A DNA stretch of 64,000 nt. Origin: an uncultured Ignavibacteria bacterium. Lineage in GTDB: Bacteria; Zixibacteria; MSB-5A5; JAABVY01. A model generated the notes under the pieces. That model was not told the DNA's origin, made no database searches, and saw only the letters and a list, made by a program, of their open reading frames with translations. Location: positions 37,179 through 101,178 of the forward strand of contig CAZBZV010000002.1 of assembly GCA_964496505.1 (NCBI GenBank), in the 5' to 3' direction. A program made the position numbers and the translations under genes. Positions 1 to 64,000 of this stretch are shown here, piece after piece (positions within the stretch are counted from its first letter, which is position 1; every line of letters starts with the position of its first letter).

Positions 1-2
1 CG

Positions 3-1133
3 AATTCGAGCTTCTACAGCAGAGGCGCCGAAATCTCTACAGTGAACAGGGCTGTGTTGGTGTTGGGGGCGTCCATGGTCAAATGCCTCGCTCTTTCTGT
101 GGCGATCTTCAATCCGGTTGGTGAAATTAAAAAGAAACTGGATTTTGACATCAGATCGCTTTACACACATTACCTGAGCACCGCTATCGGCGCCAGGCAG
201 CTTGCGGAGACAACAGGTTTTGCCAAAACCGAAGAGGCCTTTACTGCCGGTTTGCTTCATGATATCGGGATGATATATATTCTCAAGGTCGCGCCAGCGG
301 ATTATGTTGATCTTTTAAGACAGTATGAGCACGGCGAAGATCTGGTTAAACTTGAGCGGGATTTGTTCGATACCGATCATGCCGAGGTGGGCTATCTGAT
401 AAGCCGCAAATGGAAACTCCCGGCAGGCCTTCAGAATGCCATCGGTAATCACCACCGTATAACCAGCTACGATAATTTCTCGAGCTATGAAAAGCTCGAT
501 CAGATTGTAGCTCTGGCCAACTTGATTAACAGGCATGTTTTCTCTTCATCGGGATGTTATGTTGAAGAAAACCTCCAGCAGATTTCCAATCTGCTTAAAT
601 CTTTGGATCTTGATGAAGATGTTATCACCGAAATAAACGACAGAAACCTGCAGGAAACCTTCAAGGCCGCAGAGCATATCGGCATGGAAATCGGCGATCC
701 CCTGACTCTTCTGGAAAAAGCGAACCGCCAGATTATGCGCTCCTATTTGACGGTAGAATCGCTCTTTAAGGAACGCCAGGAGCTCTCAAAGCAGATCATC
801 GAGGAGGAGCATAAGCTGGGCGCCATGAAGTCCAAAAATATCGCCGTGGCCACACTCTCGCATTATATCAACAATGCCGCTACCGCAATCTCCGGGCGAA
901 TTCAGCTTATGGAAATGCTTTTGAAGAATGACAAAATCATCGATAAGGATGGCAAGCTGGCTCCGGCTCTGGAGATTATCGATGCTTCTCTTTCCAAGAT
1001 TCTTGCGGTGCTGGCCGAGCTTAAATCGCTGACCTCTCTTGATGATGTCAAGTTCTATAAGGATTCGAGCACGATCAATATTGACGAGAATATCTCCCAG
1101 CGTCTGAAAACAATGAAGAAGGTCATGGGCTAA
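3..1133 (+). CDS. HDOD-domain signalling protein. The reading frame stays open to the window edge, so the gene is probably truncated at its 5' end; the ORF track gives 42..1133.
   Basis: The motif GLLHDIGMIYIL is typical of HDOD domains. There is no in-frame stop upstream back to position 3. The C-terminal third resembles a coiled-coil or DHp-like segment. Confidence 0.55.
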   Translation, partial: NSSFYSRGAEISTVNRAVLVLGASMVKCLALSVAIFNPVGEIKKKLDFDIRSLYTHYLSTAIGARQLAETTGFAKTEEAFTAGLLHDIGMIYILKVAPADYVDLLRQYEHGEDLVKLERDLFDTDHAEVGYLISRKWKLPAGLQNAIGNHHRITSYDNFSSYEKLDQIVALANLINRHVFSSSGCYVEENLQQISNLLKSLDLDEDVITEINDRNLQETFKAAEHIGMEIGDPLTLLEKANRQIMRSYLTVESLFKERQELSKQIIEEEHKLGAMKSKNIAVATLSHYINNAATAISGRIQLMEMLLKNDKIIDKDGKLAPALEIIDASLSKILAVLAELKSLTSLDDVKFYKDSSTINIDENISQRLKTMKKVMG

Positions 1134-1274
1134 AAGCCTTGGCTCCATCTTTCCACAAAATCCTTTTTTATTTTTTGCTCTTGATTTATCCCCATTTTAT
1201 TATTTAGCTTAATCTGAAAATTGAATATTGCAAGACCTGCTGCTTTACTCTCATGGCAAGGAGGCCGTTAATAA

Positions 1275-2258
1275 ATGCTAAAAACGACCATATCCAATGC
1301 ATATCCGAAAATCCCCAAGGACAAGCGAGAGAAAAACTTACGCAAAGCAATCAACAGATTCGAAAAGGGAAAAATCTCACCGGAGGATCTGGAAGATTAT
1401 TATATCAATGCCATTGAAAAAGCCGTCAATTACCAGAATGAGGCAGATCTCGATCTCGTTACCGATGGCCTGATTCGATGGGACGATCCTTTCAGCCGCT
1501 TTTCTGAAGGTGTGAAAAATCTCGAGCGCGGCGGGCTGGTGAGATATTTCGACAATAATACATACTACAGGAAACCCGTTATTAAAGGCGAATTGAAATT
1601 CGAGAAATCCGTGTTAGTGGATGATTTCAAACTGGCCTCTGAGCTAAGTGATGCTCCCGTCAAAGCTGTACTGCCCTCCCCATATACATTCTCAATGATG
1701 CTCGAAGATGACTACTATTTTGACCAGAGACGGATGATCGAACCGATTTGCGAAATCCTTGCCGAGGAGGTTCGGCAGTTAAAAGATGCCGGCTGCCTGG
1801 TAGTCCAGTTTGAAGAACCTGTGCTACTTACAAATCCGGCAGCCGTGGAATGGACGTCCTACTGGTTTAATCAGATCGTATCGCAATTCGATCTGGAATT
1901 CTGGCTATGCTTTTATTTCGGCGAATTCTCCGTAATAGGGGAATGGGTGAACGCATTCAAGGCCGATTGTATAGCGGTGGATTTGGTCAGCCATCCCGAT
2001 GATTTCGGAGCATTCTGCAAAATCGAAACCGATAAGAAGCGGTGTTTCGGTTTAATTGATTCACGCGATATCGAGATGGAAGATGAGAAAGAGCTGATGA
2101 AAAAACTGGATCGTATCAATGATGCAGTCAACGGCAATAATTTTTATGTTTCCACGTCAGCCAGCCTGGAATTTCTGCCGCCCAAAGAAGCTTATGAAAA
2201 ATTAAATCTGCTGGGAGGTCTGAAGAAGAAATTTAACGAGGATGAAGGCGATGCTTGA
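1275..2258 (+). CDS. Short MetE-like (beta-alpha)8 barrel protein from the cobalamin-independent methionine synthase / UroD-like family. The zinc ligands appear to be missing.
   Basis: The N-terminus (TTISNAYPKIPKD...DLVTDGLIRWDD) parallels the downstream paralog and MetE C-terminal domains. The expected His-x-Cys and DCG zinc ligand positions instead read LCFYFG and STSASL. The gene overlaps the next gene by 17 bp. Confidence 0.5.
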   Translation: MLKTTISNAYPKIPKDKREKNLRKAINRFEKGKISPEDLEDYYINAIEKAVNYQNEADLDLVTDGLIRWDDPFSRFSEGVKNLERGGLVRYFDNNTYYRKPVIKGELKFEKSVLVDDFKLASELSDAPVKAVLPSPYTFSMMLEDDYYFDQRRMIEPICEILAEEVRQLKDAGCLVVQFEEPVLLTNPAAVEWTSYWFNQIVSQFDLEFWLCFYFGEFSVIGEWVNAFKADCIAVDLVSHPDDFGAFCKIETDKKRCFGLIDSRDIEMEDEKELMKKLDRINDAVNGNNFYVSTSASLEFLPPKEAYEKLNLLGGLKKKFNEDEGDA

Positions 2259-3216
2259 GACAACCACAGTGGGATCATTTCCCAAACCGGACTATCTTCT
2301 CAAGGCACGAAGCAGTTTCGAGAGGAAAAAGATTGGACGGGCCAAGCTCACTGAACTCGAAAAACAGGCTACTGAGGAATGCATCCGTTTGCAGGAGCGT
2401 CTGGGCCTGGATATTCTGGTAACCGGCGAGATGGAGCGCGGCGATATGGCAACGTATTTTGCAGAGCAGCTTGAGGGTATGTCGGTATCCGGGCTGGTGC
2501 GTTCTTACGGCAATCGCTATTATCGCAAACCGATTGTTGAAGGGGAGATCAAACGTAAGAAGCAGATGACTGTGGCGATGTGGAAGTTCGCGCAGTCTCT
2601 TACCGATAAACCGGTCAAAGCGAATTTAACCGGACCGTATACACTCTGCGACTGGTCATTCAACAGGCATTACAAAACGCGCCGGGATATTATTATGGCT
2701 TTCGCAGAAGCGCTGAGGGCGGAAGTGAAAGAGCTCGAATCCGCCGGGGCGAAGTATATTCAAATCGACGAGCCCGCCCTTTCCACCCGTCCGCATGAGA
2801 TCGATACGGCAGTCGAAGCTATGAAGAAAATCACGGAAGGTGTGGAGGCATATACAATAGCACATATATGTTACGGAGATCTGTCCACGGTTTATCCGAA
2901 GCTTCTGGAGCTCCCGGTAAAAAACCTCGACCTGGAATTTGCTAACTCCAATTTCAGAAATATGGAAGTATTCAGGGAGCCGAAAGTGGATATGGATATA
3001 TCTATTGGCGTGATAGATATACATTCGCATATAGTTGAGCCCAAAGAGCATATAAAGGACGGGCTCAGAAAAGCTCTGGATATATTCGATTCGAATAAAA
3101 TGTTCGTCAGTCCCGACTGCGGACTCAAAACCAGGACGCTTTCAGAGACCGAGGCCAAACTCACGGTCATGATCGAAGCAGTGAAGGAAATCAAAGAGGA
3201 ATACGGCTTCGAATAA
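2242..3216 (+). CDS. Short MetE-like (core-MetE type) methyltransferase barrel with its zinc site intact
   Basis: Matching motifs are TTTVGSFPKPDYL, ILVTGEMERGDM, IAHICYGD (His-x-Cys) and SPDCGLK. These fit the MetE C-terminal catalytic-domain zinc ligands. Confidence 0.65.
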   Translation: MKAMLETTTVGSFPKPDYLLKARSSFERKKIGRAKLTELEKQATEECIRLQERLGLDILVTGEMERGDMATYFAEQLEGMSVSGLVRSYGNRYYRKPIVEGEIKRKKQMTVAMWKFAQSLTDKPVKANLTGPYTLCDWSFNRHYKTRRDIIMAFAEALRAEVKELESAGAKYIQIDEPALSTRPHEIDTAVEAMKKITEGVEAYTIAHICYGDLSTVYPKLLELPVKNLDLEFANSNFRNMEVFREPKVDMDISIGVIDIHSHIVEPKEHIKDGLRKALDIFDSNKMFVSPDCGLKTRTLSETEAKLTVMIEAVKEIKEEYGFE

Positions 3217-3298
3217 TCCGCGCAGTTCTTGCCAAAATCATCCACAGGTGTTATTATATCAGATTGAAATCGATCTATCAAACAGTCATGGAGGATAA

Positions 3299-4795
3299 AT
3301 GAAATTCGACTCTCAGATTACAAAGCTTTCCAAAATAAAAACCGACTGCCTTGCGCTTCCGGTTTTTGAGTCTGCTCCCAAAGATAATCCGCATCTGAAG
3401 GATTTTCCCAAAGCTGTCTCCGACCAGGTTGCAGCCTTATTTAGAAGCGAGGTCGTAAACGGCAAAGAGGGGAATGGCTATCTTCTCAAAGTGGACGGCA
3501 AACATGGTTTCGAATATTTATATATTCAGGGTGTAGGCAAAAAAGGTGATCTTAATCACGACACAATACGGAAATTCGGGGGGAATCTAGCCTCGGGCTT
3601 AAAGGGAATGAAGTTCAAAAATGCCGCGGTATATATTCCCAAATCATTGAAGATCGGCAGTGACCTTTCCGTTATTTCTCAGATGGCCGTAGAGGGGATG
3701 CTTCTCGGATCATACGAGCTGTTGAAATACAAGTCCAAACCAAATCAAAAAGCACTGCCGGCAAAAGTTAGTTTCGTTCTGCCGGAAAGCTGGGACAAGC
3801 GCAGTTTCAATGCCGGGCTCGAGGTCGGCGAAATCATGGCCTGGGGACAGAATCTTTCACGCGACCTGATTGGCCATCCCTCGAATTATCTTACGCCTAT
3901 CGAGCTGGCAAAAACCGCCAAATCAATGGCGCGTAAATTCGGTTTTAAGTGCGAGGTTTTGACAAAAACCCAGATCCAGCGCCTGAAGATGAACTGTGTG
4001 CTGGCAGTCAATGCCGGTTCGAAAGAACCGCCCCAGTTTATTATCATGAAATATAAGGGACCGCGTTCGAAAAAGAATCCGGTATGCCTGGTGGGGAAGG
4101 GGATCACATTCGACTCCGGTGGAATATCGCTCAAGAAAGCGCAAGATATGGATCAGATGAAGGGTGATATGGGCGGCGCCGCATGCGTGCTGGCATCAGT
4201 AACGGTGGCGGCTCGCCTGAAGCTTCCCATTAATCTGGTCGGGCTTATCCCGGCAACCGATAATCTGCCCTCAGGTTCGGCTTACAAGCCGGGAGATATC
4301 CTGACTGCCATGAACGGCAAGACAATCGAGGTTTTGAATACGGATGCTGAAGGGCGCCTGATTCTTGCTGATGCGCTCTCCTATGCGCAGCGATTGAAGC
4401 CGGAAGCGATTATCGATGTGGCTACCCTCACGGGAGCGTCAATAGTTGCGCTGGGTTATGTCAGTTCAGCTTTATTCACCAATGATAATAAGCTGCGCAG
4501 GCTGCTCAATCGCGGTTCGGAAAAATCCAGCGAGAAAACCTGGGAGCTTCCCTTGTGGAAGGAATATCAGGAGCAGATCAAATCGTCGATTGCCGATATT
4601 AAAAATACCGGCGGGCGTCCCGCAGGCTCATGCACAGCCGCAGCATTTCTGAATAATTTTACCGGCAAGTATCCCTGGGCGCATCTGGATATCGCCGCGG
4701 TTGATATCGTCTTTAACGGCGGCGCTTATACTCCTAAAGGGCCAAGCGGCTACGGCGTCAGGCTGGTAAGCGAATTTTTGCGAGAATGGAAATAA
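3299..4795 (+). CDS. pepA: Leucyl aminopeptidase (M17 family)
   Basis: The NTDAEGRLILADAL signature of M17 peptidases is present. The length, 498 aa, is also consistent. Confidence 0.85.
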   Translation: MKFDSQITKLSKIKTDCLALPVFESAPKDNPHLKDFPKAVSDQVAALFRSEVVNGKEGNGYLLKVDGKHGFEYLYIQGVGKKGDLNHDTIRKFGGNLASGLKGMKFKNAAVYIPKSLKIGSDLSVISQMAVEGMLLGSYELLKYKSKPNQKALPAKVSFVLPESWDKRSFNAGLEVGEIMAWGQNLSRDLIGHPSNYLTPIELAKTAKSMARKFGFKCEVLTKTQIQRLKMNCVLAVNAGSKEPPQFIIMKYKGPRSKKNPVCLVGKGITFDSGGISLKKAQDMDQMKGDMGGAACVLASVTVAARLKLPINLVGLIPATDNLPSGSAYKPGDILTAMNGKTIEVLNTDAEGRLILADALSYAQRLKPEAIIDVATLTGASIVALGYVSSALFTNDNKLRRLLNRGSEKSSEKTWELPLWKEYQEQIKSSIADIKNTGGRPAGSCTAAAFLNNFTGKYPWAHLDIAAVDIVFNGGAYTPKGPSGYGVRLVSEFLREWK

Positions 4796-4804
4796 AGAAG
4801 ACCG

Positions 4805-4838
4805 AAAAAAACCGCCCTCTTTCAAGGGCGGTTTTTTT
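4805..4838. terminator. Rho-independent terminator, bidirectional, sitting between convergent genes
   Basis: An A-run is followed by the hairpin CCGCCCT-ctttca-AGGGCGG and then a T-run. Confidence 0.6.
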
Positions 4839-4858
4839 ATATCCGTATGAATTTGTGT

Positions 4859-5848
4859 TTATTTCGTCCAGGCCGGATTGGAATCATTCCCCGGTCCGGA
4901 AATACGTTTCATATCTGTGCCATCAAGATTAATGGTATATATTGCGCCGTTGGAGGTGCCGAAAGCGACTTTGCTTCCGTCGGGCGCCCAGCTCGGCATA
5001 CCCGAGACCCAGAGGCCCTCCTCCGGCTGGCAGATCAATCTTTCTCCGCTTAGATCGGCATTGGCAACATATACCCCATCATCCTTAAGAAACAGGATCT
5101 TGGTACCATCGGGCGACCAGTCCGGCGAACTTCCTCCGGGATTGTTTTCGGCAGTCTCGATCAGTACTTCGCCGGTGGGCATCTCGCCTTCCAGGGGCAG
5201 TACGATCATACCCAGCTTCTGCATGCCGGTTTTCTTCAATTCCCCCAGCACGAAACAAACCTTACTGCCATCGGGAGAGATCGAAGGCATCAACGGGAAT
5301 AGCTGCCGGTCGGTTCTGGGCAGCTCCATATGGCTGAATGTTTCCGTGTCGGTATCATAAAAGCCGATTGAATATTCCGGCAGGGTGGCATCCACGATAT
5401 TGCCCATTCTGTCGTATGTGAAGCTGATCGTTTTCCCGTCATCTGACCAATCGGGAGATTTCGAGCCGAGCGTATTCGTAACCCCCATCCAGAAATTCTT
5501 GCGCTGGGGAAGGCTGTCAGTAAAGGCGTAGAACAGATCATACAAAAAGTGATAGCCGCCGCCGCCCTCGGGATATTTGATTTCCACTTTTCCCTGCCGG
5601 CTGAATGCCAGACGTTTATTGTCCGGCGCCCAGGACATGCGTCCGGTGGCATTGGCGATTCCCACCACAAAGGGGCGCTGATTGGAACCGTCGGGATTCA
5701 TAAGCCAGACGTCGCCATTACGAATAAAGGCGATCTGCTCCCCCATTGAATCTGTCTGAGTCCCCTGCGCCGAGGCTGTTTCGGTTACGTAAATGCTTGT
5801 CATTAAACTAAATAGAAAAAGCAAAGTAAATAAACTGAATCTCTTCAT
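4859..5848 (-). CDS. TolB-like periplasmic beta-propeller protein with a signal peptide
   Basis: Repeated PDGS, SPDWSPDG and SWAPDG motifs are characteristic of WD40-like TolB propeller blades. The signal peptide reads MKRFSLFTLLFLFSLMTSIYVTETASA. The start was chosen at the internal Met because a signal peptide follows it. Confidence 0.6.
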   Translation of the reverse strand: MKRFSLFTLLFLFSLMTSIYVTETASAQGTQTDSMGEQIAFIRNGDVWLMNPDGSNQRPFVVGIANATGRMSWAPDNKRLAFSRQGKVEIKYPEGGGGYHFLYDLFYAFTDSLPQRKNFWMGVTNTLGSKSPDWSDDGKTISFTYDRMGNIVDATLPEYSIGFYDTDTETFSHMELPRTDRQLFPLMPSISPDGSKVCFVLGELKKTGMQKLGMIVLPLEGEMPTGEVLIETAENNPGGSSPDWSPDGTKILFLKDDGVYVANADLSGERLICQPEEGLWVSGMPSWAPDGSKVAFGTSNGAIYTINLDGTDMKRISGPGNDSNPAWTK

Positions 5849-5966
5849 TTGCAGTCCTTTCGTTTCCCGTTTATACACGCAATTCGGCTCGCCGTTGCGG
5901 AATTTTTGGACTATAATAGATATTTCAAATTCTGTCAAATTTTATTTGCATTAGCATATCTAAATC

Positions 5967-5996
5967 AAAAGGCAGCCGATATGACTGCCTTTTTTA
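5967..5996 (-). terminator. Terminator downstream of the PFOR gene
   Basis: The hairpin GGCAG-ccgatatga-CTGCC is flanked by an A-run and a T-run. Confidence 0.45.
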
Positions 5997-6020
5997 TTAT
6001 CGGAAATATGTTCGATTGCC

Positions 6021-9000
6021 TTACTTGCTTCCGTTTCCATCCATACTGTAATCCATCTCAGCCATCTGTCTGTAGATATTCCATCTTCGATTGGCATCCT
6101 GCTGAGCGAGCTTCATCAACATAGCCGCTCTTTCCGGATCAGAGACCTTCAGAGTTCGCCATCTGTTCTCGCCGTAAGCATATTCCTCATACGGGATCGA
6201 AGGCTCTTTGGAATCGAGCTGGAGAGGGTTCTTGCCCTGGTCCATCAGAGCCGGGTTGTAACGGTAAAGCATCCAGTGTCCCGATTTAACCGCTTTATCC
6301 ATTTCAGAAAGACCGTTGATCATATTGATACCGTGTGCGATGCAGTTGGCGTAAGCGATTATTATCGACGGACCGGGATAGGATTCGGCCTCCATGAAGG
6401 CTCTGACTGTCTGGTTATGACTGGCGCCCATCGCTACCTGAGCAATGTAAACATTTCCATACGCCATCAGCATCATTCCCAGATCTTTCTTGGCGCTGGG
6501 GCGTCCTGCAGCTGCAAACTGAGCAGTAGCTCCTCGCGGGGTAGCCTTGGACATCTGACCGCCAGTATTTGAATAAACTTCAGTATCCAGCACGAGGATA
6601 TTTATGTCCCGTCCGGAAGCCATAACATGATCCAGGCCGCCGTAGCCTATATCATAAGCCCAGCCGTCACCGCCGACAGCCCATACCGACTTCTTGACCA
6701 GATAATCTGCGATTGAGTCGAGAATCATAGCATCCTCGGTGTCCATGCCCTGAAGTTTCTTTCTCAGCGCTCCGATACGCTCACGCTGTTTATCGATTGC
6801 AACCGGATCGCTCTGGTCCGCATTGGCAATTTCGTCATACATATCAGGTACGACTTTCTGCAAAAGCTCTCTGGCAAATTCGGACATTTTATCGGCGTTT
6901 AAGCGCATACCGAATGCGAACTCGGCATTATCCTCGAAAAGCGAATTTGACCAGGTCGGGCCCCTGCCGTCATCACGCTTGGTATACGGAGTTGTCGGCA
7001 GGTTGCCGCCATATATCGATGAGCATCCGGTAGCGTTGCCGATCAATGCCCGGTCACCGAACAACTGCGAGAGCAGTTTGACGTATGGTGTTTCACCGCA
7101 GCCTGAACATGCTCCCGAGAACTCGAATAGCGGTCTGACAAACTGACTGCCCTTGACCGTCTTGATCTTATAGGTCGAGGGATCAGTCTCCGGCAGCTTC
7201 AGGAAGAAGTCCCAGTTTTCGGCTTCCTGCTTGCGCAGGGGCGCCTGGAGGGACATGTTGATCGCTTTCTTGTCGGTTTTCTTGCCATCGATCTTCTCGT
7301 AGGCGGGGCAGACCTGCACGCACAGCTCGCATCCGGTACAATCCTCCGGTGCAATCTGAAGCGAGTAAACCTCGCCGTTCTTATAACCTTTGGCCTTGGC
7401 CGACTTAAATGTCTCCGGTGCATCCTCAAGATGCTTGGGATCGTAAACCTTTGGCCGGATAGTGCCGTGAGGACAGACAATCGCACAGATATTACATTGT
7501 ATGCAGATATCCGGCTCCCAGACAGGAATGTCGACAGCGATATTGCGTTTCTCGTACTGAGTGGTTCCGGTCATATAGGCGCCGTCGAACGGGAAGGCCG
7601 AGACCGGGAGCTCATGGCCCTTGCCCCGGATGATTTCCGCCGTAACATTCTGCACGAACTCAGGCGCATATTCCGGCACCGTCGGAGGCATGCTGATTTC
7701 GCTGGTAACCTCTTTCGGATAATCGACCTTGTGATAGTTCTTCAGAGCGGCGTCGACAGCGTCATAATTCATCTGCACGACCTTCTCGCCCTTACGGCCG
7801 TATGTCTTTTGAATTGCATCCTTAATAGCCTTAATCGCCTCATCCTTCGGAAGAATCTCGGTGATCGCGAAGAAAGCGGTCTGCATTATCATATTGATCC
7901 TGGCGCCCAGTCCAAGTTCTTTGGCCAGATCAATACCGTCTATAACATAGAAGTCCAGCTTCTTATCGATGATCTGCTGTTGTACTTCCTTAGGCATCTT
8001 GTCCCAGACGTCGTCCGGACCGTACATGCTGTTCAGCAGGAATGTACCGCCCTCGATAATATGCTCGAGCATATTGATCTTTTCGAGGAATGTGAAGTTA
8101 TGACAGGCGATGAAATTCGCCTTGGTGATCAGGTAGGGACGCTGGATCTCATTGGGACCGAAGCGCACATGAGAAATTGTAATTGCCCCTGCTTTCTTTG
8201 AGTCGTAAACGAAATAACCCTGAGCGTAATAATCCGTATTTTCGCCAATGATCTTGATCGAGTTCTTGTTGGCGCCCACAGTACCGTCTGCACCCAAACC
8301 GTAAAACATACCGCGGAAAACATCCTCGCCCTCGATATCGAAATCGGGATCGAAGTCGAGGCTGGTATTGGTAACGTCATCTTTAATGCCGATTGTGAAG
8401 TGATCCCTGGGATCGTCTTCCTTCAGGTTGTCGAGCACTGCCTTAGCCATTCCCGGATTGAATTCGGCCGAACCGAGACCATAACGTCCGCCCACGATAA
8501 TCGGCCTCTCGTCGAATTTACTCCAGCCCTTATGCATTGCCTCAACGACTCCGGTCTGAATATCGGTGTAAAGCGGTTCGCCCACCGATCCGGCTTCCTT
8601 GGTTCTGTCCAGAACGGCGATCTTTTTGACCGTCGCGGGCAATGCCTCGGCCATAGCCTTGATCGAGAAGGGACGATAAAGACGTACTTTTATCAGACCG
8701 ACCTTTTCGCCCTGCTCATTGAGGTAGTTAACGGTCTCATGCATAGTCTCCGAGCCGGTACCCATCATGAATACTACCCGCTCGGCTTCGGGATGTCCGA
8801 AGTAATCGAATAATTTGTATTGCCGTCCGACTATCTTGGCGAATTTATCCATCTCTTCCTGAACTATATCAGGGGCGGCATCATAATATTTATTTACTGT
8901 CTCACGGGATGCGAAGAAGACATCGGGATTTTGAGAAGTGCCCTTCAAGACCGGATGCTCCGGATTCATGGCTCTATCCCGGTGTTTTTTGATATATTCG

Positions 9001-9641
9001 TACGGCAGCATCGCCCGCATATCATCAAAGGCTATTTCCTCGACCTTGGAAATCTCGTGAGAAGTTCTGAAACCATCGAAGAAATGCACGAACGGTATCA
9101 GGCTCCTGAGTGAAGCCGCCTGGGTTATGAGCGCCAGATCCATGACTTCCTGCACTGAACCTGATGCCATCAGGCCGAACCCGGTGGAACGGGTGGCCAT
9201 AACATCCGAGTGATCTCCAAATATCGAGAGAGCATGTGTTGCAACCGCACGCGCCGAAACATGAAATACAACCGGAGTGAGCTCACCGGCTATCTTAAAC
9301 ATATTCGGTATCATCAGAAGAAGCCCCTGTGAAGCGGTAAAGGTGGTAGTAAGAGCGCCGGTTGTAATAGCGCCGTGCACAGCGCCGGAGGCTCCGCCCT
9401 CGGACTGCATCTCAACCACAGTCGGTATCGTTCCCCAGACATTTCTCTCGCCTGCGGCGGATTTGGCATCGGCCATCTCACCCATATTCGAAGAAGGCGT
9501 AATCGGATATATAGCAATTACCTCATTTGTCGCATGAGCCACATAAGCGGCGGCGGTGTTGCCGTCGATAGTGACCATCCTGCGCTTTTTATCAGAAGAC
9601 ATCGCCTGCTCCAATTCTTTTGCTTTTGTTTCTGAATCCAT
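6021..9641 (-). CDS. nifJ: Pyruvate:ferredoxin (flavodoxin) oxidoreductase, single-chain PFOR
   Basis: The protein is 1206 aa. It carries two 4Fe-4S ferredoxin motifs (CIQCNICAIVCP and CTGCELCVQVCP), a GGDGWAYDIGYGG thiamine-pyrophosphate-binding motif and an N-terminal TIDGNTAAAYVA segment. Confidence 0.9.
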   Translation of the reverse strand: MDSETKAKELEQAMSSDKKRRMVTIDGNTAAAYVAHATNEVIAIYPITPSSNMGEMADAKSAAGERNVWGTIPTVVEMQSEGGASGAVHGAITTGALTTTFTASQGLLLMIPNMFKIAGELTPVVFHVSARAVATHALSIFGDHSDVMATRSTGFGLMASGSVQEVMDLALITQAASLRSLIPFVHFFDGFRTSHEISKVEEIAFDDMRAMLPYEYIKKHRDRAMNPEHPVLKGTSQNPDVFFASRETVNKYYDAAPDIVQEEMDKFAKIVGRQYKLFDYFGHPEAERVVFMMGTGSETMHETVNYLNEQGEKVGLIKVRLYRPFSIKAMAEALPATVKKIAVLDRTKEAGSVGEPLYTDIQTGVVEAMHKGWSKFDERPIIVGGRYGLGSAEFNPGMAKAVLDNLKEDDPRDHFTIGIKDDVTNTSLDFDPDFDIEGEDVFRGMFYGLGADGTVGANKNSIKIIGENTDYYAQGYFVYDSKKAGAITISHVRFGPNEIQRPYLITKANFIACHNFTFLEKINMLEHIIEGGTFLLNSMYGPDDVWDKMPKEVQQQIIDKKLDFYVIDGIDLAKELGLGARINMIMQTAFFAITEILPKDEAIKAIKDAIQKTYGRKGEKVVQMNYDAVDAALKNYHKVDYPKEVTSEISMPPTVPEYAPEFVQNVTAEIIRGKGHELPVSAFPFDGAYMTGTTQYEKRNIAVDIPVWEPDICIQCNICAIVCPHGTIRPKVYDPKHLEDAPETFKSAKAKGYKNGEVYSLQIAPEDCTGCELCVQVCPAYEKIDGKKTDKKAINMSLQAPLRKQEAENWDFFLKLPETDPSTYKIKTVKGSQFVRPLFEFSGACSGCGETPYVKLLSQLFGDRALIGNATGCSSIYGGNLPTTPYTKRDDGRGPTWSNSLFEDNAEFAFGMRLNADKMSEFARELLQKVVPDMYDEIANADQSDPVAIDKQRERIGALRKKLQGMDTEDAMILDSIADYLVKKSVWAVGGDGWAYDIGYGGLDHVMASGRDINILVLDTEVYSNTGGQMSKATPRGATAQFAAAGRPSAKKDLGMMLMAYGNVYIAQVAMGASHNQTVRAFMEAESYPGPSIIIAYANCIAHGINMINGLSEMDKAVKSGHWMLYRYNPALMDQGKNPLQLDSKEPSIPYEEYAYGENRWRTLKVSDPERAAMLMKLAQQDANRRWNIYRQMAEMDYSMDGNGSK

Positions 9642-9710
9642 ATATTAACTCTTTCTGTTTATAATCCTCAATTAAAGCCCTTCATATTTGCTTGTCAACT
9701 TTATACGTTA

Positions 9711-10265
9711 TTAAAGCCGTGGAAGAGTAATATTAACCTGCTTTTGGTATTTTCCCTTTTTGTCTTTATACGAAGTTTCGCATACCTCATCGGCTTCGAG
9801 GAAGATTATCTGAGCGATCCCCTCATTGGCATAGATTTTGGCCGGAAGGGGGGTGGTATTGGATATTTCGAGAGTTGCATGCCCTTCCCATTCCGGTTCG
9901 AAAGGTGTCACATTAACAATAATTCCGCAGCGTGCATATGTCGATTTTCCCAGACAAAGGGTCAGGATGTTGCGCGGTATCTTGAAATATTCTACCGTGC
10001 GTGCCAGAGCAAATGAGTTGGGTGGCACAAGTATCGATTTGGCCTTAATGCTCTTGAGCATGTTATTGGTGAATTTCTTGGGATCGACAATATCTGAATT
10101 GACATTGGTGAAAATCAAAAATTCATCAGATACCCGAATATCATATCCGTATGACGACAGGCCGTAGGAAATTTTATTATTGCGAATTTGTTTGCTGGAA
10201 AAAGGTTTTATCATGCCCTCTTTTTTGGCCATCTTCCTGATCCATGTGTCAGATTTAATCGGCAT
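9711..10265 (-). CDS. dcd: dCTP deaminase
   Basis: The protein is 184 aa. The N-terminus [22 protein letters not shown] is typical of Dcd. Confidence 0.8.
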
Positions 10266-10317
10266 ATTCCTCCAATAGATTTTTAGGTAGTTATGGTTTT
10301 GCGTCCTGAGGATAATA

Positions 10318-10752
10318 CTATTTCAAATCCGATATCAATTCAGGATTCTGCTTCCATTTCAGCATATCTGCCAGAGTGTATTTCTGGAATTGATCCAGGA
10401 TGCAGGTAAGAGTCAGCTTCAGAAGATGTCTTACCGGGCAGTTGGCACTCTTGTCGCATTCCCGGTGGTCATGAATGCATTTCGCCAGAAAATAAGGTCC
10501 CTGAATTGTTTCTACCAGTTCTCTTACGGTGATATCCTCGGGCGCTCTGGCAAGCGTGAATCCGCCTTTTACACCCCGATGCGATTTCACTATCCCCGCT
10601 TTGGAAAGGGACTGGAAAATCTTGGCCAGGAATTTCTCCGGCACATCCTGTTCTCTGGAAACCTCTGATAAAGGCACAACACGGCCGTTATCCTGTTCGG
10701 CCAGATAAAGCACTCCGTACAGACCGTAATCTTCAGCTTTAGTAAATCTCAT
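10318..10752 (-). CDS. Rrf2-family (IscR-like) transcriptional regulator, heading the dcd-PFOR gene string
   Basis: The N-terminal wing-helix segment [18 protein letters not shown] is Rrf2-like. Three cysteines in the stretch [15 protein letters not shown] are candidate Fe-S ligands. Confidence 0.7.
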
Positions 10753-10888
10753 AAATTCCCCTAACCCAATGGCTGCCTTAACGGCACGTTGTCATAAATT
10801 TAATTCACAAAAATACGAATCGCACTTGCAAAATTGTTGAGTAAATTTATATTCTATTCGACTCAAATGCAAATAAAGAATATATATT

Positions 10889-10938
10889 TTGACTTGTTTT
10901 GTGTCAAGAAAATGTTTGATAATTCTTTCACAAACATT
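10889..10938. promoter_or_regulatory. Two palindromes in the divergent Rrf2 / FAD-oxidase intergenic region, proposed as operator candidates
   Basis: The first palindrome is TTGACttgttttgtGTCAA. The second is AATGTTTG-n12-CAAACATT. Both lie in an AT-rich 260-bp gap. Confidence 0.3.
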
Positions 10939-11015
10939 TCTTTCTATTTTATTGAAATTGCATTAGTTAAAGATATTTCATAAATTTAATTCATATATTA
11001 TACGTATTCTTTTAA

Positions 11016-13757
11016 ATGAAGCGCAAAATCAGAAATCAGCTTAAATCGATAATCGGCGCGGGCAATGTTCTGACCTCAAAGGCCGAGCTGGAAGCTTATG
11101 CCTCTGACGCTTCGATTTACAAAGCCTATCCGCAGGCAATTATCACCCCGGAAACTTACAGGCAGCTTAGAAATACCGTTAATATATTACGGCAGAACGG
11201 TTTAATGATTACGCCTCGGGGCGGCGGATCGGGCCTGGCCGGAGGCGCGGTTTCGGAAAATATTATAATCGACTTCTCTAAATTGAACCGGGTTCTCTCC
11301 TGTGATATACACGGCAAAACCGTCAAGGTCGAATGCGGCATTGTTTACGATCGCTTAAACCGTTATCTTGCAAATAAGGGGCTATTTTTTCCACCCGATC
11401 CATCCTCCGGAGATACCTGTCAAATAGGAGGCATGCTGGGCAACAACTCCTCCGGCGCAAGGTCTGTCAAGTACGGCACAACCCGCAAATATGTGGAAGA
11501 ACTGCACGTTATACTGCCAGATGGCCGCGATATGATTGCGCGTGATTTAAAGGTCGATTCGAAAGGGCTGGAGAGATTCTTTTCGAAATATCCGGAATTC
11601 GAAAATATTTATCGGTTAATTTCCGGCAACCGCGATGAAATCCTCAAGGCTTATCCCAATCTCAGGAAAAATGTCTGCGGGTATGATTTAAAGACCATGG
11701 CAGAGAAGCTGGATCAGGGAATTTTCGCAGTGCCTCAGCTTTTTATCGGCTCCGAAGGCACTTTGGGACTTTTCGTATCGGCGAAGCTCCGGCTTCTGCC
11801 ACTTCCCAAGGACAAGCTTACCTCATTGATTCTTTTTGAGAAACTGAATCAGGTGGGTGATGCCACTCTCGATTTCCTGAATCTGGAGCCGGCCGGACTG
11901 GAGCTTATTGACGGCAACACGCTCGATTTGATCGGCCGCGAGCGCTTCGACCTGCCGCCCTCGGCTGAAGCAATACTGATAGTGGAATTCGACGATCCGC
12001 CTTTTGATGAGAAGGTGGCAGGCTTAAAGGAATATCTGCGGAAATATAAGCTTTCAAGCGATCCAATTTTCGAGACTGATCCCAAAAAGCAGTCGGCCCT
12101 GTGGGGCGCACGTAAAGCAATTGTACCAACTTTATACAGGCTGGACGAAAATGCCCGGCCCTGGGGATTTATCGAGGACGCCGCAATACCGTCAGAAAAA
12201 ATGCCGGATTTTATCCGCTTTTTAAACGGCCTTTTTGAGGAAAACGGCCTCACATGCGGTATATTCGGTCATATCGGCGATGGCAACCTGCATGTCCGCC
12301 CGGCCGTCAATCTCGCCTCAGAGGGCGGCCAGAAGCTCGCCAGAAGCCTTTTTGACCGTGTCTATGACAAAATATTCGAGCTGGGCGGCTCCGCCACGGC
12401 TGAACACGGCGACGGCCATCTGCGGGCCGAGGTCATACACAAAATGTATGGTGATAAAATCTATGACCTATTTTTGCGAATCAAGGAGCAACTCGATCCC
12501 GATTCGAAACTCAATCCCGAAGTGCTATTATCCAAACGAGATTTTCTTCAAAATGTTGATATAGAGAAAGTGGTGCGGGAATGCGCCGCCTGCGGTAAGT
12601 GCAATAACTACTGCCCCAGTTTCGAGGTCTATAAGAGCGAAAATATGGCTGCGCGGGGATGGGTGCGGGTTATGCTTTCGGAAAATTTCAACCGCCGCGA
12701 TGCGGCCAGAGAACTTGAAGGATGTCTAAATTGCAAATCCTGCTTTATTGTCTGTCCTGCCGGTGTCGATGTCTCCCGTTATGTCACTCAGCGCCGCCAC
12801 GAGCATCCCACATTCTGGGGCAAGCGGATATTCGGGCTGATGCGAAATCAGAAGCGCTTTGAATATCTGGCCAGGTTCAACGGCAGAATCCTGCGTCTTC
12901 TTGATAACAAAGCGATGCGCCCGCTTCTGGAACTGGGCTCCGCGCCGTTTGCAAAGGTCGACCGCAAAAGACTGCTGCCGACATTCGCGAAAAAGACTCT
13001 TCGTCAAAAATATTCGCATCTTACAGGTGATAACGGGGGAGAGGTTGCTTATTTCTACGGCTGCGCGGATAATCTTCTGGAATCAAACACAGGATCATCG
13101 CTGATAAATGTTCTCGAAAAACATGGGTTCAAGGTCTCTCTGCCAGAGCAAAAATGCTGCGGTATGCCCCAGCAGACCTATGGATTTTTCGACTATGAAA
13201 AGGAAAATGCTATATATAATCTGGAATCTCTGGACCGCTATAAATATATAGTCTTTAGCTGTGCCACCTGCCTGGGTCAGGTGCTTTCATATCCGCATCT
13301 ATTTAAAGAGGGCGACCGATATTACGATACAGCCAAATCCGTGGCCTCGAAATGTTATGATATCTCGGAATTCATTTTACGCTTTGTCGATTTGAAATTC
13401 TCAGGCAATGGCCTGCCGCGCCGGAGAATTACTTTCCATCAACCCTGCCATCTGCGTGAAGCCGGGCGCCAGGACCAGGCCGAAGAGCTTTTGAAAAATC
13501 TACCGGGTATGCAGTATTTGCCTATGGAAGATGCTGATTTCTGCTGTGGATCGGCAGGCACCTACAGTATATTCCATTATGAAAATTCGATGAAGATTTT
13601 TGACCGCAAGAAGCGGGCGGTTGAAAAGATCAATCCGGATCTGATTTTAACCAACTGCCCCACCTGCATTCTGCAATTTCAGGACGGCCTCAAATCGCGT
13701 CAGATTGCCCGCCATTCGGTGGAACTGATAAACCGTCTCTGTGTTGTGGATGAATAA
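11016..13757 (+). CDS. FAD-linked oxidase fused to a 4Fe-4S / CCG (cysteine-rich) domain. This is a GlcD-GlcF or D-lactate dehydrogenase-like fusion.
   Basis: The N-terminus has an FAD-binding PCMH-type region (ITPRGGGSGLAGG). The middle has a CAACGKCNNYCP ferredoxin-like motif. The C-terminus has two CCG-type Cys clusters, CCGMPQQ and FCCGSAG. Confidence 0.8.
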   Translation: MKRKIRNQLKSIIGAGNVLTSKAELEAYASDASIYKAYPQAIITPETYRQLRNTVNILRQNGLMITPRGGGSGLAGGAVSENIIIDFSKLNRVLSCDIHGKTVKVECGIVYDRLNRYLANKGLFFPPDPSSGDTCQIGGMLGNNSSGARSVKYGTTRKYVEELHVILPDGRDMIARDLKVDSKGLERFFSKYPEFENIYRLISGNRDEILKAYPNLRKNVCGYDLKTMAEKLDQGIFAVPQLFIGSEGTLGLFVSAKLRLLPLPKDKLTSLILFEKLNQVGDATLDFLNLEPAGLELIDGNTLDLIGRERFDLPPSAEAILIVEFDDPPFDEKVAGLKEYLRKYKLSSDPIFETDPKKQSALWGARKAIVPTLYRLDENARPWGFIEDAAIPSEKMPDFIRFLNGLFEENGLTCGIFGHIGDGNLHVRPAVNLASEGGQKLARSLFDRVYDKIFELGGSATAEHGDGHLRAEVIHKMYGDKIYDLFLRIKEQLDPDSKLNPEVLLSKRDFLQNVDIEKVVRECAACGKCNNYCPSFEVYKSENMAARGWVRVMLSENFNRRDAARELEGCLNCKSCFIVCPAGVDVSRYVTQRRHEHPTFWGKRIFGLMRNQKRFEYLARFNGRILRLLDNKAMRPLLELGSAPFAKVDRKRLLPTFAKKTLRQKYSHLTGDNGGEVAYFYGCADNLLESNTGSSLINVLEKHGFKVSLPEQKCCGMPQQTYGFFDYEKENAIYNLESLDRYKYIVFSCATCLGQVLSYPHLFKEGDRYYDTAKSVASKCYDISEFILRFVDLKFSGNGLPRRRITFHQPCHLREAGRQDQAEELLKNLPGMQYLPMEDADFCCGSAGTYSIFHYENSMKIFDRKKRAVEKINPDLILTNCPTCILQFQDGLKSRQIARHSVELINRLCVVDE

Positions 13758-13772
13758 ATAAAAGGAGGATGG

Positions 13773-14321
13773 ATGAGCGAGGAGAAACAGGAAACCAGAG
13801 GACTGGTGATCGTATATACCGGGCACGGCAAAGGCAAAACCACGGCCGCGCTGGGGATGTGCATTCGCGCGGCTGGATACGAGAAAAAGGTGAGAATTAT
13901 TCAGTTTATCAAGGGCACCTGGAAATACGGAGAGATGGACGGCATCAAACTGCTCAAGCCGTATGTCGAGATGGAACAACGCGGCAAGGGCTTTGTGGGA
14001 ATCGTTGACGACAAAGAGGATATCTCCACACACATTCGCGCCGCCGAGGAAGCCCTTGAGTATTCTCGCGAAGCTATGGAATCCGGCAAGTATGATCATC
14101 TGATTCTGGATGAGATAAATGTGGCACTGAATCTGAACCTTATCAAGGTTGAAGATGTTCTCCAGCTGATTAAAGATAAACCCGAGGAGCTTCACTTGAT
14201 CCTTACCGGGCGCGACGCTCCCCAGGAGCTGATAGATGCGGCGGATTTGGTAACCGAGATGCGTGAGATAAAACATCCTTTCCAGAAGGGAATAATGGCT
14301 CAGCAGGGTGTTGACTATTGA
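13773..14321 (+). CDS. cobO: Cob(I)yrinic acid a,c-diamide / cob(I)alamin adenosyltransferase of the CobO/BtuR type
   Basis: The segment VIVYTGHGKGKTTAALGMCIRAAG includes a P-loop. The size, 182 aa, fits the family. Confidence 0.75.
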   Translation: MSEEKQETRGLVIVYTGHGKGKTTAALGMCIRAAGYEKKVRIIQFIKGTWKYGEMDGIKLLKPYVEMEQRGKGFVGIVDDKEDISTHIRAAEEALEYSREAMESGKYDHLILDEINVALNLNLIKVEDVLQLIKDKPEELHLILTGRDAPQELIDAADLVTEMREIKHPFQKGIMAQQGVDY

Positions 14322-14386
14322 TTTTACAATCTGAGTATGTATATTTAGCCAGAGAATTTCTGAGAATGCAGTAAGGAGATGGTTAA

Positions 14387-15331
14387 ATGAGTGTTGACTA
14401 CGATATTATCATAATCGGCGGCGGACCCGGCGGACTTACGGCCGGTCTTTATGCCGCTCGTGCCAATATGAATGCGGTGCTACTTGAGAAAGCCCTTCCG
14501 GGCGGACAGATCGCGAATACACATGAGGTCGAGGACTATCCCGGATTCGAGCATATAGGCGGCCCCGAGCTTGCCTCCAAAATGGAAAATCATGCCAAAA
14601 AATTCGGTCTGGAGGTAAAGACAACCGGAGCTGAGGAAGTCTGGTGCGAGGGGGATGAGCGCGTGGTCAAGACATCTGACGGCCAGGAGCTGCGAGCCTA
14701 TGCCATTATTCTGGCTACTGGCGGGTCGCCCAATCTGCTTCACGTTCCGGGTGAAAAGGAACTCTCCGGACTGGGAGTATCTTACTGTGCAATTTGTGAC
14801 GGAGCATTCTTCAAAGATCAGGTAATTGTGGTTGTGGGCGGCGGAGACGCCGCGGTCGAGGAAGGAATGTTTCTGACCAGATTCGGATCGAAGGTCATTA
14901 TTATCCATCGCCGCGACGAGCTTCGTGCGGCCAAGATCATTCAGAAGCGCGCATTCGCGAATCCCAAAATCGAATTCGTATGGGATTCTGTCGTGGAAAA
15001 GATTAACGGTGATCAGAAAGTAAATTCGGTCTCAGTGAAAAATGTCAAGACCGGCGAAACCTCACAGATTGACTGCGGAGCTGTATTTATTTTTATCGGC
15101 TTCAAGCCCAACAGCGATCTGGTACGTGAGGAGATGAAGAAGGATGAAACCGGTTATATAATCACCGACACCAGTATGCAAACCTCGGTGCCGGGAATTT
15201 ATGCCTGCGGGGATGTGCGACATCAGCTCGTTAAGCAGATTACCAATGCGGTAGGTGATGCTACCACTGCGGCGGTTGCGGCCGAAAAATATATAGAGAC
15301 GATTCACGATAAGGAACTTATCAATCAATAA
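14387..15331 (+). CDS. trxB: Thioredoxin-disulfide reductase
   Basis: The FAD-binding motif GGGPGG and the redox-active CAICDG are present. The length is 314 aa. Confidence 0.9.
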   Translation: MSVDYDIIIIGGGPGGLTAGLYAARANMNAVLLEKALPGGQIANTHEVEDYPGFEHIGGPELASKMENHAKKFGLEVKTTGAEEVWCEGDERVVKTSDGQELRAYAIILATGGSPNLLHVPGEKELSGLGVSYCAICDGAFFKDQVIVVVGGGDAAVEEGMFLTRFGSKVIIIHRRDELRAAKIIQKRAFANPKIEFVWDSVVEKINGDQKVNSVSVKNVKTGETSQIDCGAVFIFIGFKPNSDLVREEMKKDETGYIITDTSMQTSVPGIYACGDVRHQLVKQITNAVGDATTAAVAAEKYIETIHDKELINQ

Positions 15332-15388
15332 GTCTTTGTAAAATTATGAGAATATATTTGCGCCGGAAGAGGATTCCGGCGCAAATTT

Positions 15389-16294
15389 TTGCTGATTGGA
15401 TTCAAAAAGGATATGCCCCAGAAGATTGAAAAGGACAGGCTGAGAAAGCCAAACTGGTTTAAGATAAAAGCTCCGCTTGGTACCAACTACCGCGAGGTGC
15501 GCAGCCTGATGGAGTCCTACGGTCTGCATACCGTCTGCCAGGAAGCTAACTGCCCTAATCGGGCCGAATGTTACGGGGCCAAAACAGCGACCTTTCTGAT
15601 TCTGGGAGATGTCTGCACACGCGGTTGCACATTCTGTAATGTAAAGCGCGGCAGACCTCAGGGGCTGGATCAAAACGAGCCGGAGCGGGTAGCTCAGGCT
15701 GCAAAAAAGCTCGGCCTGAAATATGTTGTAGTAACCTCGGTTACCAGAGACGATCTTCCCGACGGCGGAGCCTCAGGTTTTGCCGAGACTATACACGCAA
15801 TTCGAGAAATAAATCAGGAATGTAAAGTCGAGGTATTGATACCCGATTTCCGCGGCAATTATGAAGCTTTGAAAACAGTGCTCGATGCCGGGCCGGATGT
15901 TTTGAATCACAATGTCGAGACAATCGAACGCCTTTATCCCGAAGTCAGAAAGGGCGCAAATTACCGGCGCTCGCTGGAATTAATCGAACGCGTGAAATCC
16001 TATGCGCCGGAAATTCCGGCCAAATCCGGCCTGATGGTCGGGTTGGGGGAAAGCGTTGATGAAATCCGGAAGGCTTTTGAGGATTTGCACAAATCAGGCT
16101 GCCGGCTGCTGACTATAGGGCAATACCTGGCGCCCTCGGAGAAACATCACCCGGTAATTGCCTATTACACCCCGGAGGAGTTTGACGAGCTTAAAAAGAT
16201 CGCGCTTGATATTGGATTTGACGGTGTCGTTTCAGGACCACTGATCCGATCTTCGTACCAGGCCTCGAAAATGTATGATGATACAGAAGAATAA
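15389..16294 (+). CDS. lipA: Lipoyl synthase (radical SAM)
   Basis: Cysteine clusters CxxxxCxxxxxC (CPNRAECYG) and CTRGCTFC are present. Confidence 0.9.
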   Translation: MLIGFKKDMPQKIEKDRLRKPNWFKIKAPLGTNYREVRSLMESYGLHTVCQEANCPNRAECYGAKTATFLILGDVCTRGCTFCNVKRGRPQGLDQNEPERVAQAAKKLGLKYVVVTSVTRDDLPDGGASGFAETIHAIREINQECKVEVLIPDFRGNYEALKTVLDAGPDVLNHNVETIERLYPEVRKGANYRRSLELIERVKSYAPEIPAKSGLMVGLGESVDEIRKAFEDLHKSGCRLLTIGQYLAPSEKHHPVIAYYTPEEFDELKKIALDIGFDGVVSGPLIRSSYQASKMYDDTEE

Positions 16295-16303
16295 GGTTAG
16301 CGC

Positions 16304-16912
16304 TTACTTAAATTCTTTCAGGCTCTTTCTATAAAAATCCAGCTCGCCTTTCAAAAATCGTATCCTGTGCTGAAAAGCCAGCCGCTCACCGCCGGACATC
16401 TTCTTTTCCCCGGTTTCTTTTATCCGGAAATCCTTTTGCACTTCCTCAAGGCGGCTTTTTAGGAATGCAATACGGTTTTCGATCATAATTTTAATCTGCT
16501 CTTCCGGGATTTCCAGCCGTTCAGCCAGTCCGATAACAAGATCGAAAGGGAAAAACTGCTCGTTCGAAATCAGATCATCGTCATTGCGAATACCGTCCAA
16601 AAGTTTTAACGCCTCGGGGGTTACAGAATAGATTTTCTGTGCCGGTTTCGATTTGGCGGGCTTGATTTCAACTGAAACAAGGCCGTTATCTTTTAGGCGT
16701 CTGAGCGAATAATAGATATGCGGGATGGAATACTGAATCCACGCATCAACTTTATCATCTTTTAATTTTTCCGAGAGTTTATACACGTGCATAGGGGCGG
16801 ATTTTAGATATGCCATTATGATATAGTCGGTTGGATTTAGTTTCATATCCCGTAATAAGAGCTGTTTTATAAGTATGTCAAGAGCTGTTTGTAAGGGATA
16901 TTTTATGTTCAA
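16304..16912 (-). CDS. Putative PadR-like winged-helix transcriptional regulator
   Basis: The N-terminal wHTH-like segment DYIIMAYLKSAPMHVYKL...GLVSVE is followed by a coiled C-terminus. The assignment is weak. Confidence 0.35.
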   Translation of the reverse strand: MNIKYPLQTALDILIKQLLLRDMKLNPTDYIIMAYLKSAPMHVYKLSEKLKDDKVDAWIQYSIPHIYYSLRRLKDNGLVSVEIKPAKSKPAQKIYSVTPEALKLLDGIRNDDDLISNEQFFPFDLVIGLAERLEIPEEQIKIMIENRIAFLKSRLEEVQKDFRIKETGEKKMSGGERLAFQHRIRFLKGELDFYRKSLKEFK

Positions 16913-17013
16913 AAATCACACATAACAAATGGCTTAACTATGCCGAAAACTACCTAAAGACCGGGTTTTAATAACTTAAAAACAGGTGTACGCTGCAGAG
17001 AGACAGACCGATA

Positions 17014-18543
17014 ATGAAGCCAGAAAGCACCGCATCAGAAAAATATAATCTCGTCGTCGTTGATGATGAGAAATTTATCTGTGAAATCATAAGGGAAGTT
17101 CTCTCCACTGATGACAGGTATTCCTCGCGATATTTTTCATCCCCGGCGCGCGCATTAAACTACATCAACAAACATCCGGTAGATCTTGTACTCACTGATT
17201 TCTTTATGGGCCAGCACAGCGGAATGGATATTCTAGAGGCTACCCGCAGACGTCACCCGGAAGCGATCGTTATCGTAATGACCGGCCATCCCACCATAGA
17301 AAATGTTATCTCGGTTCTCAAGCTGGGTGCCTATGATTATATCGTCAAGCCGTTTAAGCTCGATACGCTGAAATTGACGGTTGAAAGGGGCCTGAAAGCC
17401 CAGAGGCTGGCCAAGGAAAATATGCACTTGAAGAGCCTGATTTCGCTCTATCAGATCTCCGAGGCCATGGGCTCTACTATTCATCTCAATTCCCTGCTCA
17501 ATCTGGTACTCCACTCCATAGTCGATGAATTCAATGCCGACCTTGTTTCTATCTCGCTCTGGGATCCGCATCGGGACTGCCTTACACTGGAGGCTTATTA
17601 CGGCGATGAGGCCGATATAAAACAAAATCCGCTTTTATCCGGAAAGTCGGAAATAAATTACAAGGTGCTGAAAGAATCCCGTCCGCAGGTGGTCAATGAG
17701 CTGGAGGATATCCCCGAGCAGGATGTAACATCCTACATTTCCCTGGTCTGCCATCCGCTTCTGGTTCAGGGAAATGTAATCGGCACCCTTAATCTGCTGC
17801 GCAAAGGGCAGTTCGACATGTTCGGCCTGGGCGATATTCATTTGCTCTGGATTCTGGCCTCGAAAGCGGCAACAGCAATCGAGCATTCGCGCCTCTACAC
17901 CGAACTGGAGCAGGCCTATATCGGCACGGTTAGAGCATTTGCCAATGCTGTCGAGGCGCGCGACAACTACACCCGTGGTCACACCGAACGTGTTTATAAA
18001 ATCGCCTCCTTGATAGCCCGCGCTCTGGATTGGCCCGAGGAGCAAATGAAGCATCTCTACATGGGCTGTGTCCTGCACGACATCGGTAAAATCGGCGTGC
18101 CTGATTCGATTCTAAATAAGCCGGGACGTTTCACCGATGAGGAGCGCCGAATTATGCAGATGCATCCTGAGACCGGAGTTAAAATGCTGGAAGGTATACC
18201 GATGCTCGAGCCGGCTCTGCCGTTCATCCTCTATCACCACGAGCAGTATGACGGCAGCGGCTATCCGCTAGGACTAAAAGGCGAGAATATTCCGATCGAG
18301 GGACGGGTTCTGGCGATTGCCGATACTGTCGATGCCATCCTGACCAACCGCCCCTATCGCAAAGGCGCCTCTCTTGAAAAGGTCTCCCGGGAATTGACCG
18401 AATGCAGCGGAAGGCAGTTCGATCCGGAGCTGGTAGAGATATTTCTTGGGGTTTTAAAAGCTAATAAGGATGAGTTCTCCGCGATTTACGGCAATGTGGA
18501 GGAAGTGAACCAGCAGACTTTCACCTCCTCATTTTCCTCCTGA
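17014..18543 (+). CDS. Response regulator with receiver (REC), GAF and HD-GYP domains. HD-GYP domains are c-di-GMP phosphodiesterases.
   Basis: The receiver domain reads LVVVDDE...DLVLTDFFMG. The HD-GYP motifs are HDIGKIGVP and HHEQYDGSGYPLGL. Confidence 0.8.
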   Translation: MKPESTASEKYNLVVVDDEKFICEIIREVLSTDDRYSSRYFSSPARALNYINKHPVDLVLTDFFMGQHSGMDILEATRRRHPEAIVIVMTGHPTIENVISVLKLGAYDYIVKPFKLDTLKLTVERGLKAQRLAKENMHLKSLISLYQISEAMGSTIHLNSLLNLVLHSIVDEFNADLVSISLWDPHRDCLTLEAYYGDEADIKQNPLLSGKSEINYKVLKESRPQVVNELEDIPEQDVTSYISLVCHPLLVQGNVIGTLNLLRKGQFDMFGLGDIHLLWILASKAATAIEHSRLYTELEQAYIGTVRAFANAVEARDNYTRGHTERVYKIASLIARALDWPEEQMKHLYMGCVLHDIGKIGVPDSILNKPGRFTDEERRIMQMHPETGVKMLEGIPMLEPALPFILYHHEQYDGSGYPLGLKGENIPIEGRVLAIADTVDAILTNRPYRKGASLEKVSRELTECSGRQFDPELVEIFLGVLKANKDEFSAIYGNVEEVNQQTFTSSFSS

Positions 18544-18555
18544 GAAATCCCGTTT

Positions 18556-19659
18556 TCACTGCGCGATTACGAATTTCAGAGGAATCGGAATAAAGGTCAA
18601 AATAAACAGGGCGATCGATATCCATCCCAGAATTACGCGGCTCCGGTCAAGCTTAACCGCATCATTAAGCGTAGGGGGATGTTTTAGCTTTATTATAACA
18701 ACCGCCAGAAAGGCCCAGACAAACCATCCCGGCCAAAAAAATCCCATCGCCACCAGACCGGCCACAACAACCCAGGCCAAATAAAGCTGCAGCTTTTTCC
18801 CGAACATGGCATAGATAATATGTCCGCCGTCGAGCTGTCCCACAGGCATCAGGTTTATCATGGTAACGAATAAGCCCACCCATCCGGCAAAAATTGTAGG
18901 AGACATTATAAGAGTGTATCCTTCCGGCACCGGTGAGACGAAAAGCATCTTTAAAAGATAGTAAATCAGCGACTGTCCCATCAGAAGATGTCCGGTGCCC
19001 AGCGGCTGATCGCCGATCGCAATAGCTTCGGCATTGCTAAAACCCACAGCCAGGATTATAACAGCCGGCACAAAGCCTGCCAGCGGGCCTGCCGCCCCGA
19101 CATCAAAAAGCTCCCGACGGGTCTTGAAGGGGGAACGGGATTTTATTACCGCACCCAGCGTTCCGATCAAAGTCGGCGCCGGAATAAAATAGGGCAGGCT
19201 GACATCGGCCTTATTGCGGCGGGCGGCAAGATAATGGCCGAACTCATGAAAGAGCAGGATCGGCATCAGGGCCAGCGCGAACTTGATGCCCTCGGACATC
19301 AGGCTGAAATCCCTGAAAATCTCCGAGTCATATTTGATATAGCCGTAGGCGATAATCATGGAAGCCAGGGTAAGCACGAAGAGCAGTATGTTGAGCCAGG
19401 GGATCCTTTTGGTCTTGGGCCTGATATCCTTGGCAACAATCAGGAGCGAATCGCCGTCCTGAAAGAAGGCCAGATAGAATCCGGCCTCGTAAGCCTGCTT
19501 CGCGAGCCTGTCCTTGAAATCCTCCAGGGGCATTCGCGGGGTCGCCTTGAATATCAAGTCCTCGCCACGATGATATATGGCTTCCACACTCACATATTCT
19601 CGGAAGTAAGGGTAAAGCAGTTTGCCCGCCTGGCGCAGTTCTTCGTTATTGTCCGGCAT
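18556..19659 (-). CDS. M50 (site-2 protease) family membrane metalloprotease with an N-terminal cytoplasmic extension
   Basis: The zinc-binding HEFGHY (HExxH) motif and the LDGGH motif are both present. Several transmembrane segments are predicted. Confidence 0.7.
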   Translation of the reverse strand: MPDNNEELRQAGKLLYPYFREYVSVEAIYHRGEDLIFKATPRMPLEDFKDRLAKQAYEAGFYLAFFQDGDSLLIVAKDIRPKTKRIPWLNILLFVLTLASMIIAYGYIKYDSEIFRDFSLMSEGIKFALALMPILLFHEFGHYLAARRNKADVSLPYFIPAPTLIGTLGAVIKSRSPFKTRRELFDVGAAGPLAGFVPAVIILAVGFSNAEAIAIGDQPLGTGHLLMGQSLIYYLLKMLFVSPVPEGYTLIMSPTIFAGWVGLFVTMINLMPVGQLDGGHIIYAMFGKKLQLYLAWVVVAGLVAMGFFWPGWFVWAFLAVVIIKLKHPPTLNDAVKLDRSRVILGWISIALFILTFIPIPLKFVIAQ

Positions 19660-19698
19660 AGAGGTATCGATTCCAGGTTAAAAAACTAAAATCTAAGC

Positions 19699-19738
19699 AA
19701 AAAAAAAGGGAAAGCAAGCAAAACTTGCTTTCCCTGAA
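19699..19738 (-). terminator. Rho-independent terminator for the 19757..23554 gene
   Basis: An A-run precedes the hairpin GGGAAAGCAAG-caaaa-CTTGCTTTCCC, which reads as a T-run on the minus strand. Confidence 0.55.
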
Positions 19739-19756
19739 TCTATTAGAATCGATTTA

Positions 19757-22700
19757 TTATCTGACAACCCAGTCGCCCATCGGCAGCGGACCGCCCATGA
19801 ACAGATAGTTGAACAGATAATCGACGTCTAACTGATCGATATTGCCATCTGCATTAACATCGCCCAGATACAGGAACGGATGCGGGTAGCAGCCGCAGCC
19901 TGCAACATAGCAGTTCAGCACGCAGAGGTCGAGGATGTTAACGACATTATCGTCGTTGACATCGCCTCGGCCAAAGCCTGCGAACTTGTTGGCGAAGTTC
20001 ATTACTTCCGCAATATCCGCGCCAGGAGCGGTAGCATCGTTAAATCCGAAGATCACGACACCGCCCTTGACGGTTTCGTCACCATCGACGAACTGCTTGC
20101 CGGCAGTCAGAATGCCTGACATATCCTGACCGGGGTTTACACCCACTTCGGTGCCAGGATAGTAGCAGTCTGTATACGGCGGGCAGTCGTCAATATAGTT
20201 GAAGAATGAGTCGGTGATAAAGCCGTCATAGACCACAGGATCGTTCGCAACAGCAAAGGTTCCATAGGCGCCCATAGTGGGATCGCCGCCCACATACAGG
20301 TTGCCTTCAAGCGGAACCGAACCGCAGCCGTACTGATATTCAGGAGCGGTGTTGTCGAACATTCTGTAGGCTGAGAGACCGTCACCGATCAAACCAACCT
20401 GCACGTTAGCGAGATAATCCGGACCGGCATCCCAGTCAGTGAAGGTACCCCAGTACAGATCGGCCGGAATCGGATCGGAACCACGGTTCTGAATTTCAAC
20501 ATAGATATACTTGAAGTTGTTGAAGAGAACATCATGGCCGCCGTACTCCTTGACGAACATTTCCATGCCGATGGTGGCGGCAGGATCAAAGTTACCGCCG
20601 GCATCCTTCAGCGAGTCAATCCAGGAAGCGCTGAAGCGATCACCGGTGATTGTCCTGTCGAGACCGGTGGCATTGTAAATGTCAGCCGAGAAAGTATCGA
20701 AGGTACAGACGCTGTTGGGCTCGAATCCGTTAATGCCGGTGACTTCATCCAGCCAGGCAATATGATCATCTTCATAACCATAGAACCATGAATGGTGATA
20801 GCAGAAGTTCTCGATGCCGTCGATAGCGAAGGCATCGGCGGGACCGGCATCCGACATCCAGCCGTCGTTGTTGACATAGGATGTGTTCTGGAGAGCATCA
20901 CCGAAGTCGATATAGCCGTCACAGAATGCAAAACCCTTTACGGCCACGACTGTAACCGAGGCCTGGGGTTCGGCATGCGGATAAGGCGAATCGTCTTCAG
21001 GATTAAAGTCAGGATCGTCTGAATCGATTGTAACTTCAAAGGCATTCGGTCCACGGGCCATCAGAGCAGGATCGAGTACGAATTCCTGGTTGTGGAGCAT
21101 GCCGGCACCCAGCACACCTGAGGTGGTGGTGGCGCCGCCCGGGAACCTGACAAAGTCGGCAGCTCTTGAAATGTTGCCGAGATCATTGTCTTTGCCTTCG
21201 AACTGGTCATTAAGCTGACGATTCTCGAGACCACGCAGATCGAACTGGCCGCTTTCGGAGACTTCGGCATACTTCGAAAGACCGTTGCCGGAAGCCATCA
21301 AGGCGCCGTCCTTCGCTGTCACGATTTCCATATCCCAGGTCAGCGGGGCGCTGCCGGTATTGGCAAAGACATCGCCGAATCTGGAGATAGGATAGGCATC
21401 GATAAACGAAACAGCGTCAAGATTAACGACAGGATCGGGAATATGCAGACGCGGACGATCGGCGCCGACCTTGAAGCAGAACACCTTACCAAAGGTGTTG
21501 CCATAATTGGAGTCGAAGGTGGCCACGATCACATAATCTTCATCAGCATATTCGGCCACGGCCGTACCCAGAACACCGCCACTGAAGCGGTATTTCAGGA
21601 GAACATTACCGGTCATGGCTTCCATGATTCTCCAGGTACCCTCGTTCCAGATATAACCCGTAAACAGATACGGGTCACAGGTGGAGGCAAAGGAGTTGCT
21701 GGAGATCGCCCATCTGTCACCCACGTGGTTCGGGAAATCACCGAACCATACGAACGAGCCGTTCGATGTGAACTGCTTGGTCGGGCTGAGGGTGGCATTG
21801 CCAACCGAGTACGGACCCCAGGCAGCACCGGTGGGTGTTGCCGCGCCGCCGACCGTGACTCTATTCCACGGAGTGGGCATATAGTTGGGGGTGACGTACC
21901 AGGGAGCCTGGATCAGATTCCAGCTTCCCCACAGCGGTGTAAAGTCTGCCGCTGCCAGCTTAATCAACGAGCCCTGGTTCTGGCCAATCATGGCCGGAAG
22001 AGTACCGGCTACATAAACAGCATCTTCTTCAGCATCATAAACCGGGGCAACGTCGAAGTCCTCATTAGGATTGGCTCCTTCGATTCCGGCCCAGGTGTAA
22101 AGAGTCGCACCTGTGGCGGGATTGATTTTGTAAACTGTACCGCCAGGACCGGAACCGGCACTGGAAGTACCCACAAACAGATCAGTTCCGTCTGTGGTGG
22201 GTGAGAATACCACACCCTGATCGAGCGTCACATTCCAGACATCAGCGCCGGTCAATTTGTTCAGACCATATAATTCACCGAAGCTTGTTCCGAAATAAAC
22301 ATTGTCGCCCAGAATCACGGGGATGGTAAACGCCATTTCACCGACCAAACCGCCAACGCCGCCCGGCAGCGGGCTGCCCAGATCGGCATGACGCACCCAG
22401 ATGGTGTCGCCGGTAAATGCATCAGCACAAACAATACCTTCATTCAATGATGAACGTCCTGTACCGAAGTAGATTCTGCCGTCGTCAACAGTCGGAGTAG
22501 TAGTCAGGAAGTTATTCGCATTGCCCATAAATGTTGCATACTGGGGATTAAATCCGACCACAGGGTTACCTGTGCGCCAGACTACACCACCGGTATACAG
22601 ATCAAGAGCAACGATCTCATCGTAGAAGGCTATGTAGACTAATTCGTTAGCGATCACGGGATGGCCGTAGGCAATTACATAATCACCCTGCCACTCCCAG

Positions 22701-23554
22701 AGTTTTGCGAAGTTGGTCAGATCGCCGATGATATTGGTCGAGTAACCTGTTCTGCCAAAGTTCTGGCCATGTGTCGGCCATTCCTGATTAGCCGGACAGG
22801 TATACGCCGGAACCTCACAGCAGACCTCTGCAAAGAGCTGCCAGTTTAAGGCATCGCCCGCAGCCATGCTGAGATAGGCATGATATCCTGCAGGAGCAAA
22901 ATAGGCCAGACCTCTTCCAGTGGCTTCGCTTGTACAGCTTCCACCATTAGCAACCAGCAGATCTTCAGTCAAGCCGGCAACAAAATCCGTCCCATTATTC
23001 AGCTCCACCGATACGAAAACATCTTCGCCCTGCGGGAAGTTCACTCCGTTAGCGGGCCATCCCGGAAGGGCAGATGCAGTCATAATGTTCGGGAAATACT
23101 GGATATCAGCCTGGTCTACGGCCAGCTCAAAGATGATACCGCCGTCTACCGCGAATTCATCCGGGTAGTCATCAAAGGCGGGATCTTCCCGATATACCCT
23201 GATGGTTACACCCGAAGTAAGGCCGCCCAGATCATACAGATAGAACTGCACATCATTGACATAGCACTGTTCGGCAGTGGTTGGGCTGAAACGTACCATC
23301 ATATCCCAAACATTATCCGTTTGGTCTAAAGTGATTGTGTAGGCAGGACCGCTACAGGTGTAATCCTGGACAGCACAGTCGGTATCATTCGGGACCTTGT
23401 ACGGAGTAGGAGTTGCCGGATCAGTAAGAACAGCAGCAGTACCGGGATCCAGAAGGAAATCTTGTTTCACAGGAGGATTACCATTATCGGCTAATGCAAA
23501 GTTACCAACTACAAAACTCAAAGCAACTAATGCAATCAAGAGTTTTTTAATCAT
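19757..23554 (-). CDS. Large secreted protein with PQQ/BamB-like beta-propeller repeats and a dockerin-like module at the extreme C-terminus
   Basis: The signal peptide is MIKKLLIALVALSFVVGNFALA. Repeated GxxxW motifs such as GGVVWRTG, GDTIWVRH and GADVWNV mark the propeller. The C-terminus carries GDVNDDNVVNILDL...GDVNADGNIDQLDVDYL, which looks like two dockerin Ca-binding segments. The ribosome-binding site GGAGGAAGTAAATG lies at 23554-23567. Confidence 0.6.
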   Translation of the reverse strand: MIKKLLIALVALSFVVGNFALADNGNPPVKQDFLLDPGTAAVLTDPATPTPYKVPNDTDCAVQDYTCSGPAYTITLDQTDNVWDMMVRFSPTTAEQCYVNDVQFYLYDLGGLTSGVTIRVYREDPAFDDYPDEFAVDGGIIFELAVDQADIQYFPNIMTASALPGWPANGVNFPQGEDVFVSVELNNGTDFVAGLTEDLLVANGGSCTSEATGRGLAYFAPAGYHAYLSMAAGDALNWQLFAEVCCEVPAYTCPANQEWPTHGQNFGRTGYSTNIIGDLTNFAKLWEWQGDYVIAYGHPVIANELVYIAFYDEIVALDLYTGGVVWRTGNPVVGFNPQYATFMGNANNFLTTTPTVDDGRIYFGTGRSSLNEGIVCADAFTGDTIWVRHADLGSPLPGGVGGLVGEMAFTIPVILGDNVYFGTSFGELYGLNKLTGADVWNVTLDQGVVFSPTTDGTDLFVGTSSAGSGPGGTVYKINPATGATLYTWAGIEGANPNEDFDVAPVYDAEEDAVYVAGTLPAMIGQNQGSLIKLAAADFTPLWGSWNLIQAPWYVTPNYMPTPWNRVTVGGAATPTGAAWGPYSVGNATLSPTKQFTSNGSFVWFGDFPNHVGDRWAISSNSFASTCDPYLFTGYIWNEGTWRIMEAMTGNVLLKYRFSGGVLGTAVAEYADEDYVIVATFDSNYGNTFGKVFCFKVGADRPRLHIPDPVVNLDAVSFIDAYPISRFGDVFANTGSAPLTWDMEIVTAKDGALMASGNGLSKYAEVSESGQFDLRGLENRQLNDQFEGKDNDLGNISRAADFVRFPGGATTTSGVLGAGMLHNQEFVLDPALMARGPNAFEVTIDSDDPDFNPEDDSPYPHAEPQASVTVVAVKGFAFCDGYIDFGDALQNTSYVNNDGWMSDAGPADAFAIDGIENFCYHHSWFYGYEDDHIAWLDEVTGINGFEPNSVCTFDTFSADIYNATGLDRTITGDRFSASWIDSLKDAGGNFDPAATIGMEMFVKEYGGHDVLFNNFKYIYVEIQNRGSDPIPADLYWGTFTDWDAGPDYLANVQVGLIGDGLSAYRMFDNTAPEYQYGCGSVPLEGNLYVGGDPTMGAYGTFAVANDPVVYDGFITDSFFNYIDDCPPYTDCYYPGTEVGVNPGQDMSGILTAGKQFVDGDETVKGGVVIFGFNDATAPGADIAEVMNFANKFAGFGRGDVNDDNVVNILDLCVLNCYVAGCGCYPHPFLYLGDVNADGNIDQLDVDYLFNYLFMGGPLPMGDWVVR

Positions 23555-24202
23555 TTACTTCCTCCTTAAAGACTTAGGAATATAGATTGTGTGTTAACCA
23601 TAAACCTTGTCGGTTTGCAAATCGAGAATAAATCATCAGCTGCATTAGGACCGATATCCAGTCCCGATTTGTGGGGGCCAATTCTTAATTCTTGTCTAGG
23701 GAATTTGAATCGGCACTCCGGGTTAACAACTTTACTTCCTAAATTACGGAGTCGGGATAGGCTGCAGAGTTCACACTCTTCAGATTTTCCCAATTTGGTT
23801 CAGAATTCAAAGCTTTTCTGCGATTCTTTTACCATCTCAAATCCTCAGATAATTCCTCCTTAAAGGATTAATAATAGACTAATTACACATTACAGCTAAG
23901 TAGTTATGATAAAAGAAATTGAGGTAAAGAAAAGAAGGTAAGATATAATTGTACCCACTTACCCGATTCTGTTTTTTGGGTGCGTCAGTAACAATTGTAT
24001 CAAAAAAGAAGAGTAACTGTAAGTTTTCTCGGCATAAACTCAAGCCATTAAATCTATACCGATTTCTCAAGCCGCACTCATGTTAATAGATTTTATTTTT
24101 TTGTCAAGATAAAATAATGACCTTTTTCCAAAATATTCAGTAAAATCAGGGCTTCCCGGACATTTTTGTTCAAAACCTGCACAAAAACGGCCATTATGTG
24201 CG

Positions 24203-24840
24203 CTGTCAGGAATCCTTTCCTGACAGTTATTGGTAGGGCAGAATCCGTAGCGAAGCAGAGCGATTCTGCCTATCCTATGGTTTGCCGTAAATGGAAGATA
24301 GGCAGAACCGCTAAAGGGTTCTGCCCTACATTCTCCCGATTTAAGGGATGTCCGCCCCTCATGGGTGGGATAAATCGCGTCAGGGTGCCCCAATCTTCAG
24401 ATTGGGAACGGCATATCGGATGAAAGAACCCAGGCTAAAGCCTGGGGCACCCCGGTCATAATACATTGCATTGCAACGGTTTGTTGGTAGGGCAGAATCC
24501 GCAGCGAAGCGGAGTGATTCTGCCTATTCTATGGTTTGCCGTAAATGGAAGATAGGCAGAACCGCTAAAGGGTTCTGCCCTACATTCTCCCGATTTAAGG
24601 GATGTCCGCCCCTCATGGGTGGGATAAATCGCGTCAGGGTGCCCCAATCTTCAGATTGGGAACGGCATATCGGATGAAAGAACCCAGGCTAAAGCCTGGG
24701 GCACCCCGGTCATAATACATTGCATTGCAACGGTTTGTTGGTAGGGCAGAATCCGCAGCGAAGCGGAGCGATTCTGCCCTATCCTATGGTTTGCCATGAA
24801 CCGGGGGATAGGCAGAACCGCTAAAGGGTTCTGCCCTACA
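24203..24840. repeat. Non-coding tandem array of 254-bp structured repeats, with two full units and a truncated, diverged third
   Basis: Units begin at 24230, 24484 and 24738. Copies 1 and 2 are nearly identical. The period, 254 bp, is not a multiple of 3. Nested GGCAGAA/TTCTGCC inverted repeats and several additional hairpins are visible directly in the sequence. Confidence 0.85.
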
Positions 24841-24954
24841 AGAAACCTACCCAACTTATAATACTGCAATGAATTATCTCAGATCGATTCCTGCCGCCGC
24901 CGTAAAAAACATTAAATCATTGCAAAAATAATCCATCTAAATATATTATCTGCC

Positions 24955-27345
24955 ATGATTATCAGGCATCTGAATATCAGAAACTTCCGCAAATACGCCG
25001 AACTCGATCTGGATTTTCCCGACGGCGTGATCGGGGTGGTGGGACGCAACGGTTCCGGCAAATCGACCCTTCTGGAGGTTTTTGCCTGGATGCTCTACGG
25101 CTCCAACGGTTTGAAAACGAAGAACATACAGATATATCCCGATTTTGCCCAGGATAAGGGTCAAACCGAAGGTGAACTCGATTTTATGATCGGCGCCCAG
25201 AATTTCCGCATAAGGCGCGGCTTCAAAAAGCCAAATAAAAGCACCGCAGAACTTTACGCCGAGGATAATATCCTTGCTACAGGCACAAAAGAGGTCAATC
25301 GGGAAGTGGAAAAGCTCTCGGGCATGGACTGGAAAGCATTTCAGACCTCGTTCTACACCCGTCAAAATGAACTGAATCTTCTCGGAAGCCTCCAGCCGGC
25401 CGAAAGAAGCAAACGCCTGGAGGAGATGCTGGGCCTCGAAAAGACAAATATTATTATTAATAATATAAAGGGCGACCTGCGTTCCTTGACAGGGGAGATC
25501 AAGGGCTTAGAGCAGCTTATTGAACGTGAGGAGGAATACAAGCTCCTGCACCATAAAAAGCTGCAGGAAAAGGAATCTACCTCCAAAACAGTCAATGAGT
25601 TGGAAGAAAATCTTAAGTCGCTGGATGAGGCCTTAAAGAAGCTTAAGGCCTCCTTTGCACAAAGCGAAAAGAAGCGTGAGGAGTTTCAAAAAGTCTCCTC
25701 TCGGCTTGAGCTTTTAAAGCATGATCTGAAAAAAAACGAGAGCGATAAGGATAAGACCGAGGCAAAAATTACCGCAATCGAGGCCCAAAAGGAACGCTTC
25801 GAGAATTTGAAAAAGGAGCTGAAGGCTCTTCCCGATGTCAGGGAAAATCTCAATCTGCTTGAAAAACAACAGCTTAAGTTCGAAAGTAAGACCCAGAAAG
25901 AGACGCAGCTTAGCCATCTCGAAAAATCCCTGGAAGCTCAGCTTGAAAAGGGCACAGCCTTAAGCAAGTCAATTGAGGAGTTTAAAAGCAAGGCCGGGGA
26001 CGTATCTATTATTATTAATAATATCAAGGAAATCGCCAAAAACACGGAAGGTTTGCAGGAGGAAGTCGCCTCATTCAGGGAGGAAAAGGCCGGGATAGCC
26101 TCCCAGCTTAATAAGCTCAAGGGACAGATGGATGATATCGAAAAGCTTGGCGACGAAGCGGTTTGCAGTTTCTGCCTGCGGCCGTTTAAAGGCGAGATGC
26201 ATGATATCGAGAAGCATTTCAAGGATGAAATCGATAAGTTGGAATCATCATGGAAAGCAGCTTCCGAAAAGCTGGATTCAAAGCAAGCCGAGCTGAAGAA
26301 GATACAGTTGGAAAGAAAGAGCCTTGAGGAGAAGCGCGATAAGGCTCAGAAAATTCAAAAGGAGCTTTCCAGTTCCGAGGGGGAGAGAAAGAATTTGCGC
26401 GAAAATTACAAGCAGGGCCTGAACCAGCAAAAAGTCCTGGAGGATGAGCTTAAAGCTCTGGGAGATACAGAGTTTGATCCAAAGATATACAGCAAAACCA
26501 AGGCGCGATTTGAGGATCTCCAGAAGAAAAACAACGAATATGCGGGCCTGAGGGAACGTATGGCCGGTCTCGACAGCCTCAAAAAAGAGCGCGAAGAACT
26601 GCTTGAGAAGAATGCTATTATTAATGATAATATTAGGAAAATCGGGCAGGAACTACAGATAATCGGTTTCGACTCAGAAGTGTATCAGAATGAAAAGGAG
26701 ACGCTTGATAGGAAAACCGATGAGCGCGAGGAGGCACGGGATAAGCTTTCGAAGGCTCGTGAGACGCTGGCCGGTCTTAATGCCGAGATCAAGGGCTATG
26801 AAAATCAGTTAAAGAATATTGAGGAGGCCAAAAGCCGAACCTCGGAGATATCAACCGAAAAATTCTATCTGGAAAGCCTGATCGAGCTTCTGGCGGAGCT
26901 GAAAACCGAACTTGCCGCGCGCATACGTCCTTTACTGATACAGATTTCCTCAAATCTTCTGGATCGTATGTCCGACGGCAAGTTCAGCGAACTGGATTTG
27001 AATAAAGATTACGAGATATCGGTCAGGGATTACGGCGAGCTTCAGGAGCTGAACCGTTTTTCAGGCGGGGAGCAGGATCTGGCCAATCTCAGCCTGCGTC
27101 TGGCGATATCAAAGCTTCTGGCTCAGTCCTCGCGTCTGGAGGCCGGATTTTTGATCTTGGACGAAGTCTTCGGCAGCCAGGACAGCTTCAGAAAAGAGAA
27201 TATTATGGGCGCGATTGCGGGATTACAGGATTTTTTCCAGCAAATCTTTATCGTAACGCATGTTGAGGATGTAAAAGAGGCGGTGCAGACGCTTCTGACG
27301 GTTGAGGAGAACCGTGACGGGTCCAGCTCGGTCATTGTAGATTAA
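24955..27345 (+). CDS. sbcC: SbcC/Rad50-like SMC-type ATPase carrying a zinc hook. No sbcD is present in the window.
   Basis: The Walker A motif is GRNGSGKST. A long coiled-coil is interrupted by a CSFC (CxxC) hook. The C-terminus has the ABC signature FSGGEQDLANL, a Walker B motif FLILDEVFGSQD and an H-loop VTHV. Confidence 0.7.
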   Translation: MIIRHLNIRNFRKYAELDLDFPDGVIGVVGRNGSGKSTLLEVFAWMLYGSNGLKTKNIQIYPDFAQDKGQTEGELDFMIGAQNFRIRRGFKKPNKSTAELYAEDNILATGTKEVNREVEKLSGMDWKAFQTSFYTRQNELNLLGSLQPAERSKRLEEMLGLEKTNIIINNIKGDLRSLTGEIKGLEQLIEREEEYKLLHHKKLQEKESTSKTVNELEENLKSLDEALKKLKASFAQSEKKREEFQKVSSRLELLKHDLKKNESDKDKTEAKITAIEAQKERFENLKKELKALPDVRENLNLLEKQQLKFESKTQKETQLSHLEKSLEAQLEKGTALSKSIEEFKSKAGDVSIIINNIKEIAKNTEGLQEEVASFREEKAGIASQLNKLKGQMDDIEKLGDEAVCSFCLRPFKGEMHDIEKHFKDEIDKLESSWKAASEKLDSKQAELKKIQLERKSLEEKRDKAQKIQKELSSSEGERKNLRENYKQGLNQQKVLEDELKALGDTEFDPKIYSKTKARFEDLQKKNNEYAGLRERMAGLDSLKKEREELLEKNAIINDNIRKIGQELQIIGFDSEVYQNEKETLDRKTDEREEARDKLSKARETLAGLNAEIKGYENQLKNIEEAKSRTSEISTEKFYLESLIELLAELKTELAARIRPLLIQISSNLLDRMSDGKFSELDLNKDYEISVRDYGELQELNRFSGGEQDLANLSLRLAISKLLAQSSRLEAGFLILDEVFGSQDSFRKENIMGAIAGLQDFFQQIFIVTHVEDVKEAVQTLLTVEENRDGSSSVIVD

Positions 27346-27364
27346 TCTTATTATTAATAATAAT

Positions 27365-28033
27365 ATGGCTAAACGAAAAACAAAAACATCCCGCCAGCTT
27401 CTCAGACTGGCACTTCTGATCCTGATTCTGACCTCGATCTATTTCCTGTTTCACGAGGTCTGGCAGGAGGAACCATCAGAGCCGCGTTTGACCGGCTTGA
27501 GAGCGGTTGAGATTATTGACGGGGACACGTTTGATGATTCCGAGGGAGAGACGATCCGTCTTCTGGGGATTGATACCCCGGAGGCCGGGGAAGCTTTTTA
27601 TTCAGCATCGACACGGGCATTAGACAGCCTGCTTGCCGGAAAGGTAATTCGCTACGAATTCGATTCACGCAAACGCGACCGCTATGAGCGGCTTTTGGCG
27701 TATGTTTTTACCAGTCATGATTTTGTAAATAAATCTCTGGTTGAGCAGGGGCTGGCCTCAGTCTATATTTTTCCGAAAGACATGAAAAATGAACATTACC
27801 GCTCAGTTCTGATTGAAGCCCAGAACAGCGCCCGTGACCTGCGGCTGGGGATATGGTCGCTTGGGCCGCCCCCGCCCGAGAGCTTTTATGTCGGCAATCA
27901 GAACAGCTTCAGGTTCCACCGGCCTACATGCTTTTCGATAGAGCGCCTGAACGACAGCGCGAAGATCATTCTGCCGAGCAGGGGTGATTTTTTCGATCTG
28001 GGCTATTCGCCCTGCAGAAACTGCAATCCCTGA
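27365..28033 (+). CDS. Membrane-anchored staphylococcal-nuclease-like (SNase, thermonuclease) protein with a C-terminal Ada-type zinc-finger-like tail
   Basis: The N-terminal hydrophobic helix LLRLALLILILTSIYFLF suggests a membrane anchor. The SNase motif is IDGDTF...RLLGIDTPE. The C-terminus FHRPTC...GYSPCRNCNP resembles the Ada zinc-binding consensus (CRPSC...RPCKRCRP). Confidence 0.7.
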   Translation: MAKRKTKTSRQLLRLALLILILTSIYFLFHEVWQEEPSEPRLTGLRAVEIIDGDTFDDSEGETIRLLGIDTPEAGEAFYSASTRALDSLLAGKVIRYEFDSRKRDRYERLLAYVFTSHDFVNKSLVEQGLASVYIFPKDMKNEHYRSVLIEAQNSARDLRLGIWSLGPPPPESFYVGNQNSFRFHRPTCFSIERLNDSAKIILPSRGDFFDLGYSPCRNCNP

Positions 28034-28036
28034 GGA

Positions 28037-28537
28037 TTACTCCTCCACTTTTAAATCGAATCTGATATCCTTATCGGTCTTCTCCATCACCGCCAGCACG
28101 AACGGCTGGGTCAGCACCTGCAGAACCGGTTTGCCTTCCTCTGGTCCCTCATTGACGGTCAAAGCAACAATCTGTTCCTCGCCTTCGACATAAACCGAGT
28201 CGAGCCTGACCCAGTAGCCGGTTGTGGGCTGTTCGCCCAGAAAAACACCGATTACTATTTCCTCGTCAAAATCGATATCCGGAGGCATGGTCTTTGCGTC
28301 AAGATACGAGTAATGCTCCTGCCAGATAGAATCAAATTCCTCCTCGGACTCGATAATCAAATCCATCGGCTCTGTAATCCCGGATTGGGCGCCGCTGGAA
28401 AGAAGCTCGTAATAAACTAATCCGGACTGGCTTGTATCTTCCTGTTTTGCTGTCTCTTCGGCATTGGAATCACCGCCCTGGCAGGCGAATAAAAACAGGG
28501 CAATTATAAGTATCGGTACTAAAACTCTATGCATCAA
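28037..28537 (-). CDS. Lipoprotein of unknown function
   Basis: The signal peptide plus lipobox reads LFLFAC|QGG. The protein is 166 aa. Confidence 0.45.
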   Translation of the reverse strand: MMHRVLVPILIIALFLFACQGGDSNAEETAKQEDTSQSGLVYYELLSSGAQSGITEPMDLIIESEEEFDSIWQEHYSYLDAKTMPPDIDFDEEIVIGVFLGEQPTTGYWVRLDSVYVEGEEQIVALTVNEGPEEGKPVLQVLTQPFVLAVMEKTDKDIRFDLKVEE

Positions 28538-28808
28538 AATTCCTCCCTCGATGCTTGGTATAAACCTTTTTCGATTCTGTCATGAAGCAGAGTGAAAAAT
28601 TATCGAAAATATTATATTTAGTCAAGTACTTTGAAGCGGGATATAAAAAGACGTTTCAGTCTATCACAGCCTGATTCAGAATGATAAAAATATGATGGAT
28701 GCTATGGATTTAAAGCGTTTTTGATTTATGTGCGTGCTTTAGATCGATGAAAAACTGTCGATATAAAGCATGAAAAGCAGCTTTAAAAATGTACGCCAAA
28801 GGGTAGTT

Positions 28809-30182
28809 ATGTCTTCTGTATTGGTAATTGATGATAAAGAATCAATCCGCAAGATGCTCAGTCAAACGCTGGTGGCGGAAGGCCACGAAGTTGAGTCCGC
28901 CGCTAACGGCTTTGAGGGCATAAAGAAATCCAAGTCGAAGCAGTATGATGTCGTTCTAACGGATCTGAAGATGCCGGATATGGATGGTATCTCGGTCTTG
29001 TCAGCGGTGCGAGAGGAGAATCCGGATGCCTCGGTAATCGTGATGACCGCCTACGGTACGATCGAGACCGCCGTGGAGGCGATGAAACGCGGCGCTTTCG
29101 ATTTTCTGACCAAGCCGTTCGACACAGACCATCTCAATGTTCTGATAAAGCGCGCTATGGAAACCCGCCAGTTGATGAACGAGAATATGATGCTCAAGGA
29201 GGCGCTTAAGCTCAATCTGGGCGATGGCAAAATTATCGGGACCTCGGAGAAGGTCAAAGAAGTGCTTAAGCTTGTCCAGAAGGTTGCGCCCTCTGATACA
29301 TCGGTTCTATTGATCGGGGAGTCCGGTACAGGCAAAGAGCTATTTGCCAGGGCGATTCATCAATTATCGGCACGCAAAGACAAACCATTCGTGGCAATCA
29401 ATTCGGCCGCCATACCCAGCGAGCTTCTGGAAAACGAGCTTTTTGGTTCTGAAAAAGGCGCCTTCACATCTTCACATTCCCGTCATATCGGTAAGTTCGA
29501 AATTGCCGAGGGGGGAAGCGTATTTCTGGATGAGATCGGCGATTTGCATATAGCTTTGCAGGCCAAAATCCTGCGCGTGCTCCAGGAGAAGCAGGTGGAA
29601 CGTTTGGGTGGCAGCCAGTCCGTGCCGGTTGATGTTAGAGTTGTGGCCGCTACCAATATGGATTTACAGGCTGCAATCGAAAAAAAGGAATTTCGTGAAG
29701 ATCTTTACTACAGGCTTTCGGTTTTTCCGATCACAATTCCACCGCTTAGAGATAGGCCGGAGGATATACCCGCACTGGCGGAGTATTTCGTGGACAGGTT
29801 CTGCAAGGAGATGAAAAAGCCTTTGATGAAGGTCTCCCGCGACGGCATCAAGCTGATGGAACGCTATCACTGGCCGGGCAATGTGCGTGAGCTTGAGAAT
29901 ACGATTGAGAGAGCGATAATTTTATGCGAGGGCAAGAGAATCAAGCCGGAGCATCTGGCAATCAGAATTCAGACGCCCGAGGAAATCCGCCTGCGCGAGG
30001 GCGCCGGGCTGCGCGAGGTGGGGCAGCATGCCCAGATGCATGCTGAACGTGCGCTGATACTTAGGGTGCTTTCGCAGACACGCGGCAACAAGCGCAAGGC
30101 TTCTGAGGCGTTGAAAATAGATTACACAACTTTGTTCGAAAAGATAAAGAAATATAAAATCGATCCGAATAAAGAAATATAG
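28809..30182 (+). CDS. Sigma-54-dependent response regulator of the NtrC/PilR type
   Basis: The receiver domain reads VLVIDDKESIR...DVVLTDLKMPDMDG. The AAA+ sigma-54 activation domain carries GESGTGKELFARAIH and a GAFTSS-type motif. A C-terminal Fis-type HTH is present. The start was placed at the internal Met of MSSVLVIDD. Confidence 0.85.
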   Translation: MSSVLVIDDKESIRKMLSQTLVAEGHEVESAANGFEGIKKSKSKQYDVVLTDLKMPDMDGISVLSAVREENPDASVIVMTAYGTIETAVEAMKRGAFDFLTKPFDTDHLNVLIKRAMETRQLMNENMMLKEALKLNLGDGKIIGTSEKVKEVLKLVQKVAPSDTSVLLIGESGTGKELFARAIHQLSARKDKPFVAINSAAIPSELLENELFGSEKGAFTSSHSRHIGKFEIAEGGSVFLDEIGDLHIALQAKILRVLQEKQVERLGGSQSVPVDVRVVAATNMDLQAAIEKKEFREDLYYRLSVFPITIPPLRDRPEDIPALAEYFVDRFCKEMKKPLMKVSRDGIKLMERYHWPGNVRELENTIERAIILCEGKRIKPEHLAIRIQTPEEIRLREGAGLREVGQHAQMHAERALILRVLSQTRGNKRKASEALKIDYTTLFEKIKKYKIDPNKEI

Positions 30183-30261
30183 GTTAACTCCTTAACTAAA
30201 GAAGTTCAGGCTATGAGCAAAATCGGGCTGATTGTGAAATCCGCCTGATTTTTTTTTATGC

Positions 30262-30296
30262 AAAAAAAAGCGGCCATTAAAGGCCGCTAATATTTT
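30262..30296. terminator. Bidirectional terminator between the convergent regulator and S8 protease genes
   Basis: The hairpin GCGGCC-attaaa-GGCCGC is flanked by an A-run and a T-run. Confidence 0.55.
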
Positions 30297-30299
30297 TAA

Positions 30300-32018
30300 T
30301 TACCCCGCATCATAACCCGGTGGCGCCGGTGCGCCCGGAATGAATATGAAGTTTATCAGGAATACCGCATCAGATACGTTAACCTCGCCGTCATCATTGG
30401 CATCTCCCGCCTCCATTACCGGCTGTGGAGGATCGCCGTCAATAAAGACATGGTTAATTATGTATACAGCATCCGAGATATTGAAAATGCCGTCAAAGTT
30501 GGCATCACCCTGCAGATAATCCGGTACATACATATAATTCACAGCCGCCATGACATCGATTATCCCCCATCCGTAAGCGTTATCGGGGCTGATTGCCTGC
30601 GAGGCGGTAAGCTTTAAAGCCTCGCGAACCTCCATGACATTAAAGTCTGGTCTCGCTTCCATTACAAGAGCCGCAGCTCCCGCAACCAGGGGGCAGGCCA
30701 GCGAGGTACCGCTGGCGCTGGTAATATATGTATTCGTATACGGGCTGGCGCAGACAGTGGAGGAACCGCGGGCGCAAACCTCCGGTTTAATCCTGCCGTC
30801 ATAAGTCGGGCCTTTGGAGGAAAAATAGCTTAAATATCCGCTGCTTTCAACCGAGCCAACGGCTATAACGCTGTCACCATCCGCGGGTGCGGTTATTGTG
30901 GCCGCTGAAGGTCCGCCGTTTCCGGCAGAATTGCAAACCAGGATTCCTACCGAGGCAGCATAATCAGCGGCATTGGTAATCACACAGGTGTTTCCATCAA
31001 GATCCTCGTAAGTATACCAATCTGAATAGCCTAAAGAGGAGGATATTATATTCACGCCGATTGAATCGGTCCACTGTACAGCAGCCGCCCAGTTATCTTC
31101 TTCGACCGGAGTCTCCGAGGTCATATCCTCGGTTTTTGCCAAAACAAACGTTGCACCGTAAGCCGGACCATAAATTTCGCCATCCCATCCGCCACCAAGG
31201 GTGGACCAGGTCTTGGTACCATGATCCCACTGATTAGAAACATCGCCTTCTTCATTAGCGGTTTCATAATCATTATTTATAAAATCGTATTCGGCAATTA
31301 AACGGCCGTCGGAGATAATATCGCCAAATGCCAGATGGTCTTTTCTGTAACCGGTGTCGAACATGGCTACGATTATGCCCTCTCCGCTGAATCCGGAATC
31401 ATGGGCGGCTATAACATTAATCTGGTCGAGCTGGCTGTATGTACCGCCGTAGGAGAGCTCATGGGTACCCCGCTTTTGATCCGGAACTTCATTTAACTCA
31501 TCGAGTTCCTGCGATTCCGGAGAGGCGGGACGAGTGAATTCGGCCACCGGCCGTATTTTCAGCACAAAGGGGAGATCTTTTATCTGCTCAAGTGTCTCCA
31601 GATCAGTCTCGAAACTGGCCGCATTCAGCCATTTAATCACGCGTCTGAGCTTTAAGCCATAACTTTCGATTTCATCCACATATTGCTGATTAACCGGGAG
31701 ATCCTCGAATCTGATTGCGGATGCATCGTTTCTGGCGCGGCGCTCTCGTGTTTCCGGAGTCATGGAATTGTATATCAGATCAGCCTTTTCAATAAAATCA
31801 TCAGCCTTGAATATTCCTTTATCTGTAAAATATACCCAGATCTTAACTGCTTGGCCATCCGCCTTTTCCGATAGATAGCTGTATGACTTATCTGAGATTA
31901 CAACATCGGGTTTTTCCTTTACTAATTTATCGGGGATAATATATTCCGCTGCTGAGGAATTGCCTGTTAAAGATAATGAGAATAGAATAGCAATGCTAAT
32001 TATAAGTAGTCTTTTCAT
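30300..32018 (-). CDS. Secreted subtilisin-like (S8) serine protease with a C-terminal dockerin-like module
   Basis: A signal peptide is present. The catalytic motifs are MFDTGY (Asp), DHGTKT (His) and GTSLACP (Ser). The C-terminus carries GDANFDGIFNISDAVYIINHVF...GDANDDGEVNVSDAVFLINFIF, a duplicated Ca-binding dockerin pattern. Confidence 0.8.
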   Translation of the reverse strand: MKRLLIISIAILFSLSLTGNSSAAEYIIPDKLVKEKPDVVISDKSYSYLSEKADGQAVKIWVYFTDKGIFKADDFIEKADLIYNSMTPETRERRARNDASAIRFEDLPVNQQYVDEIESYGLKLRRVIKWLNAASFETDLETLEQIKDLPFVLKIRPVAEFTRPASPESQELDELNEVPDQKRGTHELSYGGTYSQLDQINVIAAHDSGFSGEGIIVAMFDTGYRKDHLAFGDIISDGRLIAEYDFINNDYETANEEGDVSNQWDHGTKTWSTLGGGWDGEIYGPAYGATFVLAKTEDMTSETPVEEDNWAAAVQWTDSIGVNIISSSLGYSDWYTYEDLDGNTCVITNAADYAASVGILVCNSAGNGGPSAATITAPADGDSVIAVGSVESSGYLSYFSSKGPTYDGRIKPEVCARGSSTVCASPYTNTYITSASGTSLACPLVAGAAALVMEARPDFNVMEVREALKLTASQAISPDNAYGWGIIDVMAAVNYMYVPDYLQGDANFDGIFNISDAVYIINHVFIDGDPPQPVMEAGDANDDGEVNVSDAVFLINFIFIPGAPAPPGYDAG

Positions 32019-32289
32019 ATTATAGATTCCTCCGTGTTAAGCACCGATGAGTACATGCTAATTATATCCTAATCGTACTTTTTGTCAACATAAAAGGGTA
32101 TGGGATAAATCCAATACCCTATTGGCAGACTGCTTATTATATCGGATTAGGAATCGATATAAATTATCTTCAATTCAAATAACATTACATCCTAATTCAT
32201 TGTTTCTCAAAGTTTTAATTAGTGCCCAAAAAATAAAAAGCAAAAAGGCACAGCCTTTGCGAAATTATCCTGTTGGTAAACAAAAAAAG

Positions 32290-32805
32290 ATGGATATTAT
32301 TATGAAGAAAAAACTCGGTAGAAAAAACGGTTTCACGCTTCTCGAACTTATGTCGGTGGTTGTGATTATAGGTATCATGGCCGCGATCGGCATACCCACG
32401 ATGGATACGGCTATCAAGAAAATCCGGTTTAAATCGGATTCCAATACGATAATGTCCGGATTACGTCTGGCGCGTTCTCAGGCTATAGCAAAAAGAATTC
32501 AGTACGGTGTCAGTTTCGATCCGAACAGCAATGAGTTTGCGGTTTTTGAGGATATCAACGATCCCTCGAGCTTTACATTTGATGGCTCGGACAGCATCAT
32601 TATGGTTGATACGCTGGGCCGCGGAATCGAAAGTTTTACAACGACCTTTAACAATGATTTGTTATTTTTCTTCCCGGACGGACGTGCGTCCATGAGCGGA
32701 AATATAAATGGCGCAGCCACTTGGGACCCCGAGTCCGTGGCTTCCGTGCAGATTTCAGTTCTGGCGGCCACTGGCAGGATCAAAATCGATTCCCTGACCT
32801 ATTGA
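32290..32805 (+). CDS. Type IV pilin (PilA-like) with a prepilin leader
   Basis: The sequence MKKKLGRKNG|FTLLELMSVVVIIGIMAAI carries the G/FTLLE class III signal. The start may be 32290 or 32302. The ORF-track start at 32122 is probably too far upstream. Confidence 0.75.
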   Translation: MDIIMKKKLGRKNGFTLLELMSVVVIIGIMAAIGIPTMDTAIKKIRFKSDSNTIMSGLRLARSQAIAKRIQYGVSFDPNSNEFAVFEDINDPSSFTFDGSDSIIMVDTLGRGIESFTTTFNNDLLFFFPDGRASMSGNINGAATWDPESVASVQISVLAATGRIKIDSLTY

Positions 32806-32837
32806 GCCGACTTTCCTCCTTTGTTTTATCAGGTAAT

Positions 32838-32868
32838 CACCTCCCGGAAACGGGGGGTGTTTTTTTAT
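32838..32868 (+). terminator. Rho-independent terminator after the pilin gene
   Basis: The hairpin CCTCCCG-gaaa-CGGGGGG is followed by TGTTTTTTT. Confidence 0.6.
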
Positions 32869-33044
32869 GAAAAAGGGCCCTAAAAAAAATTTAATTCTCC
32901 TCAATATTTTAAAATGGGAGACGATAATAAAACTGTAGACTGAGAGAGAGTTAGTTTAGAGTGTGGGTTGCCCCCTATGGGGAGTTTCCCTCAGGTGTTT
33001 AAAACTGAAAGATATTTTTAAATCGTTTAAACGGGACAAGGCGT

Positions 33045-34097
33045 ATGCTGCTCGGATCCAAAAGTAATGTAGTCTGCGGTCTGGATATTGGTGCCTCGTC
33101 AATAAAGATGGTCAAACTGGAAAACAAAGGCGGCAACTTCGCCGTAAGGGCAATGGGCAGCCGCGATCTTCCGGTAGAGGCAATCGTTTCCGAAGATATC
33201 AAGGACCGCGATTCGATTATCTTCAATCTCCAGAGCCTGATCGAACAGACCGATCCCAAGACCAGGGATGTGGTCATTTCCATATCAGGCCATGGTGTCA
33301 TCACTGACAGAATCACTATCGAAAAGAAGACCGGCGCAGAGGCCGAACAGGCGATCCTGTTCGAGGCCGAGCAACGGTCGCCTTTCGATGTCGAGGATGT
33401 GACCCTGGATTATCATATCATCGATATCAATGAGGAGACAAATAAGATGGATGTTCTTCTGGTCGCGGCCAGAAACGAATTCCTGAAGACCTACCTCGAC
33501 ATAATCCAGGATGCGGGTCTTAAGCCGGTGATAGTCGACACCGATGCCTTTGCTATTTTGAATTCCTACGACATCAACTACGAATTAGATCAGGAACGTG
33601 TGACCGCGCTGGTCAACATCGGATACGATATCACCAATGTCACTTTTCTTAAGGATGGCAAGTATCACTCCACACGCGATATCTCTTCGGGCGGAAGAAT
33701 GATTTTTGATGCGATTCAGAAGGAATTCCGCTTGAATCAGGAACTGACTCACAAGGCGATCAGGGGAGAGATGGAAGCCTCGATCGATCAGGATATGCTC
33801 AAGGCTACGATCGTGACTTCGATCGAGGAGATGATAACCGGACTCGAGGTGGCTTTTTCATACTTCAAGTCTCTGGCCAATGTGCCCAATATCGACTGGA
33901 TAATTCTCTCGGGCGGCGGAGCGCTGATCCCGTACCTGCCGGAATTCGTGCAATCCAAACTGAATATACCGATAGAAATAGCAAATCCGTTAAGGAACAT
34001 AGAATACGATCCCGATATGTTTAGTTCCATTCAGCCAGAAAAGATCGCTCCCCTTTTATCGGTGGCTATCGGGCTGGCGGCCAGAAAGGTGAGATAG
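33045..34097 (+). CDS. pilM: Type IV pilus assembly protein PilM (actin-like ATPase fold)
   Basis: The N-terminus VVCGLDIGASSIKMVKL is typical of PilM. The length is 350 aa, and the gene is followed by pilNOPQ. Confidence 0.8.
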   Translation: MLLGSKSNVVCGLDIGASSIKMVKLENKGGNFAVRAMGSRDLPVEAIVSEDIKDRDSIIFNLQSLIEQTDPKTRDVVISISGHGVITDRITIEKKTGAEAEQAILFEAEQRSPFDVEDVTLDYHIIDINEETNKMDVLLVAARNEFLKTYLDIIQDAGLKPVIVDTDAFAILNSYDINYELDQERVTALVNIGYDITNVTFLKDGKYHSTRDISSGGRMIFDAIQKEFRLNQELTHKAIRGEMEASIDQDMLKATIVTSIEEMITGLEVAFSYFKSLANVPNIDWIILSGGGALIPYLPEFVQSKLNIPIEIANPLRNIEYDPDMFSSIQPEKIAPLLSVAIGLAARKVR

Positions 34098-34101
34098 GGC
34101 T

Positions 34102-34806
34102 ATGATAGAGATAAATCTACTTCCAAAAGAGTATCGAAGGCGGGCCACACCGCTCCATTTCGACAAAAAATGGATCTATGCCGGAGCTGCTGTCTGCCTG
34201 GTGTTTCTGCTTCTTGCCGGACTTACTTTCTACAAGAAGCATACTATTAAGGAACTGGACCAGAAAATCGTTTCGGTTCAAAGACAGCGCATGGCGCTGA
34301 ACAAGGATATCAAGCTTATAGACGGTCTGACAGATCTTAAGCAGAAGCTTCTGACCCGCCTGTCCGCGATCGAGAAGCTCGATATCAACCGCGGTATGTG
34401 GGTGGCAATAATGGAGGATCTCTCCACCCGTATTCCGGAGCTTTTATGGCTGACCAATGTTTCCGAGCAGAGTCCCAAGAAACAGGATGCGAACAATCGG
34501 AAAAAGATGAATCCGAAGAATCTCGGTCAGCAGGAGGCGGATACGACTGAGGTGAAACTGCCCTCCAAAAGACCGACCGTGATAGAGGGCTATGCCTATA
34601 CGCTCAACAGCATCGCCTCATTTCTGGTTGGCATAATGAAATCCGATTATTTCGATGATATAGAATTGGCATACGCGCGTCAGGAAGCATATCAGGAACT
34701 GGCCGCTTATAATTTCAGGATTAACTGCGTGGTAGATTACGATGCCTGGCTGAAAGAGGAATATCAGCCGGAAGTAAACGTATCAAGCCCGTTGGCCGAT
34801 CAATAA
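34102..34806 (+). CDS. pilN: Type IV pilus assembly protein PilN
   Basis: The N-terminus MIEINLLPKEYRRR is followed by one transmembrane helix. Its position between pilM and pilO supports the call. Confidence 0.65.
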   Translation: MIEINLLPKEYRRRATPLHFDKKWIYAGAAVCLVFLLLAGLTFYKKHTIKELDQKIVSVQRQRMALNKDIKLIDGLTDLKQKLLTRLSAIEKLDINRGMWVAIMEDLSTRIPELLWLTNVSEQSPKKQDANNRKKMNPKNLGQQEADTTEVKLPSKRPTVIEGYAYTLNSIASFLVGIMKSDYFDDIELAYARQEAYQELAAYNFRINCVVDYDAWLKEEYQPEVNVSSPLADQ

Positions 34807-34821
34807 TGTTGCGGAGGTACA

Positions 34822-35424
34822 ATGGATATAAAAGATCCCAGACTACATAAAATCGCCATCGGTGTTCTTGTTGTGGTGGTTCTGGTGATCTTCTGGCACT
34901 CGAGGTTTTACTCCAAATACGAGAGTGAGCTCGACCAGAAGCAGACCAGGTACGAAAAGATATTAACCGAATTGAAGCAGGTAGAACTGAAGGCGAAATC
35001 GTTGAAAGGTCTCCAGGAAGAATACGAACAACTCCTGGAGCGTTATGATAAAGTCCAGATGCTTCTCCCGAACGAGAAACAGGTTGCCAAATTCCTGATG
35101 CAGCTTCATACAGCCTCCGCACGCACTCAGTCGAAGGTTGTCGAGCTCTCACCCAAAGCTGAACGCAGTAAAGATTTCTACAAGATCAGTGATTATGAGA
35201 TTAAGTTCAGCGGAACCTTTCATGAGTTCGGAGAATTTCTGGCAAGCGTGGCAAACTTCCCGTTCATTACGAATGTTTCCCAGATTTCAATCCGCGGACT
35301 CGATGCCCAGTCTCTGAGGATGGATCAGGAGACGAATTTTGACCGGATAACCTTGGGAGCCACATTCACACTCTCGACATATTATGTTAAAGAAGACCAG
35401 AAGCTGGCAGGGATTCAACAATAG
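34822..35424 (+). CDS. pilO: Type IV pilus assembly protein PilO
   Basis: It has a single N-terminal transmembrane helix and a coiled-coil. It follows pilN. Confidence 0.55.
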   Translation: MDIKDPRLHKIAIGVLVVVVLVIFWHSRFYSKYESELDQKQTRYEKILTELKQVELKAKSLKGLQEEYEQLLERYDKVQMLLPNEKQVAKFLMQLHTASARTQSKVVELSPKAERSKDFYKISDYEIKFSGTFHEFGEFLASVANFPFITNVSQISIRGLDAQSLRMDQETNFDRITLGATFTLSTYYVKEDQKLAGIQQ

Positions 35425-35432
35425 GTAGGGTA

Positions 35433-36872
35433 ATGATGAAAAATAAAGCGTTACTTTTAATTATACTCTCGGCTTTATTGACATTGGGTTTGGCGCAGAC
35501 GGCTTTGGCCGCACCCCATATCGAGAATGTCAGCCTGAAGAAACAGGGAGATTTTGTCGAACTGACGATTTATGCCGACGGCCCCTTTACTTTTTCACAT
35601 TTCATCGAAGAGGCCAAGGCCGGTAAGCCGTATCGGGTTGTGCTGGATTTGAAGCAGGCCCTGCATAAGCTGCCGCAGTTCAATTTCCGTGAACTTCCCA
35701 CGGATGTTATCACAGCTATCAGAACCAGCCAGTATAAAATCAAGCCTGATAAGGTTGTACGAATTGTTGCCGATGTCAGCCGTCCGGTAACATATACATT
35801 AAAACAGGGCGAGGGAAGGGTTACGATTGTGTTTGCCGCTCCCGAAGAGGGCGAGTTCCAATTCTGGTGTGCGGCGCCGATTGATGAGAGCGAGAAGATC
35901 AAGCTGGCGCTGACAGAAACAGAGACCGAGACTGTGGATAAGCCGGCAAAAATGCCCGCTCATCCCGAAGCCGAAAGGAAAGCCGAAGATGAAGGCAAGT
36001 TCAATCCTCCGCCTAATACTAATAAAGGGCTCGAGGCTTCAAAACCCGCCAATGGGAAAACTGATACTGAGCAGAAAACAGTAAAATCCGCACCGGAAAC
36101 AGGGTTCTCGGCTGCTGAACGGCAGGAGCTTAAGGCAAAAATGGCCGAGATCTTCGATAATGGAGACAAGCCTAAAGAGAAACCGAAGGAAGAGCTAAAG
36201 CCTCTTGTCAAGCCGGCTCCCGAGAAGAACTCTCTGGCATCGGCCGATGACAAAAAGTCGGAGAACGCAGAACCCGAGGTTAAAAAAAGCGATGAGCCCA
36301 CGAATAAGATAAAACCGGTTAGCGAAAACGCTGATTCGAAGAAAGTGCTTTCCGACAGCCAGGCTATTACACCATCCGATCCTGTCAAGGTTATCGAGGA
36401 CAATGAGCCGGATCAGGCTCCTCAGCCGAAGAAGCCGGGAAGCAGCGGGGACGATGCCGAGGAAAGCAAGTCCAAGAAGTGGAAATCGGAAAAGGAACTG
36501 CGCAAGAGTCCCACCCGTCCGACAAAGGTCAAGGGCTCGCTGGCCGCATCATTCCCCAAGCGGGAAGTGGTAAAGTACAGATCGTACGGCCGCAGAGACC
36601 CGTTCCTGGCGCTGGTAAGCAAATCGCTATCGGGCTATGAGAACGGCGAGATGCCGGATGTGGAAACACTGCGCCTGGTCGGTGTGCTGCAGGGCGATTA
36701 TGAAAATATGGCGCTTTTAGAGGATATAGAGGGATACGGTTATATCCTCGAAAACGGCGATGATGTCAAAAACGGCTATGTGATTGAAATATACAGAGAT
36801 AAGATACTATTTCAGATAAGTGAATTTGGCTGGAGCCGTACTGTGGCTTTAACCATGGAATTAGAAGACTAA
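35433..36872 (+). CDS. pilP: PilP-like protein with an N-terminal AMIN domain and a long Lys/Glu/Pro-rich low-complexity linker
   Basis: A signal peptide is present. The AMIN-like beta segment reads VSLKKQGDFVELTIYADGP...YRVVLDL. The C-terminal roughly 100 aa resemble a PilP beta domain. The gene sits between pilO and pilQ. Confidence 0.45.
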   Translation: MMKNKALLLIILSALLTLGLAQTALAAPHIENVSLKKQGDFVELTIYADGPFTFSHFIEEAKAGKPYRVVLDLKQALHKLPQFNFRELPTDVITAIRTSQYKIKPDKVVRIVADVSRPVTYTLKQGEGRVTIVFAAPEEGEFQFWCAAPIDESEKIKLALTETETETVDKPAKMPAHPEAERKAEDEGKFNPPPNTNKGLEASKPANGKTDTEQKTVKSAPETGFSAAERQELKAKMAEIFDNGDKPKEKPKEELKPLVKPAPEKNSLASADDKKSENAEPEVKKSDEPTNKIKPVSENADSKKVLSDSQAITPSDPVKVIEDNEPDQAPQPKKPGSSGDDAEESKSKKWKSEKELRKSPTRPTKVKGSLAASFPKREVVKYRSYGRRDPFLALVSKSLSGYENGEMPDVETLRLVGVLQGDYENMALLEDIEGYGYILENGDDVKNGYVIEIYRDKILFQISEFGWSRTVALTMELED

Positions 36873-36885
36873 GAGGTAGGTAGCT

Positions 36886-38175
36886 ATGAAAAGAGTTCCG
36901 GGAACAAGACTAATCACCTGGATTGCCCTTACCCTTTTGATATTGCAGGTTTCGGTTTTTGCACAGGCGGGCGGCGATCCAAACAAACCGATCAAAGATT
37001 TGAATTTCCAAAATGCCGATATCAGGTCGGTACTGAACTTTCTGGCCGAATACGGTGATGTCAATATCGTGACCTCTCCCTCGGTGGAAGGTAACGTTAA
37101 TCTCTCTCTGAAAAATGTATCATGGCAACTGGCGCTCGATATCCTGATGAAGACCTACGGCTTAACGGCTGTACAGGAGAAGGGATACATACGCATCGTG
37201 CCTACCAAGGAATATCTGGAAGAGACCTCCATGGTTGAACGGCACAGGTCGGAACAGGCCCAGATCGTACCGCTGGAAACAGAGATTATCGAGGTTGATA
37301 ACGCCAGCGCTTTTGATCTGGTCGATCCGATCCAAACGATTTTGACAGACCGCGGCAAGGTAGAAGTCGATAAAAGATCGAACTCACTGATTATCAGCGA
37401 AATCCCGGAAAATATTCAGCTTATAAGGGAATTCGTTGATGAGCTCGATAAGGAAACCGCACAGATAAAAATTTCCGCTCAGATTGTCGAGGTCTCCAGT
37501 CAGTCGCTGGAAGAGATTGGTATTAACTGGATTATAAACGGCAACAAAAGCGTAAGAAAGAGCAGCGGTTACGAGGCCGATTATGACCATACCACGCAGG
37601 TGGAAGCCGATGAGGTTTCGGATCCGGTGGGATCATTTACATTTCAGACTCTTCAGCCGGGATGGGATCTTACCGCCACGCTGCAGGCTTTGACCTCGGA
37701 CGGTAACGGCAAGATCGTGGCACATCCCGAAATAACCACCGTCGATAATAAAGAGGCCAAGATTCAGAGCGGTCAAAAGATTCCGATTAAGACTTTCGAC
37801 CCGTCGGGTAATGTGGTTATCACTTTTGAGGAAGTCGGCACGATTCTTCGTGTGACTCCGCATGTAACCTCCGAAAACAGAATCCTGATGCATCTTCTGC
37901 CGGAGCGCTCGACCTATGCTTTCGATCCCAATGGAATTATCATCAATTCCAATAATGCCGAGACCAATGTTGTGGTCGAGAACGGCCAGACTGTCGTAAT
38001 CGGCGGACTTACGACTCAGGATATTATCGAAAGCCATATTGGCGTGCCGGTCTTAAAAGACATACCCGTACTCGGATACCTGTTCGGATATAAGAAAAAG
38101 CAGGTGGAGAACCGTGACCTGGTAATCTTTGTCACACCCACCATCGTTGGCAATGATCTGGCTGCCACCGATTAA
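36886..38175 (+). CDS. pilQ: Type IV pilus secretin PilQ
   Basis: The secretin C-domain signature VVIGGL...GVPVLKDIPVLGYLFG is present. N-terminal secretin-N-like repeats are present. Confidence 0.85.
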   Translation: MKRVPGTRLITWIALTLLILQVSVFAQAGGDPNKPIKDLNFQNADIRSVLNFLAEYGDVNIVTSPSVEGNVNLSLKNVSWQLALDILMKTYGLTAVQEKGYIRIVPTKEYLEETSMVERHRSEQAQIVPLETEIIEVDNASAFDLVDPIQTILTDRGKVEVDKRSNSLIISEIPENIQLIREFVDELDKETAQIKISAQIVEVSSQSLEEIGINWIINGNKSVRKSSGYEADYDHTTQVEADEVSDPVGSFTFQTLQPGWDLTATLQALTSDGNGKIVAHPEITTVDNKEAKIQSGQKIPIKTFDPSGNVVITFEEVGTILRVTPHVTSENRILMHLLPERSTYAFDPNGIIINSNNAETNVVVENGQTVVIGGLTTQDIIESHIGVPVLKDIPVLGYLFGYKKKQVENRDLVIFVTPTIVGNDLAATD

Positions 38176-38218
38176 TAAATGTGAAAACTATTAGCCGATT
38201 GCTTAGAGTATAGAGGGA

Positions 38219-40351
38219 GTGAAAATGATAGAAAAGATTATTAAATTTACATTTATGGCAGTCATGCTTGTCGCTTTCGCATTCATTGCCGGCTGCGGAG
38301 ATGACATCGCCTCTTCCGGCGATGATGGCGGCGGCGATCCGGCATCAATTGAGAGAATCATATCGCTCTCATCATCGCCATCGGAAATATCCTTTGGTGC
38401 GGAGAGCACCGTATCTGGCCTGGTTGTCGACAGCGCCAATGCTGGTATTCAGGGCCGACAGGTAGTTCTGAGTGTTTTACCGGAAACTGCCGGATATTTT
38501 ATTCCGGCTGCGGTTACCTCCGGTACAGACGGCGGCTTTGAAGCAACATTCTATCCGCTGGATACAGGTTCTGTTGAGATCTGGGCAATGATTTCATCCT
38601 CACAGGTTTCAGCCAGTCTGACAACACAAGTTGTGGCCGGTGAGGACCTTCAGACAGGAGAATGGAGATTCAATTTCGGCGCAGTTCCCGATTTTACGCT
38701 GGCGGATGGGGATGATGTCAGCACTGTTACAGCCGAGATTCTCGATCCGGATGGAAATCCGGTGCCGGATGGAATAGAGGTCAGACTGGAAGCCGGCGAG
38801 CGCTTTAATGATGTTGACGGTAATGGATATTTTACAGAAAATGTGGATCAGGTACTGGTCGATATCAACGGCAATGAGATCTGGGATCGAGTGGGTTCTG
38901 TACCTTCTGCGGTTACCACCTCCGGCGGCCAGATTCAATTTGAATATACTGCCGGTACAATTTCCGGTCTTATATATATTCGCGCCACGCTTTTTGATAA
39001 TGGAGAAGCGAATTCCGGGGAATTTCCCATGGTGCTCAGACCCGGTAACGAGATAGCCTCGATTGCCCTGACCACCGATCGTTCCGAAATTCAGGTCAAG
39101 GCCACGGGCGGAATCGAATTCGCCAACCTGACTGCGGTCTGCTTTGATGCCTACGGAAACAAAGTTCAGAGCGAACTTCCGGTCGATTTCTTCTTTGTCT
39201 ACGGTCCGGGAGGCGGCGAGCGCTTTACGATCTCGGAGTACGATTCCACTCAAACCTCGCCGGACACATTAACCGCATATACCAATGTCGTTGGCGAGGC
39301 CACGGCGACGGTATTTTCCGGCATCAAATCCGGCACGGTTATGATTCAGGCCGAGAGCGGAGATATTCTCTCCAATGCAACTTTGATCAATATCAATGCC
39401 GGCCCGGCCTATGAAATGTCGGTCGGCGTCAATCCCTGTAATATCAGAGGCTGGGATGTGGTCAACGAGCAGGCCAATGTCGTTGCGATGGTTAATGATA
39501 TTTACGGCAACCCGGTCATGGATTCCACAGAGGTATTTTTCTGGACCGATGAGGGTATGGTTACGGCCGCTTCGATAACAGAATCCGGCCTCGGTGAAGC
39601 AGTTTACAGCTCGGGCGATCCGCGTGGAGACGGCCTGGCGATTATTCGCGCAGAGACAGCCGGCGGTACTGTGGTCGATTCCACAATCCTGATAGTCTCC
39701 GGTCCGGCTTACACGATTACCGCTTACGGCTATGCCCTTGAGCTTAATGCAAATGGTGAGGATTATACCGATATATGGGTGGATGCCAGGGATGTCAACG
39801 ATAACTTTATGACTGATGGAACCCCGGTTGAAATCCTGTTCAACGACGGAACTACATTAAACGGCAATCTTTCCGACGGCTGCTACAGTTCGTTGGAGAG
39901 AATCCGTTACAAATCAACGACTTTGACCCGCGACTATGTCTACTCGGTGCCGGACAACGGTATCGGAAGATATCTCGAGGGTTATGCTCAGGCCGGCGGC
40001 GTGATGGGTCCGTCTGATGGCATTTCCATTATACTGCATACCGGACCGGCCAATACCGAGCGTTCCGAGGTCAGAGTCAGCTCGACCGCGGCTCCCGGTT
40101 CCACTGAGCCGGTTGATGTGGTCATTATGGATCGCGCCGGAAATCCGCTGGGCGGTCATCTGCTGGAGGCCAGCGCCAATCTTGGTACATTGAGTCCCGC
40201 CAGTGCCACCACCAATGCCTACGGTGAGGCGTCATTTATCTATACCGCACCGGGATCGATCGGTAATGATTATATTACTATTTCCGATCAGGATCCGGGT
40301 TACGGCGGGATTGTTATGACCAAGAAGATCAAGGTTGATATTACAGACTAA
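38219..40351 (+). CDS. Large lipoprotein with repeated bacterial Ig-like (Big/invasin-like) domains
   Basis: The lipobox reads FIAGC|GDD. Repeated beta-rich segments resemble Big_1 domains. Confidence 0.45.
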   Translation: MKMIEKIIKFTFMAVMLVAFAFIAGCGDDIASSGDDGGGDPASIERIISLSSSPSEISFGAESTVSGLVVDSANAGIQGRQVVLSVLPETAGYFIPAAVTSGTDGGFEATFYPLDTGSVEIWAMISSSQVSASLTTQVVAGEDLQTGEWRFNFGAVPDFTLADGDDVSTVTAEILDPDGNPVPDGIEVRLEAGERFNDVDGNGYFTENVDQVLVDINGNEIWDRVGSVPSAVTTSGGQIQFEYTAGTISGLIYIRATLFDNGEANSGEFPMVLRPGNEIASIALTTDRSEIQVKATGGIEFANLTAVCFDAYGNKVQSELPVDFFFVYGPGGGERFTISEYDSTQTSPDTLTAYTNVVGEATATVFSGIKSGTVMIQAESGDILSNATLININAGPAYEMSVGVNPCNIRGWDVVNEQANVVAMVNDIYGNPVMDSTEVFFWTDEGMVTAASITESGLGEAVYSSGDPRGDGLAIIRAETAGGTVVDSTILIVSGPAYTITAYGYALELNANGEDYTDIWVDARDVNDNFMTDGTPVEILFNDGTTLNGNLSDGCYSSLERIRYKSTTLTRDYVYSVPDNGIGRYLEGYAQAGGVMGPSDGISIILHTGPANTERSEVRVSSTAAPGSTEPVDVVIMDRAGNPLGGHLLEASANLGTLSPASATTNAYGEASFIYTAPGSIGNDYITISDQDPGYGGIVMTKKIKVDITD

Positions 40352-40392
40352 CACGGTCGTTACGCATACAGGCAGAGTTGAAAGAGCCGTCC

Positions 40393-40423
40393 TTTCGGAC
40401 GGCTCTTTTTTTGTGTGGCATGC
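40393..40423 (+). terminator. Rho-independent terminator
   Basis: The hairpin AGAGCCGTCC-tttc-GGACGGCTCT is followed by TTTTTTT. Confidence 0.65.
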
Positions 40424-40545
40424 TGATCCAATTACTAAAAGTGTTACCTATGTAATGAGCCATTTGAGTTGCCTATGTTCCAAGACATACAACATACAGT
40501 GCCCGGAATGAATCCGCCCGTCAGGTTGGGTGCAAAGTGTTGTTT

Positions 40546-41301
40546 TTACCTGCTATTCCAGTTCTGGAGAATGCATTCTGCATGATATTCATGCATGACT
40601 ATTCCGCTTAGTCTAACCAGTTTTTCCTCGCGTGATAATTCATCTGAATTGACTATTTTGTTGATCTCTTTTAGCCATTTCTGAGCATTGCTTAAATATA
40701 TTTGCCCTCCTTTACCTCCAAGTATGATTAGATTTCCACTTCCAACGGCCTTTTTCAGTCTAATAGTTTCCTTTATTAGCACGCTATCTTGATGTTGCTT
40801 TTCCCATTCTAATTCTCGTTCGGTCTTTGGAGGTTCAAATAAAATCCATTCTGGCCCTATGAGATTTTTAAACTTCACTGAAAATCTTTTGCGATCATCT
40901 AAATAGGCAGAATCCACAAGATCGCCTCGTCTATCATTGAAGAAATCAAGCATTAGATTTATAGCTGAATCATAACCGACTTGCTTGTACGCTATTGCAA
41001 ATGAATCCAATGACATTCTTACCATACCATATTTTGTATCGGGATCGATATCCATAGGTGTTTCAAGGTCTTTAATTTTAGATAACCATATATAATTATT
41101 GATTTTCAAGGTGTCACTTTCAACATTAATCTCATAAGGCGGCTCAAGCAGTCTGCCGTTCAGGATTATTCTGCCCGATCCTTCCTGTAAATCCGCAGAA
41201 TCCGGCTCATGGTATTTTTTCTTTTCGCTGGCTTGCGAATACCCGGATAGATATCCAAGCATCAAAAGAATCAGCACAAAAATAATCGTGCTTCTTTTCA
41301 T
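40546..41301 (-). CDS. Secreted hypothetical protein
   Basis: The signal peptide is MKRSTIIFVLILLMLGYLSGYSQA. An RBS GGGAGGG lies upstream of the chosen ATG. No domain was recognised. Confidence 0.4.
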   Translation of the reverse strand: MKRSTIIFVLILLMLGYLSGYSQASEKKKYHEPDSADLQEGSGRIILNGRLLEPPYEINVESDTLKINNYIWLSKIKDLETPMDIDPDTKYGMVRMSLDSFAIAYKQVGYDSAINLMLDFFNDRRGDLVDSAYLDDRKRFSVKFKNLIGPEWILFEPPKTERELEWEKQHQDSVLIKETIRLKKAVGSGNLIILGGKGGQIYLSNAQKWLKEINKIVNSDELSREEKLVRLSGIVMHEYHAECILQNWNSR

Positions 41302-41353
41302 TATCCCTCCCATGATTAAAGATTCAATCCAATAACTATACCATTCCAAAGGC

Positions 41354-41430
41354 GAATTATTCGCGATGTCTATGCGATAATGGTGTTATTAATCTATTTA
41401 CGATTGAGACAGGATTTTGTCAATCATAAA
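41354..41430. repeat. Conserved upstream region, copy 1. It shares about 80% identity with 42258..42335.
   Basis: The shared sequence is GAATTATTCsCGATGTCTATGCGATrATGGTGT...ATCTATTwACGA..TTTGTCAA. Confidence 0.6.
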
Positions 41431-41435
41431 ATTGA

Positions 41436-42200
41436 TTAATTTTTGGAATCATATTCATTTTGCCCGTCCCTTGGTTTAAATTTACTATTCCAGATTCCAA
41501 CCTTATATTTATAGAGTTCAGAACTATTATGTAATTGCGTGATAATTTTAGCTATGGATATGCTATCAGGTGCCACTCTTATGCTGTCTATGATCCCTTG
41601 AATGCAAATGGTCTGCCCAAATAGCGGAAGTTCGTCACTGCCTCCCTTTGGATAGAGCCTTTCCTCAATGTCGGGCGGATAGTTGATTTGAAAATCAGGA
41701 AAATCAGTTCTCTGCGCGAAGCGTCTATTTGATCGTTCATATTCTTCAACCGGATTGAAAGGTCGCGAGCCGTCAAGAATCAACTGATATTCACCGGGCG
41801 GAAGGTCCGAAAAAATATAACGCCCAAGCGAATCAGTTATTCCAACAGCAACGCGATAATCATTATAGAAAAATATTCGAGGTACAATTATGATAACTCC
41901 ATTGGCAGTATCAAGAGGGCCATCTAATGCATGACCAATTTCCCTCTCTACCATTCTCGGCAAATTACTATTTCCAAGAAGTGAATCAGGAAAAGAAGTC
42001 GCGATAGTTCTTGATACATCATTCGGGATTTTATTCAATATTAGTTTAAGTCCGGTCTCATAGGGCGGAGGTGTGCAGCCGCGAGCCACCACCATAACAT
42101 CTCCGGTTTTTGCGTCCTGCAGACTGGCATCCTCATCATTGGCAAGACATAATGCAGATATCAATATTATTGTAATGACAAAAATCGCCTTATTTCTCAT
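41436..42200 (-). CDS. Secreted protein with a carboxypeptidase-regulatory-like beta-sandwich domain
   Basis: A signal peptide is present. The DLPPGEYQLIL motif is typical of CarboxypepD_reg-like folds. Confidence 0.4.
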   Translation of the reverse strand: MRNKAIFVITIILISALCLANDEDASLQDAKTGDVMVVARGCTPPPYETGLKLILNKIPNDVSRTIATSFPDSLLGNSNLPRMVEREIGHALDGPLDTANGVIIIVPRIFFYNDYRVAVGITDSLGRYIFSDLPPGEYQLILDGSRPFNPVEEYERSNRRFAQRTDFPDFQINYPPDIEERLYPKGGSDELPLFGQTICIQGIIDSIRVAPDSISIAKIITQLHNSSELYKYKVGIWNSKFKPRDGQNEYDSKN

Positions 42201-42257
42201 TTTACCTCCAATAAATTAGATTGATTTCTTTTCTATATACCTTACAGCTATATCACC

Positions 42258-42335
42258 GAATTATTCCCCGATGTCTATGCGATGATGGTGTATACAATCT
42301 ATTAACGAATTAGACGCAAATTTGTCAAACATAAT
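42258..42335. repeat. Conserved upstream region, copy 2, paired with 41354..41430
   Basis: The same motif block lies immediately upstream of the 41436..42200 gene. Confidence 0.6.
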
Positions 42336-42382
42336 CTTGCTATTTTAGGCAGATTATAAATATCTTGTTATACGCATAAAAT

Positions 42383-42449
42383 GCGGGCGCGGCGTTTGTC
42401 CTCATGCGCCGCGTGATCTGGGCACACCAGGAGGTACGCCTAGCACGAG
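42383..42449. repeat. Direct repeat, copy A, flanking yjbQ-mtnA. It includes the hairpin GCGGCG...CGCCGC and the block GCACCAGGAGGTACGC.
   Basis: The unit is about 65 bp and roughly 80% identical to 43943..44006. Confidence 0.65.
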
Positions 42450-42485
42450 TTATAAAAACGTATCAAGCAGGGGAGAGGTGTTAGT

Positions 42486-42902
42486 ATGGTTCAGAATTTT
42501 GGAATTAAGCTCGAAACAGATGGGATATGTGATATACTCGATATCACCTCCAGGGTGGAGGAATCGATTCAGCAAAGCGGAATTACCAATGGCCTGGTGA
42601 ATATCTTCTGTCCCGGTTCGACTGGCGGAATCACCACAATCGAATACGAGCCGGGTCTCCAGAAAGACCTTCCGGAATTTATGGAGAAGATCATACCCTC
42701 AAACCGTTCCTATGAACATGACAAGACCTGGGGGGATGGCAACGGCTTCTCGCATTTGCGTTCAGCCCTGATCGGGCCTTCCCTGACCGCGCCGGTTGTC
42801 TCCGGCAAACTGCGGCACGGTACCTGGCAGCAGATAGTATTTCTCGATTTTGATAACAAATCCCGCACCCGTGAACTCGTAATTACAGTAATGGGAGAAT
42901 AG
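42486..42902 (+). CDS. yjbQ: YjbQ/UPF0047 family protein
   Basis: The protein is 138 aa. The motifs CPGSTGGITTIEYEPGL and LIGPSLTAPVVSGKLRHGTWQQIVFLDFD are typical of UPF0047. Confidence 0.7.
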   Translation: MVQNFGIKLETDGICDILDITSRVEESIQQSGITNGLVNIFCPGSTGGITTIEYEPGLQKDLPEFMEKIIPSNRSYEHDKTWGDGNGFSHLRSALIGPSLTAPVVSGKLRHGTWQQIVFLDFDNKSRTRELVITVMGE

Positions 42903-42904
42903 AG

Positions 42905-43900
42905 ATGAATTTCTACACACTAAAATTCGAGGATAAAAAGCTGGTCCTTCTGGATCAAACCCTTCTACCCGGCAAAGAGGTCTATCTGGATTTGACCGAT
43001 TACCGCGATATTATCGAGGCGATCAAGATGCTGAGGGTACGCGGCGCTCCGGCAATCGGAGTGGCGGCGGCTTATGGATGTGTGGTGGCCTGCCAGAATG
43101 CCGATGATTTCGAGACCATGATGAAATATCTGGATGAAATCCGCGCCGCCCGTCCAACCGCTGTAAATCTGGCCTGGGCGGTGGATCAGATGAAGGAGAT
43201 AGCTAATTCGAATAAGGATAAGAGCTTAGATCAAATTCGGGAGCTGTTTCTGGAAAAGGCTCAGCAGATTCATAAAAATGATGAGGAGATGTGCCGCAAG
43301 ATGGGTGAAAACGGCGCTGAGCTTATAAAAGACGGCATGTCGATTCTGACCCACTGTAATGCCGGCGCTCTGGCCACCGCCGGAATCGGCACCGCCTTGT
43401 CGGTTATGTATGTTGCCGCCCGGCAGGGCAAAAAGATCAAGGTTTATGCCGACGAAACCCGTCCCCTTCTACAGGGAGCGCGTCTGACCACATGGGAGCT
43501 GATGCAGGAAAATATTGATGTTACCTTAAATACAGATAATATGGCCGCCAGCCTGATGAAAAAGGGGATGATCGACTGCGTGATAACGGGGGCAGATCGG
43601 GTTACCAAGAATTTCGATGTGATAAATAAGATCGGTACCTATGGTGTGGCGGTTCTGGCCAAACACCATAATATACCGTTTTATGTGGCGATACCGTGGT
43701 CTACATACGACGAAAACACGCCCACGGGTGAGGATGTGGAAATCGAGATGCGTTCCCCGGAGGAGGTAACCGACTGGAGCGGTGTGAAAACCGCCCCGGA
43801 TGGAATTAAGGTATATTCTCCGGCTTTTGATGTTACGCCGCATGAGCTGGTTACAGCGATTATCACCGATACTGAGATTGTATATCCGAATAAGAAATGA
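42905..43900 (+). CDS. mtnA: S-methyl-5-thioribose-1-phosphate isomerase of the eIF-2B alpha/beta/delta family
   Basis: The protein is 331 aa. Family-like segments include GAPAIGVAAAYG, a C-x-x-GADR region (CVITGADRV) and a conserved Asp region. MtnA cannot be separated from an e2B2-like paralog by eye. Confidence 0.6.
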   Translation: MNFYTLKFEDKKLVLLDQTLLPGKEVYLDLTDYRDIIEAIKMLRVRGAPAIGVAAAYGCVVACQNADDFETMMKYLDEIRAARPTAVNLAWAVDQMKEIANSNKDKSLDQIRELFLEKAQQIHKNDEEMCRKMGENGAELIKDGMSILTHCNAGALATAGIGTALSVMYVAARQGKKIKVYADETRPLLQGARLTTWELMQENIDVTLNTDNMAASLMKKGMIDCVITGADRVTKNFDVINKIGTYGVAVLAKHHNIPFYVAIPWSTYDENTPTGEDVEIEMRSPEEVTDWSGVKTAPDGIKVYSPAFDVTPHELVTAIITDTEIVYPNKK

Positions 43901-43942
43901 TTGCGATATCGTGACGCGTTTTTAGGTAGCAACAAAAGGATC

Positions 43943-44006
43943 GTGCGCGGCGTATGTCCTCATGCGACGCGACAGACAGTGCACCAGGAGGTACGCGCTG
44001 CAGAAC
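43943..44006. repeat. Direct repeat, copy B, paired with 42383..42449
   Basis: It has the same hairpin and the same GCACCAGGAGGTACGC block. It lies between the mtnA stop and the arsR 3' end. Confidence 0.65.
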
Positions 44007-44009
44007 TGA

Positions 44010-44306
44010 TTAGAGTTTAAAGCCCTTAAGGCTTTCGAAAGAGCCGAAATAGCTCTTTAGAAAGGACTTCAGGGCATCATTATCGAGGCTGTATATTTTC
44101 TGTTGATCCTGCTTTTTGGCTTTTATCAGGCCGGAAGATTTTAAGGCCGATAGGTGCCGTGAAATAGTCGGCTGCGAGAGGCTGAAATAGTCCACGATTT
44201 CTGTTACTGATCTATCGCCCGCCTCCAGAATTTTAAGAATCTGCAGACGTGTAGGATCGGACAGAGCCTTGAAAACCGCCTCATGCTGTTCGATATCATC
44301 TATCAT
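44010..44306 (-). CDS. ArsR/SmtB-family HTH transcriptional regulator
   Basis: The helix-turn-helix reads LSDPTRLQILKILEAGDRSVTEIVDYFSLSQPTISRHLSALK. The protein is 98 aa. Confidence 0.8.
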   Translation of the reverse strand: MIDDIEQHEAVFKALSDPTRLQILKILEAGDRSVTEIVDYFSLSQPTISRHLSALKSSGLIKAKKQDQQKIYSLDNDALKSFLKSYFGSFESLKGFKL

Positions 44307-44321
44307 TTATCCTCCTGTTAT

Positions 44322-44332
44322 ACGCATATGCG
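44322..44332. promoter_or_regulatory. Palindrome ACGCATATGCG immediately upstream of arsR, proposed as an operator. Similar sites lie at 42372..42385 and 45831..45846.
   Basis: It is a perfect palindrome 16 bp from the arsR start codon. The three sites share a CGCAT-n-ATGCG core. Confidence 0.35.
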
Positions 44333-44845
44333 CAAATATGTATATATTATCGGAGGCTGGATGTCAATACTTAATATGCGGTCTTTTTTGAAATATATAA
44401 TGAACGATTGCAGGTGTTCTAATGTCGATTATATGATTTAATTTTTGCATAATTTAGCTTGGCAAATGATAGGTTTTTGTATAAATTGCAGGGATTTATT
44501 TTGAAGATATTGTGTAGAATCACAATTGATGGTGGTGTTGCAAACAGACATATTTTGCGATATTAAATGATTTTTCCCGGTCCGAATTCATATGGGTCCC
44601 GGCTTTATAGAAAAAGTGTTGAATAGATAAAAATCCCTTTGGACAGTCATTCTAAGGTAATGTAGTGACCGAAGAATCTCTCGCAAATTAAACAGATTCT
44701 TCGCTTCGCCCAGAATGAGAGTTGTAACCTTCAGACTTTTTCATTGAGTTCGAGGCGTAATTGGGGCAGGCTGAACGACTTCGGAAATCGGAAAAAAATA
44801 GTAAATTATTATATGTACATACATGCATTTATGAAAGGAGAAATA

Positions 44846-45772
44846 ATGAGAAAGGCGTTTTTGTTGGCCTTATTCCTGATGATTGCAACCGGTGCTCTGC
44901 TTTTGGCTCAGGAAGGCGAGATGCCGGAAGAGCAGGTAATTCCGGAAACAACAACATTTTATTTTGGCCAGGGGCTTGAAAATGATGTCCTCATGGTAAA
45001 ATCGCTGGCTATTTTCGACAGCCGCGCGCCGCTTGGCTCAGTTGTCGGGCTGGTCCGTGGAATGACGGGCGAAATGACGATTTGGCTGGATTCCATTAAG
45101 TTGGTTGAAGTTGCTGCACCTGAGCCTGTTGAAGAGGAAGCCGAAGCCGATACCATGCAGGCTGAAGAAGCCGATACGATGGCAGCGGCTGAGGGCGAGG
45201 AGATGGCTGCCGAGGAGCCAGTCGAGGAAGAACCTGAGGAGGATGCCGATACAGTGCGTATGGAAGCGGCTCCTATCGTGGTTCCTCCCAGCGGATATAC
45301 ACAGCCGGTTATGGTTATGGAGATTCCGCTTGAAAATCTCACTACCGGCAGTTCTCACCTGGATTCACTTCTGAAATCCGAGGAATATCTTAATGTAGCC
45401 GAATATCCGACAGCGACTTTCGTTCTGACTAATGTCAGCGATCCATCGGAATTCAAACTGGAGGATATGCGTGAAGTCAGCCTGATTGCAACGGGTGAGT
45501 TGACTATGAACGGTCTCTCCAAGAGCTATGCCAATATTCGAACATTTGTTACATACATAGAAGAAAAGCCGATTACGGAGAATAATACCGGTATGACCGG
45601 CGATCTTATTCATATTACCGCCGAATTTACGATTTCCCTTTCCGATTTCGCAGTCGCTATCGAGCCGGATAATCTGCTGACTATGGATGACAAGGTTACC
45701 TTAATGTTTGACGGTTTCGGTTCCACCAATCAGATAACCGCCTCCGCTACTCAAGAGACCGAATCCGAGTAA
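44846..45772 (+). CDS. Secreted YceI-like domain protein with an acidic Glu/Ala-rich linker
   Basis: An RBS AGGAG lies 6 nt before ATG 44846. The signal peptide is MRKAFLLALFLMIATGALLLA. The C-terminal LKSEEYLNVAEYPTATFVL resembles the YceI motif. The ORF-track start at 44744 is probably too early. Confidence 0.5.
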   Translation: MRKAFLLALFLMIATGALLLAQEGEMPEEQVIPETTTFYFGQGLENDVLMVKSLAIFDSRAPLGSVVGLVRGMTGEMTIWLDSIKLVEVAAPEPVEEEAEADTMQAEEADTMAAAEGEEMAAEEPVEEEPEEDADTVRMEAAPIVVPPSGYTQPVMVMEIPLENLTTGSSHLDSLLKSEEYLNVAEYPTATFVLTNVSDPSEFKLEDMREVSLIATGELTMNGLSKSYANIRTFVTYIEEKPITENNTGMTGDLIHITAEFTISLSDFAVAIEPDNLLTMDDKVTLMFDGFGSTNQITASATQETESE

Positions 45773-45789
45773 AATAAATATTTTGTAAA

Positions 45790-45824
45790 CGGCCGGGCGA
45801 AATCAGCCCGGCTGTTTTCTTTTA
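45790..45824 (+). terminator. Rho-independent terminator
   Basis: The hairpin GGCCGGGC-gaaatca-GCCCGGC is followed by TGTTTTCTTTT. Confidence 0.55.
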
Positions 45825-46089
45825 TCATGAATGCGCATATGCGCATAATGGTATACAATGCCCTGGCCTTCTCCGGGATTCCCTGGGAATGACATGTATC
45901 GAATCTTATCTCTTAATCGGTGACTTTTTCAACATGCTCTGCGGAAAGGGTGGATAGAATTAATTGGCAGGACCGGTTTTTCGGCAGTTTATTTATGTAT
46001 GAAAAAAAGCCGGATTTTTGTGAAAACAGTTCCGGATTGTCCGAAACAGGTCTGAATTCAAAAAAAATGAAAATATATTAAAAAAGTCT

Positions 46090-46117
46090 TGACATATTTT
46101 GGAATGGCATTATAATG
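46090..46117 (+). promoter_or_regulatory. Consensus sigma-70-like promoter, TTGACA-16 bp-TATAAT, about 270 bp upstream of the 46386 gene
   Basis: Both hexamers match the consensus exactly. The host sigma specificity is unknown. Confidence 0.4.
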
Positions 46118-46385
46118 GAGGCGTCTAGGGAAACGCAGTTTTTCAAAGCTTTTACGCGCATTCAACTTTTACTCGTCTCTATTAAGTAATAAGAATACCA
46201 TATTGGGAAATATCATTGTTTTTATTGGCTTATCCTCATTAAACAAATTTGCCCATTACATCAAGTAACATTTGGTGCTTAGGATTATTAAGCTGCCAAT
46301 TTACCTTTGAGGGGGGAATCTTGAAACTTGTTTTCAGGATTAGCAAAGTTGGTGGTTTAAATCAAAACTTTGAAGGAGCATTGTA

Positions 46386-49016
46386 ATGAAGCAAAAAAAT
46401 CTTACAATACTTTCTTTGCTGACCTCGTTAATGCTTCTTGTCTTTGCTGGTTCTGCATTGGCTGATGTTACGGTAACGTTCAATGATGCCACTTTTGATG
46501 TGGGCCGTACCGGTCAGACCATAGAGATGGAAGTAACCGCAGATAACCCGATTTCGATGTTCGATGTTATTGCAGAGATCGTTGATAATGGTGCCTGGGG
46601 CACTATTACCGGCGCATCATTCACACTGCTTAACGGCACCGGTGGATCAGATCTCACCAGAATGGACGGCCAGCCGGATGATATTTTCCGTCTGTACGCC
46701 ACCAATCTGGGAAGCTGCGATCCGGTACTCGATGCGGGCACCTCAGTGGTTGTAGAGCTTTCCATCGATATTGGCTGCACCGAAGGTACCTTCAACATAA
46801 CCCCTACCGGTATTGATTGGGATATTGATGCCTTTACCACAGCAACCACAACGTTCGTTGGAGCTGATTGTGCTGCTGAGCCGGTTACGGGTGTTATGGG
46901 AACGTACACCGTTGTCTCCAATGCACCCTTCTTCACCAATTGCCCACAGGACGACCTTGTATTTGCCTGTACTGATCCTGCCAATTACGATTTCGATGCT
47001 GATGACGCTGACCTGGGCTTCTGCGGTGAAGAGCTTACTTATGCTGTTGTTTCCGGACCTGGCGAAATCGATTCCGATGGAGTCTGGACCTGGGATTCAT
47101 TCGGTGAAGTAGGCGTTCATAATGTCACTGTTTCGGTCACAGATACTTACGATAATGAAGCTACCTGTGCCTTTACAGTGGTAATCACGAATCTGCCGCC
47201 GGTTGTAGATTACTGTCCTCCGGACTATGATGTTCCGTTTGACGGTATCAGCAAGGTGTGGATCTGCTTCGGTGACGAAGCATTCGGTACTGTAGATGCT
47301 CATGATCAGGACGATCCTGTTTGCCCTGGTCCTCTTGAATATTATCTGGAGAGCTTCAACGGTCCCGGTACTATGACAGTAGATCCAAATACGGGCGACT
47401 GGAGTTGGCAGACTGATGATGAGCCGGGATATGCCGGAATCTGGCATGCGGTTATCGGTGTGACCGATGGTGTTGCGGAAGACGATGTTTTCTGCGAATT
47501 CGACATCAAGGTTACCGGTATCGAAGTCAAGATTGCAAAGACTGGCGATGAGGACTTAGTGTTTCAGGGTGGCTACACCCAGGTTCCGCTCTACGCTTTT
47601 GTAGACGGCCAGGATGTGGGCGGTTTTGAATTCCTGATCTCTTATGACGCTTCTGCACTTACTTTCGTGGATGCGGAAATCGGGGAATACCTCGATAATA
47701 ATGGATGGGAATATCTGACCTACAGAACCGGCCCGTTCGGAAACTGCGGCGATGCCTGCCCGAGTGGATTGGTGAGAATTGTTGGAATAAATGACGTAAA
47801 CAATGGTCCAGCTCATCCGGATCCGGGCTCATGGTACTGGCCGGATTCATTAACCGTTGTCGACCTCAACTTCTTCGTCACTGACGACAGAACGTATGAG
47901 TGCCAGTATGTCCCGATCGGATTCTACTGGTTAGACTGCACCGACAACACAATTGCCGACAGTACTGGTAATCAGATCTTTATCAGTCGCAATGTCTACT
48001 GGTACAATCGTCCCGATGATCAGTACATTCTCCTTGATCCGGCTGAAAGCCCGTACAGGGCTGGCTGGCAGTCAATCCCCGCGCCCTATTTCCAGCAGTG
48101 CGATGAGGTTGCGGATCCCAGCAAGCCGTTCCCGCTTGGCTGTGCTGACTTCTATTATGGTGGAGTTGACATCGCTTGCGCTGACTCAATCGATAAGCGC
48201 GGCGACTTGAACCTGAACGAAATCGCCAATGAAATTGGTGATGCTGTTCTGTATACCAACTACTTCATCTACGGACAGACCGTATTTGACATCAACCTGC
48301 AAGGCCAGATCGCGGCCTCTGATGTCAACAATGACGGTAAGGTCCTGACCGTTGGTGACCTGGTCTACCTGATCAGAGTTATCACCGGTGATGCCGCTCC
48401 GTTTAACAAACTTGCTCCATTTGCAAATTCTGTCGATGTTGAACTTGCTAACAACAGCAATGGAATCTCAGTCACCACTGATGCAAATGTTGAACTTGGC
48501 GGCGCCCTGTTCGTATTTGATAATGTTGCTTCGGCTGATGTCGTGCCGACCGTCCATGGTATGGATGTGAAGTATGGTGTTGTCGATGGACAGCTCAGAG
48601 TTCTGGTCTATGATATCGATGGTGCCTATGTTTCTGCAGGCGAAAACGAGCTCTTCACGGTTATTGGCGCCGAAGAGGCGGCCCTTTCAAATGTCAGCAT
48701 TGTTGACTATTATGGTGCCGACCTGACCGTCAATACCTACAGAAAAGCTCTGCCGACAGCCTTTGCGCTGCTGCAGAACTCGCCAAACCCGTTCAACCCG
48801 TCAACCGATATAAGTCTGGATCTTCCGGAAGCATCCAACTGGTCAATCGACATTTATAATGTCCAGGGCCAGCTTGTGAAGAGCTTCTCCGGATATGATA
48901 ATGCCGGACGTGTAACGGTTACATGGGATGCTCAGGGCATGGCCTCCGGTATCTACTTCTACAGAGCGAATGTTGGCAACTTTACCGATGTTCGCAAAAT
49001 GGTTCTCATGAAGTAA
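46386..49016 (+). CDS. Giant secreted protein combining Cys-pair repeat domains, a cohesin-like module, a dockerin-like module and a T9SS C-terminal sorting domain
   Basis: A signal peptide is present. The cohesin-like stretch reads GFEFLISYDASALTFVDAEIGEY. The dockerin-like stretch DKRGDLNLNEIANEIGDAVLY...ASDVNNDGKVLTVGDLVYLIRVITGD follows. The tail LLQNSPNPFNPSTDISLDLPE...GIYFYRANVG..RKMVLMK matches the Por_Secre_tail (T9SS CTD) pattern. Confidence 0.7.
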   Translation: MKQKNLTILSLLTSLMLLVFAGSALADVTVTFNDATFDVGRTGQTIEMEVTADNPISMFDVIAEIVDNGAWGTITGASFTLLNGTGGSDLTRMDGQPDDIFRLYATNLGSCDPVLDAGTSVVVELSIDIGCTEGTFNITPTGIDWDIDAFTTATTTFVGADCAAEPVTGVMGTYTVVSNAPFFTNCPQDDLVFACTDPANYDFDADDADLGFCGEELTYAVVSGPGEIDSDGVWTWDSFGEVGVHNVTVSVTDTYDNEATCAFTVVITNLPPVVDYCPPDYDVPFDGISKVWICFGDEAFGTVDAHDQDDPVCPGPLEYYLESFNGPGTMTVDPNTGDWSWQTDDEPGYAGIWHAVIGVTDGVAEDDVFCEFDIKVTGIEVKIAKTGDEDLVFQGGYTQVPLYAFVDGQDVGGFEFLISYDASALTFVDAEIGEYLDNNGWEYLTYRTGPFGNCGDACPSGLVRIVGINDVNNGPAHPDPGSWYWPDSLTVVDLNFFVTDDRTYECQYVPIGFYWLDCTDNTIADSTGNQIFISRNVYWYNRPDDQYILLDPAESPYRAGWQSIPAPYFQQCDEVADPSKPFPLGCADFYYGGVDIACADSIDKRGDLNLNEIANEIGDAVLYTNYFIYGQTVFDINLQGQIAASDVNNDGKVLTVGDLVYLIRVITGDAAPFNKLAPFANSVDVELANNSNGISVTTDANVELGGALFVFDNVASADVVPTVHGMDVKYGVVDGQLRVLVYDIDGAYVSAGENELFTVIGAEEAALSNVSIVDYYGADLTVNTYRKALPTAFALLQNSPNPFNPSTDISLDLPEASNWSIDIYNVQGQLVKSFSGYDNAGRVTVTWDAQGMASGIYFYRANVGNFTDVRKMVLMK

Positions 49017-49036
49017 ACCAGACGCCTTTAATAAAT

Positions 49037-49068
49037 GAGGGAGGCTTTTAAGCCTCCCTCTTTTTTTA
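49037..49068 (+). terminator. Rho-independent terminator
   Basis: The hairpin GGGAGGC-tttta-AGCCTCCC is followed by TCTTTTTTT. Confidence 0.65.
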
Positions 49069-49113
49069 TTTGCTTTTAAGCACTCCTGTATGCATAATGA
49101 TAAAAACAGCCCG

Positions 49114-49134
49114 TCAAATCTCAGCGAGATTTGA
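49114..49134. promoter_or_regulatory. Perfect palindrome TCAAATCTC-agc-GAGATTTGA. A near-identical copy lies at 49370..49390.
   Basis: It has 9-bp arms. The second copy sits 40 bp upstream of the ubiB start codon. Confidence 0.35.
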
Positions 49135-49429
49135 CCTGCATTGGAAGGCATACGGCAGGGTGACCAAATCTTTAGATTGTGTTGATAAACTCTGATGTTG
49201 TAGCGTTGGGTCTTGATTCCGTCGAAGACGGAATTGTGACCCAACGCAAATGCATGCCATACAATAAGGCGCAGGGTCACAACCCCCGATTCCATCGGGG
49301 GCCAAGACCCTGCGCGACGAAAAATACCTTTTTTCAACAGGCCCTGAAGCCGGGGGCACCGAGAGTCCGTCAAATCTCAGGGAGGTTTGACATGCGGCGT
49401 TTGTTATGAAAGGCGGCTGTTGAGCTTAT

Positions 49430-51118
49430 ATGAAATTCGACTATAGATTTCAGAGAAAAATACGGGTCTTCAAAAGATACCGCCGCATCATAGAAGTCCT
49501 TGTAAAATACGGCTTCGGCGAGGTCCTGGGCCACATGAATATCGCCGCCCGTCTCAGAATCGGCAAACGCAAGCTTTTCAAGCAGACATCGGATCTGGCG
49601 GAGAAAAGCTATGCCGAGAGAATCCGCCTGGCTATGGAGGAACTCGGGCCTACCTTTATCAAATTGGGTCAGGTGCTGTCGACCCGGCCGTTTCTGATTC
49701 CGGTCGAACTGGTGGTCGAGCTTACCAAGCTCCAGGATGAAGTGGCGCCCTTTGAATTCAATCTGGTTCGGGAAATAGTCGAAGACGAACTGAAGGCGCC
49801 AGTTTCCGAGATATTCGAATCCCTGAAGGAGAAGCCGGTTGCATCGGCCTCGCTTGCTCAGGTACATGTGGGTATGCTTAAAGACGGCCGCAAGGTGGCA
49901 GTCAAGGTACAGCGTGCCCGCGTGAAGGAGATCATGGAGGTGGATATGATCATCCTTCGGGATCTGGCCGAGCTCCTGGAGCGCTTTGTACCGGAATCGA
50001 AGCGTTATGATCCCACCGGGCAGATCGATGAACTGGCCAAGGTCTCCCGCAGGGAATGCGACTTCCTGTATGAAGCCCGCAACATGGAGATTTTTGCGCT
50101 TAATTACGCGGATGATCCCACGGTTAAGATACCCGATATTTACTGGGAGTATACGACAAACAAAGTATTGGTGGCTGAATATGTCGAGGGCATAAAAATA
50201 TCTGACGTGGAGAAGCTGAAAGCTGCGGGAATCGACTTGCGCATGGTTTCACGGCGGGGACTGCGCATCATTATAAAGATGATCTTCGAGGACCGCTTCT
50301 TCCACGGCGATCCCCATCCCGGAAATGTCTTTGTCCGAAAGGACGGCCGCATTATCCTTCTGGATTTCGGAATGGTTGGGCATTTGTCCCAGTCGGTCGT
50401 GGATTTCCTGACCAATCTGCTCTTTTCGGCTTCCACCTGGGATGCGCGCAAAATTCTGAAAACGGTACTGGATTTCGATCTGGTACCGGAGAATTATGAT
50501 CAGCTCGGTCTGGAATCTGACCTCACAGAGCTTTTATATCGCTATCATAAGATACCGCTGGGGCAGATCGATATGAAATCGCTTCTGATCGATTCGATGG
50601 ATATATTTTACCGCCACCAAATCCGTCTGCCGAGCACATTCATGCTGCTCACGAAAGCTATGATTACTGCCGAGGAAGTGGCGCGTGAGCTCGATCCGGA
50701 AATTAACCTGATAGAGGAGGTCGAACCGTATATCAAAAATCTGGCATCCGAGCGCTTTAAATTTTCAGTTTTTAAAAAAGACTCGCTCGGCTTCCTCAGT
50801 GATCTGAGAGAACTGGTTACGAATCTGCCCTTTGATCTGAAAAGGATTACGCAGAAGATAAGGAAAGGGGATATGGAGGTGCAGTTCAGGCATAGGGGCC
50901 TGGATGATCTGACTAATGAGATGTTCGAATCCTCGAAAAGGATTTCCTTATCCCTTATAATAGCCGCCGTCCTGGTAAGTGCATCGCTTTTGAGGCATGC
51001 GGAACTGGGATTAAAGATATTCGGTTTTCCCGTATTATCACTTTTGGGATTTTTGCTGGGGGGCGTTCTGACTATCTGGCTAATCATCAATATATTAAGA
51101 TCTCCGAGGAATCGATGA
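49430..51118 (+). CDS. ubiB: UbiB/ABC1 (AarF) family atypical kinase
   Basis: The ASLAQVHVGMLKDGRKVAVKVQRARV region, a DPHPGN motif and two C-terminal transmembrane helices are present. Confidence 0.85.
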   Translation: MKFDYRFQRKIRVFKRYRRIIEVLVKYGFGEVLGHMNIAARLRIGKRKLFKQTSDLAEKSYAERIRLAMEELGPTFIKLGQVLSTRPFLIPVELVVELTKLQDEVAPFEFNLVREIVEDELKAPVSEIFESLKEKPVASASLAQVHVGMLKDGRKVAVKVQRARVKEIMEVDMIILRDLAELLERFVPESKRYDPTGQIDELAKVSRRECDFLYEARNMEIFALNYADDPTVKIPDIYWEYTTNKVLVAEYVEGIKISDVEKLKAAGIDLRMVSRRGLRIIIKMIFEDRFFHGDPHPGNVFVRKDGRIILLDFGMVGHLSQSVVDFLTNLLFSASTWDARKILKTVLDFDLVPENYDQLGLESDLTELLYRYHKIPLGQIDMKSLLIDSMDIFYRHQIRLPSTFMLLTKAMITAEEVARELDPEINLIEEVEPYIKNLASERFKFSVFKKDSLGFLSDLRELVTNLPFDLKRITQKIRKGDMEVQFRHRGLDDLTNEMFESSKRISLSLIIAAVLVSASLLRHAELGLKIFGFPVLSLLGFLLGGVLTIWLIINILRSPRNR

Positions 51119-52332
51119 CTGTTTACTCACATTCAAGACTGAGTACATACGAGAACTGTCCGCTGCAATATAAATATCGCTATGTGGACAGGCTGGTTGA
51201 AAAGAGGGACTCGATTGAGGCGTTTATGGGTTCGCGCTGTCATGAATCTCTTGAGAAGATGTATAAGCTGTTGTTAAACAGCAGGATGTGGTCAAAAGAT
51301 GAACTATTGGATGACTTTAAGTCGCGCTGGGAACGGGAATGGCATGACAATGTATTTATTGTAAGAAATGATTTGAGGCTCGAAGATTATTATAATCAGG
51401 GGCTGAAGGCTCTTTCCGATTACTACGACCATTACCATCCATTTGACCGCGATAAAACCCTCGCTCTGGAGCAGAGAGTGGAAGTGGATTTGGACGATTC
51501 CGGGCGTTACAAGCTACAGGGATTTATCGACCGCCTTTCCGAAGAGGGGGAGGGGCACTATAAGATTCACGATTACAAGACCGAGCGCACCTGGAAGACA
51601 CAGGAGCATTTTGACGAGGAACGTCAGCTTGCCCTTTATCAGATCGGGATATCCCGCATGTTTTCAGATATAAATTCTGTGGAACTGATCTGGCATTATC
51701 TTATCTTCGACAAAGAGGCGCGTTCAGTGCGGATAAAACAGCAGCTTGAGAAGCTGAAAATAAACACTATACATCTTATTCAGGAAGTCGAGACTGCCAC
51801 TGAAGAGGATAATTTTCCGTATCAGGAATCGGCGCTTTGTGACTGGTGCGATTACTACCATATATGTCCCGCTAAGAAGCACATGCATCTGACCGAGAAG
51901 ATGACGCCCCGCGAGTTCGCCGAAGACGATGGCGTGCAGATGGTGAACCGCTATATTGACGTAAAGGATGCGATCAGTGAACTGCAGGCTGAAAAGAAGC
52001 AAATCGAGCGAGATTTATTCGAATTCTGCATGCAGCTAAGCGTTGATATTGTAAGGGGTTCGACTCATAAAATTAAAGTGAAACGCGAGCCTATTTATAA
52101 GGCCAAATATTCGGCCAGCAGGGACCCCCGTGAGGAGGAGCTTTTCTATAATTTCGTGCGGGAGCGTAATCTCTATGAGAAGCTTATGGTTCTCAACAGC
52201 CAGCGCTTGAACAAGGCGATAAAAAGCGATGATTTGAGTCCTGAAATCAGGAAGGCGCTTTTAGAGTTTGTGTTTCTGGAGGAGGGCAAACCCCGCTTTA
52301 CGCCCTCGAAGCTTAAAAAGAACGAGTATTAA
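51115..52332 (+). CDS. PD-(D/E)XK nuclease of the Cas4/AddB/Dna2 type with a four-cysteine Fe-S cluster. It is stand-alone, with no CRISPR context.
   Basis: The N-terminus reads SRLSTYENCPLQYKYRY. The C-terminus carries CDWCDYYHIC (Cx2Cx5C). The ATGA start/stop overlap with ubiB suggests translational coupling. Confidence 0.6.
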   Translation: MTVYSHSRLSTYENCPLQYKYRYVDRLVEKRDSIEAFMGSRCHESLEKMYKLLLNSRMWSKDELLDDFKSRWEREWHDNVFIVRNDLRLEDYYNQGLKALSDYYDHYHPFDRDKTLALEQRVEVDLDDSGRYKLQGFIDRLSEEGEGHYKIHDYKTERTWKTQEHFDEERQLALYQIGISRMFSDINSVELIWHYLIFDKEARSVRIKQQLEKLKINTIHLIQEVETATEEDNFPYQESALCDWCDYYHICPAKKHMHLTEKMTPREFAEDDGVQMVNRYIDVKDAISELQAEKKQIERDLFEFCMQLSVDIVRGSTHKIKVKREPIYKAKYSASRDPREEELFYNFVRERNLYEKLMVLNSQRLNKAIKSDDLSPEIRKALLEFVFLEEGKPRFTPSKLKKNEY

Positions 52333-52746
52333 ACTGCCTGTAAAAGCTGTGCAGACGCTTGCAGTATATGTCAAAACATCTTCATATCGAACAAAAAATG
52401 CAGATTCTGCGACGAGAAAATCGTTGTTTAAATATTGAACATTTATTAATATTAGATTTTAGTTATAATTACCTGCAATGCCATATTTTTCTTGACAATA
52501 TGGCCTCCCAAATTATATTTAGTTGGTGTAAATTGTTAGGTTATTTTCGTTTATCTGCAAGATTTGAAGGAAGTTCTTATTAGTAGATAAAGCCTATTTG
52601 GATTGCTCCGAGGGGGAGCCGTACAATTCCAACATATCGAGGTACTTACCTGATTTACGACCGCTAATGATTTTTTAGATTTTTGTTTGTGGTATAAAGA
52701 TTGCTGTTACTCCCGGTAACAGTAAGCTTTTTAAGGAGGCGAATAT

Positions 52747-55700
52747 ATGCACCCGAAAAACCCACGCTGCGCATTTATATTCTTCGCGTTAGCGCTATTG
52801 TTTTTCCTGTCACCGAATATTTATGCTGACCCTGTTGATAAGAATATACAGGATTCCCTTATATCACTTGCCCCCGGAGAACCATCTCTTCAGGAGCTTC
52901 TGGACAGTCTTGGCTATACTATAGATGTAGCCAATGATGAGCTCGGATGGGAGGCCTTTTGCGCCGCCCCGGGATCCCAGGTGGCCATGATACTGGAACA
53001 GGTAGCCGCCTCAGCCACCAGCGCGTCCAGCGGCTGGTATGATGCTGCCGACAGCGCCGACAAATACGAGCTATTCGCGCCAGGAGATTCGGCCGGAGAT
53101 TCGACGGTTTTCATTATAGAGAACGCCGATTCAATTGGGTTCTATATGACTCCCAATCTTACCGGCTACGAATCATGGTATACCCAGAATGTTTATAATG
53201 ATGACGGCTTCGATCACGCTCTCATATTCCCAACAGGCAATGCGCATGAGTATATCATTGCCTTCGAGGATTTAAAGGATGGCGGCGATGCCGATTATAA
53301 CGACCTGGTATTCAGGGTAAGATTCGAAAATGCCCCGCCGGTTCTTTCTCTGCCGGATGATATGTATTTTAATGTATGTTATGAGGACTATGTCTGTTTT
53401 GATGTTGGGGCATACGATCTGAACTGCCTGGGCGATACTGTTACCCTGGAGATGCTCGAGGGGTACGGCAGTTTCACCACCCTGACAGGCCCCGGGGAGG
53501 TCTCGACAGAGCATTGCTTCATACCCTGGGCAACCGATTCGACCTATCTGTTCGTTTTCAAGGCCACTGATAATTCGGGTGCATTTGTAATAGATTCTTT
53601 CGAAGTGGTTTATGATATAAACGAACGTCCGACATTCTCCCTGCCTGAGGATTTCGATACCTTGATCTGCGAATACGATTCGATCTGTGTGCCGTTCGAG
53701 GTGTTTGACGCCGACGGCGATGATCTGGATATTGAGTTTCTCGAGGGAGAGGGTACAGTTGACTATATCAACGAGACATTCTGTTTCCTGCCGGATAAGG
53801 TAGATTTTGCAAGCTATACATTTGTTTTGAAGGCGTCGGATTCATGCTGTTCGGCCAAAGAATCACTCGATCCCAATCTGGTTCCGGTGCCATGCCCCGA
53901 GGATACGATAACTATCGGTGTGACAGTGAATCTGGAGCCCAATCTGGTGACGGTGCCTGATTTCGATACGCTTATTTGTGAGCCGACCGAAATCTGCTTT
54001 CCGGTTTCAGCGACTGATGCCAACGAAGGTGATAATGTCACGATTTCCGTTTCCTCACCGGCAACTTATGACGGTCTGACCGGCGAGGTTTGCTTCATGG
54101 CCGAGGCTGATGGTGTGTATGAGATCATCGTTACCGCTACCGACCAGCTTTGCGGGGCTGTAGCCGAGGATACTGTGGTTGCGACGGTTGATCTGAATGA
54201 ACCGCCGGAGCTGGTTGTTGCCAATGATACCAGTTATTATTTCTGTTCAGATCCGTATGAAATCTGCTTCGATAATACGGTAAACGATCCCGACGGCCTT
54301 GAGGGCAACACATTCAGCCTTATCTCCGGCCCGGGGACAATCGATCCTGCGACCGGCACTGTCTGCTTTACACCTCAGGAGCCGGGCGAATATGAATTTG
54401 TAATCAATGTTACAGATATATGCGAAAATTCTGATACCGATACGGTTTATATTTCCGTTTCAATGAACAGTCCGCCTGTTTTGACTTTGCCGGATGATTT
54501 CACGGCCCTGCTGTGTGATCTGGAACAGATATGCATACAGGCGACAGCGGATGATCCCGATCTTCCCGATGATGAATTGACCTTCCTTAAGGTTTCTGGA
54601 TTCGGCAGTATAAACTCACAAACCGGCGAACTCTGTTTCACGCCGCCCGTTGCGGGCACATACGATTTTGTAATCCGTGTACGCGATCTTTGCGGTGAGG
54701 TCGATCAGGACACTATCTCTGTAGATGTCCAGCTAAATTCACCTCCGCTTATGACGGTTGAGCCGAATATGTCGGTATTCTTCTGCGATCCGGGTGATAC
54801 GGCCTGTATCACATTGACAGCTGACGATCCCGATCTGAACGAAACCCTGATCTTTGAGCAGGTAGCAGGACCTGCCGGGAATCTCAATCCCGAGACCGGC
54901 GAATTTTGCTTCGAGTTGTCCGGCGCGGGCGATTATGATTTTGCATTCAGAGTTGTCGACCAGTGTGGCGAAGCCGATACTGCCGATGTTCTGGTGACCG
55001 CGGAAATGAATACCCCGCCGACGGTTTTGCTCCCCGAGGATTACAGCGATACAGCCTGTGCTTCCGGTGACGAGATTTGTTTCCAGGCGAGTTTCGATGA
55101 CCTGGAAGGCCAGGATTTGGAGATAACAGTCCTGCCTTTCGGAAGCTATTCCGAGGGTACGGTATGCTTCCCGGCCGAAGCCTCGCAGGATACGACTTTC
55201 TGCATTATAGTGCAGGCAACCGATATCTGCGGCGCTATGGGCGAGGATACGATCTGCATCGACGTGCATTACAACCTGCCGCCGACTGTGGATATCTTCC
55301 CGGATACAACAATTAAGGTTTGCGAACCTCCGGAAAACTTCTGTTTCTCATATACGACCCAGGATCCCGACAGCCCCGAGCCGGAAATTACAATAGAACA
55401 GGGTAGTGGTATTATTCAGAACGGCCAGGTTTGTATCAATATCGATACGATCGGTACTTACTGTGTGACGATTCGTGCTACCGATGAGTGCGGCGCGTAC
55501 GCCGAAGATGATGCATGTGTGATCTTTTCCGCCAACCAGCCGCCGGTCTTGACAGTCAGTGATGATATAAATGAAAGCTTCTGTGAGCCGACAGAAATCT
55601 GTTTCGATAACTCGGCAACCGATCCTGATCTGCCGAATGATACCTTAACCTTCAGCTTTACCAATGCCCCTGAGGGCGCGACTATTACCGAGAATGGCAG

Positions 55701-57594
55701 AGTTTGCTTTACCCCGGGTCAGTCGGGCAGTTATGACTTCACGATCAGGGTAACCGATCACTGCGGTGAATTCGACGAGGGCGATGTTTTGGTCACGGTT
55801 GACCTGAATGAGCCCCCGCAGATCACGGCCGATCCCGACAGCCTTTATCATGAGTACTGCGGATCCGGCGCTCCCGAAGTGGAGCTTTGTTTCGAGGGTC
55901 TTACGATTTCCGATCCGGATGATGATGTTTCAGTTCTGACAGTCGAGAAGACTGCGGGACCGGGCACGTTCGATCCTGCGACAATGATCACCTGCTTCAC
56001 TGCTCCGGTTATCGATACGGTTATAGACTTTGTCTACAGGGTTTCAGATACATGTGAAGCATACGATATGGATACGGTTCAATATTATATATATGTCAAT
56101 CCCGAATGCGATTCGGCCACATGCCTTGAGGTCTGGATCGAGAATACCGAATGTGTGACCACCAACAGCAATGTTGAGGTCTCGATCACTGCCGATTTCG
56201 CTATTGCGATTGGCGGATTCGATATGGTCGTGAAATTCGATCCCACAGCTTTCACATTGACCGGCGTCACGCGCGGCAATGGCACCGAAGACTGGGAATT
56301 CTTTACATACAGAGAGGGCGACATCGGCGGATGCAGCCCGGTATGTCCTGACGGTTTAATAAGAATCGTCGGTATTGCCGACCGTAACGATGGACCCTAC
56401 CATCCGCCCGAGGATGCTTATACGCCCAACGGCGATATTGCCAGGCTGAACTTCTACGTAACCAACGACCTGAACTTCTCCGGCCTGACATACCCGGTCG
56501 ATTTCTACTGGGTCAAATGCTCGGACAACGCCTTCTCATCGAAAACAGGTGACACGCTTTTTGTGGAGAAACTGATTACAAACCAGTACGGGGTTGTCTG
56601 GGATGAATTTGATGATGAGAACTATCCCGAGGAAGATCGTTTCAGGGGTGTGGGCGTACCCGACAGCTGCCTGATCGGCGACAAGGTAACCCCGCATCGC
56701 TGTGTCATAATGCACAACGGTTCGATATGTATCATCGATCCGGATGAGATCGACAAGCGCGGCGACTTGAATCTGAACGAACTCGCCTATGAGATCGCGG
56801 ATGCTGTGCTTTACACCAACTACTTCATCTACGGTCCCGCGGTCTTTACGATCAACTTCGACGGCCAGGTGGCAGCATCTGACGTTAACGCTGACGGTCG
56901 TACATTGACTGTGGGTGACCTGGTATATCTGATTCGTGTACTGATCGGCGATGCCAACCCGATCGATAAGCTCAATCCGTTTGCCGAGAATGTTAATCTG
57001 ATGCTTGAAAAGAGTAGCGGCGAGATCGCCATTAAGACAGAATCGAATTCCGAAATCGGAATCGCGCATTTCGTCTTCGATATCTCCGAGACCAATACAA
57101 CACCGGAGATCACTCCCTCTGGCGATCTTTCCGGCATGGACCTCCGTTATCATGTGGATGGCGATATCATGCGGGTTCTGATATACAGCATGGATACATA
57201 TCATATCTCGGCGGGAGAGAATTTGCTGGGAACGATAAATGTTGACGGTGATGTCAGCCTGGTTTCGACAGAAATGGCCGATTATTACGGCAGCGATCTG
57301 GCAGTGAATCTGCGCGAGGTATCATCGTTGCCGTCGGATTACGAACTCTCCCAGAACTTCCCGAATCCGTTCAATCCGGAGACCGAGATTCAACTCTCGC
57401 TGCCGGAGGCCTCTGACTGGAGAATTGATATCTTCAACATCAACGGCCGTTTGATCGAGACATTCTCGGGCTACAGCGAGGCCGGTAAGGTAACGGTTAA
57501 GTTCCAGGCCGATAATCTGGCAACCGGTATGTATTTCTACCGCGCAACTGCGGGAGATTTCACTGATACGAAAAAGATGATTCTTCTAAAATAG
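52747..57594 (+). CDS. Giant 1615-aa secreted protein. About ten tandem Cys-pair repeat domains of roughly 95 aa are followed by a cohesin-like module, a dockerin-like module and a T9SS C-terminal domain.
   Basis: A signal peptide is present. The repeat pattern LP(D/E)DF..L.C....IC....A.D.D recurs about ten times between roughly 53.3 and 56.1 kb. The cohesin-like stretch reads FDMVVKFDPTAFTLTGV. The dockerin-like stretch DKRGDLNLNELAYEIADAVLY...ASDVNADGRTLTVGDLVYLIRVLIGD follows. The tail LSQNFPNPFNPETEIQLSLPE...GMYFYRATAG matches the T9SS CTD pattern. Confidence 0.7.
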   Translation: MHPKNPRCAFIFFALALLFFLSPNIYADPVDKNIQDSLISLAPGEPSLQELLDSLGYTIDVANDELGWEAFCAAPGSQVAMILEQVAASATSASSGWYDAADSADKYELFAPGDSAGDSTVFIIENADSIGFYMTPNLTGYESWYTQNVYNDDGFDHALIFPTGNAHEYIIAFEDLKDGGDADYNDLVFRVRFENAPPVLSLPDDMYFNVCYEDYVCFDVGAYDLNCLGDTVTLEMLEGYGSFTTLTGPGEVSTEHCFIPWATDSTYLFVFKATDNSGAFVIDSFEVVYDINERPTFSLPEDFDTLICEYDSICVPFEVFDADGDDLDIEFLEGEGTVDYINETFCFLPDKVDFASYTFVLKASDSCCSAKESLDPNLVPVPCPEDTITIGVTVNLEPNLVTVPDFDTLICEPTEICFPVSATDANEGDNVTISVSSPATYDGLTGEVCFMAEADGVYEIIVTATDQLCGAVAEDTVVATVDLNEPPELVVANDTSYYFCSDPYEICFDNTVNDPDGLEGNTFSLISGPGTIDPATGTVCFTPQEPGEYEFVINVTDICENSDTDTVYISVSMNSPPVLTLPDDFTALLCDLEQICIQATADDPDLPDDELTFLKVSGFGSINSQTGELCFTPPVAGTYDFVIRVRDLCGEVDQDTISVDVQLNSPPLMTVEPNMSVFFCDPGDTACITLTADDPDLNETLIFEQVAGPAGNLNPETGEFCFELSGAGDYDFAFRVVDQCGEADTADVLVTAEMNTPPTVLLPEDYSDTACASGDEICFQASFDDLEGQDLEITVLPFGSYSEGTVCFPAEASQDTTFCIIVQATDICGAMGEDTICIDVHYNLPPTVDIFPDTTIKVCEPPENFCFSYTTQDPDSPEPEITIEQGSGIIQNGQVCINIDTIGTYCVTIRATDECGAYAEDDACVIFSANQPPVLTVSDDINESFCEPTEICFDNSATDPDLPNDTLTFSFTNAPEGATITENGRVCFTPGQSGSYDFTIRVTDHCGEFDEGDVLVTVDLNEPPQITADPDSLYHEYCGSGAPEVELCFEGLTISDPDDDVSVLTVEKTAGPGTFDPATMITCFTAPVIDTVIDFVYRVSDTCEAYDMDTVQYYIYVNPECDSATCLEVWIENTECVTTNSNVEVSITADFAIAIGGFDMVVKFDPTAFTLTGVTRGNGTEDWEFFTYREGDIGGCSPVCPDGLIRIVGIADRNDGPYHPPEDAYTPNGDIARLNFYVTNDLNFSGLTYPVDFYWVKCSDNAFSSKTGDTLFVEKLITNQYGVVWDEFDDENYPEEDRFRGVGVPDSCLIGDKVTPHRCVIMHNGSICIIDPDEIDKRGDLNLNELAYEIADAVLYTNYFIYGPAVFTINFDGQVAASDVNADGRTLTVGDLVYLIRVLIGDANPIDKLNPFAENVNLMLEKSSGEIAIKTESNSEIGIAHFVFDISETNTTPEITPSGDLSGMDLRYHVDGDIMRVLIYSMDTYHISAGENLLGTINVDGDVSLVSTEMADYYGSDLAVNLREVSSLPSDYELSQNFPNPFNPETEIQLSLPEASDWRIDIFNINGRLIETFSGYSEAGKVTVKFQADNLATGMYFYRATAGDFTDTKKMILLK

Positions 57595-57634
57595 AGCATC
57601 AATATCCTCATTGGACGAGAAGAAGCAATGAGAT

Positions 57635-57667
57635 GAGCGGGACTTAGATGTCCCGCTCTTTTTTTTG
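57635..57667 (+). terminator. Rho-independent terminator
   Basis: The hairpin GAGCGGGAC-ttagat-GTCCCGCTC is followed by TTTTTTTT. Confidence 0.7.
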
Positions 57668-57798
57668 CTTTGAATAAAAGGCGGGCCTAAATGTAACTAA
57701 ATTAGATGACGGCTGTCTGATAGGGTAGGTAAGACTTAAGGGGATTGACAATTGAATTAGTATTTGATGTTGAATTGGAAAATTTCAGGAGAGTTAAT

Positions 57799-57870
57799 AT
57801 GAAATTAGACTGGATAATTTACTTTTTCATTTTAATAGCGATTACAGCCGCAGGAGCAGTCTGGTTATAG
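57799..57870 (+). CDS. Candidate 23-aa hydrophobic small ORF, MKLDWIIYFFILIAITAAGAVWL
   Basis: An RBS AGGAGA lies 6 nt upstream of the ATG. The product would be a single transmembrane helix. It is shorter than the ORF-track cutoff and is speculative. Confidence 0.2.
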   Translation: MKLDWIIYFFILIAITAAGAVWL

Positions 57871-58027
57871 ACTGTCGGTCAAGTGCCATTGACATTTAAC
57901 AGTGTATTAGAATGTTTTTGGATCCCCTCGGTGGGTTCTATTCTCGTGGTTTCATAATCCTTATCCTTGATTGTGGAGGAGAAGCCCGCCCGGAAAACTC
58001 CGGGCGGGTGTTTAAATCTCTGCAGTA

Positions 58028-59083
58028 TTAATCTCTGAGCGAATCTTTAATCACCGCCAGGTTCGGCACCGGTATGGGGCTTATAGTGTCGCTTTTGGGA
58101 TCGTAGGTCAGACGATATGATATGCTCGGATTGCCCTGGTCATACATGACCTTCCAGCCCCGCACCAAATAGGGGCAGGAATCGGTTACACAGACATAGA
58201 TATCGTGATCCCAGGTGCTCATGGGATTGTCGGTAATGCCCCAGAGACGCATCTTCTGCCCGCAATAGGGGCACTCATGCGTCTCGCTGATGCGTGCCTT
58301 GCGCTTTTTTATTATCTCCGGCTCGAGATCATCACGGTATTCCTGTGGGCGGGGACGCTTTGCACGTGAGATGCCGGCGCCCTTTTTGTCGGCATAGACC
58401 GCGAAGATCGGATCGCTGGGAAAGCCGGTAAAGGCATACTTGTCATCCTCCGGCCGCGGCTGACCCATAGAGATAAAGACCTCAGGATTTTCGAACATAT
58501 CGGTATATTGAAAATAATCGATTACAACCTTGATCCTCTCGTCGAATGTCAGAAGCTCCCAGGATTTGACCGCCTTGGGCGCAAAAGTTCGGTTGGAGAA
58601 GATCACCAGATGCATTCCGCCCGGCTTGAGTATTCGCGAGACCTCTTTGAACATCTCCTTAGGCCTGGTGAGATACTGTATCGAGACAGTATTTATGACG
58701 ATATCAAAGCTCTCATCCTCAAACGGGAGTTTCGTATTCTTATTAATGTCCTGGATTACATATTCATCCAGAATCGGATTGGACTTGAGCTCGTTTTCGT
58801 TCAAGCCCAGCCCGACAACGCGCGATGGATTGATATCTTTGGGAAGATGCGAATCGATGCTGGCCATCAGGTCAAGTACAGCCGGACGATCCTCTATGGT
58901 CAGGTGGCCGATCAGCTTTTCAACCGTTTCCAGAGCATTGGAATCGAGATGCTGAATCATCCTGTCCCGTTTGTAAAATTCCGCATCATCGGACTCATCC
59001 TCGCGCGAAAAAGCGTCCGGGCTTTCAATTATATCCTTATAGCTGGTGTCATCTGCATAGATGTCTTTTTCCTCGTAAGCCAT
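58028..59083 (-). CDS. Class I SAM-dependent methyltransferase with a C-terminal cysteine-rich (zinc-ribbon-like) tail
   Basis: The Methyltransf_11-like core reads DIVINTVSIQYL...LKPGGMHLVIF. The tail reads CPYCGQKM...CVTDSCPY. Confidence 0.55.
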   Translation of the reverse strand: MAYEEKDIYADDTSYKDIIESPDAFSREDESDDAEFYKRDRMIQHLDSNALETVEKLIGHLTIEDRPAVLDLMASIDSHLPKDINPSRVVGLGLNENELKSNPILDEYVIQDINKNTKLPFEDESFDIVINTVSIQYLTRPKEMFKEVSRILKPGGMHLVIFSNRTFAPKAVKSWELLTFDERIKVVIDYFQYTDMFENPEVFISMGQPRPEDDKYAFTGFPSDPIFAVYADKKGAGISRAKRPRPQEYRDDLEPEIIKKRKARISETHECPYCGQKMRLWGITDNPMSTWDHDIYVCVTDSCPYLVRGWKVMYDQGNPSISYRLTYDPKSDTISPIPVPNLAVIKDSLRD

Positions 59084-59231
59084 TTTTCAGCTCCTTTTTG
59101 TGTTTCTGCTTAAATATCTTTGAGGGTCATAACGGTGAGGATTAGCCCCCTCGCCATATCGCCCTTCATCATAGAGATAAAACAATATGATGGCGAAAAT
59201 GTTCGGGGGAAGGGGTGGAAAATTTAACGGA

Positions 59232-60140
59232 TTATTCCGTTTCGTATTTGGTGCGGGTTTCGGTGACTGTTTTGGTTTGGACGGAAACTTCCATGCCGCC
59301 GTACATGTTCATTTTCAGCGTCTCATTATCTTCCGTATGCTCGTAATAATAGAGCATGGTCGCAGGATCTATAATCCATTTGCCTGTTGATTTGATAGTA
59401 CTTCCCAGAAGTTCAAAATACTCGGTCGGCTCCTCGCTTTCGAGATAAAGCTTGCCCATCGCTTCTTCATAGTATTCGGTAAAATGAAGCTCACTTAAAT
59501 GCTCGAATTCGATTACCACACATTCGATCCCGTTATATTCAATAAGCTCCGTAAATGTGATTGTCTTTTCGACGATCTCTGTAAAGTTCAGGTTGTTGAT
59601 CGTATCGACGATTGTCCAGGTATCACCGATTTCAGCGGTTTTGCCGTGAAAGTCAGCGATATGTTTTTTCCAGATTCTGGAAGCGTTTATGATAACGGGC
59701 TCGTAGTCGAATGTTTCGGGCATATATTCTGCGGTGCCGTAGGGGTCTTTGGTAATCATCGAATCGCGCATCTCCTCGTAATTGGCCAGCGAGTCGAGAC
59801 GAAAATTCGAATCGATAATCATGACAAACGGAACATTCTGCATGGCGCTGAATTCATTCTCGGTATCGATTTCTCCGTCCCTGATACATTCGATGTCATG
59901 GAGAATTGATGTGATAACGAAATTGGCGTTTGATTTTTCAAGGAGCAGGGAGCTGTGCAGATTGCATTTGCTGCTTGTTTCGCCAAAAGCGGCTTTTCCA
60001 TCCTCTATTTTTGTAGTGTACTCAGTGGCCCGGGTCGAATCGGGCGGATTGAAGGTAAATGATATTTCCTGCGCAATTGTTGTTTTCACAAGCGCAATAA
60101 TAATCAATAGTACAAATATGAATAACCGCAATAGAGTCAT
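59232..60140 (-). CDS. Secreted hypothetical protein
   Basis: The signal peptide is MTLLRLFIFVLLIIIALVKTTIAQE. No domain was recognised. Confidence 0.4.
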   Translation of the reverse strand: MTLLRLFIFVLLIIIALVKTTIAQEISFTFNPPDSTRATEYTTKIEDGKAAFGETSSKCNLHSSLLLEKSNANFVITSILHDIECIRDGEIDTENEFSAMQNVPFVMIIDSNFRLDSLANYEEMRDSMITKDPYGTAEYMPETFDYEPVIINASRIWKKHIADFHGKTAEIGDTWTIVDTINNLNFTEIVEKTITFTELIEYNGIECVVIEFEHLSELHFTEYYEEAMGKLYLESEEPTEYFELLGSTIKSTGKWIIDPATMLYYYEHTEDNETLKMNMYGGMEVSVQTKTVTETRTKYETE

Positions 60141-60291
60141 CCTAATGGTGTCCCTCGCTAGTTAATATCTGTCCGACAGGGATAAAATAATGCGGTCTGC
60201 GGATATGTCAACATGAAACGGTCAGCTACATTCTAATGACCCAAGATATTATCCGCCTGCATACTATTTCAATATCAGGTGTCCGTGGTCC

Positions 60292-60729
60292 TTATATGGA
60301 TGTCCTGTATTCATTGTCTAATTCATGCTCTTCTTTGGCTACCTTATAGGCCCAAATCGGTAGAACCACGAACTGATAAACGGCGATAAAGAGAATATTT
60401 AGAATACTTACCGGAGCGCTGAAAAGCGCGTATGATAAAATTACTGAGGCTATGACAACCAGAAAATAAAAAAGCATTCCTTTCGCGAGACGGTCAACAT
60501 AGATCATTCCCAGGGCGCCATAAATCGGAGAAGGCAAAACGCCCATTTTAAATACGAATATGAAAACCAGGAATATTATCCCGGGCAATGCCGCAAATAC
60601 CGCAGCCATAGCCGGATTTTTGTCATCTTCGACCAGAGCGCTATGTCTCAGGCTATCCATAATTATCCCCCGATAAATTTGAGTTGAGTTGTGTTGTGGT
60701 AAAATACATTCCCTGCTGACTTTATTCAA
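60292..60729 (-). CDS. Small integral membrane protein of unknown function
   Basis: Three to four hydrophobic helices are predicted. The protein is 145 aa. Confidence 0.35.
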   Translation of the reverse strand: MNKVSRECILPQHNSTQIYRGIIMDSLRHSALVEDDKNPAMAAVFAALPGIIFLVFIFVFKMGVLPSPIYGALGMIYVDRLAKGMLFYFLVVIASVILSYALFSAPVSILNILFIAVYQFVVLPIWAYKVAKEEHELDNEYRTSI

Positions 60730-60921
60730 GCATAAAATCGCTAAATAAAATTAAATTGACATTGTGCAGTGAATAGATGAAATTTAGAATTGAAGAAAAC
60801 ATGGCGCATATTCTTGTGGCAGCATATGATGGAGTTAAAAAAATGTAACCACAGGTCAAATTTGACGTATGCCTGATTGACCGCCTTAAGAGGTATATGG
60901 CAGAAGCAGTGTAGAACCGGC

Positions 60922-61833
60922 ATGGATATAATAGAAATTATTGACGTTACTAAAACCTTCGGTAAGCAGGTTGCGGTAGACAATCTTACCCTGAATGTTC
61001 CGCAGGGCAGTATCTACGGCTTTATCGGTCCCAACGGTTCCGGTAAGACTACCACACTTAGAATGATCATGAACATACTTTATCCCGATGATGGCGAGAT
61101 TAAAGTGTTCGGCGAGAGCCGCACCGGAAGTGCTTCGGATAGAATAGGTTATCTTCCGGAAGAGAGAGGCCTTTACAAGAACATGAAGGTCAGGGATGCC
61201 TTGATATTTTATTCCGGTTTGAAGCAAGCCGGAAGTTTGAAAGAGGAGGCCGATAAGTGGCTGGACAGATTCGATTTGCATAACTGGACGGACAGAAAAA
61301 TCGAGGGCTTAAGCAAGGGCATGAGCCAGAAGCTGCAGTTTATTGTGGCAATTCTGACCAGCCCCGAACTCTTGATTCTGGATGAGCCGTTCACAGGGCT
61401 CGACCCGGTCAATCTCGATGTTGTCCGGGAGGCCATACTGGAAATTCGCGATAAAGGTGCCACGATTATATTCAGCACACATGATATGAATATGGCGGAG
61501 AAAATGTGTGACTTTATTTTTATGATCTGTAATGGCCAGAAGGTCCTGGATGGAACCCTCGACTCGATTCAAAACCAATACAGCAACGAGACCATACGAA
61601 TTCATGCCGAAAATGGAAGTTCTATTACAAAGGAAATGAGTGGTATCGAGCAAATTCGAAATTATGGTAAATCTCAGGAGTTGCGCTTGAAGGAAGGTGT
61701 TGATCCGCAGGATATAATTTCTACTATTATGTCCCGGACACGAGTAAAGAGCTTTGAAGTCAGCAAATCGTCCCTGCATGATATTTTCGTGCGCATTGCC
61801 GGACGTGATGCTTTGAAGGAGGAAGATGCGTAA
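60922..61833 (+). CDS. ABC transporter ATP-binding protein of the ABC-2 exporter type
   Basis: The Walker A motif is GPNGSGKTT. The signature reads LSKGMSQK and the Walker B motif LLILDEPFTGLD. The start is at the Met of MDIIEII. The gene overlaps the permease gene by 8 bp. Confidence 0.85.
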   Translation: MDIIEIIDVTKTFGKQVAVDNLTLNVPQGSIYGFIGPNGSGKTTTLRMIMNILYPDDGEIKVFGESRTGSASDRIGYLPEERGLYKNMKVRDALIFYSGLKQAGSLKEEADKWLDRFDLHNWTDRKIEGLSKGMSQKLQFIVAILTSPELLILDEPFTGLDPVNLDVVREAILEIRDKGATIIFSTHDMNMAEKMCDFIFMICNGQKVLDGTLDSIQNQYSNETIRIHAENGSSITKEMSGIEQIRNYGKSQELRLKEGVDPQDIISTIMSRTRVKSFEVSKSSLHDIFVRIAGRDALKEEDA

Positions 61834-63139
61834 GATACTCTGGCTGGCAAGACGCGAATATCTCTCGACCATACGCACCAAGGGCTTCATCATCGGACTT
61901 CTCTTAGCGCCGATACTATTCAGCGGAAGCGGGCTTGCATTTATGCTTCTAAAGGACCGGGTGGATACGACAGATAAGCACATTGCTGTAATCGACCGTT
62001 CCGGTATTCTGGAAAATGCAATAATTGAAGCGGCCGCGGCCAGAAATTCCGAGGCGATTTTCGATGAGGAGGGCAAAAAAGTAAAGCCTGCATATATTTT
62101 TGAGAGCATACCCCCCGACTACAGTGATCCTCATGCCCAGCGTCTGGAGCTATCCAACAGAGTACGAGCGGGAGAACTGCATGCCTTTATGGAAATCGGG
62201 CGGGATGTATTGTATCCTGGCAGTGATCCGGAGCAGAATTCGATTAGATACTATGGCAAGAATGCCGCAATTGACAATATTCGCGGGTGGGTGGTATATC
62301 CGATTAACAATCATCTTCGCAAGCTGCGACTTGTGGAATCGGGAGTTGACGAAAGTCAGGTCAGCAGCGTTTTGAACTGGAGTAATGTGGAAGGCATGGG
62401 ACTGGTATCGGTTGATGCGGCCACAGGTGAAATTCAGAGTGCCAGGAAAAGTTCGGAGATAGAATTAATTCTGGTGCCTGTGGCGATCCTGATGCTTATG
62501 TACTTGATGCTGATGATGTCAGCGCTTCCGCTTTTGAATGCGGTTATGGAGGAGAAGAGCCAGCGAATTGCCGAAGTGCTCCTGGGATCGATGAGTCCTT
62601 TTGAATTTATGGCCGGGAAAGTATTCGGAGCAATCGCGCTTTCATTGACGGTCGCCGCGGTTTATGTCGGCGGGGGAGTAATAACAGTAAAATTTTTGGG
62701 CCTAAGCGAAATGGTGCCTTATCATGTACTTCCATGGTTTTTTGCATACATGTTACTTGCTATCGTCATGTACGGCTCATTGTTTGCCGCCCTGGGATCG
62801 GCCTGCAATAACGCCAAGGATGCCCAATCCTTAACATTCCCGGCCATGATACCGCTGATAATTGCCTGGTTCGTATTCATGCCGGTATTGCAGGAACCGA
62901 CCACCGGCTTTGCAACATGGCTCTCGTTATTTCCGCTTTGCACGCCGATGCTGATGCTGCTGAGGATTGCCTCGCCGATAGACATACCCGCCTGGCAGCC
63001 ATGGGTCGGATTACTGGGTGTTATGCTTTTCACTCTCTTTGCAATCTGGGCCGGGGGCAGGATTTTTCGGGTTGGGATTCTTTTGCAGGGCACGCCGCCC
63101 AAAATGTCTCGGATAATAAAATGGGCGATCCGAGGTTGA
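61826..63139 (+). CDS. ABC-2 family transporter permease
   Basis: An N-terminal transmembrane helix and large periplasmic loop are followed by five C-terminal helices. It is paired with the upstream ATPase. Confidence 0.65.
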   Translation: MRKILWLARREYLSTIRTKGFIIGLLLAPILFSGSGLAFMLLKDRVDTTDKHIAVIDRSGILENAIIEAAAARNSEAIFDEEGKKVKPAYIFESIPPDYSDPHAQRLELSNRVRAGELHAFMEIGRDVLYPGSDPEQNSIRYYGKNAAIDNIRGWVVYPINNHLRKLRLVESGVDESQVSSVLNWSNVEGMGLVSVDAATGEIQSARKSSEIELILVPVAILMLMYLMLMMSALPLLNAVMEEKSQRIAEVLLGSMSPFEFMAGKVFGAIALSLTVAAVYVGGGVITVKFLGLSEMVPYHVLPWFFAYMLLAIVMYGSLFAALGSACNNAKDAQSLTFPAMIPLIIAWFVFMPVLQEPTTGFATWLSLFPLCTPMLMLLRIASPIDIPAWQPWVGLLGVMLFTLFAIWAGGRIFRVGILLQGTPPKMSRIIKWAIRG

Positions 63140-63174
63140 TGCATTTTTATAATTGATAAGATATTTATGTCACA

Positions 63175-63208
63175 CAAAAAAAGCCCGGTATCTGCCGGGC
63201 TTTTTTTA
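63175..63208. terminator. Bidirectional rho-independent terminator between the convergent permease and pilin genes
   Basis: The hairpin GCCCGG-tatct-GCCGGGC is flanked by an A-run and a T-run. Confidence 0.65.
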
Positions 63209-63221
63209 TTATATTGACTCA

Positions 63222-63611
63222 TTAATTTGCGGCATCATTCGAGGTGCACTGCATCACACCGGTCTGATCAATAATCCATGTATCGGGTGTTGCATCGCTG
63301 TCAAGACCGGGGGATTCACAGTGAGCGGTGGCGGTGAATGTGAGCCCGTTGGCAGATATGCTGTAAGCATAGCGCGTATTGGGCAGAATCTCGATATCGA
63401 GTTCATTGATATTCTCGGTATAAAAATTATAAGCCTGAAAATGAGACCTCTCCATTGTATAGATTTGCTTAAGAATTCCCTGTGCCTCTGTCTGTTTTGA
63501 TTTCGTGGATGTATTCATGAAGCGGGGGATGGCAAGCATGGCGAGTACTCCGATTATAACAACAATTATGGTAAGTTCAATAAGAGTAAACCCTTTTACA
63601 GATCTTTTCAT
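63222..63611 (-). CDS. Type IV pilin or pseudopilin-like protein with a prepilin N-terminal methylation motif
   Basis: The sequence MKRSVKG|FTLIELTIIVVIIGVLAMLAIP carries the class III signal peptide and conserved Glu5. The protein is 129 aa. Confidence 0.7.
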   Translation of the reverse strand: MKRSVKGFTLIELTIIVVIIGVLAMLAIPRFMNTSTKSKQTEAQGILKQIYTMERSHFQAYNFYTENINELDIEILPNTRYAYSISANGLTFTATAHCESPGLDSDATPDTWIIDQTGVMQCTSNDAAN

Positions 63612-64000
63612 TTTTCACCTCTTTTTTAAATGTCTATTTAGTCCTTAATAATGCAACAGCCGTGCCATATTACACATTATTCCTAAGGGCTTGTAATGCT
63701 GTGCATTATGGTTCTAAGACGGTTGCAGCGGGAAAACATATAGAATGCACGGATTTGCATAGAAATATATTGATCCGGTACAAATCGGCATTTAACTCAG
63801 ATTGGGAATTATGAGTCAAATTTATGAATCAAAAGCATCAAATTCCCGTAAGAAAAAAGATAAGTTTATCCTTTTTGCTCGAGGAGGGATATTTGGGTTT
63901 CAGTATAAAGAGAATTCAAAAACAGCTATTGATTTTTCTGTTTATATTTTTTTATACCGGAATTCTTTCGGCTGAACTCAACAGGCAGTTTATGTCTGTA

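Follow-up and report, generated by a model that had tools for sequence, protein, structure and literature searches.

An SbcC/Rad50-family ATPase gene adjacent to a gene for a predicted membrane-anchored nuclease in one clade of Zixibacteria

Rad50/SbcC family membership of the ATPase

The ATPases of the SbcCD and Mre11-Rad50 systems, such as E. coli SbcC and the Rad50 proteins of archaea and Thermotoga, have a split ABC head that bears the full set of catalytic motifs, together with one long antiparallel coiled coil whose apex is a CxxC zinc hook. In the anti-phage systems Lamassu (LmuB and LmuA) and Septu (PtuA and the HNH protein PtuB), a gene for an ATPase is followed by a gene for a nuclease. 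S. aureus thermonuclease (Nuc) and other exported staphylococcal nucleases (SNases) combine the SNase fold signature and all Ca2+-binding and catalytic residues with an N-terminal export signal. The locus described here resembles each of these in part. In the 64-kb stretch of DNA that was analysed (the window), a gene for an sbcC/rad50-family ATPase (24955..27345, forward strand, 796 aa) is followed by a gene for a predicted membrane-anchored SNase homologue (27365..28033, forward strand, 222 aa). The reading favoured here, to which a probability of roughly 0.6 is assigned, is that an ordinary SbcC orthologue lies beside an exported nuclease and that their adjacency probably reflects chance in gene order.

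A preliminary description of this DNA had reported a complete Rad50-like ATPase, and all of the motifs that it named were located: Walker A GRNGSGKS (aa 30-37, nt 25042-25065), the zinc hook C404-S-F-C407 (CSFC, nt 26164-26175), the signature motif SGGE (aa 703-706, nt 27061-27072), Walker B FLILDE (aa 732-737, nt 27148-27165) and the H-loop H769 (nt 27259-27261). The head also contains a D-loop and the Q-loop Q137. The head residues GRNGSGKS, Q137, SGGE, FLILDE and H769 were invariant in 13 homologues, and the hook residues C404, C407, R409 and P410 were likewise unchanged across 13 homologues. In the AF2 model (pLDDT 81.5), one long coiled coil extends from a split ABC head; its antiparallel helices (aa 162-398 and 415-672) are joined by a sole loop, the apex at aa 399-414, which bears the CxxC motif.

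Rad50/SbcC was the best match of the ATPase by sequence, by HMM profile and by fold. The profile search of the PDB returned Rad50 (6e-37), E. coli SbcC (5e-18), SMC (1e-9) and PtuA (2e-5), the top Foldseek match of the model was Rad50 (6e-26), and the SbcC-like phage family PHROG 77 aligned over the full length (1e-59). The top NCBIfam matches were also Rad50/SbcC, with 175 bits, which is far below the curated cut-off of 700 bits. The agreement of the sequence, profile, fold and phage-family searches identifies the ATPase as a member of the Rad50/SbcC family. It differs from E. coli SbcC in being shorter (796 versus 1048 aa), and from the SbcCD and Mre11-Rad50 systems in having no adjacent sbcD/mre11 gene and in carrying three clade-specific IINN(N)IK motifs in the coiled coil, which are conserved within its divergent branch. 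By exhaustive HMMER searching this branch is small, with three clusters at 45-52% identity, and the surrounding family comprises more than 140 clusters of proteins ~800 aa long, with full-length alignments at 26-33%.

The nuclease and its predicted location

The preliminary description had placed a same-strand SNase-like gene about 20 bp downstream of the ATPase gene; the nuclease gene begins 19 nt past the ATPase stop codon, and its product matches the Pfam SNase family (PF00565, E=1e-19, 71.4 bits with the curated cut-off at 21) with a domain at aa 47-165 (nt 27503-27859). Residues D54, R65, D70, T71, E73 and R109 align with the Ca2+ ligands and catalytic residues of S. aureus nuclease (D21, R35, D40, T41, E43 and R87). 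By these motifs the nuclease is catalytically intact.

The N-terminus contains six K/R and no D/E residues in aa 1-14, followed by a hydrophobic helix, the putative signal anchor (aa 12-31, nt 27398-27457), and then by an acidic flank, and this layout is kept in 5/5 nuclease orthologues. Because the anchor strongly obeys the positive-inside rule, the protein is placed outside the cytoplasm, and by these sequence rules it is most likely exported. A helix at aa 7-32 was also modelled by AF2 with a pLDDT of ~90, in a single-sequence model whose overall pLDDT was 41. No AXA-type cleavage site was found in the signal, which looks like an uncleaved anchor. Signal-like N-terminal segments were present in all 16 of the distant, non-clade SNase homologues recovered from metagenomes, and none of these 16 had an SbcC-like gene beside it.

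The window nuclease differs from S. aureus Nuc and the exported SNases in its apparently uncleaved anchor and in an additional C-terminal His/Cys3 motif (aa 184-222, nt 27914-28030) similar to the N-Ada zinc domain. The Ada N-terminal domain (PF02805) matched this C-terminus with 13.8 bits against a Pfam cut-off of 23, and the four best PDB matches of the nuclease orthologue profile were all N-Ada, although weak (E 0.07-0.17). Compared with the Ada zinc site (C38, C42, C69, C72), the position of Cys38 is occupied by His in the window nuclease, and the third Cys is missing from the orthologue in L003. The module is absent from 16/16 non-clade SNase homologues. Ada-type Cys/His zinc modules are better known in cytoplasmic proteins, which counts against the predicted export.

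Gene order, sbcD and explanations for the gene pair

The gap between sbcC and the nuclease gene is 9-23 nt in every orthologue, and no terminator-like site is located between the two genes in the window; the arrangement is thus operon-like, and the genes are probably co-transcribed. The pair is kept down to 47% ATPase identity, and was found in one clade of Zixibacteria only, in which the ~25 kb around it, made up of housekeeping and envelope genes, keep the same gene order, so that conservation of the pair says little by itself. The preliminary description had named conservation in relatives as a check on the pair: the pair is indeed kept there with short gaps, but within a single syntenic clade, where it is inseparable from the ~25 kb of conserved gene order. 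Among the SNase homologues recovered from metagenomes, no independent recurrence of an ATPase-SNase pair was found outside this clade. The neighbourhood includes housekeeping genes and genes for exported or envelope proteins, namely a PQQ-repeat/dockerin protein, a PrcB-like protein, a dockerin subtilase, a pilin, PilMNO and a secretin, and no mobile or defence genes were found near the pair in the window or in the relatives.

No Metallophos, Mre11 or SbcD gene or remnant was detected in the 64-kb window by phmmer, tblastn, a motif scan, or an Mre11 HMM that was built from four sequences and run on all six-frame ORFs, and no Metallophos/SbcD gene was found within +/-10 kb of the pair in five related genomes (L001-L006; L001/L002 are from JGI 3300010393, L003 from GCA_964627935.1 and L006 from ERZ23486243). 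The earlier statement that no calcineurin-like phosphoesterase gene lies nearby therefore holds over both ranges. The 1.4-kb spacer upstream of sbcC contains no sbcD pseudogene. An SbcD/Metallophos gene is located directly upstream of the ATPase gene in 7/7 of the more distant homologues that are full-length and whose context is known (P0014, L007, L008, L009, L010, L011 and L015), of which L010, L011 and L015 were obtained from a contig scan with the ATPase alignment and a generic P-loop pattern that otherwise gave mainly unrelated ABC/SMC loci, none of them from Zixibacteria. The P0014 locus is partly syntenic with the window, as genes for a sigma-54 response regulator, an S8 peptidase and pilins follow in both, and the window ATPase is therefore probably the positional orthologue of that of P0014.

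A highly conserved family of 371-aa SbcD proteins is widespread in MAGs named Zixibacteria, with 58-100% identity to the SbcD query from L047 among the 120 matches listed. Its genes stand alone in 4/4 contexts, where the flanking +/-6 to 8 kb contain no SbcC-like ORF, and one of the four is in a 3.6-Mb record (CP070674.1, GCA_020351995.1), the longest contig examined. In this phylum, then, the sbcC and sbcD genes are often unlinked. The GC content of the four loci is 0.51-0.55, versus 0.40-0.50 in the clade with the SbcC-SNase pair, and their tetranucleotide correlation (r) to window segments is ~0.56-0.81, versus 0.84-0.96 among the window, L001, L003 and L006; they are thus assigned to other Zixibacteria lineages. 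By analogy with these lineages, sbcD in the window genome is most likely encoded at an unlinked site.

A search with an archaeal/Chlorobiota SbcD profile returned mainly Thermoplasmatota, and a literature search on unlinked sbcC/sbcD and on Zixibacteria nucleases found nothing relevant. P0175 and P0223 were considered as the SbcD source for a pair-bearing genome and rejected, as both come from other assemblies; P0223 is from a sibling sequencing run of L004, but its GC content and tetranucleotide profile indicate a different organism. An SNase-like gene beside the stand-alone sbcD of L047 was likewise discarded as a second link between SNase and SbcCD: it lacks the DTPE catalytic motif and has no counterpart at this position in L048 and L052, so that this adjacency is regarded as coincidence.

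Under the favoured explanation, the ATPase would be the Zixibacterial SbcC/Rad50 orthologue, dimerising via its zinc hook and its ATP-engaged heads and most likely pairing canonically with an SbcD/Mre11 encoded elsewhere in the genome, with which it would cleave hairpins and process DNA ends. The nuclease would be a Ca2+-type SNase that an uncleaved N-terminal signal anchor tethers to the inner membrane. Its catalytic domain would face the periplasm or exterior, as would a small Ada-like zinc module that binds DNA, and extracellular DNA would be degraded or processed there. Both genes would probably be co-transcribed while their products act in different compartments, and the adjacency would have arisen once, in one Zixibacteria clade, and have persisted because the whole region is collinear. 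The preliminary description had itself added the caveat that the nuclease might be extracytoplasmic and the adjacency coincidental, and this is now the best-supported reading, given the conserved signal anchor, the signal-like N-termini of the 16 homologues and the confinement of the pair to one collinear clade. Points against it are the divergence of the clade's ATPase, the short gap with no terminator, and the failure to find SbcD at the clade loci examined.

The same points are counted in favour of an alternative in which the clade lost sbcD and the SNase/Ada-zinc protein became the nuclease partner of the Rad50-like ATPase in a membrane-associated complex for repair or DNA processing. The absence of sbcD from the window and from +/-10 kb in the five relatives, the lack of any upstream remnant, the tight gaps retained to 47% identity, the clade-specific motifs, the assignment of the stand-alone sbcD loci to other lineages and the DNA binding suggested by the Ada-like module all fit such a replacement. 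However, the strong positive-inside pattern puts the nuclease on the other side of the membrane, every SNase homologue examined looks exported, and S. aureus-type Ca2+ sites normally function outside the cytoplasm; nor can retention of the pair, which has not recurred independently, be separated from that of the surrounding gene order. This alternative is therefore considered unlikely, and its specific form, in which an SNase tethered to the membrane, and equipped with an Ada-like zinc module for DNA binding, replaced a lost Mre11/SbcD in one Zixibacteria clade, somewhat less likely still. The atypical repair module envisaged in the preliminary description is thus weakened by the predicted export, the single syntenic clade and the stand-alone sbcD genes. 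An involvement in DNA uptake is comparably doubtful: the anchored, outward-facing nuclease and nearby type IV pilus and secretin genes would act on extracellular DNA for competence or nutrition, and SbcC, apparently made from the same transcript, would handle incoming or damaged DNA in the cytoplasm. The pilin, pilMNO and secretin genes lie 4-10 kb downstream of the pair and are syntenic in all relatives, but a convergent PrcB-like gene, a response-regulator gene and a protease gene intervene, the proposal takes its whole basis from proximity, and we know of no established role of SbcCD in transformation.

An anti-phage function, in which an SMC-like sensor ATPase of the LmuB or PtuA type would be coupled to a nuclease effector, had also been raised before and is very improbable. 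Partial PADLOC matches of the ATPase to mad3 (7e-26), LmuB (1e-21), AriA (5e-20) and PtuA (~1e-8) and a match of the SNase to a candidate SNc+LTD model (6e-16) speak for it. However, the LmuB and mad3 matches are limited to the C-terminal head and a portion of the coiled coil (LmuB, for example, aa 540-785) and the PtuA matches are confined to aa 1-51, all of them generic ATPase parts, and in PDB, NCBIfam, PHROGs and Foldseek searches Rad50/SbcC scores far better. Unlike Lamassu, the locus has no full-length LmuB match, the neighbouring gene is not LmuA and there is no LmuC; Septu combines a PtuA-type ATPase that has no long coiled coil with an HNH protein, whereas the window has a long coiled coil and an SNase, and no HNH partner. 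The supposed effector is predicted to lie outside the cytoplasm, and in every relative the locus belongs to a conserved core-genome block with housekeeping and envelope functions rather than to a defence island.

If the favoured reading is right, the locus offers caution only: an "orphan" SbcC beside a nuclease is no evidence of a new module, and conservation of a gene pair tells little where the whole region is collinear. If SbcD were truly lost and the SNase its replacement, the complex would be the first in which Rad50 works with a nuclease other than Mre11, a break in the otherwise universal Mre11-Rad50 pairing and of interest to the DNA-repair field.

Transcription signals and upstream repeats

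A promoter-like site, a candidate by its match to the consensus, is located at 24920..24949 on the forward strand (TTGCAA, a spacer of 16 or 18 nt, and TATATT/TATTAT) and ends 6-8 nt upstream of the sbcC ATG. A Shine-Dalgarno sequence is missing from both sbcC and the nuclease gene. Together with the closeness of the putative promoter to the ATG, this suggests that the pair may be expressed as a leaderless or short-leader bicistronic transcript. No Rfam match was found between 23000 and 29000. The structured repeat array that had been noted upstream of the ATPase gene is real, and consists of 2.4 copies of a 254-nt unit at 24227-24840.

An Rad50/SbcC-family ATPase without an adjacent sbcD

The gene at 24955-27345 (+) encodes a 796-aa protein in which every element of the complete Rad50-like ATPase claimed in the preliminary description was located, namely Walker A (GRNGSGKS, aa 30-37), the zinc-hook CxxC (CSFC, aa 404-407), the ABC signature (SGGE, aa 703-706), Walker B (FLILDE, aa 732-737) and the H-loop histidine (H769). 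C404, C407, R409 and P410 were invariant in 13 ATPase homologues. The AlphaFold2 model, computed with 13 homologues as input (mean pLDDT 81.5), displayed a split ABC head and a single long antiparallel coiled coil, whose sole non-helical apex (aa 399-414) was the CxxC hook.

The top NCBIfam matches were Rad50 and SbcC models, although at scores far under the equivalog cut-offs (175 vs 700 bits). The ATPase family profile matched Rad50 of M. jannaschii (6e-37), Rad50 of P. furiosus and T. maritima (~1e-25) and E. coli SbcC (5e-18), and matched SMC, RecF, PtuA and JetC weakly (1e-9 to 2e-4). The best Foldseek match was Rad50 of the C. thermophilum MRN complex (6e-26), and PHROG 77 ("SbcC-like subunit of palindrome specific endonuclease") aligned over the full length (1e-59). 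Every library consulted agrees that the ATPase is a member of the Rad50/SbcC family; it has the structural and motif features of this family and departs from it only in having no adjacent Mre11/SbcD. An exhaustive HMMER search showed that its close clade is small (3 clusters, 45-52% identity) and branches from a large family (>140 clusters) of ~800-aa proteins, whose full-length alignments have 26-33% identity.

An IINN(N)IK-like motif was observed in three copies in the coiled-coil arms, NIIINNIKGD (aa 167-171, window 25453-25467), IIINNIKE (aa 353-357, 26011-26025) and AIINDNIRK (aa 555-560, 26617-26634). The copies are kept throughout the Zixibacteria clade, and the second and third are missing from P0014, an SbcD-linked relative. 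The second copy adjoins a predicted coiled-coil break and the third shortly precedes one.

Location of sbcD

Searches by phmmer, by an HMM of four Mre11 sequences on six-frame ORFs, by tblastn and by motif scan found no Mre11/SbcD gene or remnant in the 64-kb window, bearing out the earlier statement that none lies nearby, and no sbcD pseudogene was found in the spacer upstream of sbcC. A Metallophos/SbcD gene was located immediately upstream, usually overlapping, in all seven full-length homologues outside the clade with known context (P0014, L007 and L009 from Thermoplasmatales, L008, L011 from Chlorobiota, L010 and L015). P0014 (797 aa) is 32% identical to the window ATPase and is followed by a sigma-54 response regulator, an S8 peptidase and pilins, matching the window order. 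Because the P0014 locus continues as the window does, the window gene appears to be orthologous by position to a canonical sbcDC operon minus its upstream sbcD.

A 371-aa Mre11/SbcD, found by chance in the Zixibacteria-like locus L047, was used as a query and retrieved a large, well-conserved family, with 58-100% identity among the matches listed (at least 120), many of which were named Zixibacteria or Zixiibacteriota. SbcD stood alone in four of four contexts, L047, L048 (on CP070674.1, a 3.6-Mb record and the longest of the contigs examined), L050 and L052; SbcC-like ORFs were absent from the 6 to 8 kb on either side of sbcD, for L052 also by HMM. Separate locations of sbcC and sbcD are therefore common in Zixibacteria, and an "orphan" SbcC is the expected appearance of the other locus under such an arrangement.

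The GC content of the stand-alone sbcD loci was 0.51-0.55, vs 0.40-0.50 for the Zixibacteria group carrying the ATPase-nuclease pair (the SbcC-SNase clade). Tetranucleotide correlations (r) of the four loci to window segments were ~0.56-0.81, and those among the window and its relatives L001, L003 and L006 were 0.84-0.96. These differing profiles show that the four loci belong to other lineages of Zixibacteria, outside the SbcC-SNase clade. We infer that an unlinked SbcD is encoded somewhere in the window genome.

In L047, the stand-alone sbcD (4567-5682, -) is divergent from the gene for a 426-aa exported SNase-like protein (5926-7206, +) without the DTPE catalytic motif. This second SNase/sbcD link is probably a coincidence, since the arrangement was not repeated in L048 or L052.

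The nuclease and its pairing with sbcC

The downstream same-strand SNase-family gene described earlier was confirmed as a 222-aa ORF (27365-28033, +; Pfam SNase, E=1e-19), separated from the ATPase gene by an AT-rich gap of 19 nt in which no terminator-like site was found. The protein retains D54, R65, D70, T71, E73 and R109, which correspond to the Ca2+-binding and catalytic positions of S. aureus nuclease; a Ca2+ site of this type is typical of extracytoplasmic nucleases. Its N-terminus, MAKRKTKTSRQLLR, contains six K/R and no D/E, after which come LALLILILTSIYFLF and an acidic stretch. This arrangement is that of a signal anchor whose N-terminus is inside and whose remainder is outside; no AXA-type cleavage site was visible in this segment. 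The layout was kept in five of five orthologues, in which the sequence of the same stretch is otherwise poorly conserved, and a single-sequence AlphaFold2 run gave a helix at residues 7-32 (pLDDT ~90; the rest of the model was unusable). A signal-like hydrophobic segment also begins each of 16 non-clade homologues recovered from metagenomes, none of which had an SbcC-like neighbour gene. Layout, orthologues, helix, homologues and the type of Ca2+ site all back predicted export, the extracytoplasmic possibility raised in the preliminary description.

The nuclease conforms to the regular SNase family apart from an unusual tail, the C-terminal 40 residues (FHRPTC...SPCRNCNP). The four best PDB matches of the orthologue profile were all N-Ada, at weak E-values (0.07-0.17), and the tail aligns with Ada C38 (where it carries His), C42, C69 and C72; its Pfam score was 13.8 bits vs a cut-off of 23. 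This weak match suggests a resemblance to the N-Ada zinc site and a putative accessory DNA-binding module. The Cys-rich nature of the zinc site argues mildly for a cytoplasmic nuclease, too little to override the topology signal.

The host belongs to the candidate division Zixibacteria, a name borne by the close ATPase homologues P0002 (90% identical) and P0003 (75%). The ATPase-then-SNase pair was present in every close relative recovered, L001, L002 and L030 (ATPase identity 75%), L003 and L004 (49%), L005 (51%), L006 (47%) and the low-quality contig L031, with intergenic gaps of 9-23 nt in those with gene calls (L002, L003, L005 and L006). The whole region was collinear in all of them, in the order thioredoxin-reductase-like gene, lipoyl synthase, PadR, RR-GAF-HD regulator, M50 peptidase (-), 1265-aa PQQ-repeat/dockerin protein (-), a 0.7-1.4-kb spacer, ATPase, SNase, PrcB-like (-), sigma-54 response regulator, S8 peptidase/dockerin (-), GspH-like pilin, PilM/N/O and secretin. 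Conservation of the pair, proposed earlier as a test, was found but is of little diagnostic value, being inseparable from that of all surrounding genes.

We favor, with a probability of about 0.6, a mechanism in which the ATPase would be the SbcC of the cell, processing hairpins and DNA ends with an SbcD encoded at an unlinked site, while the nuclease would be a membrane-anchored, outward-facing DNase with extracellular or periplasmic DNA as its substrate; the two genes would share a transcript and their products would form no complex. It is unlikely that the SNase replaced SbcD as the partner of the ATPase, even though the gene spacing is tight and conserved, the ATPase is divergent with clade-specific motifs, and the SbcD of the clade genomes is a predicted one; an association of Rad50 with a nuclease other than Mre11 is likewise improbable. 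A joint function of the pair in taking up and processing DNA, under co-regulation with the type IV pilus genes nearby, is also unlikely.

The Lamassu- or Septu-like defence pair suggested earlier is very improbable. PADLOC matches to mad3, LmuB, AriA and PtuA are limited to the head halves or a portion of the coiled coil, those to PtuA being confined to ATPase aa 1-51, and the window pair has the composition of neither a Lamassu nor a Septu system. Furthermore, the collinear block consists of housekeeping and envelope genes and is not a defence island.

Neighbouring genes and upstream non-coding sequences

Shine-Dalgarno sequences are missing in front of both sbcC and the nuclease gene (window 24920-24957 and 27346-27364), whereas the neighbouring PQQ/dockerin gene has a perfect AAGGAGG. 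Only 6-8 nt separate the end of a promoter-like -10 element from the sbcC ATG, a spacing that hints at a leaderless mRNA.

Dockerin type I domains were observed on the PQQ-repeat protein (19757-23554, -) and the S8 subtilase (30300-32018, -), near whose gene lies a PrcB-like gene (28037-28537, -), a homologue of a dentilisin-complex subunit. These genes are kept together across the clade, which suggests a possible cell-surface protease/adhesin assembly in Zixibacteria.

The structured repeat array reported to precede the ATPase is real (24227-24840; a 254-nt unit in 2.4 tandem copies, 98% identical) and shows strong folding for either strand (z = -5.2 and -6.3), but it is not part of the sbcC locus. 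It had no further copy in the window and no Rfam match, and because it is missing from the equivalent spacer of L001, L003, L005 and L006, it is a recent insertion between a conserved leader/promoter and sbcC.

The conserved non-coding block (~550 nt; 23555-24110, -) is located upstream of the 1265-aa PQQ-repeat/dockerin gene, and its counterparts (L001 9059-9691, L003 9307-9872, L005 172-705 and L006 7322-7824) share 67-88% nucleotide identity across relatives whose proteins share 47-75%. Neither a conserved ORF nor an Rfam match was found in it. An invariant TTGACA-16-TAACAT site at 24107-24080 (-) suggests that the block is a 5' leader of ~520 nt. RNAalifold identified hairpins with compensatory changes and an invariant long-range helix in which CUCC/AUUUAGGAA is paired with the Shine-Dalgarno region, and the block could be a previously unrecognised, SD-sequestering regulatory leader of the PQQ/dockerin gene.
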